From Eledone cirrhosa (lineage: Eukaryota), in the NCBI GenBank assembly GCA_964016885.1, contig OZ024743.1, positions 299,832,001 through 299,896,000 of the forward strand: DNA of 64,000 bases, written 5' to 3'. The notes under the pieces are model-generated. The model was given only the letters and a program-made list of their open reading frames with translations, had not been told where the DNA came from and did not search any database. The position numbers and the translations under genes were made by a program. Within the stretch, counting starts at the first letter, position 1; each line of letters starts with the position of its first letter. Positions 1 through 64,000 of this stretch are shown here, in pieces.

Positions 1-483
1 GATCATGCTAAGAGAAGATAGGGAAGAATTGTAGGAAAAGTGAATAACTGCGATGGTGACAGAGAATAGAGTGAAAGAAACAGAGAAAACTCGCGTGAGG
101 GTGTATGTACGAGAGAGAGAGAGAGGTGATTGGAGAGATAGAGATTGGTGAGATAAACTTTGAGAGAGAGAGGAAGAAGTGAGCAAGTGAATCCTCGATC
201 TATGAAGAGATATGTATATCCAAACACGACAATACCTACTGATGAACCTCTTTTCACAAGCAGCTACAAAAATTATTATAAACATCTGTTTGTAAAAATG
301 TCGATAAATTTAATATAAGCTGCACTCGAGTTCACTCGCGCTGTTTTGTAGTTGATGTGTCTTTGATCAAATAGCATTGCAATTAGAATTAACTGGTCGC
401 ATGAGAGACCTGTATTCAACAACGTTTTTCTGCTTCTCTCACTTATACACATGCACACACATACACTTACACACACATAAGAA

Positions 484-533
<50 letters not shown>

Positions 534-1857
534 GTATACATACACTTCATCTACAGATTCAGAATAGTATTTGTATTGTAGGTTTTTCCATGTAAACCAC
601 ATGCAATGTGAATGACCTCTCATTGTCATTATTGGGTGTGAATGGCGTTATGTCAAGTGAAATGTCCACAAATGACACTGCTAATTACAATAGGTCCATA
701 TGTCAAATTGAACACACCACTTCAGGGAATGTTTCTAAAGGCATATGACAGTAACCTGTCAATATGCAATGGTAAATAATTACAGTTACAAGAGGCGATT
801 GTGCTAGCGCGAATTTCTTTCTAAAATAATGGATTAGGTGGGATACGGGAAAATATGTGTTGGAACGTACGTTTCAAGTACCATACACACTCGATTCAGT
901 CGCTTTCTCTTTATTTTACTATATATTACTATTGTTCTCACATTCATATTAGACTGAAGCACCCATGCGGGTGTAAATAACCTAGTGCCTGATTTGTCTT
1001 CTAGGGCATATCAAAATATGTAATCACATCTGTTCATACTTGATCAAAAACAATGAGACGTAAATAATGATTTAAACATATATATTTCATAGATATTTAA
1101 GATAAGTTACTTTGTCTTCTGATATTACATGATACGTTCTCTTTTTATTCTCAAAAGATCGGACAGTTATACACTATGACAGGGCACATTCAAATCGTTT
1201 TATAAATATTCTATATCATATACCTCATTTCCATGCTTCTGACATTATTCAAATTACGAATTAACTCCAAAGGTGTTCACGATAAATAATATTTCATAAT
1301 ATAAACATCAATTTGGAAGGGAAAAGAAATAACTTCTTTAAATTGGCTTTCATCCAGTGCCTAGCTATTTTCATGTTACCTTATTATTAATGATACTACA
1401 AACACCCAACACTTTCCCTCAACTTAATTTACCAAAATTATTTTTCTGCTATTTCATATTTATAGATATTTTAAAAAGCTCGAAATATTTCATCAATACA
1501 AAATAGCTTTCCACATCCACATAGTTCATAGGCGGGTAATTGCAAAACTCTTTATAGTGTAACACAAAATACACTGAGATATTTATCCTATGTGTTCTAA
1601 GATCAAATCACCTCTGGCTTAAATTTGCCGTTCAACCTTTCAGGCTCTAAATGAATGTGGTGTATTACCGAAATTATTAGAGTATCCGATAAGATGCCTT
1701 GTGGTATTTTTTTCCGTGTGAACGTATTTCAGAGTTTGCGTGTGGTACAATCAACCCCTCACCTGGTTTAACATTGTCATCTGGTTGCAAGCATTCGATC
1801 CACCTCTTCGTCTGTTAAATGCTTTCATCTCTTCCTCCTACTTGCATCGAAGGTCCT

Positions 1858-1943
<86 letters not shown>

Positions 1944-2032
1944 ATGTGTAAAAAGTAAGCAGAAATAACAACACAATTGTTACAGTACATGGAAGTGATA
2001 TATTAGGTTAACGCTTGATATAGCAGGAATAT

Positions 2033-2072
2033 GGTCTTAAAGTTTCGGACGCTAGTCCTTCACCAGAAGAAA
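2033..2072 (-). ncRNA. Degenerate minimal hammerhead motif in a PLE-type terminal remnant
   Basis: The minus strand reads tctt-CTGGTGA-a-ggac-tagc-gtcc-GAAA-ct-TT-aaga. Stem I is tctt/aaga, stem II is ggac/gtcc, and the core has one substitution (CUGGUGA). Confidence 0.5.
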
Positions 2073-2956
2073 GAATGGGAAATAAGATAGAGTGAGGGGA
2101 CGGGCGGGTTGGAATTGGAAAACATGTCTTTAGATGAAAATAACAGTTCCATTCATATTGACATCTCTTGCAAAACTGTTGGTGCTGGCGTTTTGTGTAT
2201 GATTTATTTTTTTAGAAAAGTGGATGAAGGTGCGCGTCTACCTGAAATGGAAAAAAAAACGTTTTCTAAAAAGAGCTATACTTGTGCACGTGCGTAAGCA
2301 TATGTGTGTGTGTTTCCATTTCAGGTAGACGCGCTCCATCATCCACTTTACCGATTGTGTTGTTATTTCGGTTTACCTTTTACATACATATATATATATA
2401 TCAATGCTTTCGTGGATCTCTCAAAATTCGTTGGATTTTCTAATTGGATTTCCACCCCGAAACTGGATACCAACCCTCCGTACACTTGAACTTCCACCAG
2501 GAAATCTTTCGTTTCATTGAAATTTTCTTTGCTTCTTATATATATATAACTGTTGTGGGTTGCCTGGAACATTGTCGAATATGTAAATTTGTCATGGATT
2601 AGAAGCCACTTCCATGTAGCTGCAGCTGTAAATAATAAAGCAACAAAATCAGATAAAGAAACAGTGATGTGGAGTTAGTTGGAAAAGAGGAAGCAATATA
2701 TATATATATATATATATAACGGGAGAGGAGGAAATGAAAAAGAATATACGATAATGTTACCTTGAAAATATTTATTATTCATTTATTTATTTAGACATGT
2801 GACACTAACCCGAGCCACAAAAAAGGCATAGAAATGTCTTCTCAGACATTCTCCAAGGTTCCCTACAGACACCTTGATAATGGAGGGTTCATACGAACTA
2901 TAAGGTCTAATAAATATTTCGAAGGCAACATTATCTCACATTATTTTCTATTTTCT

Positions 2957-3040
2957 ATTTTTATCCTTACGGGGTCGATAAAATAAAGTACCAGTAATGC
3001 ACTGGGTAATTGCTGGCCTTGTGCCTAAAGTAGAAACAAT
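2957..3040 (+). mobile_element. 5'-truncated SINE (octopus-type) with ~17-bp TSD
   Basis: Matches the 3' half of the SINE copies elsewhere in the window (atccttacggggtcgataaaataaagtaccag...gtagaaacaatt). It is flanked by the direct repeat attattttctattttct at ~2940 and ~3039. Confidence 0.85.
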
Positions 3041-4948
3041 TATTTTCTATTTTCTGTTTTTTCAGCTGATTTTCTTGCTTTTATATTTACAATCTGTACT
3101 GCATTGTAGCGGCTTTCACAACAAAATTAATTATAAATATATATGTATGATGTGGGTATTGTAGCTTGATAGTGGACTCATTGATCTTCTATGTCTGAAA
3201 TATATGCCTATAATGCTTAAGCTTATTTTATTGAAAAGTTCACCAGTTAATTCGTTCATAGGATATTTTTGACAATTAAATTATTTAACCTTGGATTCAA
3301 AGATCAACATATATTTATAATTAAACAGTAAGAAATGTAAATAATATAAACGAATACAACAGTTTTACCCACTCATTCTAGTATAATTAACAATGTAATC
3401 AGTGAAGCTGCAAACGTATAGCAATTACTCATTAAACTTATGAATGAGCGCTTTAATATTAGCTTGCAAATGCAGACAATTGACAACATTCTTATAGAAA
3501 ACAAAACCGAAACAATAAAATGAAAGAGAAATAGGTTGAAGCAAACGGACATGCTCCTTTTTGATATTGAGTGATTTTTAATTTATTAAGACTGATATTA
3601 TTAGCTGTTCTAACACAATAGAAACTGACCGAGAAACTTTAGTGTGCATAACTCATTCTATTCAGCTTTTAAATTTATAATTCACTACTAATTCCTAGAC
3701 GTCATCGTTGTAATATTTCATTTCATATATTTATGTATAGGTATCCTGGGGTAGGTGGAGTTGATTACTGAAAGCAAATGTGTAATGTATAATCAGCAAG
3801 TTTTGTGTTTACTTCCGATGTTAAATTATGTAAACGTAGAGATAGCAATTGGAAGTCACTTATTTTCTCAACTTCTAACCAGACACACCACTTTACACGT
3901 TCAACTTTGCCATGGCTTTCATTATTCGCTGATGTTGGTGGCTAGTGTGTCAACGCCGATTAAAGATTTAATATATCATGCACAAAAAAGAAGTTATAAT
4001 TCCAAACCTCAAAAACAAGCTAGATGAATGTCATACATCAATACGAATTCTTTATTTTAATTAAATACCTAAATGAGACCTTCGTATATGCCCCTTATCT
4101 CAAGAGTTATTAAGTTGAATCATCTTTGATCAGTCAAGCATTAGACCTCGGGGAATTTTGTATTTCTTTTTCCTATGCTTCTTTATTTCTTAAAGTTACA
4201 TCATTGATTTCTCTTGGCTATATAAAAACGTTTCTCAATCCAATAAAGAAACAATTTAAATACTTGATTTTTCGCAATCGTTTGCTCTTTAGATTTTTTA
4301 ATTTATTTTTATGAGAAAATATTTTTTATACATGTCTTTTAGTAGTTTCTTGACTGACGAATATCGAGTCACATTTGAATTTTTTTAAGTTGCTGCTGTT
4401 ATAGACTGGGTTACTGTTAGTGTTGCTGTGGAAGGTGATGTTGCTGTTATGGTTGCTGGAGAGGCTGATGTTGCTGCTGTTTTATTTCAGTTTAATTTGT
4501 TCTACTCTTTAACATACTGAAAAGTAAAAGAAAAAGATATGTTCACGTAAAAATTTACTTTGAGAATATTTTTCTCTAATTTGAATTTTGTTCTTTCTTT
4601 TATTATTGTTGTTATTGATGTGATATTTCTACTGCTGCTGTTGTTGATGATGTTGTCGTTGTTGTTGTTGTTACTGTTGCATTTTCCACAAGTTCTGCTG
4701 TGTTCTGCTTGGTTTCCTTTAAATTTCCATCACATTGTTTTGGGGTTGTTTATTTTATTTCTACAGTTTTCTCTTGTGATTGAATTGATATGACTTCTTA
4801 GTCAGGAGATAGTTCGCTACTTTGAAATACCTTTGTTGGCGTCAGTAAATAGTGTTAATTAACTACATAACAAGACGGATAAATCAATGAACTATAAAGT
4901 GTTGGAAAGAAATTCAAAGTAAAATTGAAGATGATTTATCATATATAT

Positions 4949-5026
<78 letters not shown>

Positions 5027-5027
5027 T

Positions 5028-6052
5028 AATTCCACGGAATTCAACATTGTTCTCACTGATCATTTCTACGCATTTCTCCACAGCAAAATCCACGTCAATA
5101 GATGGATATAGGGACACAGCATCCATACTGCCTATTATGCAGTTTGTTAGGTCCCTAGATCGGTTACCTTCGCTGATTCTGCTGAGGAGGTCCTCCGTGC
5201 TGTCACATATATCTGGGGACATTTCAATGATGGGGCGTATGATCAGGGAGAAGAAGTAGGAAAGTCTGTAGTTACTAGCAATGTTAGCTCCACAGACTGG
5301 CGGTGTTGGTGGTCCTGTGACAGGGTCACTGCTCGTTTTATGGTCTTTTCGAAGCCCATACAATGCTGGCACGTCATTGTTCCAGGCCTGGAAGTTGTTG
5401 GGCTGCATTATGTTTGTCCACATAATCATATGGGCATTGAGGGTTTTTTCCCTGTCCTCATGCTCTTGGGGTGTTACTTCTCTTGTGTTAGTGATGTGCG
5501 GCTGCATTGCCTGGATGTAGTTTGACAGACTGTCAACCGACATTCTGCCAGACTTGTCTGTTGGAAAGCATGCAATCTCTCCATTACGCGAGCGCTGCAT
5601 GAGCTTACGCAAGCCATTTGCAGATTTTTCTCCCAGTTGCTGGGCCTCGATTCTATTTTGCTTCTTACTATACTGTTCTATAATGTTTCTAAGTTTAGAT
5701 CTAGCTATACTAAATTGTGCTTCTGTTTGTTCATCGACCTGCGACGGCAATTGCGTGCGTTTGTTAAAAGCTAAATTCGTGGTGTGGACTCGTCACAGAT
5801 CGAAAGACTTATCGGAAGGATTATAAAAAGAAGAGTTCCAGGCTGCTGCTTTATGTGTACTAGTACTATTGTTATTGTTAATTGTGTTGTTTCTATTTCT
5901 ATTTCCACCAACAGCCTCATGGTTGTTTCTATGTCTCTCATTATTACTCCTGTCTCTTTCATCTGGCTCATTGTTATTATCTACTCTATTTTGTGTGTCT
6001 GTGTGTTCGCCCTGGTTATTTTCTCTGTCAGTATTGACAGTCTCCCTTCTCA
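5028..6052 (-). mobile_element. Penelope-like element, inverted N-terminal/RT segment
   Basis: ORF 4914..5750(-) has PLE RT N-terminal motifs: FPTDKSGR, PALYGLRKDHK, PVCGA, STEDLL, IGSMDAVSLYPSID. It ends at a (TA)n tract. Confidence 0.88.
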
Positions 6053-7615
6053 ATTAGAAGACAGCAACCTCTTAACCCTGATAATGTACTCCCGCTACGT
6101 TGATGATATAAACATCGTAGTAAAAACACCCCGACTAGAGAACAGTCAGGAATTAGGGACAAACACCATGGAAAGCATCCAGCAAATAGCTAACTCTATC
6201 CACCAAAGTATTAGAGTTACTATAGACTACCCAAGCAAACACCCCAACCATCGATTACCTGTACTAGACACAGAGCTCTGGTTAGATACTATCAATAACA
6301 AAAAACAGATCCTCCATTCCCATTATGCCAAACCCATGACTTCCAAATATCTGATCCACCGAAACTCAGCTGTTTCGGACCATACCAAAATCAACATACT
6401 GATTGCGGATTTGGTACGGGAAATGAGAAACGTGTCCCACATTTGCAGCCCCAAAGAACTAGAGAGACACATACAACACTTCATGCACCGTATGCAGTTC
6501 TCTGGTTACAATCAGAGAGATAAGATCAGAGTATATAGAGGAGCCAGAACCAAATGGGAAAAAATGGTAAATAATGATACAAATGGGACCTGCCCCTTGT
6601 ATAGGAGCAAATATTGGAATAGAATAGAAAGAACTATGAATGAGGTTAATAGAATATACTCATGGTATGTAGCAATAAATACCAGAGTGTAATGTTCATC
6701 GATACAACCCTTAGAGGTGAATTAACTTACAAATTTCGAAGGGCCTTAGATAAACATAAACTTAATATTAAGATAGTAGAAAGACCAGGTACCTCCATAA
6801 AAAAACACTTATTAGCAATACATACCCTTTTCAAAGACCTCCCTGTATAGATAAGACATGTATAATCTGTAAACTAAGCCCCCATATTAACTGTAAAACT
6901 AGAAATATAGTATATAGCATAAGATGTACTGAAGGACAATGTAGAGATAAGAATATAGTGTACATAGGTGAGACAGCTCGTAGTATAGGAGAAAGGATAA
7001 ATGAACACTGGCGAGAACTTCAAGATAGTAAATAATCATCTGTACTCTACCAACATGTTAAATAGAACATAAGGGTAAATTAGAGAACATAGAGATAAAA
7101 ATAGAATCTACAGACAGAAAAGACGCAATGTTTAGACAAATTACAGAGGCAATAAACATAAATGATCTCCAACCAAAATTAAATAGAAAGCATGAATGGT
7201 ACAGCAACATTCCAACTTACAATTAAGGACAAAATGAAAACACACACACACATAGAACAAACAACCAACCAGTAACATGTAAATAAACAAATAAATAAAC
7301 ACATATAAATACACACAGACACGCGGATGTCAGACATGCGCAAACTAAGCACACAACACGCACAAAAACAAGATGGCGTAGGACAGAACAAAGGAGTAGC
7401 ACAAAAACAATGAAAATAATCCCAGTCACTGAAGAGGTCACAGAATGTGTGACGAAAGAACTTTGACAATATATGAACAATCGTCTGGTTGTGGAACCAA
7501 CCAACCAACCGGAAATTTATAAATTCCTAAATTTATAAATTTAATTTATAATAAATTGAAGTGATAGCAGCTGGTGCGTGTGTTTCTTATTGGCAACATG
7601 ACCCTCCCAAAGTCT

Positions 7616-7620
<5 letters not shown>
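6053..7620 (+). mobile_element. Penelope-like element, C-terminal RT + GIY-YIG endonuclease + 3' terminal region (decayed)
   Basis: The RT core/thumb reads YSRYVDDINIV...LPVLD...HYAKPM...MQFSGY. From 6859 it reads CIICKLSPHINCKTRNIVYSIRCTEGQCRDKNIVYIGETARSIGERINEHW (GIY-YIG with a Cys-rich linker). Frameshifts and stops are present, and the element ends in (TA)n. Confidence 0.92.
7425..7467 (+). ncRNA. Minimal type I hammerhead ribozyme motif in the PLE 3' terminal region
   Basis: gtca-CTGAAGA-g-gtcaca-gaatg-tgtgac-GAAA-gaac-TT-tgac. Stem I is gtca/tgac and stem II is gtcaca/tgtgac. Confidence 0.7.
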
Positions 7621-9080
<1,460 letters not shown>

Positions 9081-11316
9081 TGCATATATATATATATTTA
9101 TATATATATACTTAAATTACACTGACACAAAATAGAATCATCAAATATAAACTATAATCATCCATCGTTCAGAATTTGTCAGATTATATTTAAAATGGCA
9201 AGTGTAGAAATATTGGAAGTAACTCATTAAAACTAGGCAATTGATAGTCAGGTTATATTTTATTGTTGGAGCTTTTTAATAACTACGAGACGTAGAACGA
9301 ATAAAAGATACGAGTTACCCTTCTTTCTATCTTATTTGATTTTCTTTAAATCTGATAAACAATATATTCAAGCAGAAATGTGATATTAATAAACGTGTGG
9401 GTTGAGAAATATATATGAACAAAAAATAACTAAATTAAATATTCAGTAAGAAAACAGCTAGACGGTGAAATCATAGCAATTATCGAAGTCAGTGAAAACT
9501 TCCATTTAAGCTTTGATATTAGCTTACGGTCATTGTCAAGAGCCGACAATTAATTACAACCTGAAACAAATTTTTTTAATGAAGCAAGGAAAAGAGAATG
9601 AAAATAAATATAAAAAATAACAAAAAAAAAAACCAGTAAATATTCCTGATATTGAGTTATTCATAAATTTATTTCATACTTAGTTAAATCTCGAAATTCT
9701 AGCTTGAAAATGAAAGGAAACACATTAGTTCAGACAATAGATATCTGTTTTGTTAGGTTTTCTTTCGGCATCTTTGTTTGATTTAGATTTTTTCATTGTT
9801 TAAGAAGAAAACAATATACACACACACAAACGCATGTGTGAGTAAGTGTGTGCGTGAATATGTATGTGGTGAAGACTGTTGTGTATGTGCAAGTTTTCCT
9901 ACAATATAACCAGTAGTTAATAACAGCTAACGTTAGACATGACTAATATTGTTATTTATCAAAATGGACATTATCAGATTTAATTCAGTAGAATTATGAT
10001 TTACGTTTCTGAACATGTACCTGTTCAAAATATATTGTTTGCAGTGAGTCCATGTTTATTTTATGCAGCATAATTTGATTGAAGGTTAAGCAATATGACG
10101 GCAATTCCATAATTAGCTGGTGGTTCTTCCCATTATATTATTAGTTACTTCAGAATAGATACATTAGTGTTGAGTTGATACAATTTAATTTCGTGAATGA
10201 GAACAGAATATTTAAGCTGACAAAATATCTTTAATGTTCTACACGGAAATATTATAGTCTCCTACATGCACAACTATCACGAATGAAAGTATAAAAACAT
10301 ATTTGTTTACATTTTTACATGGATATATTTCATATATGTGTCAATATGTGTCAATATGATGATTTTCCCTAAATAATATGTGCTTATTTCATTAAGCTTT
10401 GAAATAAGAAATGCATATAGAGCTTTACAGTGTTTAAAGGTGGGAAACGAAAAAACGAAACGAATTACAGTCACGTATTGGGCCTGATATATTTGCAAAT
10501 ATACTTGCTTCGCCCCTGCGTACACACGGTTTAACTTCGAATTCATGCAACGTCTTCAATTGTTGTAGTGTCTATTTTCTTTTCTTTAAAAGTCAAATTG
10601 AAGAGCCATATTAATTAAAACTGGTAAAGAGCTGGGTAATAATTTGATATCTCCAGTTGAAAGATGCTGGCGTTGTATCTAATCTACAGAAACAGTTGAA
10701 AAGCACCTAAGTGCATGACCATCAATTAATTAATGTTTAATTTATGTGCAGCCGTAATCCTGTTGATGATAGCATTGCTAACCATAGCTAAGTCTGTCTC
10801 AGATGAGGCTATCAATCTATTCATTATGTCTGCTTTCATAGTCGGGTTTTTGGCCCTAATAGTAATGCGAATTTTCTTAGGTTTGTACGGCTGAATTCAT
10901 TTATTATTATTAATTTTTTGCTTTTTTTCTTGTATTAAGTTTATTTTCGTCGGTTAAAATGCTCTCTCCCCCCCCCCTCTCTCTCTATATATATATATAT
11001 ATATACCTGATGCCGGATACAAACAAAACGAAGATATTCCCAAATGGGTTAACATTGCGTCTGATAAACAAATTGATTCGAACATGATTGTAATCAATTG
11101 AAGCTGTGAGCATTTGTGGAATAAGTGTTACGTGTGATTACGGATAGAATATGTTAAACGAACTCTCATTCGCCTATAATTACTGTGCATACTACGTCAA
11201 TGACAACCAGATGACGCTTTTAATACAAACAGATGCCGCCTATTGTGATATTCTAACTCCAAATGTTTATATATATACATATACATACATATATATATAT
11301 ATACATATACATACAT

Positions 11317-11348
<32 letters not shown>

Positions 11349-11544
11349 ACGTGTGTATAATGGTAGCTAGGGTGCTTCCATAGGCGGTATGCGAAAATTA
11401 GCACTCAATATTCATACAGAACAGAGTGTGGATAGCGTGAGTGTGGATTAATGAGAACATTTGCTCCGAACAAACTGCCCGTGTCCGAAAGAACCTCAGC
11501 CGTAGAATCGTAACCATTTAACATCTCAGGGTATGTCATATATC

Positions 11545-11607
11545 ATTATATTTTGTCTGATGAGGACGTACTGTTGTACATCCGAAATATGTATAATAAA
11601 ATGTAAT
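11545..11607 (+). ncRNA. Type I hammerhead ribozyme (family B-related)
   Basis: attatattttgt-CTGATGA-ggacgtac-tgtt-gtacatcc-GAAA-tatgta-TA-ataaaatgtaat. It has a 12-bp stem I with G-U pairs, an intact core, an 8-bp stem II with one mismatch and a near-palindromic stem III. Confidence 0.85.
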
Positions 11608-11698
11608 TGATAAAAAGAACATCTATTTTATTAATATTTGTATTTTAATATATATAGATATACATATATATGTATATGTGTTTGTGTGTGTGCGTGTG

Positions 11699-11742
<44 letters not shown>

Positions 11743-11745
<3 letters not shown>

Positions 11746-13132
11746 GGAGGGTCATATTCGTGTAATAATATTGTGAGAATTAATAACAGAACACACTCAC
11801 TGTTTGGTTGGGTTCGCTTCTGTGTCTTTTATATCGGTTAATTTAATTTATTCGGTCCTCAATGTTACCATTGACTGACCAAAGGTCAAAAATACAGATA
11901 CAGTATAGACACAAATGCATATATATAGTCTAACAAAGTTCTTTCGTTGCAGATCTGCAACAATGTCAGTGGTGCTATTATGTTTCCTCCCGTTGCATTG
12001 TATGCCTACGCCATATTTATTTAGTCTGTTTATTTATTTATTTATTTGTTTATTTTTTGGGGTCTTCTCTGCGCATGAGTTTGCGTGTGTGTATAGTGTT
12101 TTGTTTGATGTGTGTTCGTGTTTGGGTGGCTGTGTATTGGTTAATGTATTCTATTTTTACTAGTGTGTTTATATGTGTTTGTTGTTATTGTGCTTGTGTA
12201 TTTATTTATTTATTTATTTATTTATACTTCTCTTAGGTCAGTGTTGTTTGTTTGGGTGTTGTTTTTATTCCATTCATTTTTTTCTGTTTAGCCTTGGCCT
12301 TCTATGTTCTATTTCGCTAGCCTCTCTGATTTGCCTATCTGCTTGGTCATTTCTATGTTTAGATATTATTTTAATTTCTATGTTGTCTATGTTACCGTCC
12401 TGTTGTTGTCTGGCATGTTCATATAGTAATGAACCGTTTTTTGTCCTTTTAGTTCCCCTCAGTGTTGGTCTATCCTTTCATCTATGCTACGAGCTGTCGC
12501 GCCTATGTATGTTGTAATGTTTATGCAAGTACCCTCTGTACATCTTATGCTATAGACTACGTTTCTAGTTTTACAGTTTATCCGGGTGTTTACTTTACAT
12601 ATAATACATTTCCTATTAGTACAGTGTGTTTCTTAAAAGGGTAGGTTTTGCTGATCAGGGATTTTATGGTGGTTCCTGGCTTTTCTATCACTTTAATCTT
12701 TAAGTGGGTCTTTCTCAGGGTCTTTCTACACTGGTTAGCTAACTTTCCTCTAGTGGTAGCGTCCACAAACATGACACTCTGGTATCTAATGTTGTCGTAC
12801 CATGAGGTGGCTTTCCCTATCTTATATGTCTAGTCCTATCTAAGCTATTTCATGATTTGCTCCTGTATAATGGGCAAATTCCTTTCATGTCCAGTTCTAT
12901 GATGGTCTTATACTTCTCCGTGGCTCCTTCGTATACTTTGGTCAGTCAATGGTAACATTGAGGACCGAATAAATTAAATTAACCGATATAAAAGACACAG
13001 AAGCGAAAACCAACCAAATAGTGAGGGTGTTCTGTTATTAATTCTGGCAATATTATTACACAAATATGACCCTCCCCAAGTATAACAATATTTGTTTCGA
13101 CACACGAATCCATATCAAAAACCTCGCAAAAC
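11743..13132 (-). mobile_element. 5'-truncated Penelope-like element (GIY-YIG + 3' region) with inverted terminal repeat
   Basis: The minus strand encodes VMFVDATTRGKLANQ...IKVIEKPGTTIK and CIICKVNTRINCKTRNVVYSIRCTEGTCINITTYIGATARSIDERIDQH, the same family as 6053-7620. Segment 11743-11885 is repeated in inverted form at 12936-13078. The element is flanked by (TA)n. Confidence 0.88.
11932..11974 (-). ncRNA. Degenerate hammerhead motif homologous to 7425-7467
   Basis: CTGACAT-t-gttgcag-at-ctgcaac-GAAA-gaac-TT. It has the same GAAAgaacTT as the 7425 copy and a different but still paired stem II. The core is mutated. Confidence 0.55.
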
Positions 13133-14879
13133 TATATATATATATATATATTCATTTAAGTTTGGTGGATATAACTGGTCATTCCATATAGCCAACTGTA
13201 AAGTAAATTAGGAAAAGCACTTGACGTTGTGTAACTCATCTATCTTTGATGTTAAATCTTGTCGCTGTTGCGAGAATGGAGTTAATTATTATTGAGTAAA
13301 GTGACAGGAGGCCGAACTGGTGATATTCTTTCATATATATGTATGTGTGTTTATATATATTGTGGTCCAGCTGGTTGTGTTGGCGCTGATAACGTTGTTA
13401 GAACTCAATGTGTCCTTGGAAAGATGGTTACACCGAGGTTAGGCGGTGTGAGCAGATGATTTGTTGGTAGTTGAACACCGCTTAACGTTTCCTCGAAGAA
13501 AATCCGTCCAGGTTACATACTTATTTACATATATGTGTGTGCATAGAACAATAAAAAAGACACAAAATCAGACATAGCTAGTTAATTAGTTAATTAGAAC
13601 TAAGTCACTACTTACGCCTGTCCTCTCTCTTTTTTTCATTGTTCGATTCACAAACACATATATGTCTATATAAATATAAATATACATTCTGTATGTGCAT
13701 ATGTGTAGAAAGTATTTATAAACGCCTCGTTTATAAATATGTTTATTCTATTCACATGACGCATGAGAAAAGTAACATGGTTTCTTGATTAGGACAAAGT
13801 CTAGTTTGCCGGGCGGTAGATATATGAGATTCTTACACTGATTGAGGCTTACCTCTATTTTCTATGAAGAGTAATTTGTGTTATGTTGCATAACATTATA
13901 CGATTATGTATGTATTTACATACATGTAAATACATACCCGTACATCCATGCACAGACTTAGATGGACACATACGCACATACGCAGACACACTCACACAGG
14001 AAGATGTATATATGTATATGTATATATGTATATAATGCACACCCACATACACACACACACACACTCACACACACACATATATATACACACACACACACAT
14101 ACATATATTTATATATACACATACAAATATATAGATGTATATATATATATACCAGTTATATACACCGACAAGCACGTTACCACACGCACACACACACCCT
14201 TGTACATATATATGCATGATCGAGTGAATAAATGATGCATGTTTTACTTACAATCAAACATCGTTGTTTGTTGTTGAAGATCAAAAACTAGTTTAACTTT
14301 AGTTAACCATGGTTGAGTCGTATACAAATGAATTACAAAAACTATACAATTTATGGCCATACAAAATAAGATCAAACTTCAAATCCCAAATGAGCCTAAA
14401 TCCACATGAAAGATAACTTGTAAAGAACTAGAGAAATGGCCGTCTTTTCAAGCGTCCTTTATGAATTCAAATTCACTTCATTGATGTATTATATGTCTGG
14501 ACCAAAGCTACATAATTTACGGCATAATGTACTAAACTGGAAAATTCGTTTCTATGTTGTTGCCTAAATCGTAGAATATTAGAGAATGTAAAAGATGATT
14601 CTAAGCTTATTCAAGCCTTAGAATGAAACCATTTAATAGAACCTTCATTAATGAAATACTTAATGGTTAAGCAGGTATGTAGATACATAAGCTCACTAAT
14701 ATACAAGCATTCTTGAGTGTGTCTGTGTAATCGGTTGTGTGTATGCCTGGTGGGTCATATGAATTTGAAAGAGAAGTAAAGAAACTATTTGAGTTTTCGG
14801 TTTTTCTATAATGAATTTAAAGATATACGTTACATACTCGCATACAAGAACACACACACACACACGTGCGTGCATAAAT

Positions 14880-14920
<41 letters not shown>

Positions 14921-14923
14921 TAT

Positions 14924-15042
<119 letters not shown>

Positions 15043-15304
15043 GTATAGTGTAGGTAGTAGAATGAAGAACTGGTGTTGGTACCAAATCAAGCACTGTATG
15101 CAGGCAGAGGCAGAGAGTATATAATAGAAAAAGAAGAGGAAGTTTGGTTTATTTATGAAAAATATGCATTGCGTATCGACATGTTTCGCGCGTTTCGCAG
15201 AGGATTAGACTCATGTGGGTTATGGACCCGACTCCAGCATCGATCTGCTCCGCAAACTGATAATGCGACAAAATATATATTTTTGTTGTGGTATTTGGGC
15301 AGAT

Positions 15305-15371
<67 letters not shown>

Positions 15372-15376
<5 letters not shown>

Positions 15377-15595
15377 TAAAAGGAAAAGAAAATACTGACA
15401 AATTTTTCCCAGTGAAAAATAGTTTAATTAGAAATAAGTATAAATTAGTAATAAGTATTGGTTGGTATTCAGTTTCAGTTTTAAGTTTTTACCGGTTACG
15501 CATTTCTAATGCTTTTCAAAAATAATTTTGAGATAGAGCGCTCGTGATGTTTCCTTTTACTAATATATCACAACTCGTGTGTTACACCTCTATTT
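15372..15595. mobile_element. Short copy of (TA)n-embedded family A (inverted segment plus 3' tail)
   Basis: 15372-15548 matches 27584-27760, and 15550-15595 matches 29265-29310. A further diverged fragment lies at 15990-16105. Confidence 0.75.
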
Positions 15596-15611
15596 ATATA
15601 TATATATATGT

Positions 15612-15945
15612 ATACGATATTAATAAAAGGAAACTATATTTATAAAACCATATTTATTTCATTATACATATTTCAGGGATACCAAATTAAATTATGGTAT
15701 GCCTTCATCAGAGAAAATACAATATATAACAGTTTTACAAATAAGCTTTGACGTACCCTATTAAAATGCAACCATAATTTAATTTGGTATCTCTGAAATA
15801 TGTATAATGAAATAAATATGGTTTTATAAATATAGTTCCCATTTATTAATATCGTATATCTACTCCAAATACTTGTCGAGTGCTTTATATCAGTTATAAA
15901 AATATTTACTTGTTGTATCCCAACAATTTTAAATAGAACTTTTGC

Positions 15946-15948
<3 letters not shown>
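15612..15948. mobile_element. Family B HHR-bearing fold-back element
   Basis: 15612-15700 is repeated in inverted form at 15771-15858. It is homologous to 18825-18985, 30375-30540 and 61055-61530, and is flanked by (TA)n. Confidence 0.8.
15650..15725 (-). ncRNA. Type I hammerhead ribozyme (family B)
   Basis: atattgtattttct-CTGATGA-aggcatacca-taatttaatt-tggtatccct-GAAA-tatgta-TA-atgaaataaatat. Confidence 0.8.
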
Positions 15949-15992
<44 letters not shown>

Positions 15993-16149
15993 TAAACGGA
16001 ATAGAAAATGCTGACAAATTGTTCACAGTTGAAAAATGGTTTAATTAGGAATAAAAGAGTATTAGTGATTGTATGGGTTAGTATTCAGTTGAGGTTTTAA
16101 GTTTTTATATATATAGAAGGATTTAAATGGATACAGTTCAGTTAAAAGG

Positions 16150-16275
16150 AATTTATTGACACGTGTTTCAGTAACAGTTACATAACCTGAAAACAGCTGC
16201 GATCTACAAAGTATTAGTTATGCAGACATTCAATATTTCAATGTTATTATCAACTGTCATTTCATCAGAATAATT
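16150..16275 (-). ncRNA. Type I hammerhead ribozyme with greatly expanded stem II
   Basis: aattatt-CTGATGA-aatgacagtt-[~70 nt]-aactgttact-GAAA-cacgtg-TC-aataaatt. The core is intact, the cleavage triplet is GUC, and stem III is the palindrome ACACGTGT. Confidence 0.72.
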
Positions 16276-16429
16276 TTATTGAGACACTGTTAAATCCATT
16301 TAAATCCATTTAAATCCTTCTATTTTCTCCGGATTACTTTTGAAACTACAACTGGAACCGTCGAGCAAACTCTACGTGAGCTGTCCATCTACTGTGTGTA
16401 ATATTCATATTACAACACTACGGAAAATA

Positions 16430-16508
<79 letters not shown>

Positions 16509-17029
16509 TTTGTGTGTGGGAGTTTGTGTGTATTTTGGTGAAATTGGTGGGGCAGCAATGCGGCTGTGTATTCACCGATATCTATGTTTACGTGAGTCCA
16601 CTTGAAATTAGGGATTCGTGTGTGTGGTGTGCGAAATCTCTACACGATAAACTAGCACCGGGTCACCAAGCGTGACACACCCAACAAACCCTGCTTCCTG
16701 CTTACACCAAAACAAATATTTGAATGACCAATACGCATTTGAAACTGTACAGTGAAGGAAGTAAAAGATGACAGGATTTGAGAATATTTATCTAATGCTG
16801 AGGTTACTTGTGAAAAAGTGGATAACATTTCGGGTTACGGCCTTTTCGACGAAAGTAAAGAGTAATAGAAAGAAAGCAGAAACGCAAGAAAAAGATTTGA
16901 GTTTTATTTTTAAAACATGTTGTTTTCAAAAGGGAGATTATGTAGGGATGGAAACGTATGGAGGAAGAAATGAGGTGCGCTGTGACAGAGAGAGATGGAA
17001 AAGAGGTAAATGTGTATATGTAACCTAGG

Positions 17030-17212
17030 TGAAATGCCAGTATCGGTAGAGGGTCGGACGCTACGCTTTGACGCATAGAGTTACGGCCCTTTCCCTTCTG
17101 AGTTCAAATCCTGCCGAGGTCAACTTTGCCTTTCATCCTTACGGGGTCGATAAAATAAAGTACCAGTAATGTACTGGGTAATTGCTGGCCTTGTGCCAAA
17201 AGTAGAAACAAA
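17030..17212 (+). mobile_element. SINE (octopus-type), near full length
   Basis: Shared consensus ...cagtatcggtagagggtcggacgc...gagttcaaatcc (B-box-like)...tttcatccttacggggtcgataaaataaagtaccagtaatg...gtagaaacaa. Confidence 0.9.
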
Positions 17213-17219
17213 TATATAG

Positions 17220-17780
17220 GTATTCCCCTCCCCTTGTTTTTCATATATATTTACCTAGATTGCGATTATCTGTTTCTCTCTTTCTCTCTTACTGCTCCCC
17301 CGTTCTCTTGTTTCCCTTACCTTCTTTCGCCCCCTCTGTCAGTTACACTTTCTCTCGACTGACCTCTTCCTCGCACTTCCACTCACTCACTATCTGTTTC
17401 TCCCCTTCTCACTTCCTCCCGTTCGCTAGTAGTGAGGTTCCTTCTTTCTCACACCTCATTCACGGCGAACGGTCTGCTTCTCTGACCGCTCATGAAATTC
17501 ACCCAGCTTATGCTGAACGGATAACCATCATGTTGCTTGCTGTTTTTCCAACCTTCGGTTTGATTTTCCTTCTTGTTGTTTACTTGTCTCACTCGCTTTA
17601 CGCGTTTCACTTGTCCCAATAGCTTATTTTAGTTATTGCTCGCACCAACCTGAGGTATCTGATTTTTAATGTGATGAAATACCAATGATGGTTGGCAAAT
17701 CACTGATGAGGGACTAATTTTATAATATGTAATCCATGTGCAACCACGCAGTATTCCTCTCCCCTTGTTTTTCATATATA
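17220..17780 (+). mobile_element. Probable decayed non-autonomous PLE derivative with ~29-bp terminal direct repeat
   Basis: tattccYctccccttgtttttcatatata occurs at ~17221 and ~17753. The body is pyrimidine-rich, and CTGATGAggga at 17703 lacks a clean GAAA. Confidence 0.4.
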
Positions 17781-18217
17781 TATATATATAAATATATATA
17801 TATGGAAACAATCCCCCCCCCCCCCCTTGTAATTTCTGCTACGGATGGAATCAGTATCTCAATAACTCTTAATATTCTTTGTGGCAAAAAACAAGGTCAT
17901 GTTGATGATTTCTTCTAAGAAAAAATACCAAGATAAATATTTTTAGAATCAATCAGGGTCAACTCTAAGGTCACGCGGCCTTTCAAACCAATCCCAGCTG
18001 GTACTTGTAACCACTCATGAAAGGGCTACACACAGCATCCTGCCAACATTACTCTTCCCTCTTCTCCTCTTCCCTCTTCTCCTCTCCCCTCCTCCCTCTG
18101 TACGCTCTCCTTCAACCAAGCTATAATCAGAGTAGGACCGACAGAGAAATGACTTCTCTGAATGAACATGTATGTGGACATTAATTATTCTTCCCATTTT
18201 TATTTTTATTATTATTA

Positions 18218-18612
18218 TGTGGATTGGCAGTATCGGTAGAGGGCCGGGCGCCATGCTTTGAAGCATAGAGTTACCTCTCTTTATGATCTGAGTTCAAATC
18301 CCGCCGAGGTTAACTTTGCCTTTCATCCTTACGGGGTCGATATAATAAAGTATCAGTAATGCACTGGGATAATTGCTGGCCTTGTGCCAAAAGTAGAAAC
18401 AATTATTATTAATATGAAAGGGCGGTGAATTGGCAGTATCGGCAGAGGGTCGGACGCCATGCTTTCTAACATAGTTACGTCCCTTTACGGTCTGAGTTTA
18501 AATCAGGTTAATTTTGCCTTTCATCATTATGGGAGTCGATAAAATAAAGTACCAGTAATGTACTGTGTAATTGTTGCCCTTGTGCCAAAAGTAGAAACAA
18601 TTATTATTATTA
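18218..18612 (+). mobile_element. Two tandem SINE copies (18218-18410, 18420-18612)
   Basis: Both match the SINE consensus and end in gtagaaacaattattatt. Confidence 0.9.
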
Positions 18613-18778
18613 TCACTGTATGTACAGATATGCAACTTAACAATATTCTGCATATCCGCAATGGACAATGCATAAAATGCTGAAACCAACCTGTATTGTA
18701 AATAAATTAATGTTTTGCTATCTCACTAAAAATAAATCTCTTCAACATTTTCTACTGAATGAATCTTTTTACTTTCTA

Positions 18779-18826
<48 letters not shown>

Positions 18827-18860
18827 GATATTAATAAATGGAAACTATATTTATAAAAGC

Positions 18861-18936
18861 ATATTTATTTCATTATACATATTTCAGGGATAACAAATTA
18901 AATTATGGTATGCTTTCATCAGACAAAATACAATAT
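18861..18936 (-). ncRNA. Type I hammerhead ribozyme (family B)
   Basis: atattgtattttgt-CTGATGA-aagcatacca...tgttatccct-GAAA-tatgta-TA-atgaaataaatat. The core is intact and stem II is partly mismatched. Confidence 0.72.
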
Positions 18937-19003
18937 ATAACAGTTTTACAAATAAGCTTTGACGTACCCTATTAAAATGCAACCATTGTTTTTGGAAGTC
19001 ATC

Positions 19004-19039
<36 letters not shown>

Positions 19040-19078
19040 TACGTTCTCTAACAATATATATATATATATGTATATTAG

Positions 19079-19159
<81 letters not shown>

Positions 19160-19192
19160 TATAATATAATATATATATATATATATATATAA

Positions 19193-19279
<87 letters not shown>

Positions 19280-19368
19280 ATATATATATTATATATTATA
19301 TATATATATATACTAATATACATACATATATATATTTATATATATATATTTAGAGAACGGAATTCACT

Positions 19369-19759
<391 letters not shown>

Positions 19760-19913
19760 ATATATAATATATATATATATATATGTAGTATATATAATAT
19801 ATATATATATATATATACTAATATACATACATACTTATATATATCCACTAGAAATTGATTGACATATATAGTACAGTATATATACATGTATATATATATA
19901 TGTATGTATATTA

Positions 19914-19974
<61 letters not shown>

Positions 19975-19976
19975 AT

Positions 19977-20007
<31 letters not shown>

Positions 20008-20079
20008 GTAGTATATATAATATATATATATATATACTAATATACATACATACTTATATATATCCACTAGAAATTGATT

Positions 20080-20154
<75 letters not shown>

Positions 20155-20197
20155 TAATATACATACATATATATATATACATGTATATATACTGTAC

Positions 20198-20308
20198 TTT
20201 GCAATACACTGTATGCTTAATTAAAAGGACTTCGAAGACCTTACGCTCTAAAACAATAGCATAAGGTCTTCGAAATGCTTTTAATTAAGCATACAGTGTA
20301 TTGCAAAA
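20198..20308. repeat. Near-perfect hairpin (~50-bp arms)
   Basis: tttgcaatacactgtatgcttaattaaaag...ttcgaagacctta / taaggtcttcgaa...cttttaattaagcatacagtgtattgcaaa. Confidence 0.9.
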
Positions 20309-20358
20309 TACACTATATATATATTCATATATATATCGCTATTTTAGAGCACCAATTC

Positions 20359-20433
<75 letters not shown>

Positions 20434-20491
20434 TAATATACATACACACACACACGCACAGACATATATATATATATATATATATATAATT

Positions 20492-20786
20492 ATGTATACG
20501 TACATACATATATGTATACAGACGTACAGTAGTATGTATATATATATTCATACATGCACACAAATATATATGTACGTATGGGTTTACCGAATATTTATTA
20601 TAATGCTCGGTATATTAAATGTTCGGTAAACCCATAGGTACATATATATATTTGTGCATGTATGTATATATATATACATGCTACTGTACGTTTGTATACA
20701 TATATGTATGTACGTATACATACTTATATTTAAATAACAGCCGTACTAAGAGTGAGAAATGAAATTTCGTTTCATTTTTTCCATTT
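20492..20786. mobile_element. Family D fold-back copy
   Basis: 20492-20610 matches 50520-50640. 20616-20786 is the reverse complement of 50456-50625. Confidence 0.75.
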
Positions 20787-21345
20787 ATATATATATTTAC
20801 GCACGCATAAATTCACAAACAGGAGAGCAGACAGATATGTTTTGCACTTATAATTTATAACAAGCACACATAATATGTAAGTAAATATATACATGTACAT
20901 GCATGCTCCCGTAGCTCCCGTGGGGATCGTAGGGACTTCGTATTGACAGTCAACACTCTAGGTCATCTTAAAACCTGGTGGAGACCCAGTCCTGTAGCGT
21001 TGTGAATACAGCGGATTCCCCCCCCCAGAAAAGGTTACAGACTGAGAAACATATACAGATTAAGAATCGAGCCCAATATTAGACTGGTAATTGTTTATCG
21101 AGTTCGAATGGATTTAAGGCAAATTTGATAAAGCCAGGATATGAACATAGATAGTTCAGCGCAGAATCGAAAACAATCATATTTATAGGCTAATACGTCT
21201 TTCACCTATGCATAGCGTTCTGAAATCTTTACAACAGCAACAGGCACTGAAAGCGGGATACGTTGAAATTCCAGTGGTTCATGTAATGATTGCATAACGC
21301 ATGTGAACGGGTGACACATTCAATAAATACGTGTATATATATATA

Positions 21346-21361
21346 TATCAACTAGAAATTG

Positions 21362-21393
<32 letters not shown>

Positions 21394-23218
21394 AACATAT
21401 GAAACAATCACAGGGAATAATTTGTAAAAGTATGTAAGCACACATAGATAAGTAGGTAACTAATTAAAGTTTAACTAGAACTTTAAATATACCTTTTAAA
21501 ATGATTAATCTTCCTTGTATATATGTCATTAAAGAAATATATTTCACCATCAATCGATCGGTAAGCCACAGTAGCCAAATGCGGGATTTTCAACAAGGAA
21601 GAAGATTTAACTATCTGTGTTTACACAGAAAATTCAAATCTGTGAATGACTAGCAGCACGTGTTCATCTTTTTAAAAATACTCACATCGTACCAGCTTCA
21701 TCCCAGTGGCGTGAATAGGGTTATCTACAACTAGAAATAGCAGCCGGCTCCTTTCAACTGAGTTAGCTCTACAATTAAGGGGCCGTATATATATCCAAAA
21801 TTAAATGATAGGTGTCATGTTCGAGAGACATGCGCCATATCCACTGTAGAATATGTTCAAAGATTCCAATGAATAAATCCGAGCATTTTATATCAATCAC
21901 AATTTGGCTACTGTGCTTTACCGATCGTTTGATGGTGAAATATATTTCTTTAATGAAATATATACAAGGAAGATTAATAATTTTAAAAGTTTTTTAAAGT
22001 TCTATTTAAACATTAATTAGTTACCTACCTAGCTATGTGTGCTTACACACTTTTACAAATTATACCCTTTGATTGTTTCATATGTTTATTTTATATATAT
22101 ATATATATATATATGTCAATCAATTTCTAGTTGATATAAAATGCTCGGATCTACTCATTGGAATCTTTGAGCATATTCTACGGTGGATAAGGCTCATGTT
22201 AATTTAATTTTGGATATATATCACCTTGATCACCTTGACCGACCAGTCTGTCGGGCGTACATTCAGCGCCGCTGGTCTCAGCACGCCGTCCATTTCTCTC
22301 TGGATCGTGTATTCCTCATCCGCGTAGTCCCAATCATATTCCTAAAATCGCAACCCCACCTTCGTGGACGCCTTCCGAGTAGTCGTTTCCGCTCACGAGG
22401 GTACCACTCAGCAACAGCGCGAGTCCACCGATTATCGGTGAACCGGGCGACGTGTCCAGCCCATCTGGACGAACAGCAACCGAGAGAGCAAGCCGGCTTC
22501 CGGAAGAACTACAGCACGATGGACCATATATTTACTCTGACACAACTGCTTGAGCGAGCGAAAGAGTACAAGGTGCCTCTTTGCGTCGCATTCGTAGGCT
22601 ACGAGAAGGCCTTTGACAGCGTCGAAATCAATGCAGTGCTGAACTCGCTGCAGAGGCAAGGAGTCGAGGCGCAATACGTTCAACTGCTCAAGGAGTCGAA
22701 TTCCGGCTGCACCACCGACATAGCTCTGCTGTCATCACCCGTACGGATATATATACGGCCCCTTAATTGTAGAGCTAACTCAGTTGAAAGGACTCGGCTG
22801 CTATTTCTATTTGTCGATAACCTTATTCACGCCACTGGGATGAAGGTGGTACGATGTGTGTATTTAAAAAAAATTGCAACGCGTGCTGCTAGTCATTCAC
22901 AGATTTGAATTTTACTGTGTAAGCACAGATAGTTAAATCTTCTCCCTTGTTGGAAATCCTGCATTTGGCTACTGTGTTTTACCGATCGATTGATGGTGAA
23001 ATATATTTCTTTAATGAAATATAGACAAGGAAGATTAATCATTTTAAAAGGTATCTATATTTAAAGTTCGTTACACTTTAATTAGTTACCTACATATCTA
23101 TGTGTGCTTACACACTTTTACAAATTATTCCCTGGGGTTGTTTCATATGTTTATTTTAGATCTATATATATGTTAATCAATTTCTAGTTGATATAAAATG
23201 CTTGGATCTATTCATTGG
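21346..23218. mobile_element. Family E element: one inverted unit (21346-21898) head-to-head with ~1.5 tandem units (21903-23218), interrupted by an RTE
   Basis: 21346-21795 is the reverse complement of 22745-23195. tttggctactgtg...ggtgaaatatatttctttaatgaaat recurs at ~21904 and ~22964. The unit is about 525 bp once the RTE is removed. Confidence 0.8.
22222..22744 (-). mobile_element. RTE-clade LINE, 5'-truncated and 5'-inverted, with 10-bp TSD
   Basis: Minus 22463-22280 reads WAGHVARFTDNRWTRAVAEWYPRERKRLLGRRPRRW...EKWTAC* followed by a (tcaaggtga)2 tail. Plus 22465-22744 reads LDEQQPREQAGFRKNYSTMDHIFTL...VAFVGYEKAFDSVE. The TSD GGATATATAT lies at 22212-22221 and 22745-22754. Confidence 0.9.
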
Positions 23219-23224
23219 AGCAGA

Positions 23225-23448
23225 AACAACATCTGAATATTTCTACAAAGAATATATCCGTACCAAGCAGGAAGAAATACCTAAAACTCCTGATACGAAC
23301 CAAAGTATCGTCTTCCTGTCTTCCTTCGGTAGCAACGTTTTTCAAAATATTTACTTCTGCGTTCACAGATAGATTTTTTTAGTTTCAGAAGATCCCGTTA
23401 AGGGTGAAAGCAGCGATTCTTTGCTTAAACTTTAATCTGTTATTTTAG

Positions 23449-23452
<4 letters not shown>
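23225..23452. mobile_element. Family C (TA)n-associated element fragment
   Basis: Matches 29565-29778, 45925-46150 and 51337-51585 (shared gaagatcccgttaagggtgaaagcagcgattctttgcttaaactttaatctgttatttt). Confidence 0.75.
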
Positions 23453-23493
<41 letters not shown>

Positions 23494-23559
23494 GGATAAT
23501 TTTATAGTATCTGTTTCTGTTTTGATGTGTTTACATATGGTATTAAAGGGACCAGGACC

Positions 23560-24215
23560 AGTTGAGATGATATGGTTGTGCTGTAATGCTATTATGAGTT
23601 GCAAGCGTCATTGATTTTTGCAGTGGGCGGATAGCACAGGGAGAAAAACTTGGTGTTATCTTGAAGTAGAAACCAACATCATTAAGGAAGGTGATATAGC
23701 GTTTACGGCGCCGTTGTAGAGTTTAAAGTTCGAGTTTTTCTACTCTACCACAATAGTCAAGGGCTGTCATGCCGTCTATCTTTTTGTAAGAGACCTCTGG
23801 GGTATTGCAATTTTCATAATACTCTGTTTTGTGTTAGGCCACCACAGTTGACAACAATATTCAAGGTGGGCCTGGGCAAAAGTAGAGCACGGAAGGATGA
23901 TGGTGGTGATATCCCTCGACAGGAAACATCTAAGAATCCAGGAACACATCCCGCGAGCCATGTCATATAGGCTTTTATGTGTAGAATTTCAGCTTAGGTT
24001 GATGCCAATAGTGTCATCGATATAAATAATGAAGGGAAATGGGCTAATCACAGTACTTTGTAGGACGTCACTACTGTATTTGGTTGAGTTAGATCGCATT
24101 CCTTCGATCACAAACTGCTGGGTTCTGTTCATTAACACCAAACCATTGTAATAATTTACATGTTTGATAGTTTCTTCAACAAGACGCTGTGATGAACGTT
24201 GTCAAAGACCTCGCT
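23560..24215 (-). pseudogene. Decayed CR1-type LINE RT fragment
   Basis: The minus strand gives FDNVHHSVLLKKL, SDVLQSTVISPFPFIIYIDD (degenerate SGVPQG..LGP.LF.IYI.D) and HLEYCCQLWWP...IPQRSLTK. Confidence 0.7.
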
Positions 24216-25351
24216 GAAATCAGGATGTGTAACAACAGTGTTGGAGCCTCGCCAACAGCTTTTTAGATGTGATAAAAGTAATGCAGAAGCTGCGTTAACT
24301 AGTCTTTGCCACCATGGAACCCAGTATGACTGGAATACGGCGGATTTGTACTGTCGAGGAAGAGAGTTATTCGTGATCTCACATCTCTCTCAAATAACGT
24401 AAGGTTTTGACAGGTGGGTGAGATCGGACAGTAATTCACTGCAATTGAAAATTGGGATGACAGTCTGTGACAGACATTTGCAGGAAGCTCTTTTGATACG
24501 GGAGATGTTATTAGTATGTCATTACCTGTCACTTTACAACTGTTGATCAACGATATTTTCAAAAATTATGAAATTACTGATAGTGAAAATACATGTCATA
24601 TTTCAAACAAAAGCGTTTCCAATGTGGACATTATGATGGCACTTAGGTATATTTATTTAATAGAGAGAGTGGGACGAATATATATTTTCAAAGTGTGTTC
24701 ATATCACTAAATACGTTGGATTAACATATGTAATATGGTCTTCATGTTCAAACTCAACACAAAACGAGTGACTTCCGTTCTCTAACAATTTCACAAGGAA
24801 ATATTATGGTACATTGAATGAAGGGATCTCATTCTTTTGATCAATTAGACAAAGCTGATTGTAGAACTAGTAGAAACGGAAAATAAAGTGACATTAGTGA
24901 ATAGAATTGGCAAACCTCGGTCGTCTTCCTAAATAAATGAATATTAATACACTTCAATCATTAATGTAAGACATGTATATAAATATTGATGACATACGAA
25001 ACCAGAAATACAGAGAAGTTATAGATATATGTATGTTCATGTATATCTAATAATCAGACATATACACGCAGGCAATGATGCATACATTCACCTAAAAAAT
25101 CACTCAGAAATATACAAAGAGGTACAATTATATTTTTCATCTTACAATAATTATATGTTTTTTATCACGTATTAATACATTGCTTATGTTCTGATACTAT
25201 TTACTGTGATGCACTCATACCTCCACACCTTTTTTATATTTTTATGTGCATTGTGGTTTTATGTGTGTATGTTTATTGGTGGTCACGTGTGTATACATTT
25301 ATGTTCATATACGTTTGAGTAAATATACAAGAATGAATATATATATATTTG

Positions 25352-25420
<69 letters not shown>

Positions 25421-25423
25421 TTG

Positions 25424-25590
<167 letters not shown>

Positions 25591-26251
25591 TTTTCGTGAA
25601 CTCGTGCGCCGTTTTTTCGATACTCGATCTTTCTAATATATTTAGCTCTGGACATAGCTATCCACCAGTTAATTTTATTGCTCATTTTTTGTCGATTCTA
25701 TTGAGTGATGAATAGCTTTTGTTTTATTTTAACATGTCTATTGAGCACTCTAATTCGATATGTGTATTTCCACATTCACTCGAATTGTTTTCGCGGATAT
25801 AGGGGTTATCTCCCTTGTCTAATGCCATGTGCGTTTTTCACTGGTAGTTGGCTCCTCTACCGCCAGGAAAAAAGCTCGTTGAGAAAGTAAAACTCCGTTC
25901 CGCTTGCTCTAGTAGGCTTTTATATTTATATGTGAGCTGATAGAGTACAGTCTAAGGATTTACAGAAACCCATGAAGCTAGATTTAACACCTGTCTAGTG
26001 GGTCCGGGTATGATTTTACATTCATTTAAATTATTGACGTATTGTTTTATTGATATTTTTCATCTGTTTGTCCCGAATCTTCCTTTATCGATTTTATATC
26101 GTATGGTTGATTGTAGACTTGTTCTATATGTGACGGTATTTTAACGATAGTTATAGCTCTGATTCATCTGAATTATTGAGCCCTCTGCCGCTCATGTCGA
26201 ATCTCGTTTTTCGTGAACTCGTGCGCCGTTTTTTCGATACTCGATCTTTCT

Positions 26252-26255
<4 letters not shown>
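25591..26255. mobile_element. Non-coding element in (TA)n with ~48-bp terminal direct repeat
   Basis: ttttcgtgaactcgtgcgccgttttttcgatactcgatctttctaata occurs at 25591 and ~26208. Both flanks are long (TA)n. Confidence 0.75.
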
Positions 26256-26323
<68 letters not shown>

Positions 26324-26353
26324 ATATATATAATATATATATATATATATTAT

Positions 26354-26513
<160 letters not shown>

Positions 26514-26523
26514 TATATAGATA

Positions 26524-29310
<2,787 letters not shown>

Positions 29311-29316
29311 TTTAAA

Positions 29317-29348
<32 letters not shown>

Positions 29349-29442
29349 GTACAAATATATGTATACACAAATATATATATACATATATATAAATATATAT
29401 ACATATTCACACACATCGATATATAAATAGATACATATGTAT

Positions 29443-29778
<336 letters not shown>

Positions 29779-30024
29779 TATATATATATATATATATATT
29801 AGGTATAGGATTATCCTAGATGTAGTAATGGTTAAGGGTATTTACATTGTACATTTTAACCATTCTGCTCTGAGGATAGAGTGGTCACAGCATTTGATAT
29901 TTGAGTTCTACAAATAGTTGTAAATTTGCACATAGCATAACTAGGCTGTATTACCAGCGTGGAAACATTTGTAAGCACACGGAATAAATTACCTTTTTAT
30001 GATGTCTACCTGTTTTTATGCATT

Positions 30025-30075
<51 letters not shown>

Positions 30076-30282
30076 TATGTATACGTACATACATACATGT
30101 ATACAGACGTACAGTAGTATGTATATATATACATACATGCACACACATATATATATATATATACGTATGGATTTACCGAACATTTATTATAATGCTTGGT
30201 TTGTTTGTAAACAAACATCCTGCATTAAGCCGTACAGTGTTTATCAACCATCGTTGTCCTTTTGTTCAACATTGACGAAGGA

Positions 30283-30325
30283 ACGATGTACTAGTTTCAA
30301 GCTTATTAGCTATCATCAGCACCGT
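30283..30325 (-). ncRNA. Minimal type I hammerhead ribozyme (family D)
   Basis: acggtg-CTGATGA-tagct-aata-agctt-GAAA-ctag-TA-catcgt. It has a 6-bp stem I, an intact core and the palindromic stem III ACTAGT. It lies inside the family D copy at 30072-30372. Confidence 0.88.
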
Positions 30326-30595
30326 ATAACTTCCTGCCAGATGATTGAACGTCTGAAAGTATATACTTTCCTTATTGATATTAATAAATGGAAACTATAT
30401 TTCTAAAACCATATTTATTTTATTATATATATTTCAAGGGTACCAACATTATGGTACGATCTCAAAAGATAACATACACAATTTGTTTTATAAATGGTGA
30501 CATACCCAAGAAAACAAACTTTACCGGTTCAGCTTCAGTTCGGATACTGTCAATCCTAATAATAATAATAATAATATTAATAATAATAATAATAA

Positions 30596-33500
30596 TGGTT
30601 TCTTTATTGGCCACACGGCTGACACGAAGAAAAACATTAGAGGCGGCACAGAACAGTACAGAACGATACAAAGTGAGTTTTGGTCGTGTAAACAGGTTAT
30701 AACAAAATCGGGCTAGAAATCCCCCCAAAAATCAAACTACAAAAATTCCCTAAGAAAGGGGAAACCTCCGAGGGTCACACGTGGTGAAATCCACACAAAA
30801 GACGAAGGCCACCCTAACCACCAGGGCAAGCGCCCTCTCTCACTTTTCCCACTCCTCAGTCTACAGGCATATACTCAGAGCGGGCTCGTTCACTCGGACC
30901 AGACTCACCACTTTCACCAACCTTTCAACAAACTTACTAGAAGACAGTTCTTGCCTCCCAACCCCGATTTTCCTCTTCAAGTGATACCTGAGAAAGTTAA
31001 TCAGGGATTGGCCGGAGAGGAAAGTGTCCGTCTTCAACCCTTTCAATCTTGTCCACCACACAATCTCTTTCGCCATGGCCACCAGGCAGATGAAAACCGC
31101 CTGCCCTTCCTCCTCTTTAAAGGAGGATGGCGGGGCTATCTGCACAATGGACTCAGTCGATAACCGGATCCGTCCTACACGCGACAACAGCTGTTCGACA
31201 TAGCTCCACAAGTCAGCAATCCTCGGTCCCTGAACGAGTTCGTGCAGAACGGTTGGTCGCCCTGCGCGCATCTCGGACAGGCTAGGCTGACAGCACCTCC
31301 TGGCCTGTAGAGCTTATCCCGAACCGGCAACTCTCCCCGGTAGCACTGCCAGGCCAGGGATTTCTGGAAGATGTCCAGAGGCCCCGGTTTGAAAGTTCTC
31401 TTGAAGAGAGCGAACAGCTGATCGTTTTCGACGCCCAGGATCTCTCCCAGAACGTCGTCCTCTATAGAACGCCAAGGTGGATGTTCCACCGATACTGGTG
31501 CCTAGCTGGCAGAGGGCGGTAGGAACCTGGAGACATTCCAGTTTCTAAGCACTATTTCTCGGTCTTTTCCTGACCCAGGTCTGCAGCTCCGTCAAGGAGA
31601 CGAGCTGTGGAAAAATGTGCCTGGCGAACGGCGACCACACCTGTTCACCGTCAAAGAAGAACCAGAGATGTCGCAGCCTCAGCGCATGTTTGCACATCAT
31701 CAGCCATGCCATGCCCAGTCCTCCACACAACGGGTGTTGACAGCAGATGGATCGTCTGACGTTTGGAGCGCGTCGCTTCCACAAAAAGCGGAAGAGGAGG
31801 CGCTCAATTTTGGTGAGAGTTGGGCCGGGGCAAGGGACCACGGTGAGGCGGTAGCAGATGACAGATGCGATGTACGCATTCGACACCTCCGCCCGGCCTT
31901 TCAGGGACAGCATCCTCTCGGCCTATTTCTGGGTAGGGAGGCCTCACTGCTCGTCACCTCGCTCCAGTTTTTCTCTGGAGGTCCGGTCCGAACCAGACCT
32001 CGAGCAATTTAATTAGTCCGTTGGTCCAACGCTCCACGACGCTGTCGGACGGCATGGACTTGCCTCTCCTGGTGCCGAAGTGCAAGCCCACCGACGTTTC
32101 CTGGTTTATCTTTGCTCCCGTCACCGCTTCCCATTCCTTGAGAGGGATGCCGAGCATCTGGGCGTGTCTGGCTCTCGACACCAGCAGGGTGACGTCGTCG
32201 GCGTAAGCCGACTCGGAGTTCCCGCATCCTAGAGTGGGACACTCCTCATCGCCCCCAGGTTGTTCAGTAACGGCTCAAGAGTCAATACGTACAAGAGAGA
32301 CGAGAAGGGACAACCCTGGCGGACCAACCGCATGATGATGAACGCCTGCGACAGGTGACCGTTCACCCTCACAACTGAGCAGATGTCGCTGTACATCGCA
32401 GTGATCCAACACTTGAAAACGGGCCAGAAACCGGCTGCCTGGGGTACCGCCGCCAGGTACCGATGGTTGACCCTATCGAAGGCTTTGGATTGATCCAAGT
32501 TGATCAGGGCCCCACCCGTGCCAGGTTTCTTAACCACCCTCTCTACGATGTATCGCATGAGGTGGAGGTTGTCGTGTATGGATCTGTCCAGAATGGCGCA
32601 TGTCTGCGGCTCTCCCACCAGACACTCGACGACAAGCGCCAACCCTCTTGTTAACACCTTGGTCAAAACTTTGAACTCTGCGCTTAGCAGAGGTATGGGC
32701 CAGAAATTATCGATAACATCCCCCTTGTTCGGGTCTTTTCTCAGCAACGCCACCGCTCCCCGGCTCACAAAACTGGGATTGCTCCCATTCTGCTGCTAGT
32801 TGCAGTAGACGTCTGCCAAGAGGTCACCGAACAAGTCTGGCATAAATGCATCAAACTCATGAGGCAGACCATCCAAACCTGGCGATTTACCCTTCGTGCA
32901 GTTAGCCATCGCTTCCCGTATATCACCGGCTGTTATTGGCTTTTCGTAACACGGTGCTGCGGTCGCCGAGAGCCGAGGCAGTCCGTCGAGTATGCACTGA
33001 AGTCCATACCCCGATCCGACCCGCCGCTACTCCCGAACAGATCAGCAAAGTGCTGCTGAAAAGCCCTACACAACTGCTCGTGTTCGAGCAACACGCGCCC
33101 GTTTTGGTCAGGCATAGACCGAATTGTGGCTTTGTTACCACGTCGCGCCTCTGCCACCCGCGCCCATTGAAAGGCTTTTGTCCCCTCGTTTTCAGAGCAC
33201 ATACTCTAGCTCTGTCAACGTAGCCTTCGTGTTTTGCGTTGAAGAATTGGTCGAGTGCCAATCTCGCCACAAGCACGTCGGTTGCGATGCCTGACGTAAA
33301 CGCCTCTTCTACCTTTCTAACTAGCCCTCCCTCTACTCTATTTCCTCTATCACTAGTCCTTAAACCTAATCGACTATACTTTAATTTCCCTTTTCAGGGC
33401 GAACCACCACCTCTGGTTGACGACCGCTCCCGTCAATGCCCGCTTAACTAATACGCTAATCCGGTTTCTGTAAGTTCTGCGCGCCGGGAATGACACGTTC

Positions 33501-36335
33501 AGCTTCCAGTAACCGGGTCCTTGTCTATGAAGTCTATTTCAATCTCACAGATCACAAATTTGTAGTCTGTGTAGTTGACTATTTTAAATTGTGGACAACT
33601 TATACTAGCCTTATCTAGTTCACTGCAGAATACCCTATCGAGATACGATCTGGATGACCCGATGCGGTTTGTCCATGTCCACATTGGCACATTCGGGTGA
33701 TCCAGTCGATACCTGTCAGACAGTTCAAAACGTCTGAGCAGGTTGGTAAGGCTCTTGCACCCTACTCCTCTATCCACTAGCCCCACACAATCCCAGCGTG
33801 CATCCAAGATACCGTTCCAGTCGCCCACTAACTCTAAAGAGCGGGACGTTCCAAGAAAGGTCTCTAGATGTCTGAATAAATCTGGCCGTCCTTCCCCAGT
33901 TGGGGTGTAGACGGCTACTAGCCTGAAAGCATTGCCTTCACTGCCGGTCACGTTCAGCACCACCGACTTACCTTCTGTGTCCAGGAAGATGGCTCGTATG
34001 GCGAGATCCAAGCCTCTCCGAAAAAGGACGGCAACCCCTCTCCCTATCCTGGACGGCTGGGAGATGCGTATACATCGTAGCAGCCGAAGATCGGTACGAA
34101 GGCTCCTGCTTCGGAGATTCTGGTTTCGCTGATGGCCACCACATCTATGTTTAGTGACCTGAGGTCGTTGAGCAGGTGATCCTGCTTCCAGATGACCCCA
34201 GGCCACGTGCAATGATACTGCCTATTCTAAGTACGGCCATGTTGGATGTGAAACGGGGCAAATGAGAAAGGGTCACTTACCTAGATCGTGCGGTGAAGGG
34301 ACAATAAAACCGTCCCTTTGGCTGGTCATGGATGTTTCCAAGAGGATGTCAGTGTACATCCTCTTAGTAACTGACCCACTGAAGTCTGCAACTGCGTTGG
34401 GGAATGTTTGTTTTAAAAGTTTGTACTCTTCTATTTTGATATCAATGATGCTTATGTTTGTCGGGAGAGTTCTTGGTGCTGGTGGGGTGTAGTAGTTTTT
34501 TCTGTGATGTCTGTGTGCTGCTTTATATGCTGTATCAGTTCTTTTTTTGCTATGTTTATGGCTCTGTACTTTTTGGGGGAGGGGTGATTTTGTTGCTGTT
34601 TTTTTCTTGTTGCTGTTGGGTGTGTGTGTTTTGTTGTATTTGCGTTGTTGGTGTTTTTGGTGTGATGCTGGTGCGGTATGGTTGTTGTTGGCGGTAGTGC
34701 TTTTGGTGGTGGTGGTGATGGTGGTGGTGTTGCTGTAAGTTTCGTTGCAGCCTTTACCCCTCTTTGTGTGCCTTCGCCTTTGGAAGGTGAAGCTAAGGGT
34801 CTTTTTCTTTTTCATTTTTTGTAGCAGACCGTTTGCCACTTCACTCCTGCCCAAGACTTCATGTCGGACTCCGTGGCGTCTGGGAGGGGTATGTGCTCCA
34901 CGGCTGTTGATGGTGGTAGTGGGGCGCTCTCCGGCGATTTTGTTCCTGTTGCAGCTACTGCAAATGTAGCTTCTGGTGTTGCTGCCACTGATGCTGCTGC
35001 TTTAGTTGTCCGTGGCCTTGGTACGGGTGCCACGGTCGTTGCCCTCCTACTCACCGTGGAAGGGGCTTCTGCGTTTGTTGTCTGCCCTGCTCTTGGTAGC
35101 AGCAGACCAAGTACTGGAAGGAGAGGCGCCTTCTTCTTCGCTGTTTTCTGCGGGCAAAAGGCTCTGAGGTAACCCTTTGACCCACAGAGATAACATTTTG
35201 GCCATCTTCCTTCCACGCTTATAGGGAGTTGGAGTCCTTCCTCGAGGTCTATGATATCTGGGATAGCGTCGATACACTCCTGGTCAGTTTCTATAAGCAT
35301 TTCAATGCCTATACCTTACCAGTTCTCTCTCCCTATTTTCTCTACTTGCAGCATGGTCGTCTTGTCCTCGATTCCGTCAAGGGAATATGCGGCCAGCCAA
35401 GGTATGGGCACGTCCGGTGGGAGCTAAGTCATTTTGACCCTCAGAATTTTCTGCCCGCAGTAGGAAGACCCCAAGACTATGTCCTCACTCTTTATGGTTT
35501 CCAAAGAGTGAGACCTCCCTTCTTGGGGGGGGGGGGGTACGTCTACTGTGGGCTACTTTCTGCCTCGGGTGATGTGGGTTTTGCGTGCCCAGACGCACCG
35601 CAAGGCTTTTGGGATTTGAGCCTCCGAGCCTCCGTGGCTCTCTCCACCCGATGCTTACGGTGCGGTATGTTACCGTCCGTGGTTGCTGCTCCTTGAAAAA
35701 CTCGGGTGGAGGTTTCAGGGAAACTCTATTGGCGTTTCTTATCACCATGGCCCTTGCGACTGCCATCTCCCCCTCTGTGACTTACACTGTTTCGATATTT
35801 CGGGCGATACCTGCAAAAGAAGTGGTCCCTTTTTCAGCGGCTCCACCATTGCTGACGCTACTGGTCTTGTTGTTGGTATTGAGATCGTTGATACAGGTAT
35901 CGATGTCATTGTTGATGTTTTCGGTGGTAGTGTTGTTGCTGTTGTTGTTGTTGTTTTCGTTGATACTGTTGCTGTTGTTACTGGTATTATGGCTGTTGTT
36001 CATTATTGTTGTTTTTGTTGATACTGTTCCTACTATTATTGATGTTGTGGCTGTTGTTTATTGTCATTGTTATTGTCGTTCTCGACCTTACCGCTGTTAT
36101 TTTTGTTGTTGTTGTTGTTATTGATGGTGTTGTTGGTATTATTGTTGGTGTTGTTTGTGTTAGAAATATTTGGTAATTTTAAATCAGTAACAATATCATT
36201 AACATGATATTGTTTCTCTTTTCCTTCGTAACATTTTCTTTTATATTTACCTTCGCAGGAACGCTGTCTTGTTGATATGTTGACAAAGTCACCCTCTCTC
36301 TCTGTTGTCTGACAGCTCTCTCTCTCATTCATGTG
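30596..36335 (-). mobile_element. Tx1-like (L1 clade) non-LTR retrotransposon, near full length, frameshifted
   Basis: ORF1 remnants (36332-34270) include PKCYLCGSKGYLRAFCP (gag knuckle). ORF2 starts at 34240 (MAVLRIGSIIARGL). It has APE motifs GVAVLF, LVGDWN, WTWTN, SRSYLDRVF; RT motifs LDQSKAFDRVNH, VRQGCP.S.LLYVL, AYADD; and a C-terminal CPRC. The 3' end is aataaagaaacc(att)n. Confidence 0.93.
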
Positions 36336-36584
36336 TTAGCCATGTTGAAAGAAATTGTTTTTTCAAATAATATGTTTACACAATACGACACGCCGTAAAG
36401 GGGTGCCGTATTATTTACGAGTGAACCACTGTATTAGGTGGGTCACTTCTTCTAAACATTTATCAAGTTTAACATTTGAATAAAAGGTTTAGAACGGTTG
36501 AAAACGAGGTAAACTGTTGAAAGAAAACTGGTGGCGATAAGAAGCGTGGCTTCACCTTCAATAATAATAATAATAATAATAATC

Positions 36585-36672
36585 TGAACATCTGAGGCTG
36601 CAGGTAGTGGCTTGATGTTCATTTCAACAAACTTTCCAGTTAAATAACATCAATGACTGAGACTCAAAGAAC
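36585..36672 (+). mobile_element. Short 3'-end fragment of the Dong/R4-type element
   Basis: ctgaacatctgaggctgcaggtagtggcttgat...actgagactcaaagaac matches the 3' ends at 38816-38896 and 58591-58679. It sits between (TAA)n and a SINE tail. Confidence 0.85.
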
Positions 36673-36814
36673 AATAATTATGTTTACTTTTGGCACAAGG
36701 CCATCAATTACCCAGTACATTACTGGTACTTTATTTTATCGACCCTGTAAGGATGAAAGGCAAAGTTAACCTCGGCGGGATTTGAACTCTGAATGGCAAG
36801 GGCCGTAACTCTAT
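36673..36814 (-). mobile_element. SINE 3' portion (duplicated at 38897-39038)
   Basis: Reverse-complement SINE consensus, truncated by the Dong-type element. Confidence 0.85.
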
Positions 36815-38896
36815 AAGGGGCAGGCCAAAAAACTAACCAACTGGAAATCACCAGGCCCAGATGGTGTGCAGGGGTATTGGATTAAAAATATAACATCCCT
36901 CCACCCGAAACGGACAACCATGTTCAATGACTGCTTGATGTCAGGTGAGATACCAGAGTGGTTGACAAAAGGTACCACAGTTCTGGTAATGAAAGACCGA
37001 ACCAAGGGTAATGATGTTACCAACTATAGACCTATCACATGTCTGTCCGTAATGTGGGAACTGTTAACAAACATTGTGTCTGGGGAAATCTACCATCACC
37101 TCCACATAAACAACTTGTTACAGGACGAACAGAAAGGATGCCGAAAGAAGTCCCGTGGTACAAAGGACCAGTTACTTATTGATATAGATGGTAATGAGGA
37201 ATTGCAGGAGGAGACACACTGATCTTGCCATGGGATGGATAGACTACAAAAAGGCATTCGTGAAGATCAAGAGAGGTAACTTCCAGGTAGATAGTCTGTC
37301 CCCTCTGTTGTTTGTCCTTGCCCTGATGCCCCTGAGCAGTATACTGCGAAAAGTGAGAAGGGATACAAGTTGGGAAAGGGAGGGCTTACCATCAATCACC
37401 TCCTCTTCATGGACGAACTTAAGCTCTTCGGGAAGAGTGAGAAGGAGTTGAATGTGCTTGTTGACACTGTCCGTATTTTCAGCAATGATATATGTATGCA
37501 ATTTGGTATTAGTAAGTGTGGAGTCCTTGTGATGAAGATGGGTAAATTAAGCAGAAGCAACGGATTCCAGGTACCAACAGGTGAGATGATAAAGGAAATT
37601 GATATTGAAGAAGGATACAAATATTTAGGTGTTCTGGAGGCTGATGACATCAAGAACAAACAAATGAAGGAATTGATAAGATCTGAATATATTCGGACAG
37701 TAAGGAGCGTATTAAAATCACATCTGAACAGTAGGAATGCCATAAGTGCAGTAAATTCCCGAGCTGTGACTATTATTAGGTACAGTGCGGGAATTCTGAG
37801 ATAGAATGTTGTTGAACAAAAAGAAATGGATAGGAAGACTAGGAAGCAATTGACTATCTACAACATGTTCCACAAGAGGAGTGATGTCGATAGTATCTAC
37901 TTAAGGAGATCTGAAGGTGGAAGAGGTCTTATCAGCATAGTGGACTGTGTTCAGATGGAGAAAAACAACCTACACAAATACGGGACTGATAGTAGGGAGC
38001 CAATGCTCAGAATTGTACTGAAGGAGTGGACAATAGACCAGGGGATGTCCAAGGAGAAAGAGCAACCTTCATGAAATATCCCTTCATAGTACCTTCTCTG
38101 AGAAAACTGAATTTAGAGATCCACAGACATGGAACTGGTTGAAAAGAGAAGACCTTAAAAAGGCTAAAGAAGGAATGTTAATGGCTGCGCAAGAGCAGGC
38201 CCTCAAAGTGAAGTTGCTGAAACACCATATTTACAAGGAATAGGTTAGCCTACAGTGTAGGATCTGTGGAGTATAGAGAGGAGACTGTGGCTCACATTGT
38301 ATCCGAGTGTAAACACCTAGCCCAGACTCACGATAAGGGCTGGAGACATGATGTGATGGGCAGGGTGATCCACTGGCACCTATGCAGAGTAAACAATTTA
38401 CCACATTCTGAGAAGTGGTATGAGCATAAGCCAGAGTCGGTGATAGAAAACGATCAGGTGAAGGTGCTGTGGGATTTTAGGATACAGACGGACAAGAAAC
38501 TGGAACACAATAGACCTGACCTGGTGGTTTTGGACAAGGGGAAAAGATCGTGCTTCATTGTGGATGTGGCCTGCCCATTCGACACGAGAGGGCAAGAGAA
38601 GGAGAGGGAGAACATTAACCGAAACCAGGCCTTAAAGTGGGAGGTAAAAAGGATTTGGAACTGCCATGAGGTCAAAATGGTCTCGATTGTCATAGGCGCA
38701 CTAGGTACCATCTCAAAGAGTTTCCAAGGATGGTTAAATAAAATTGGTCCCGCCCCGCTTTTTAGAACACTTTAAAGGGCATGCTTGCTGGGAACAGCAA
38801 GAACCCTCGATACGTCCTGAATATCTGAGGCTGCAGGTAGTGCCTTGATATTCATTTCAACAAACTTTCCAGTTAAATGCCTGAGACTCAAAGAAC
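36815..38896 (+). mobile_element. R4/Dong-clade non-LTR retrotransposon (RT + CCHC + RLE), 5'-truncated, decayed
   Basis: WKSPGPDGVQGYWIK, NYRPITCL, EQKGCRKKSRGTKDQLLID, WIDYKKAF joined directly to QVDSLSPLLF (internal deletion), NHLLFMDELKL, YKYLG, EGGRGL, ETVAHIVSEC...RHD, WDFRIQTDKKLEHNRPDLVV...VDVACPFD, IGALG. Confidence 0.93.
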
Positions 38897-39091
38897 AATA
38901 ATTGTTTTTACTTTTGACACAAGGCGAGCAATTAGTCAGTACATTACTGGTACTTTATTTTATCGACCCTGTAAAGATGAAAGGCAAAGTTAATCTCAGC
39001 GGGATTTTAACTCTGAATGGCAAGGGCCATAACTCTATGCGTCAAGCCTAGGCGTCCGCCACTCTAACGATACTGCCAATCCTACCGCCCT
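38897..39091 (-). mobile_element. SINE (octopus-type), full length
   Basis: Reverse-complement consensus through to the head ...gatactgccaatcctaccgccc. Confidence 0.9.
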
Positions 39092-40589
39092 AAGAAGAAG
39101 AAGAAGAAGAAGAGGAGGATGTGGAATGGGTGACCGATTTCGTTTATTCACGATAGGGGCGCAGGATAAAAGAAATTTTGTTTTACATTCAAAAAAAAAA
39201 AAAGAAAAAAAGAAACGGAGGTAATGTGTACAGTAGAAGGATGATGATGATGATGATGATGAAGATGATAACAGTAATAATAATAATATCAATAATAAGC
39301 ATTGCTATCATCATTATTAACATGATCAATGTTGTCATACTCTCCATTATCTTCTCCACCATCACCTCCATCATAATTGCCATAAATATTATATATTTTA
39401 ACATACCATACAATCATTACAATATTATTTACGAAGGTACATTTTTGTGCATTCTCTTTTATATTTGTCAGTTTATTATTGGTCACATATTTCATATTTG
39501 GCTGCAGAATAATTGTGTTGGCTTTAAACCAAGCGTGAGATCAATATATATATATATATATATAATTGTTAGTGTGCATGTATATGCGTTTGTGTCTTCG
39601 AGTTTGTGTGTGCGCAGACACACACAAACACATGTATATATATACAGAGAGAGAGAGGGGGGGAGAAAGAGTGAGCTAAAGAGTAGTGAAGGGGAGAGAG
39701 AAAAGCGGAGAGAAGGAGGGATAGAGTTTTAGTGAAAAACATATATGGGAGTCACGAAACCATTCCAATTCCGTCATCATGCTTGTTGTGGCTATCGTTC
39801 TATTGGCTACAATATATCTCTTCCCGGCTACTATTCACTTTCTTTAATCCTGCTCTTCAGAAAATCATACACGTCACTCAGCGGCTCGTCACAGGATGCA
39901 TAAATGAAGAATCTCGGAATATATTTGAAAATAACAGAACTAGCAGCATTGTTGTCTTCACCATCATCGCTATATAGCTCCTTAATGAAACCTGGTTCAG
40001 AATGACATTTATGACTTGGTTGCAAAGACAATTGCATGGAATTGGCTACGAATGATATAGAGCTAATGGTTTGAATGGCATTAACAGATGAAATTAAGCA
40101 TATATAGTTATATATATGAGGGAATATTTTCCTCCTCCTCCTCCTTGTTGTTGTTGTTATTGGCATATTGTAGTTTATTGTGCACAATTGCGAGTTCCTC
40201 TTCCACTTCTTGGTATGTTACGTGTTTCAGATTTCCTCACTCTGTTATTCGGCTAAAAATGAACATTACATATTAATTTCATTGGTTACCTTAGGTAATC
40301 GTGATTCGATACCTAGTACAGGAGATATATAGATCAGCTCTAAGGAAGATAACTCCTGATTTGCATACGTATTGATCTTAGTTTCTTAATGAAGGACACT
40401 TCGCTTATCGACAGGGATATTTTTCTCGTCTGCAATTAAAATGTACACGTTACAGAGATATACTTAACATTTTGCCCCTACAAATGCTTCCATTGATTGT
40501 ATTATGTTATAAAATTGTTATAAAATGTTACAACACTATCTACATATCTACCTATCTATACACACACATACACATGTATATATATATAT

Positions 40590-40650
40590 GTCTGTCTGTC
40601 TGCGTATATATCTATCTATCTATCTTTCTATTTATCTATCTTTCTATCTT

Positions 40651-40717
<67 letters not shown>

Positions 40718-40745
40718 GTCTGTCTGTCTGTCTGTCTATCTATCA
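40590..40745. repeat. (TCTA)n/(TCTG)n microsatellite
   Basis: Directly visible tetranucleotide array. Confidence 0.95.
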
Positions 40746-41025
40746 CGTTTTTATTGTATGTAAACTCCCCCCCCCTTTGTAATTGTCCTCTTCTTTTGTG
40801 CCCCTGTGGCTAACAAAGAAACATATCTACCTATCAATCTATCTATCTACCTCAATATATATCATTAGAGAATTCACAAAACTGATCAGCTATCGATTCC
40901 AGAATGAAGCCCGATCAATACTATTGTGCCATGGAACTGATCGATCGTGAAACGTACGTCACATGTGAATAAACATAAACGTGAAATATTGATCCTTTGT
41001 TGCTGCTCCTTATTATTATTATTTT

Positions 41026-41450
41026 GGTGGATCGGCAATATCGGTAGAGCGACGGACAACATGCTTGGCGGCATAGAGTTACAGCTCTTTACGTTCTCTG
41101 TTCAAATCCCACCGAGCATAGCTCTGCTTTTTATCCTTACAGGGTCGATAAAATAAAGTAGCAGTAAGCACTGGTGTCGATTTAATCGACTTTACCCTCC
41201 CCCAAATTGCTGGCCTTGTGCCTATATAATAAATCATTACTATTCATATATATATATAAACGTGAATTGGCCGTATCGGTAGAGGGTCGGACGCCATTAT
41301 TTGACGCATAGAGTTACGGCTCTTTCCATTCTGAGTTCAAATCCCGCCAAGGTTAACTTTGCTTTTCATCCTTACGGGGTCGATAAAATAAAGTACCAGT
41401 AATGCACTGGGTATTTGCTGGCCTTGTGCCAAAAGTAGAAACAATTATTA
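41026..41450 (+). mobile_element. Two tandem SINE copies; the first (41026-41240) is a longer subfamily with an extra gtcgatttaatcgactttaccctcccccaa segment
   Basis: Both match the consensus. The extra segment is absent from the other copies in this window. Confidence 0.85.
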
Positions 41451-42539
41451 ATATATATAAATATACATATTTTTCTTTCTATCTGTCGATTATCTATCTA
41501 TCTAACTTATCTCCCTCTCTATATTACTTTCGATGTATAAACGTATATACACAAACACATCTCTCTCTCTCTCCCTATATATATATGTATGTATGTGTGT
41601 ATGTATGCATGCATGTATGTATGTGTGCATGTATGTATGTATGAATATGTATGTGTGTATGTATGCATGTATGCATGTATGTGTGTATGTATGTATGAAT
41701 GTATGTATGTGTGAATGCATGTATGCATGTGTGTATGTATGTGTGAATGTATGTATGTATGCATGAATGTATGTATGTATATTAAGCAGCTTTTCTTTTA
41801 ATTAAGTAGTGAAGTCACGATTGTATTTTATTGTTGCTTTTTTCATCAAGTCATGTTGCTCTGTTGTAAACGACTGCTTCGATTCTGTATGGCATCTCAC
41901 TCTCGTTCCCTATTTTCTGGTATTATCAGATGAAAGCCTAGTAATGCTTCTGTCAAATACAAAATATTGAGAATTGAATCTATTCTGAAATCTTGTTATA
42001 TAAATATCTTCTACCAATTAGCAGGAAAAACCTCGGCTTTACTGAAGGCAACCGTCAATTATTGATTTGTTCTGTCAAGTGTTATAGTAAATATCAAATT
42101 ATGTCTCGATACCTCATCTCTTGTTCAGATTTAATTTCAAATGTCAATAGTTGGTTTCGGTTAAGATTCAGCAATGTTGAAGTATTTCAAATACACATGT
42201 GCGTATGGTTTATTTAGCAGCATATCGACTCAGCACTAGAATTGTTTGAAATATGGAAATGTTAAATGCGAGCATCCCAAACACACAGAATCAATGGAAT
42301 AATAGTCGATCACTACAAATAATAGTTAGGAGAATTCAGTAAGTTTCTCTTAGACACAAAAGAAAGTGAACAAAAACACTTCTGTCTAAATTTGCCCCTC
42401 ACTAAGTGTAATTTACATGTTTTTTTCAACTATTATGTGCGTTTGATACGCAATCAGATTATTTATTTTATATTATATACTCACACATTCATACATAAAC
42501 ACGCACACACACACACATACCCCCCCCCCACACACACAT

Positions 42540-42575
<36 letters not shown>

Positions 42576-42986
42576 CATATAAATCTGAAATGGTCAGCCA
42601 TCGGCGGGTATGTGTGATGACGTAACTCAATAAATAATAAATATTTATGCTGGAACATAACACAAATTTGATGATTTAGAATACACTTTTCATAGATATA
42701 ACTACCTGTTTATTTAATTAGAAGCTTTCATTCTGTTCCATCGAATGCAATTTTCGGATATATAATAAAATATTTACATAGATTAACGGAAATTACGATA
42801 AAATACTAGACGTTCGTATATATGAAACTACAGTAATGAAATATATGTTCATTTTTATTATGTATATATATATATACTATTTTCACATTGTTTGTTACAA
42901 GCCATAATATTATACATAAATGTGCGTGCTCTCTATCTTTCTCCCACAATCACAGTCATACTGACACACACGCATGCCCATCCCCC

Positions 42987-43061
<75 letters not shown>

Positions 43062-43135
43062 AACCAGTAAGACCCCGACAGCTGAGCTCAAGCCGTTTCG
43101 AAGGCTAATTCTGGTTCCTTACCACATTTCCTTCG

Positions 43136-43262
<127 letters not shown>

Positions 43263-43727
43263 TATAGTTGATTGAACAAGTGATATATGCCACTTTCAAT
43301 ATAGAGGTAAAATATATTATTCATAATGTCATAAGCGGATACACATGAAGTGCATTTTTACTGAAATGTATATATATAATGCATCACATCAACATAATCT
43401 AACATCGCCAAGCTGCACTTGAATGTTCATGAAAATGATGCGAAATCTGCCAACAGAAAAAGGGTAGAATTAATTCGAGTAATTGGAAACGAAAAAGATA
43501 CAGAGGGTAGACAAGTGTCAGCTACAAGGTCTCAACAAAAGGACGTTAACAATTAAGTACTCCCTTGATAAACCGACTGGTAGATGACTACTTATTTGAT
43601 TAATAATAAAAACAAAGTAAAACTCGACAGGTGAATGCATTTATTTGGCAGCATATTCCCACCACAGTACAATAATGTTTTAACATGATTTCAGTTCAAG
43701 AATCTTACAAAACAAATACAAAGACGA

Positions 43728-43778
<51 letters not shown>

Positions 43779-43832
43779 AATAACAGGGGGCTGGACTGGT
43801 GTAATTCCTTAAAGGTTTATTATACTATGAAC

Positions 43833-43886
43833 ATTTCAATGACCGGGTTCAGTATGAATCCGGTGACATCATCAGGTATTCGAAAT
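43833..43886 (-). ncRNA. Hammerhead-like motif (variant GAAC) in a PLE-type terminal remnant
   Basis: atttcgaatac-CTGATGA-tgtcaccggattcatact-GAAC-ccgg-TC-attgaaat followed by aataaacc. Stem I is plausible and stem II is weak. The motif is adjacent to (TA)n. Confidence 0.55.
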
Positions 43887-44067
43887 TTAACAAACGAATA
43901 TAATCCATGGGACTGAAAAGGCAGGGTGACAAGAAGGCGGGCACATATTTAGCAGTTTCTAATTAGGTCGGCCGTCCTCAAATGTCTATATATATACATA
44001 TTGAACTTGAAGCTATGCATCTTATGGAGCTATATTCCTCCACCAGAGCATCCTCATCTCGGTTCCT

Positions 44068-44210
44068 TGTATGCTCACAAACCAGAAGGTGTTATAGAAA
44101 ATGACCACGTCAATATTTGTTTGACTTTATTTTTTGATGTGTTCCTGAAATGGAACATCGCAATCCAGATATTATAGTGATCAACAAAGTTACCAAACAA
44201 TGTTTGATTC
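44068..44210 (+). pseudogene. Decayed RLE-domain fragment of a Dong/R4-type element
   Basis: YAHKPEGVIENDHVNI... and HRNPDIIVINKVTKQCLI parallel WYEHKPESVIENDQVKV / HNRPDLVVLDK in ORF 38266..38775. Confidence 0.6.
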
Positions 44211-45683
44211 TGCTTGCCGCCTGTCCCACTGGCAATAAGGGCTGAAGAGGGTTGCGAGATACGAACGTTTAGCATGGGAGGTAAAGTCTTTGTGGGTAAT
44301 GAAAAAGGTTGTGCTGATCCAAGTTGCAGTCAGGGCATTTCGTACGTTGAGCAGCAACATCAGGGTGAATACAATTCTCCTTGGAGCTAGCAGGATACTC
44401 ACAAAATTAATTGACAATTGATGGTCCACCTCATTCCACTGGTTTTGGAGAGCTAGCACTAAAACTATATCACCCGCAAAACATCTTGTGCGACAAGCAG
44501 TTTACGATGATGGTGATGATGATGATGATGATGATGATGATGTGATGGTTCTTTATTAGCCACAAGAGCCGATACACAGAGGACAATTCAATAGACAGAG
44601 ACAGAGGGGGTATAACATATAATCGAATGAAGAAGAAGATAAAAATAAAAGTAATAAAACAGAAATATAGCTATAAGGATGATGGAAAGGTGTCCCGTAA
44701 CGTGGTGAGGTTACAATAAATGATGGTAGCTATTTCTATCTCATTTGTATTATACAATGTTTATCAAACTAAAGTCAGTTTGTATTTGCTTGCAAATGTC
44801 GTGTAAACTTATGTAACTCATTCATACAATATTTAAACATACACTATTGTTTCATGCTGATACATTTTAAAAGTATTTTGGTCCCTATTCACATCCATCC
44901 ATATTAAAGAAATGTTTATTTTTATTTCTCAGTTATTCCTTCTTTTCGTATTAAAATTCATAGATTATTAATATGTTTATTTGGGTAGTTTATACTATAA
45001 ATATTTTCTTAATATAGGGTTCTTTTGTTTTACTGTGTATAATTTCCATGAAATATATACTTAGTTATGTAGTATATCAGATGTATGAAATATAATAAAA
45101 TATTTATATAGTTGCATCCTGCTGAAATCATATGCATTCTTTGAATTATACGACACATATTTGCACCGAACTAGTTGGAATTTTGCAATGGAGCGTATAG
45201 CTTCAAGGATATCATAGACTTCATGCTGGCTTCTGAATTCTGATATTATTCGCTGGTATTGACAGAAGAACTGTGAAAATTGGAAAATTGTATGTCCCCC
45301 TAGCTGTGTAATAAGCAGGAGAATACATTACTGATTAGAAAATAATTCGTTTAAATTAATTATTTAATTTAGCAGAGTATTTCGAAAGAAATATTGTTTT
45401 TCCAGAAAACGTAAAGTAATGAAAGAGGGAAATCTAATTTGAGGTTGTATATACCTTTTCTTATTTCTTTTTGGGGGAAGATATTTATGAAACACAACGT
45501 CTGCCATATTTCTTAATCGCATCAATGTGTTAGTCTGAATGAATTTCCAAGCTAAAATATAATGAATATATTGATCGTACTAATTTATGTATTAATAAAT
45601 CCAGGCAACAGCAGATGAGGCTGCTTATACACACACACACATATATGCATATGTATTTCTCTCTCTCTCTCTCTTTCCTACCC

Positions 45684-45804
<121 letters not shown>

Positions 45805-45837
45805 ATATATATATATATATAAATAGATATATGCGTG

Positions 45838-45901
<64 letters not shown>

Positions 45902-45924
45902 ATAGTATAATAATAATAATAATA

Positions 45925-46150
45925 ATAAATTTGAAGATTAAAATCCAAAGAGGCCTCGATAAGGATAAATATATATCAAATATATAAGAACCCTCGAGCA
46001 AAATATTTATTAAAATAACAGATTAAAGTTTATGCAAGGAATCGCTGCTTTCCCCCTTAACGGGATCGTCTGAAACTGTTTCAGAAGATCCGTTAAGGGT
46101 GAAAGCACCGATTCTTTGCTTAAAACTTTAATATGTTATTTTAATAAATA
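45925..46150. mobile_element. Family C fold-back palindrome centred at 46077
   Basis: ...ccttaacgggatcgtctgaaac-t-gtttcagaagatccgttaagg..., with ~70-bp arms and a 1-nt spacer. Confidence 0.85.
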
Positions 46151-47019
46151 AATAAATATAGATATATATTGTTTTTCTTTCCTAACACTAATATATATTT
46201 TCAAGGGTAAGTCAGAAGTTTTATATCAAAAGGATTAATAATTTTGGTACTAACAAGAAGCACGTTTTTTATCGTTCTACGAATTATATTTTTGCCGATT
46301 ATACCAAACTATCTTTGAAGTGCAGGATTTACCATATTACGTATATGCATGTGATATTTGTAAATTGGATTTTTATGCTTTCAAACATCTCACCAGCGCT
46401 GAACATAATCCTTAAGTGTTTGCGGTATATCGATATTCGCTTTCATGCGTAAAATCCAACAATGCTATCGTTTGATGCTTAAACATGAGTATCAGGGATG
46501 TGGAGTTGTAGTCCTGCTAGGAACTTGCTGATGACCAGCCATGTCATGCATCGCAACATATGTCACATATCAAGGGGTGTCTGTGCCTGAAGCTTTTTTT
46601 AAAGTGAGGAAAAGCTTTACACATTACCAATCCCACTCTCTGAACATCGAATGCATTTACCCAAAAAGAATAACTGGTCTATATCATTGGATGGAAACAA
46701 AAGTCACATGTTTTAATACAGAATTACCTTCTCCTACAGAGATATTTTAATGAAGACTAGGATTCTCTTGCTCCACAAAAAGAAAACTTTATTGGATGGT
46801 CGTTGACTCTCCTGACTTCCTCCGTCCTTACATACTACACTCATACATACATACATATATACATATATACCTGCATACTTACATAAAGACTTGGATGCAT
46901 ATACACGTGCATACGTACATACATACGTGCATACATACATTCATAGTGGAAACCAACGCGTGTCCGATTACGGCCACGTTTTTGGAGAAAAAAAAAGACA
47001 TTGACAAAAAAGGTGTTTT

Positions 47020-47210
47020 TGTTGTTGCTGATGCCGCATTGGACAGTTCATCAAATCAGGACGGAACTTACATATCATATCATTGAGTATACAGGTAAAT
47101 CTCCGACCTGGTCGAGTTTGACTGCTGTGGAATGCTTCGTGTTGCCGTGTTAGTTCGCTTGTAGAGTGACGGACTTTAGTACAGATGCCACATTCAAATA
47201 CAGGGACATT
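47020..47210 (-). pseudogene. Degenerate C2H2-like zinc finger, probably a LINE C-terminal remnant
   Basis: FECGICTKVRHSTSELTRQHEAFH...FTCILNDMICK in ORF 46968..47321(-). No splice context was established. Confidence 0.35.
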
Positions 47211-47462
47211 TAGATTGATATAATGATAACATATAGAGTTTGTTTGATTGCTAAATTGATTGCATGTGTGATTCCGTATATAATAAAATATAAATGCGTA
47301 CGAAATTATGCTTAGATACATTCATAAATAACCATACACACACACACACAGACCACCTCCATACACACAGACCCCTCCACACACATCGAGACACACAGAA
47401 ACATATATGCATACACTGCTCAAATATGCATACACTGAAACACATATATATATAGATACAGA

Positions 47463-47498
<36 letters not shown>

Positions 47499-48991
47499 AT
47501 GTAATTGATATGTGCGTGAACGCTTGTGTATATTTGTAGAAGAAAATATAAAATCGGTAATAAGACGGAAGTTCCACCACATTTAGTCTTCGTGAAGTAA
47601 TCTTCCTCAAAATTGTTCCCCAATTAATAATGTTAGGGTTTCAAGTCTACACAGTGAAACCTTAGACAGAAAGAGGTAATGTGGTAACTTGATTCGATAG
47701 AAATATGTGAGACCCATAGAAAGCCAGTTAGTTTCCTATGATAATAATTATTTGCAATGTATCGTGCCACTGATCAAAAATATTGCAATAGGGAAGTATA
47801 CACCATACCAGTAATCTGGGTTGCTATATTATTGCAGTCATATGTACGTGAAATAAATTAACTATAACTATATCACTTTCAACTCTAGTTTCACTTCATC
47901 ATATATGAGAGAGTAATGATTACAGATTATTCTTATTGATTCTTATTACTTCTTATTGAACATCAAATATGGATTTAAACATATGAAACGTAGAACAGCT
48001 AATGGCTAACTAACTGTCTTTGATCTTCCTCACCTAACATGCTAAAATATCACTTCAAATGAAATAGTAGGGACCGGAATAACTAGTGTGCTGTTTGTAT
48101 ATCATTTACTAATACCTTCGTTATAGACAGTTTACTTACAGACATGCGCAATATTTTGACCCTTCTTTTATAACATAACATTTTATATATCAAGTAATCA
48201 ATTTAATATTCCAGAATGGATAGCCTTATTCGGTGGATGGAGTTGATATGTAACACATGCAGAGTAGACAACTGCACAAAAGCACATATATGGATGTGTA
48301 ATAAAATTGTAAATTCTTGTTAAAATATCGTCGTGCACATAATAATTCCGTTTTTCTAGAGTGGACAGTGGCAAAACATCAGAGGCAAACAGTAAATTGG
48401 CAGTATGATATGTTGCTAAATATTATTCATACAACGGATGTGGACAAAACAGAGCTGGCATATTTCAGAATAGATTAAAACGAAAATGGAATAAATAAAC
48501 TGGAAGATAACCACCATCGAAATGAACAGTTCAGAAATATGGAAAGCTTGTAAAAGAATGATTTATGAAGTCGTGGTTGGAAAATATAGCCTGCATAATG
48601 CAACAATTAAAGAGCGGCTTTGAGTTTAAAAATGCAAGAACAATTGTGATAGTTTAGTTACTATGTAAGATAAGCTAGAAAAAATATAACACACGAATGT
48701 ATATCAGTTTATTTTTCTGTTGAAGTGCAGATGGATGCAAAGAGAAGGTATAGGATACACCCGAGAGTTTATAATGGTTTAGCATGTTTTCAACGAGACT
48801 GCCTTTAAATTAATCCGTAAATTGACCGCTCCACGTAAGTTGTAACTTGCACTCCCGATATTTGTCGTCGTAATTAGAAACTACTCTGATTAAAACTTCC
48901 CTATGGGAAATTGAATTTTACGTATGTGACATTGAGCCAAGGGCATTACGAGATTCACAGATGATAATTCTATACATTATTACTAATACAA

Positions 48992-49102
48992 CATAGTTAC
49001 GTCCCTTTACAATCTGAGTTCAAATCCCATACGGGTGTCGATGAAATAAAGTACCAGTAATGTACTGGTTAATTGCTGGCCTTGTGCCAAAAGTAGAAGC
49101 AA
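48992..49102 (+). mobile_element. Truncated SINE with 15-bp TSD attattactaataca
   Basis: SINE 3' part with an internal deletion. The direct repeat lies at ~48977 and ~49102. Confidence 0.8.
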
Positions 49103-49666
49103 TTATTACTAATACATTTGTTGATTTGTTTTTGTTTTATAAAGATCGAGCAGACTTTATGCCCCTGATCGAGCAGACTTGATGATCCAAATCAGAAACA
49201 TCACTTCACTTATCTTATAACATTTATTAAAACGCGGGTTATAATATAAGACAAATGTATTTGGTATTTCCAGCAGGTTGAACGCTAACGCGAAAGTACT
49301 GACGTTACTTCGTGCATTGGCTTTTCACTTGTTTTCGGTAACACCGTATGAAATTAGCTAGGCAAGCTAAGTTTTACAAGTAACCATGAATCTAATATAC
49401 GTTGGTGTGAATAATGAAAAGAGTTAAAAGCAGCAAAGTAATATATATCACACCAACGTTCAACGTGTTTTCATTCGAAGCGAAACATTGAAAAATAAGT
49501 ATATAAGTGTTAGAAAAAGAAAAAAAAATACTTGCTGTCCAATATGTTTATGCGTGTGTCAAAATATCTTATTAGCAAACAAACTAACCCAACTTATAGA
49601 AATACTATGCCCCAAGGAATTTCTCTCACTCTCTCTACGTATATCTGCGTCTCAAATACACGCACC

Positions 49667-49709
<43 letters not shown>

Positions 49710-49776
49710 TATATATATATATATATATATATATATGCATATACCTATATATATATAAATATATATATATATACAT

Positions 49777-49893
<117 letters not shown>

Positions 49894-49984
49894 GTCGCTA
49901 AATCCTGGAACGGTTTTAATGTTAGAAGTTTATAATACCAGCATATATATACCAACATTTTAAGGGAAATGGGAGGGGAGACAA

Positions 49985-50090
49985 TAATTGTTTCTACTTT
50001 AGGCACAAGGCCAGCAATTACCCAGTGCATTACTGGTACTTTATTTTATCGACCCCGTAAGGATGAAAGGCAAAGTCAACCTCGGCGGGA
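49985..50090 (-). mobile_element. 5'-truncated SINE with 18-bp TSD gggaggggagacaataat
   Basis: The direct repeat at 49971-49988 and 50087-50104 brackets a reverse SINE 3' half. Confidence 0.9.
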
Positions 50091-50397
50091 GGGGAGACAA
50101 TAATATTGTTTAGATAGATGCGTACATTTGGCGATATATATATACATATGTCAATATGAAGATACGTATATTCATATTAAAATCCTTCAGGGGCCAACTT
50201 AATGTCTCGTTACAACATCTCTTCTGACCTGTACTTCCTCGGCTTCAACACCTCTGTCATTCATCAGATTCTATACATCGTCATCAAAAATACATAGGTT
50301 ACTTTCCACAACCACACATATATACACAACAATTCTACCTGCGGGATCCAGTTGCACAGGACTACTCTCCATTACCTATATATATATATATATATAA

Positions 50398-50453
<56 letters not shown>

Positions 50454-50457
<4 letters not shown>

Positions 50458-51076
50458 GGAAAAAATGAAACGATATTTCATTTCCCACTCTTAGTACGGC
50501 TGTTACTTAAATATATGTATGTACACGTACATACATATATGTATACCGACGTACAGTAGTATGTATATATATATATACATACATGCACACATATATATAT
50601 GCACGTATGGATTCACCGAACATTTATTATAATGCTCGGTGTGTTCGTAAACAAACATCCCGTATTAAGCCGTAGTGTCTAGCAACCGCCGTTGCTCGTT
50701 TGTTCAACACTGACAAAGGAACGCTGTACTAGTTTCAAGCTTGTTAGCTATCGTCAGCAACGTATACCTTCCTGCCAGATTGTTGAACGTATATACTTAC
50801 CTTATGCATATTAACGGCTGAGTAGCCCAATATGCATATCGAGTGGGTTAATCGGCCGGGTGCACCGAAAACGATAAACGGAAAAAATGAAACGATATTT
50901 CATTTCCCACTATTAGTACGGCTGTTACTTAAATATAAGTATGTACACGTACATACATATATGTATACCGACGTACAGTAGTATGTATATATATATATAC
51001 ATACATGCACACATATATATATGCACGTATGGATTCACTGAACATTTATTATAATGCTCGGTGTGTTTGTAAACAA
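50454..51076 (-). mobile_element. Family D HHR-bearing non-coding element, ~1.5 tandem units of 422 bp (retrozyme/pLTR-like)
   Basis: aaacggaaaaaatgaaacgatatttc starts at 50454 and again at 50876. The ~200-bp terminal direct repeat is almost identical. There is (TA)n on both sides and an intact HHR inside. Confidence 0.85.
50721..50763 (-). ncRNA. Minimal type I hammerhead ribozyme (family D)
   Basis: acgttg-CTGACGA-tagct-aaca-agctt-GAAA-ctag-TA-cagcgt. Confidence 0.9.
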
Positions 51077-51100
51077 ATATATATATATAAATGTATATAT

Positions 51101-51264
<164 letters not shown>

Positions 51265-51298
51265 GTTTTTATATATATATATATATATATATATAAAT

Positions 51299-51336
<38 letters not shown>

Positions 51337-51342
<6 letters not shown>

Positions 51343-51583
51343 TTTATAAGAACCGTAGAGCAAATATTTATTAAAATAACAGATTAGAGTTTAAGCAAAG
51401 AATCGCTGCTTTCACCCTTAACGGGATCTTCTGAAGATCCCGTTAAGGGTGAAAGCAGCGATTCTTTGCTTAAAATTTAATCTGTTATTTTAATAAATAT
51501 TTGCTCTACGGTTCTTATATATCTGATATATATTTATCCTTATCGAGCCCTCTTTGGATTTTAGTCTTCAAATTTATTATTAT

Positions 51584-51585
<2 letters not shown>
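51337..51585. mobile_element. Family C fold-back palindrome centred at 51432 plus 3' extension
   Basis: ...cccttaacgggatcttc-t-gaagatcccgttaaggg..., with ~95-bp arms (51337-51431 / 51433-51527) and a 1-nt spacer. Confidence 0.9.
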
Positions 51586-51642
<57 letters not shown>

Positions 51643-52369
51643 AGCTAGAACGGGAAGAGCTTAACACCTGCCACACCTGTACCTTCTTCACCAGATATGT
51701 GGTTGAGACACGTATCCTCACATCTCACAATGCATAAATCAACAATATATTTGGAACCTTCTCGAAGATAGAAGACAACATACAGTTCAGCATTGAGCAC
51801 TCCAATGAAACGAAATTCGTGCGTCTGCACAAATTCTATCCATGAATAACAGATGGTGTGGATATAAAAATCAACAAATACAGAAAAGCTACCGGCAGAG
51901 GTCTCTTTATACACAACAGATCAACCCTTTATGCTAAGACCGTATACGTAGGGGATGAACTCAAATGTGTCCGGAATACATGCAGCAAGTCGGAGAACCG
52001 GACCCTCCGTACTACACATTCCTGAAATGTGGTAGAGGCGAAGGGATATCCAGTATCCAGTATAAGTTAGCTTCAGAGAATTATAGACAAGAAACATAAT
52101 GTATTTCCAACAACTGTTTCCTGAAGATGCCACACTTTAATGACAATATAACTGTGGCTTTCCGCATGGCCATCCAGATGGTCATCAGCAGTGAGGGATT
52201 ATATGTAAAGTTAGCACACTCCGGCTCTTGATTGTTGAAATGCTTATAAAAACGGCTAACACCTACTCAGACCAAGGTGGACTAACGAACTGCTTACACA
52301 TACACATGTTACAGAGTATGTAATGCACCACTTGCAGTGGGATTTACATTGGCAGCACGATCTGTGTCA

Positions 52370-53690
52370 AAGAACTGAATAGGCAGAATAAGATGGAAGC
52401 TATCAATATATCGGTGTGATCACTTCTTAGATATGTCGCGGGGGCGAACATGTGGACAGAAAAGAGCTAAACAGTTTAGACCGAAGAAGAATGACATTGA
52501 CTAGATATGGGGTATTTCACTCAAATACCGACGCAGAGTGGTTATATGTACCAAGAAAACATGGAAGAAGAAGACTGATGGGGTGCGAATACAGCATTAG
52601 AACATAATATAATAACATGGCTATTACAAAAAAAAATACACAGAACCGCCATTGCTGGAATGAAGAAGGTAAGGACTGTGCAAAATTAGAAGATTACAAA
52701 CACAAAAAACACAGTACAAGCATTTGAAGATGGATGAAGCTGAGAGTACATGAACAGAAGAACGAATGTATAGAGAATTCAATAGATATGTTGAAGATAG
52801 GATAGACAGCGAAAAAAGGTGGCTACATATGGCTAAAAGTGATCTAAAACCGGCTAAAGAGGCGTTAATCTGTGCTGCTCAAGAACGAACACTAAGAACT
52901 AACTACATCAAGAATAGAATAGATCACACAGCACAAAGTGATAAGTGTAACATTTTTGGCATGAATCGAGAAACTGTTTGGCATAATAACAGTTAATATA
53001 CACTTCTAGCTCAGAAATAATATAAAAGACGTCACGCCAAAATAGCAAGGATAGTCCATTGGGCACTTTGTGACAAATATGCACCTGACAGAGCAGAAAT
53101 ATGGTACGAACATACCCCTGAGGGCGTTATCGAAAATGATAATACAAACATCCTGAAGGACTTTGATACAGAGTGACCATGAGTGAGCATGTGAGACAAG
53201 ATATTGAGAAAGAAAGCAAACAATGTTGGATCATAGATACAGACTGGACACGCTATATATATGATCCAGCATTTTTTGCAATACTGATGTCTGTAAGTGT
53301 TCCATCCATATTGCGATCCCCATTTGTTTAATGTACTTACCAGGAACGTTATGCATTGTTCCTATGATCCACCTTTTATTGGTATTACTACCATAGGTTT
53401 CAGTGACCACAACTGCTTCATCCCCAAAGCTACTTGTCTTGTCATATCTATCAATATTTTCCTTTTTTATCGATTACCTATTGGATCTTGGAATAGTGAA
53501 TGAAAATCTTGATATGTACATTAAATAAATAGGGATTGCAAGACGGATGGAACAATTACAAAAAAACAGCATTGCTTAGAATAGTTCAAATACTTCGGAG
53601 AGTACTTGAAAAATAAGGGGTGTTATCTCAGTTCAGTGGTAGTCGAGGGCTAACACTGTAAAACATCTTCAGCTTTAGGTGTGCGAAGAA
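52370..53690 (+). mobile_element. Older, heavily decayed R4/Dong-type element with an internal inverted 3' fragment (~53245-53478)
   Basis: LYVPRKHGRRRL, SDLKPAKEALICAAQERTLRTN...KC...ETVWH, RH..IARIVHWALC, WYEHTPEGVIEND. It ends before (CAA)n(TAC)n(TAA)n. Confidence 0.75.
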
Positions 53691-53811
53691 GCAACAACAA
53701 CAACATCAACAACAACAGCAACAACAACAACAACAATACTACTACTACTGCTACTACTACTACTACTACTACTGCTACTACTACTACTACTACTAATAAT
53801 AATAATAATGA

Positions 53812-54175
53812 TACTTTCTTTATTAACCACAATGGTTTACATAAAGTAGACATTAAGGATAGTACAGGACAATACAGGACGGTACAAATGGGCATTTATG
53901 CGTGTAAAAAACAAAAACAGAGGATGTAATAAAAATAACAATGAAAAATTCCTCAATAGGGGGGGGGGGGAGACTTCGGAGGGACATTTGTGGAGAAAGC
54001 CCATTAAAAGGTCACAGTGACCCTGACCACCAGGGCAAGTGCCCTCTCCCAGTTTTCCACCTTTAATTTACAGACACATACTCAGAGTAGGCCCTTTAAC
54101 TTGGGCCATTCTTGCTTCTCTCACCCATCTTTCAACAAAATGCTGGGAAGAGAGCAATTCCCTCTCTACCCTGAT
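53812..54175 (-). mobile_element. Short 3'-end copy of the Tx1-like element inserted tandemly at the tail of the longer copy
   Basis: ctttctttattaaccac...ctctaccctgat duplicates ~54185-54540. Confidence 0.85.
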
Positions 54176-54183
54176 AATAATAA

Positions 54184-57100
54184 TGCTTTCTTTATTAACC
54201 ACAAGGGTTTACACAAAGTTGACATTAAGGACAGTACAGGACAATACAGGACAAAACAGGCCGGTACAAAAAGGCATTTCTGCGTGTAAAAAAACAAAAA
54301 ACAGAGGATGTAATAATAGAACAATGAAAAAATTCCCCAATAGGGGGTGACTTCCGAGGGCCATCGTGGAGAAAGCCCATTAAAAAGCCACAGTGACCCT
54401 GACCACCAGGGCAAGTGCCCTCTCCCAGTTTTCCACCTTTAATTTGCAGACACATACTCAGATTATCGGGCCATTCTTGCCTCTCTCACCCATCTTTCAA
54501 CAAAATGCTGGGAAGAGAGTACACACCTTTCTACCCTGATTTTCCTTTTCAAATGAAATTTGAAAAGGTTAATCAATGCATCACCGAAGAGGTAAGTGCT
54601 CGACTACAACCCTTTCAAACGTGTCCACCATACTATCTTTTTCGCCATGGCCACCAGACAGATAAAAGCCACCTGCCCTTCCCGGCTAAAGGAAGAGGGC
54701 GGGGCAAACCTCACGATGGACTCAGCTGATAGCTGGATCCGTCCTACACGCGACAGCAGGTATTTGACATAAACCCACAAGTCAGCAATGCTCGGACACT
54801 GGACGAGTGCTTGCAGGACAGTTTCGACGCCCTGCGCCCATCTCGCACATGCCCGGCTGACGGCACCTCCATGCCTGTAAAGTTTATCCCGAACTGGCAA
54901 AGCACCCCGGTAGCACTGCCAGGCCAGGGATTTCTGGAAGTTGTCCAGAGGCCCCGGCGCGAAAGTTCTTCCGAAGAGATTGGCTAGTTGATTTTCGTCG
55001 ACGCCTAGAGTTTCCCCAAGTACATCATCGCTCTTCCCCTCCACTAATCCTCTATAGAACGCCAAGGTGGAGTTTCCACCGATCACTTTGCCCGATTAGT
55101 CGAGGGCTATCAGCGCCTGAAGTCATTCCAGTCTCCAAGCGCTCCCTCTCGGTCTTCGCTTGACCCAGGACTGCAGCTCCGTCAAGGAGACGAGCTGGGG
55201 AAAAACGCGTCTAGCAAACGGCGACCATACCTGAGCACCGTCGAGGAAGAGTAGTAGATGACGGTAGCAGGCGGTAGTAGATGACGGACGCGATGTATGC
55301 GTTAGCCACCTCTGCTCGACCTTTCAGGGATAGCTTCCTCTCTGCCCATTTCTGGGTGAGAGAAGCCATCCTGCTCGTCACCTCTCCCAGGTTTTGTTCG
55401 TCTGGAGGTCCGGACCGAACCAGACCCCTAGCAATTTAACCGGTCCGTCCGTCCAGCGCCCGACGACGCTGTTGGACGGCATGGACTTGCCTCTCCAGGT
55501 GCCGAGCTGCAGGTCCACTGACTTTTACTGGTTGATCATTGCTCCTGTGACCGCTTCGTATTCTCTTAGTGTAGTGCAGATCGCCTCGATGTGTTTGGGG
55601 TTCGACATCACTACGGTGACATCGTCCGCATATGCTGACACAGATCTTCCGCATCCTAGTTCGCGCGGGATCCCCTTCAACGTCTCCAGTTTGTGCAGTA
55701 ATGGCTCGAGAGTCAATACGTACAAGAGGGACGAGAGGGGACATCCTTGGTGGACCGAGCGCATGAAGTTGAACAGTTCCGAAAGGTGACCGTTCACTCT
55801 CACCACAGAGTAGATGTCGCTGTGCATTGCAGCGATCCAGGCTCTGAAGACGGGCCCAAAAGCAGCCGCCCTCAGGACTGCCGCCAGATAACGATGGTCG
55901 ACCCTATCGAAAGCTTTCGACTAATCTAAATTGATCAAGGCCCCACTCGTGCCAGGTTCCCTAGCTACCCTCTCCACGATGTATCGCAAGAGGTGGAGTT
56001 GTTGTGGATGGATCTGTCGGGAATGGCGCATATCTGCGCATCTCCCACCAGACCACCAACGACAAGTGCCAACCTCTGTGCTAGCACCTTGGCCAAGATC
56101 TTGAACTCTGTGTTTACCAGAGTTCTGGGCCTGAAATTATCTCTGTTATCCCCCTTGTTCGGATCCTTTCTCAGCTGTACCACTCCTCGGCTCACATAAC
56201 TGGGAATTCTCCCGTTCTGTTCGCAGTTGCAGTAGATGTCCGCCAAGAGGCATCTGAACAAGTCTGGCATCTGTACGTAAAGTTCATAGGGCAGACCATC
56301 CAAACCAGGCGATTTACCCCCTGTGCAGCCAGTCATTGCCTCCGGTACTTCAGCGGCTGTTATCGGCTTTTCGCAACACTCCGGTTCGGTGGCCGAGAGC
56401 CGCGGCAGTCCGTCGAGGTAGACACTAAAGTCCATCCCTCGACCCGGCCGCCGCTGCCCCCGAACAGCTGAGCGAAGTATCGCTGAAATGCTTCACAGAT
56501 TTTCCCGGGTTCGAGTAGCAGGCGCCCGTCGTGGTCCACCAAAGACCGGATCGTGGCTTTGTTGCCACGTCGCGTCTCCGCCACTCGATCCCATTGAACA
56601 GCGTTTTCGTCCCCTCGTGTCTGAGAGCACGCACCCTAATTCTGAAAACGCAGCCTTCGTGCAAGTACGTCGGTCTCGATGCCTTTACTAAGATCCTCTT
56701 CTTATTTTCTAACTAGTCCTCCCTCTGCTCTATTTTTCTCTATTGCTAAAGCCTTTCTAAACCTAATGGACTCTATTCTAATCGCTGTTTTCAGAGCAAA
56801 CCACCATTTGTTGTTGACGATGGGCCTCTGTCAACGCCCGCTTAACTAATTCACTAATCCTGTTTCTGTAGGCCTTGCGCCCTATTAATGACGCGTTTAG
56901 GTTCCAGTAGCTAAGTCCCTATCTATGAAGCCTATCTAAGTCAACCTCACAGATCACGAAATTGAGGTCAGTGTAGTCGACTATTTTGAAATGTGAACAG
57001 CCTATTCTGGACCTATCTTTTTCCCTACAAAATACCCTATCAATATATGATTTGGATCACCCGATGCAGTTTGTCCATGTCCACTTTGTCACATTCGGGA

Positions 57101-57900
57101 AATCCAGACGGTAACTGTCAGACAGTTGAAACTGTCTGAGCAGGTTTGCTAGGCTTTTACAACCTCCTCCCCTATCCGCTAATCCCACACAATACCAGCG
57201 TGCATCTAAGATCCCGTTCCAGTCGCACACTAACACTAAAGAGCGGGACGTTCCAAGAAAGGTTTCCAGACGCCGGAAGAAATCAGGCCGCCCTGCTCCT
57301 ATCGGGGCATAGACGGCCACTAGCCTGAAAGCTTTCCCGTTTCCGCTGGTCGCCTCCAGCACCACCAACTTACCTTCTTGGTCCAGGAAGATGGCCCGTA
57401 TGGCGATATCCAAGCTTCTCCGAAAAAGCACAGCAACTCTTCCTCCCGATCCAGGACGGCTGGGAAATGCGTACACATCGTAGCCGCCGAAGATCGGTGC
57501 GAAGGCCTTTTTCGGAGATTCTGGTCTCGCTGATGGCCACCACATCTATGTTTAGTGACCTGAAGTCGTTGAGCAGGTGGCCCTGCTTCCATGAGGAACC
57601 CCAGGCCACGTGAGTGAGGTCATGTTGAAAAGGATGGAAACAGATGGGAAAGACCACTTACCTCACTAGGGGGAGGAGGGTTTTTCCATCCTTCTCACTG
57701 CTTGTGGCCTCCTCCGGAAGATCGTTTGTCGGAAGTCTTCGATGTCCTTGGGGAATTTTTGTTTTAGTGTCATGTACGTTTTCTGTGTGATGCGAGTGAT
57801 TTGTATGTGTGGGGGTGGTGCGAATTTTTGGGGTATTGTGTAGTCTTTTTCTGTGATGCTGGTTTTGTTTTGGATGTAGTGTAATAATTGGTTGTTGTTC
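54184..57900 (-). mobile_element. Tx1-like (L1 clade) non-LTR retrotransposon, 5'-truncated, frameshifted
   Basis: APE (VVAISET, VAVLF, DWN, WTWTN), RT (KSPGLDGLPYE, SVHQGCPLSSLLYVL, SAYADDVT) and C-terminal ALPVRDKL...C...ETV. Clearly related to 30596-36335. Confidence 0.92.
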
Positions 57901-57904
57901 AAAT

Positions 57905-58112
57905 TTAATTGTTTCTACTTTTGACACAAGGGTAGCAATTATCTAGTGCATTACTGGTACTTTATTATATCGACCACGTAAGGATGAAAGACAAAGTTAG
58001 CCTCGGCGGGATTTGAACGCAGATTGGAAATAAGGAAAAAAAATGAAAATAATAATAATAATAATTGTTTCTACTATTGGCACAAGGCCAGCAATCACCC
58101 AGTACATTACTG
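57905..58112 (-). mobile_element. Two partial SINE 3' segments (57905-58025, 58060-58112)
   Basis: Reverse-complement SINE consensus. Confidence 0.8.
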
Positions 58113-58679
58113 AATGGAGACATGATATGATAGGGAATGTGATTCACTGGGATCTATGCAAACTGAACAATCTACCACATTCTGAGAAGTGGTATGAGCA
58201 TAAGCCAGAGTCGGTGAAAGAAAACGATCAAGTGAAGGTGCTATGGGATTTTAGGATACAGATGGACAAGAAATTAGAACACCACAGGCCTGACCTTGTG
58301 GCTTTTGACAAGGAAAAATGATCGTGTCTGATTGTAGATGTAGCCTGCCCATTTGACACGAGAGTGCAAGAGAAGGAGAGGCAGAAAATTAATAATACCA
58401 GGATTTAAATTGGGAGTTCAAAAGGATTTGGAATTGCCATGAGATCAAGGTAGTCCCGGTTGTCGTAGGAGCACTGGGTACTATCCCAAGGAGTTACCAA
58501 GGATGGTTAAAACAGATTAGTCCAGCACCGTTTTTTGGATCACTTCAAAAGGCATGCTTGCTGGGATCAGCAAGAACCCTCCGATACGTCCTGAATATCT
58601 GAGGCTGCAGGTAGTGGCTTGATATTCATTCCAACAAACGTTCCAGGTAAATAACATCAATGACTGAAACTCAAAGAAC

Positions 58680-58680
<1 letters not shown>
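58113..58680 (+). mobile_element. 5'-truncated Dong/R4-type element (RLE + 3' UTR), same family as 36815-38896
   Basis: WRHDMIGNVIHWDLC...WYEHKPESVKENDQVKVLWDFRIQMDKKLEHHRPDLV, with the same 3' terminus ctcaaagaac(aat)n. Confidence 0.9.
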
Positions 58681-58709
<29 letters not shown>

Positions 58710-58710
<1 letters not shown>

Positions 58711-58903
58711 ATAATTGTTTCTACTTTTGGCACAATGCCAGCAATTATACCATTACATTAATGGTACTTTATTTTATCGACCCCGTAAGGATGAAAGGCA
58801 AAGTTAACCTATGCGGGATTTGAATTCATATCATAAAGGGCCGGAACTCTTTGCTGCTAAAAATGGTGTCCGACTCTCTACAGATACTGCCAATCCACCG
58901 CCC
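58710..58903 (-). mobile_element. SINE (octopus-type), full length
   Basis: Reverse-complement consensus through to ...gatactgccaatccaccgccc. Confidence 0.9.
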
Positions 58904-58924
58904 TTGTATTATTAATAATGATAA

Positions 58925-59265
58925 TCATTTTACCGTGGGATCACAGGGTGAATGAGAAGAAATTAAAGAAGGTTGAGAAACATCAGGAGCTGAATAGGGA
59001 TATCGGAAAACTATTGAGACTCAAACACCTAGAAGTACTACTGATTGTGATTGGTGCACTGGGAGCAGCTAGTAGAACATTGGATGCATGGTTTGAGATG
59101 CTAGAAATTACCACCAGGACGGTTACAGAAAATAGCCTTGCTAGGAACAGCAAGGATTCTAAGGAATCTAAAGAAGGAATGGCCAATACGACCTGTGGCC
59201 ATTGACAATGGTTCGCTCTATTGGTATAAATTATGTATATCTGCCACAGCAACAGTATTACGAAT
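58925..59265 (+). mobile_element. 3' fragment of another RLE (Dong/R4-type) family
   Basis: PWDHRVNEKKLKKVEKHQEL...LIVIGALG...LGTARILR, followed by (ATA)/(TAG)n. Confidence 0.75.
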
Positions 59266-59723
59266 GATAATAATAATGATTACTAGTAGTAGTAGTAGTA
59301 GTAGTAATAGTAGTAGTAGTAGTAGTAGTAGTAGTAATATTAGTAGTAGTAGTAGTAGTAGTAGTAGTATGTGTCCATTTGATTGTTGACGAGTATCCTG
59401 TTTCCTGTACACATAATTTATTTGCCAAGGAATAATGTCTGTATTGATAAAAAGACACCCGTAATTGTGAATATCTTAACTTTTATGTGCTAGATTTCTC
59501 GTGAAAGACATTCATATCATTGATGAGGAAGGTGCTTGTCTGAAATTATCAGCTGCATTGCTTTTGTTTGGGTGCTTCAAGCATAGAATTTCTCCAGCAT
59601 TCTGTTATCCATTCTTGCAAAGATCTTTGCTACACAATATAACATTTCATTGTTCCGTTATTTCATTCTTGCCAAGAGGTCAGAATTTATTATTACTTCA
59701 TCTTAATGGGGGTGGTTGTTGTT

Positions 59724-59988
59724 TTCTTCTTCTTCTTCTTCTTCTTCTTCTTCTTCTTCTTCTTCTTCTTCTTCTTCTTCTTCTTCTTCTTCTTCTTCTT
59801 CTTCTTCTTCTTCTTCTTCTTCTTCTTCTTCTTCTACTACCCCCCTCCTCCTCCTCCTCCTCCTCTTCTTCTTCATCTTCTTCTTCTTCCTCTTCTTATT
59901 CTCATACTCCTCTTCCTCCGCCTCCTCTTCTTCTTCTTCTTCTTCTTCTTCTTCTTCTTCTTCTTCTTCTTCTTCTTCTTCTTCTTCA
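59724..59988. repeat. (CTT)n/(CCT)n trinucleotide microsatellite
   Basis: Directly visible. It produces the poly-L/F/S/E ORFs. Confidence 0.97.
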
Positions 59989-60665
59989 ACTGCGGAGTTT
60001 ACGCTCCTATTTCTACCTGGTGGAACGTTCATTTAGATGCTTCCTAGCATAGAATGGGATCGGAAATTATAAAAAACGAAGCCCATTTCTTCTAGAAGAG
60101 GAATTCTGGTATGCGGTTCAAGCGTAACTAAAATGTAATTCTCATTTTCGATTTAAATTTGTGCCGGTGCCATTTATTACATTATTTCTAATTTTCCATC
60201 TTAACATGTTTGATTGATGTTTTAATAGCAATCATCATAATCATTATCATCCATCATCATCATCATCATCGTCATCATCACCTAATTTCAAATCCGAAAT
60301 AACGTATCGTTAGACGAGAATATTTCCCTCCAAAAAAAAGGAAATAAAATATACAACATATACATTACAAAGAGAAAGACATTTTTATAGCGTTCAATTT
60401 GATTTTGGATCTCACTCATGGTATGAATAGTCATTGTTGTCCTGCTTGTGTTAAAGGATCTAAAGATATAAAAAAAAGTTCCGCTGTTGACTGTAGATTT
60501 GTTTGTAGTTTGGATATATGGAGTAATTTGTGTATTTAAACATATTTTCTGTATGCTATATACATTCAACTTTTTGGGGGGTTTGGTTATATACCTGTCT
60601 CATTAGTTTGTTTTATCATTCTGAAAGCATCTACTATTATTATAGGGATTGTTTCAATATTCTTC

Positions 60666-60723
<58 letters not shown>

Positions 60724-60977
60724 TAAAACATGTCTATAGAATCACCAGATAAAATATGTACCATTTCCTCTCCCAACTAGCATAATTAACCATATAAAAA
60801 ATCGATTAGACCAAGCTATAAGAAATGTCCGACAAATAACCGAAAGCAGCCCTTCGCGTCAGTTGCGACGGAATATTTATCGAGTATTTCGACATATGTA
60901 GCTCTGATATATATAGCTCTGATTATTTAATTTATTAACTCTTCATTGAGCCACAAAGTGACCCGTTGCAAAACGCA

Positions 60978-61056
<79 letters not shown>

Positions 61057-61126
61057 ATGATATTAATAAATGGAAACTATATTTATAAAACCATATTTAT
61101 TCTATTATATATATTTGTAAAACCAT

Positions 61127-61194
61127 ATTTATTCTATTATATATATTGCAAGGATACCAAAACTTTGGTACGCTTTCATCAGATAAAATACAAA
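61127..61194 (-). ncRNA. Hammerhead motif (family B, GCAA variant)
   Basis: tttgtattttat-CTGATGA-aagcgtaccaaa-gt-tttggtatcctt-GCAA-tatata-TA-atagaataaa. Confidence 0.6.
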
Positions 61195-61325
61195 GTTTGT
61201 TTTATAAATATTGACATATCCACGAAGGAGATCTTAACGGTTCAAGTTTTTCCTGGCTAAACTTGAACCGTTAAGATCCTGGATATGTCAATATTTCTAG
61301 ATATGTCAATATTTATAAAACAAAC

Positions 61326-61393
61326 TTTGTATTTTATCTGATGAGAGCCTACAAAAGTTTTAGTATCCTTGAAATATATATAATATAATAAAT
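61326..61393 (+). ncRNA. Type I hammerhead motif (family B)
   Basis: tttgtattttat-CTGATGA-gagcctacaaaagttttagtatcctt-GAAA-tatata-TA-atatataaata. The core is intact and stem II is partly decayed. Confidence 0.65.
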
Positions 61394-61529
61394 AGGGTTT
61401 TATAAATATAGTTACCATTTATTAATATCATTCATATTATACTCCAGAAAACTGTCGAGCGTTTCGAATCAGTTATAAATATATATATATTTGTTGAATT
61501 ACCTACAAATTAAATAATCCTTTTGCTTA

Positions 61530-61569
<40 letters not shown>

Positions 61570-61570
<1 letters not shown>

Positions 61571-62045
61571 CAAAGAAAGTGTGGTAAGAAACAAGAAGGA
61601 CCATAACGCACCAGAGTACTCGATACTTAGGGTAGAAGAGTGGGTAATAAGAAAAGAGTCAGGACCCCGACGACTGACCTCCGGCCGTTTCGACAGCTAC
61701 ATCCGAACTAAGCCACTAGTATTAGAACGGCGGGAATCGAGCTTAAATTCCTACAGGCCAGTTCAGCCACCCCCCTCCCATCGCGTTGCGATGAAGGAAT
61801 TTAAACATGTACATGACATCCCCAAACCATTGAGAACTGCCAATGACAGACGAGAAAAACAAAAAGAATTCAGGATTGTTTGATTTGATATTTCTGTTTT
61901 TCTGTTTTGACTGCATACCCATATATGGACTGTACTGCTTGATAAGTTCAGCTAGATTCCCGCCGTTTTAATACTGCTGGCTTTTTTTCAGATCTAGCTG
62001 TCGAAACGGCCGAAGTTCAGCCGTCGGGGTCCTGACTAGTTTCCT
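61570..62045. mobile_element. (TA)n-flanked non-coding element with ~90-bp internal inverted repeat (61657-61748 / 61945-62037)
   Basis: agtcaggaccccgacg...ggccgtttcgacagcta...aacggcgggaatc is mirrored at 61945-62037. A related short fragment lies at 43065-43135. Confidence 0.75.
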
Positions 62046-62113
62046 ATATTTATATATATGGTAGATCAGACGTGATCATCGCGATTCACATACGACCTAC
62101 CATACATCTTACT

Positions 62114-62197
<84 letters not shown>

Positions 62198-62589
62198 TGA
62201 GTGAGTGTATGTGTTGAGAAAGGGATTCCACGTTCGATCTTAGGAGTCATTACTGACTTGCCTATTGAGCAAATTGGAGTGTTTATTTAGGATTCCCAGA
62301 AACCAATCAAAGATATTTTATAATATCTATCGATCATGTCCGGGTTCGTATGTAACCTGTTTGTTGTCCTGGCTTTTGTGGCATTTTTTACCTGGCCGAA
62401 ATTTTCAATTTGTCACACCCTTAACGTATGTTTATTATTCTGAGCTTTATCTCATCGATTTATCGATATAATCTTATTGTGTGCTTGTGCCAGCTTGTGA
62501 CGATTGTTCTTTTGAAAGATGGTAGCCGTTACTGCAATTTCGATTTTACTCACTATCATTGCTATTTATATATAATATTAAATCAAAAG

Positions 62590-62871
62590 ATGGTTAAAAG
62601 AGTTCTATGTATTTTATTATGTGCATTAAATATCATCATGGGATGATATTTGCGTTCTCATGAGATAAAATAGGGAGACATGATATGAAGCTTATATATA
62701 TTATATATATATATATATACACAGAGGTATCCACAATAATGTATATATATATGTATATATATATGTGTGTATATATATATATGTATATATGTGTATATGT
62801 GTATGTATATATGTATGTATGTATGTATGTGTGTGTCTATATGTATGTGCATGTATATATGGATGTATGTG

Positions 62872-62913
<42 letters not shown>

Positions 62914-63650
62914 TGTGTGTATATGTGTATGTATCTGTATATGTATATGTATATATGGGTTGTATAGATGTGTATGTGTGGATATAGATATATATGGATA
63001 TGTATATATATGATTATATGCATGCGTGTGGATGTGTATTTAGGTTTGCATCTATTAGCACGTATGTATATTTTGGTTAGACGTCAATATAACTGTACCT
63101 CTCTCTATATGTGATGTGAATATATGCACTTTGTAGACTATGCAATTTATGTGTTTTAACTATGCCAACATGTACTTATCTGAGTTTGATTGTTCATGCA
63201 TAAACATACTTAGTAATATTTTAGAGCGTATACTATGTTATCCTATACTGAGTGCAATTTACCACACCGTACTATATTCTGTTGGTTAAGTTGTATATTA
63301 TCGCATTACTATATCACATTATCGTATTATAATTTTCATCTTTTAATATACTATATTTCCTAGCCTTACCATTAATTTATATTCACCTTAAAACTCAATA
63401 CAACACTAATCACCATTTATTTTGACATTCCTTTTAAATTCACTATACAAGATACATTCAACTATCAGTTTGACAATCCCCTTCCTTTCTAATAGATTTT
63501 TATGCCATTTCTACTAATACCTTTCAACCATTCATTTCAAAGGGTCATGACCTCAACTAAAGTGTATTACTTTTCATCTTAACACCATATGAAAAAAACA
63601 ATTTGATTCGATAGTTCTTCAACTACCTCCAAATATGGACATGATACTAA
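62590..63650 (-). mobile_element. Heavily decayed PLE remnant (GIY-YIG-like trace, CA-rich 3' region, degenerate HHR)
   Basis: Minus ~63150-63080 reads NCIVYKVHIHITYRERYSYIDV (VY...YIG-like). At ~62610-62670 there is tattttat-CTCATGA...TA-ataaaata. Confidence 0.4.
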
Positions 63651-63848
63651 TTCTGGGTAAAATTATTATTGAATAAAATTATTATTGCTTTTGAAAACAT
63701 TTGGTGATATGCATGTAAGTAAATATTCTCTCTATCTGATAGTTTGTAAACTTACATAGATCAATAACTAGTATATATACAATGTATTATCACCATCTAG
63801 AAACGATCGTAAGGCAGTGAAGTATATCTCTAATGACTTGATTTTTTA

Positions 63849-63909
63849 TTTCATTGTTTTAACTTTCATTGTTTTAACTTTCATTGTTTTAACTTTCATT
63901 GTTTTAACT
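63849..63909. repeat. 15-bp minisatellite (tttcattgttttaac) x4
   Basis: Directly visible. Confidence 0.9.
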
Positions 63910-64000
63910 ATATAGATATATATATATATATTCGGATAACTTCTCCAAGGCTTTCATAGATGTATTATTGACTGTTGACGTTGATAGATAGAAGACATTT

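Follow-up and report, generated by a model that had tools for sequence, protein, structure and literature searches.

The window analysed here, a 64,000-nt stretch of Eledone cirrhosa DNA, carries a repeat insertion at 50452..51076 on the (-) strand. It consists of one arm of the type that we term 'long', covers 1.48 turns of a 422-nt unit and is 5'-truncated at about unit position 72, with unit positions counted from the ribozyme cut site along the hammerhead strand. The initial annotation had described a 422-bp period and a terminal direct repeat of about 200 bp, and both were recovered: 422 is the sole period in the range 400-439 with more than 200 matches in 300, and 50452-50654 and 50874-51076 are 98.0% identical over 203 nt, with 4 mismatches at 50490, 50516, 50617 and 50646. 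The segment 50874..51076 ((-) strand) is the part of the unit that was copied twice, a second 50452-50654; the reading of this 203-bp repeat as an LTR was rejected because the length of the overlap varies from locus to locus and here corresponds to 1.48 turns of the unit. As had also been reported, (TA)n lies on both sides, at 50377..50454 (left half of the target) and 51077..51338 (right half), and since the ATAAATG interruption is present in both flanks, one microsatellite appears to have been split by the insertion. The only reading frames of at least 60 aa to reach the element arise from TA repeats at its right end, in line with the earlier view that it holds no meaningful ORF. Copies of the family have two kinds of 3' end, a short end (unit 216) and a long end (unit 275), which correspond to window positions 50511 and 50452. 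The 59-nt 'tail' between them (50452..50510, (-) strand), bounded by two putative start sites of reverse transcriptase (RT), includes a hairpin conserved in a sister family, and a long AT-rich hairpin at unit about 119-204 (50523..50608, (-) strand) is where several of the A>G sites shared in other loci map.

A type I hammerhead motif lies at 50721..50763 on the (-) strand. Stem I (6 bp) pairs 50763-50758 with 50726-50721, the core consists of CUGACGA (50757-50751) and GAAA (50736-50733), and stem II (AGCU/AGCU, 4 bp) pairs 50749-50746 with 50741-50738 and has a U-U at its base instead of G-C, while helix III comprises 1 bp with a palindromic CUAG loop. The predicted cut follows GUA, between 50727 and 50726. 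The motif and its position agree with the 'clean minimal HHR' called earlier, but the 'min-HHR' label does not hold, since under the definitions given in PMC4209133 this is a type I hammerhead of the canonical type. The hammerhead descriptor matched 0 of 5,000 dinucleotide shuffles of the 623 nt. Rfam gave 0 hits on the window at the gathering threshold, and at E<=10 it gave 71 hits on 50400-51150 with no hammerhead among them, the top ones being microRNA models on the AT-rich hairpin, far below their cut-offs; the 56-nt motif alone folds no better than shuffles (z -0.78). Because Rfam returned no hammerhead, the ribozyme call rests on the core sequence, the helices and covariation: the core is intact in 348 of 402 motif matches (fetched loci plus the window), and a stem I U-G pair is changed to G-U in the sister family and in older copies. 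The predicted fold of the circular monomer reaches -141.9 kcal/mol (z -8.0 against 40 shuffles), a score that derives partly from AT-rich palindromes, the antisense strand also giving z -4.4. Stem I and a 26-nt extension close the junction in this fold; the predicted extension, in which unit 1-26 pairs with 354-391 (50701..50795, (-) strand; circular fold only), would keep the two ends of the monomer in contact after cleavage, and a similar rod is predicted in the sister family. The hammerhead of this family (family D) lacks the G10.1-C11.1 pair, and motifs without that pair and with a 1-bp helix III are described as cleaving poorly as monomers (PMC7229834), while a weak palindromic helix III is expected to act as a dimer (PMC4209133); 8 of 9 frog retrozyme dimers stayed uncleaved in vitro (10.64898/2026.07.22.740005). 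The geometry of the motif predicts weak activity as a monomer and better activity as a dimer. With only one hammerhead, the window copy cannot itself release a monomer.

Two further copies noticed in the window were found to be real. The copy near 30072-30372 spans 30066..30384 ((-) strand) and is an older relative with 85% identity, its short end at the left, its hammerhead core at 30319 and the G-U for U-G variant in stem I. The fold-back copy near 20492-20786 spans 20481..20786, is about 90% identical and has two opposite arms, with the short end at the left, the long end at the right, an inversion near 20611 and no hammerhead. Across the genome, a search with the unit gave 1,063 candidates, and the 40 scored were 99% identical, mostly in arrays at 422-424 bp spacing. 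Exact junction motifs between (TA)n and the unit numbered 420 for the long end (unit 275) and 1,355 for the short end (unit 216), two counts that are not comparable because the long-end motif spans a subfamily site; reversed-pattern controls gave 0. For structural analysis, we sampled 90 of the first 100 listed long-end places, 40 stretches from the top of the short-end list and, in addition, 12 regions of top hits, nearly all on contig C1, a sample that favours young copies because it was anchored on exact motifs. The units of the 92 young loci diverge by 0.51% from the commonest allele, and arrays range from 1 to more than 10 units of 422 bp. A divergent relative, followed as a lead to a coding parent, was rejected as such and proved to be a second young retrozyme family. 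This sister family (L224-L303, e.g. G000:C4:212605553-212608433) has a unit of 496 nt, a period of 492-504 bp and 72% identity to the unit (357 of 498 columns), with 389 exact long-end motifs; its ends at 340 and about 280 are homologous to those of the unit, and its hammerhead is the same apart from the stem I change given above. Two unusual arrays were also observed. Loci L213-L217 (G000:C1 about 96.98-97.05 Mb) form a satellite-like array whose units are about 7% diverged; it is organised as a dimeric higher-order repeat of 839 bp, and one of the two hammerhead motifs in each dimer is altered. Loci L031 and L183 (G000:C1:253171797-253186900) form a very long young array, interrupted by a 4-kb gap, whose units number more than 25 and lie in both orientations; 11 of the first 12 are identical and have a 2-nt insertion in common.

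Analysis of the parsed loci revealed that the joint from unit end to unit start is seamless in about 140 of them, up to at least 10 times, and that no arm runs into coding sequence, which bears out the retrozyme reading first given. The copies are not permutation-free, fixed-end 3' fragments of a coding Penelope-like element (PLE), the finding that the initial annotation had named as fatal to its reading. Circular permutation, which it had raised, applies to the 5' (inner) ends but not to the 3' ends, which are fixed at two sites 59 nt apart; likewise, its partial-tandem insertion describes the window copy, but the typical insertion has two divergent arms, of which the window copy has kept one. 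Among 90 long-anchored loci, 39 were long+short, 5 other and 46 single; 41 short-anchored loci gave 16 short+long, 7 other and 18 single, and the top-hit loci 7 long+short and 2 single. When the bounds were widened slightly and five loci of compound or satellite type were left out, long+short accounted for 63 of the 73 loci with two arms. The arms always point apart, with ends at unit 275 on one and at 216 on the other in these 63. Three of the ten remaining loci run off the parsed stretch, L094 may be long+long (275/280) and L208 is near short+short (216/226), with 0 strictly short+short loci among the 73. By eye, a 10-15-nt piece of the short end can be seen after many of the long arms scored as 'single'. 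The inner breakpoints are variable and are mostly joined with -3 to +4 nt of overlap or by patches templated from the unit. As anchors had been chosen with (TA)n, we scored the unanchored outer ends, which adjoin (TA)n in 64 of 67. The 50 loci of the sister family comprised 20 long+short, 0 long+long, 4 other and 17 single, with 9 cut off. Five contigs (X3, X4, X6, X7 and X8) hold the unit and the head-to-tail joint, and X6 and X4 each contain one opposite-strand joint, that of X6 with the same polarity; since independent contigs show both kinds of joint, the structure is unlikely to be an assembly artefact. Two others, X1 and X2 (guessed to be RNA), match only the TA-rich stretch, and none of these seven bears on expression. 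We consider it quite likely that both arms derive from double priming of one RNA molecule. Within this family, the window copy is a daughter with one arm and one hammerhead.

To characterise the template, we dropped 11 compound or satellite entries, leaving 129 loci and 427 units, and masked TA-run positions 125-169 and indel edges in the variant calls. The ribozyme cut site is crossed by 137 of 185 arms, and twice or more by 53 of 185, so a cleaved linear monomer was rejected as template. Arm stops are not enriched at the cut site itself (3 in 5,609 sites) and are 2.2-fold enriched in the hammerhead at unit 386-411 (23/6,370 vs 137/84,962, p=9e-4). A doubly primed linear multimer should leave variants mirrored by rank, and a circle should leave variants in every unit. 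Rare variants present in all units of both arms, across ranks, were found in 14 cases at 9 loci, and rank-mirrored variants numbered 0 among 17,562 informative unit-sites, at which 93 one-arm singletons occurred. Another 13 variants are present in only some units of a locus, mostly in neighbours within one arm, and the sister set includes one mirror-like variant (L285). In genome-wide searches, the four-change haplotype of L117 occurs exactly 3 times, always in L117 and in both arms, at a locus without singletons, and the three-A>G stretch of L115 occurs exactly twice, once per arm of L115. The L198 haplotype (8 in the locus and 6 elsewhere) and the L120 haplotype (6 and 63) are not private, so that 2 of 4 tested haplotypes are. 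Arms of at least 10 seamless turns and locus-wide variants in 9 loci agree with the idea, voiced in the initial annotation, of rolling past the start of a circle; circle-templated, PLE-driven insertion has been proposed for retrozymes (PMC7229834, 10.64898/2026.07.22.740005). A circular monomer is the likely template.

Comparison of shared and singleton variants revealed an excess of A>G changes in the former. In the 92 young loci, A>G accounts for 18 of 37 shared variants and 14 of 156 singletons (Fisher 1.8e-7), with A>G:T>C ratios of 18:3 and 14:20, respectively; in the sister family, the fractions are 9 of 16 and 14 of 141 (4e-5). When distinct sites of both families are counted, 19 of 41 are A>G, with A>G:T>C at 19:4 (p=0.003), C>T at 5 and G>A at 3. 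A 5' U is found at 15 of the 19 A>G sites against a background of 35% (p=1e-4), and no site has a 5' G. At least two A>G changes are present in 5 of 17 loci, an outcome seen in 0 of 200,000 simulations: all five shared changes of L115 are A>G, and three of the four in L117 are A>G within 19 nt. A DNA-strand bias would cancel because the arms are inverted, and singletons show no bias. The 5'-U context is the neighbour preference of ADAR, and ADAR editing is prominent in some invertebrates. The sense-strand excess, the clustering and the 5'-U context expected of an edited template are all present, and we lean, with some reserve, towards ADAR (A-to-I) editing of the template RNA as the putative source of the excess. 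Two-arm loci would give long perfect double-stranded precursors, an alternative editing substrate.

The circle may be right as template and the A>G excess may nonetheless reflect selection for pair-preserving changes, or an error bias of the polymerase or RT, which we regard as unlikely though worth weighing. A change from A-U to G-U preserves pairing, but the equally pair-preserving C>U shows no comparable excess in the counts above, and selection acts as a filter that cannot cluster five A>G changes alone on one young template (L115). Such an origin would suit the A>G sites 47, 97, 102 and 326, which are unpaired in the predicted circle, and the lack of a 3'-G preference; the 5'-U enrichment and the absence of 5'-G sites speak for ADAR. 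The evidence comes from few independent loci (9 in family D), and some A>G alleles recur in several loci, including the sister alleles 264/268, and may be inherited. With old loci included and variants allowed in up to 2 or 3 loci, A>G:T>C falls to 9:5 and 11:5, which is not significant.

The same PLE two-site priming could also have acted on an uncleaved linear multimeric transcript of a homogeneous donor array, with a weak or dispensable hammerhead and without the need for a circle. The weak hammerhead geometry accords with this, and the one PLE tested in vitro used mainly uncleaved RNA as template and did not need cleavage (PMC11167929). Units of the youngest arrays hardly vary, so that these arrays would also yield few mirrored variants, and the one mirror-like case in the sister family is of the expected kind, but the locus-wide multi-rank variants described above were accompanied by no mirrored one. 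The four changes of L117 extend across ranks and both arms with no donor elsewhere in the assembly, and editing of a linear multimer would vary from unit to unit. Arrays copied from linear RNA would, moreover, shorten in each generation, yet arms reach at least 10 units. We judge a linear multimer to be rather improbable, and the circular monomer remains the preferred template.

Still less probable is that monomeric or 1.5-mer insertions were expanded later in DNA by slippage, unequal crossing-over or gene conversion, with the second arm formed by fold-back. Models of this type have been put forward for retrozyme arrays and PLE palindromes (10.64898/2026.07.22.740005, PMC3846280), the former study (Li, Clavereau and Pollet 2026) leaning to local DNA expansion. 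The short arm extends further 5' than the long arm in 34 of the 63 long+short loci and lacks any tail sequence in 13, so that fold-back copying of one arm from the other cannot be the general rule, and we rejected it as the general origin of the second arm. Symmetric inner junctions occur at 7 of 63 loci (1.3 expected), indicating that fold-back synthesis contributes, but at 56 of 63 the two inner breakpoints bear no relation to each other. Variants limited to some adjacent units and the satellite-like array on C1 near 97.0 Mb fit expansion in DNA, and the large satellite-like arrays with the dimeric 839-bp repeat indicate that DNA-level expansion also occurs; the dispersed multimers, however, are young (0.5% divergence), and a process in DNA gives no sense-strand A>G bias common to inverted arms, of which the singletons show no sign.

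At the sequence level, the element shows every feature by which non-LTR retrozymes are recognised (PMC7229834, 10.64898/2026.07.22.740005). Its unit of 422 bp (496 bp in the sister family) lies within their size range (about 150-450 bp, up to about 970, low GC), and each unit has a type I hammerhead, mostly with an intact core. Two or more consecutive hammerheads are found in 53 of 185 arms (one in the window copy), and neither coding capacity nor LTR organisation is present, the repeat length varying by locus. As in the metazoan non-LTR retrozymes of these sources, the non-coding, low-GC tandem unit of a few hundred bp occurs from dimers to large multimers, has a self-paired predicted circle and co-occurs with PLEs; the weak helix III with a palindromic tetraloop resembles axolotl HHR_Amex1, and the U-U base of helix II resembles HHR_Amex2. 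The metazoan elements are described as head-to-tail arrays only ('inverted' occurs 0 times in the available text of PMC7229834), whereas the unit here forms divergent two-arm insertions in which long and short ends are obligate, variants extend through whole loci and an A>G signature is present. Expression and cleavage have been shown for the metazoan elements of these sources. Plant LTR retrozymes (PMC4918200) are likewise non-autonomous hammerhead retroelements that move via circular RNA, but they have a type III hammerhead, true LTRs, PBS/PPT and Gypsy machinery, and an LTR retrozyme identity was rejected given the type I motif and the rolling overlap of variable length. A literature search made mostly outside subscription papers found no report of two-armed retrozyme insertions or of genome-fixed edited retrozyme copies.

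The ends of the insertions point to PLE machinery. PLE hallmarks include an inverted truncated partner, a tail at one end and microsatellite targets (PMC8557442, PMC3846280), and in vitro a PLE protein cuts and extends both target strands, prefers AT-rich DNA and begins synthesis at two sites within the RNA, which delimit the genomic tail (PMC11167929). The 59 nt of the unit (216-275) fit the definition of a Penelope tail as the stretch between two internal RT start sites. A one-end tail with an inverted 5'-truncated partner is present in the 63 loci and in 20 of the sister family, and the outer flanks are the AT-rich microsatellite (TA)n. It is highly probable that the retrozyme is moved by PLE machinery. 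L1 twin priming likewise uses two primers from the target strands on a single RNA, and its arms diverge and meet at microhomology. The second site in L1 has no constant position and sets the limit of the first arm; in the present family neither site varies, and both arms can grow to many times the length of the unit. With EN+ PLEs (Neptune/Nematis-type, Poseidon, Naiad; PMC8557442, PMC3846280, PMC11167929), the unit shares the inverted 5'-truncated copy, one-end tail, microhomology junctions, microsatellite targets, two RT start sites and a hammerhead upstream of the 3' end. It differs from them in having no ORF, a tail of 59 nt instead of 30-40, a repeat that makes up the whole element, so that both arms are multimers, and a near-obligate pairing of long and short ends that can be counted over dozens of young loci. 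The identity of an autonomous PLE was rejected, as neither the unit nor its arms contain an ORF. Chlamys elements such as MRC1 (PMC8557442) are similarly non-autonomous PLE passengers with multicopy head-to-tail insertions, but that clade is reported to have no canonical hammerheads and a similarity to the 3' end of an autonomous element, which was not found for the unit.

The genome contains coding RT+GIY-YIG elements with a CX4CxxC linker, their own 40-63-nt two-end tails and (TA)n targets; the linker criterion of PMC8557442 classes them as Neptune/Nematis-type. In the GIY-YIG family search, 150 of 10,596 candidates were scored, and none of the 50 loci examined held an autonomous element that shares the tail or hammerhead of the unit. 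Copies of the unit are present at three of these loci (L067, L143 and L144). The L144 copy, 1.2 kb behind a PLE ORF, was rejected as PLE-linked because (TA)n separates it from the PLE 3' UTR and other members of that family end without a copy; L067 and L143 showed no shared 3' UTR linking the unit copies to their ORFs. That the copies are merely the 3' ends (pLTRs) of a long coding PLE is hardly credible, despite their PLE-type ends and hammerhead and the position of the L144 copy, which (TA)n sets apart, since no parsed arm continues into coding sequence. The unit likely originated from a PLE pLTR, though its present copies are self-contained. A junction screen of 82 one-armed loci against the PLE loci yielded two chimeras. 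In L205 (G000:C1:72919703-72925703), a retrozyme short arm meets, at a GAAAAAA microhomology, a divergent arm of 290 nt that comes from the 3' UTR of a coding PLE family, with (TA)n on both sides, and in L281 (G000:C1:212581683-212584717), 70 nt (98.6%) of the 3' UTR of another PLE family lie 5' of a sister-family arm in the same sense, a possible template switch. The chimeras point to two different PLE families and hint at shared machinery. Another coding RT+GIY-YIG family (L136, L137, L140, L148 and L072) has its own type I hammerhead about 385 nt past the stop codon, with a palindromic AGUACU helix III and a tail of roughly 50 nt. Loci L133-L135 contain open RT+GIY-YIG frames of 938, 844 and 1,096 codons from stop to stop and are candidates for recently active PLEs.

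We assign a probability of about 0.7 to the reading that the element is a non-LTR retrozyme inserted in trans by a PLE-like RT-endonuclease, through two-site priming on one likely circular, often likely edited RNA. In the proposed sequence of events, multimeric loci would be transcribed and their hammerheads, probably acting as dimers via the palindromic CUAG loop, would release 422-nt monomers that a host ligase would close. ADAR, to judge from the variant spectrum, may then deaminate adenosines in the structured monomer or in a fold-back precursor. A PLE protein would nick both strands of a (TA)n site, and one 3' end would prime at unit 216 and the other at 275, the two ends seen at the loci, on a few bases of TA microhomology. 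Each cDNA would roll past the ribozyme junction, the observed lengths corresponding to 0.1 to more than 10 turns, and would stop at a variable place, more often inside the hammerhead. Joining of the cDNA ends by the 0-4 nt of microhomology or short templated patches seen at the junctions would give back-to-back arms, and a one-armed copy such as that in the window would result if one cDNA were lost or tiny. At slightly below even odds, we put the bolder view that each insertion is the DNA fossil of one circular ribozyme RNA on which two RTs rolled from two fixed sites, that ADAR edits are thereby inherited through the germline and editing is a main source of heritable change, and that obligate two-site priming explains the inverted-plus-tail structure of Penelope elements.

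Two open questions are touched by these loci: how animal retrozyme circles re-enter the genome, a route proposed since 2020 with support from co-occurrence and pLTR phylogeny, and how Penelope elements make inverted, one-tailed insertions, for which in vitro work in 2024 demonstrated two start sites. With hundreds of young loci that are almost identical, the family offers genomic read-outs for both, the pairing of ends arguing for two-site priming on one molecule and the locus-wide variants for a circular template. The 59-nt tail hairpin and the predicted 422-nt circle would make a compact substrate on which PLE reverse transcriptases could be tested. Should the A>G excess reflect editing, the loci offer a countable route from A-to-I editing to heritable DNA change.

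Several other repeats were observed in the window. Hammerhead-like cores at 7429, 11557 and 61338 (+) and at 15711, 18922 and 43875 (-) belong to at least three other repeat families, which are also seen in PLE-containing loci. An abundant, dispersed SINE-like repeat, about 190 bp long and in many cases with short AT repeats at its end, is present at 2959-3052, 17029-17224, 18219-18613, 28307-28502, 41027-41457, 49022-49115 and 49962-50124. Near-perfect long inverted repeats lie at 26639-27472 and 27591-29273 (377-nt and 222-nt arms), with a shorter one at 51345-51530 just right of the element, and may represent further two-armed insertions of PLE type or else fold-back elements. On the (-) strand, 54604-56492 contains decayed fragments of LINE-type reverse transcriptase, which are spread over several frames and have no relation to the unit.
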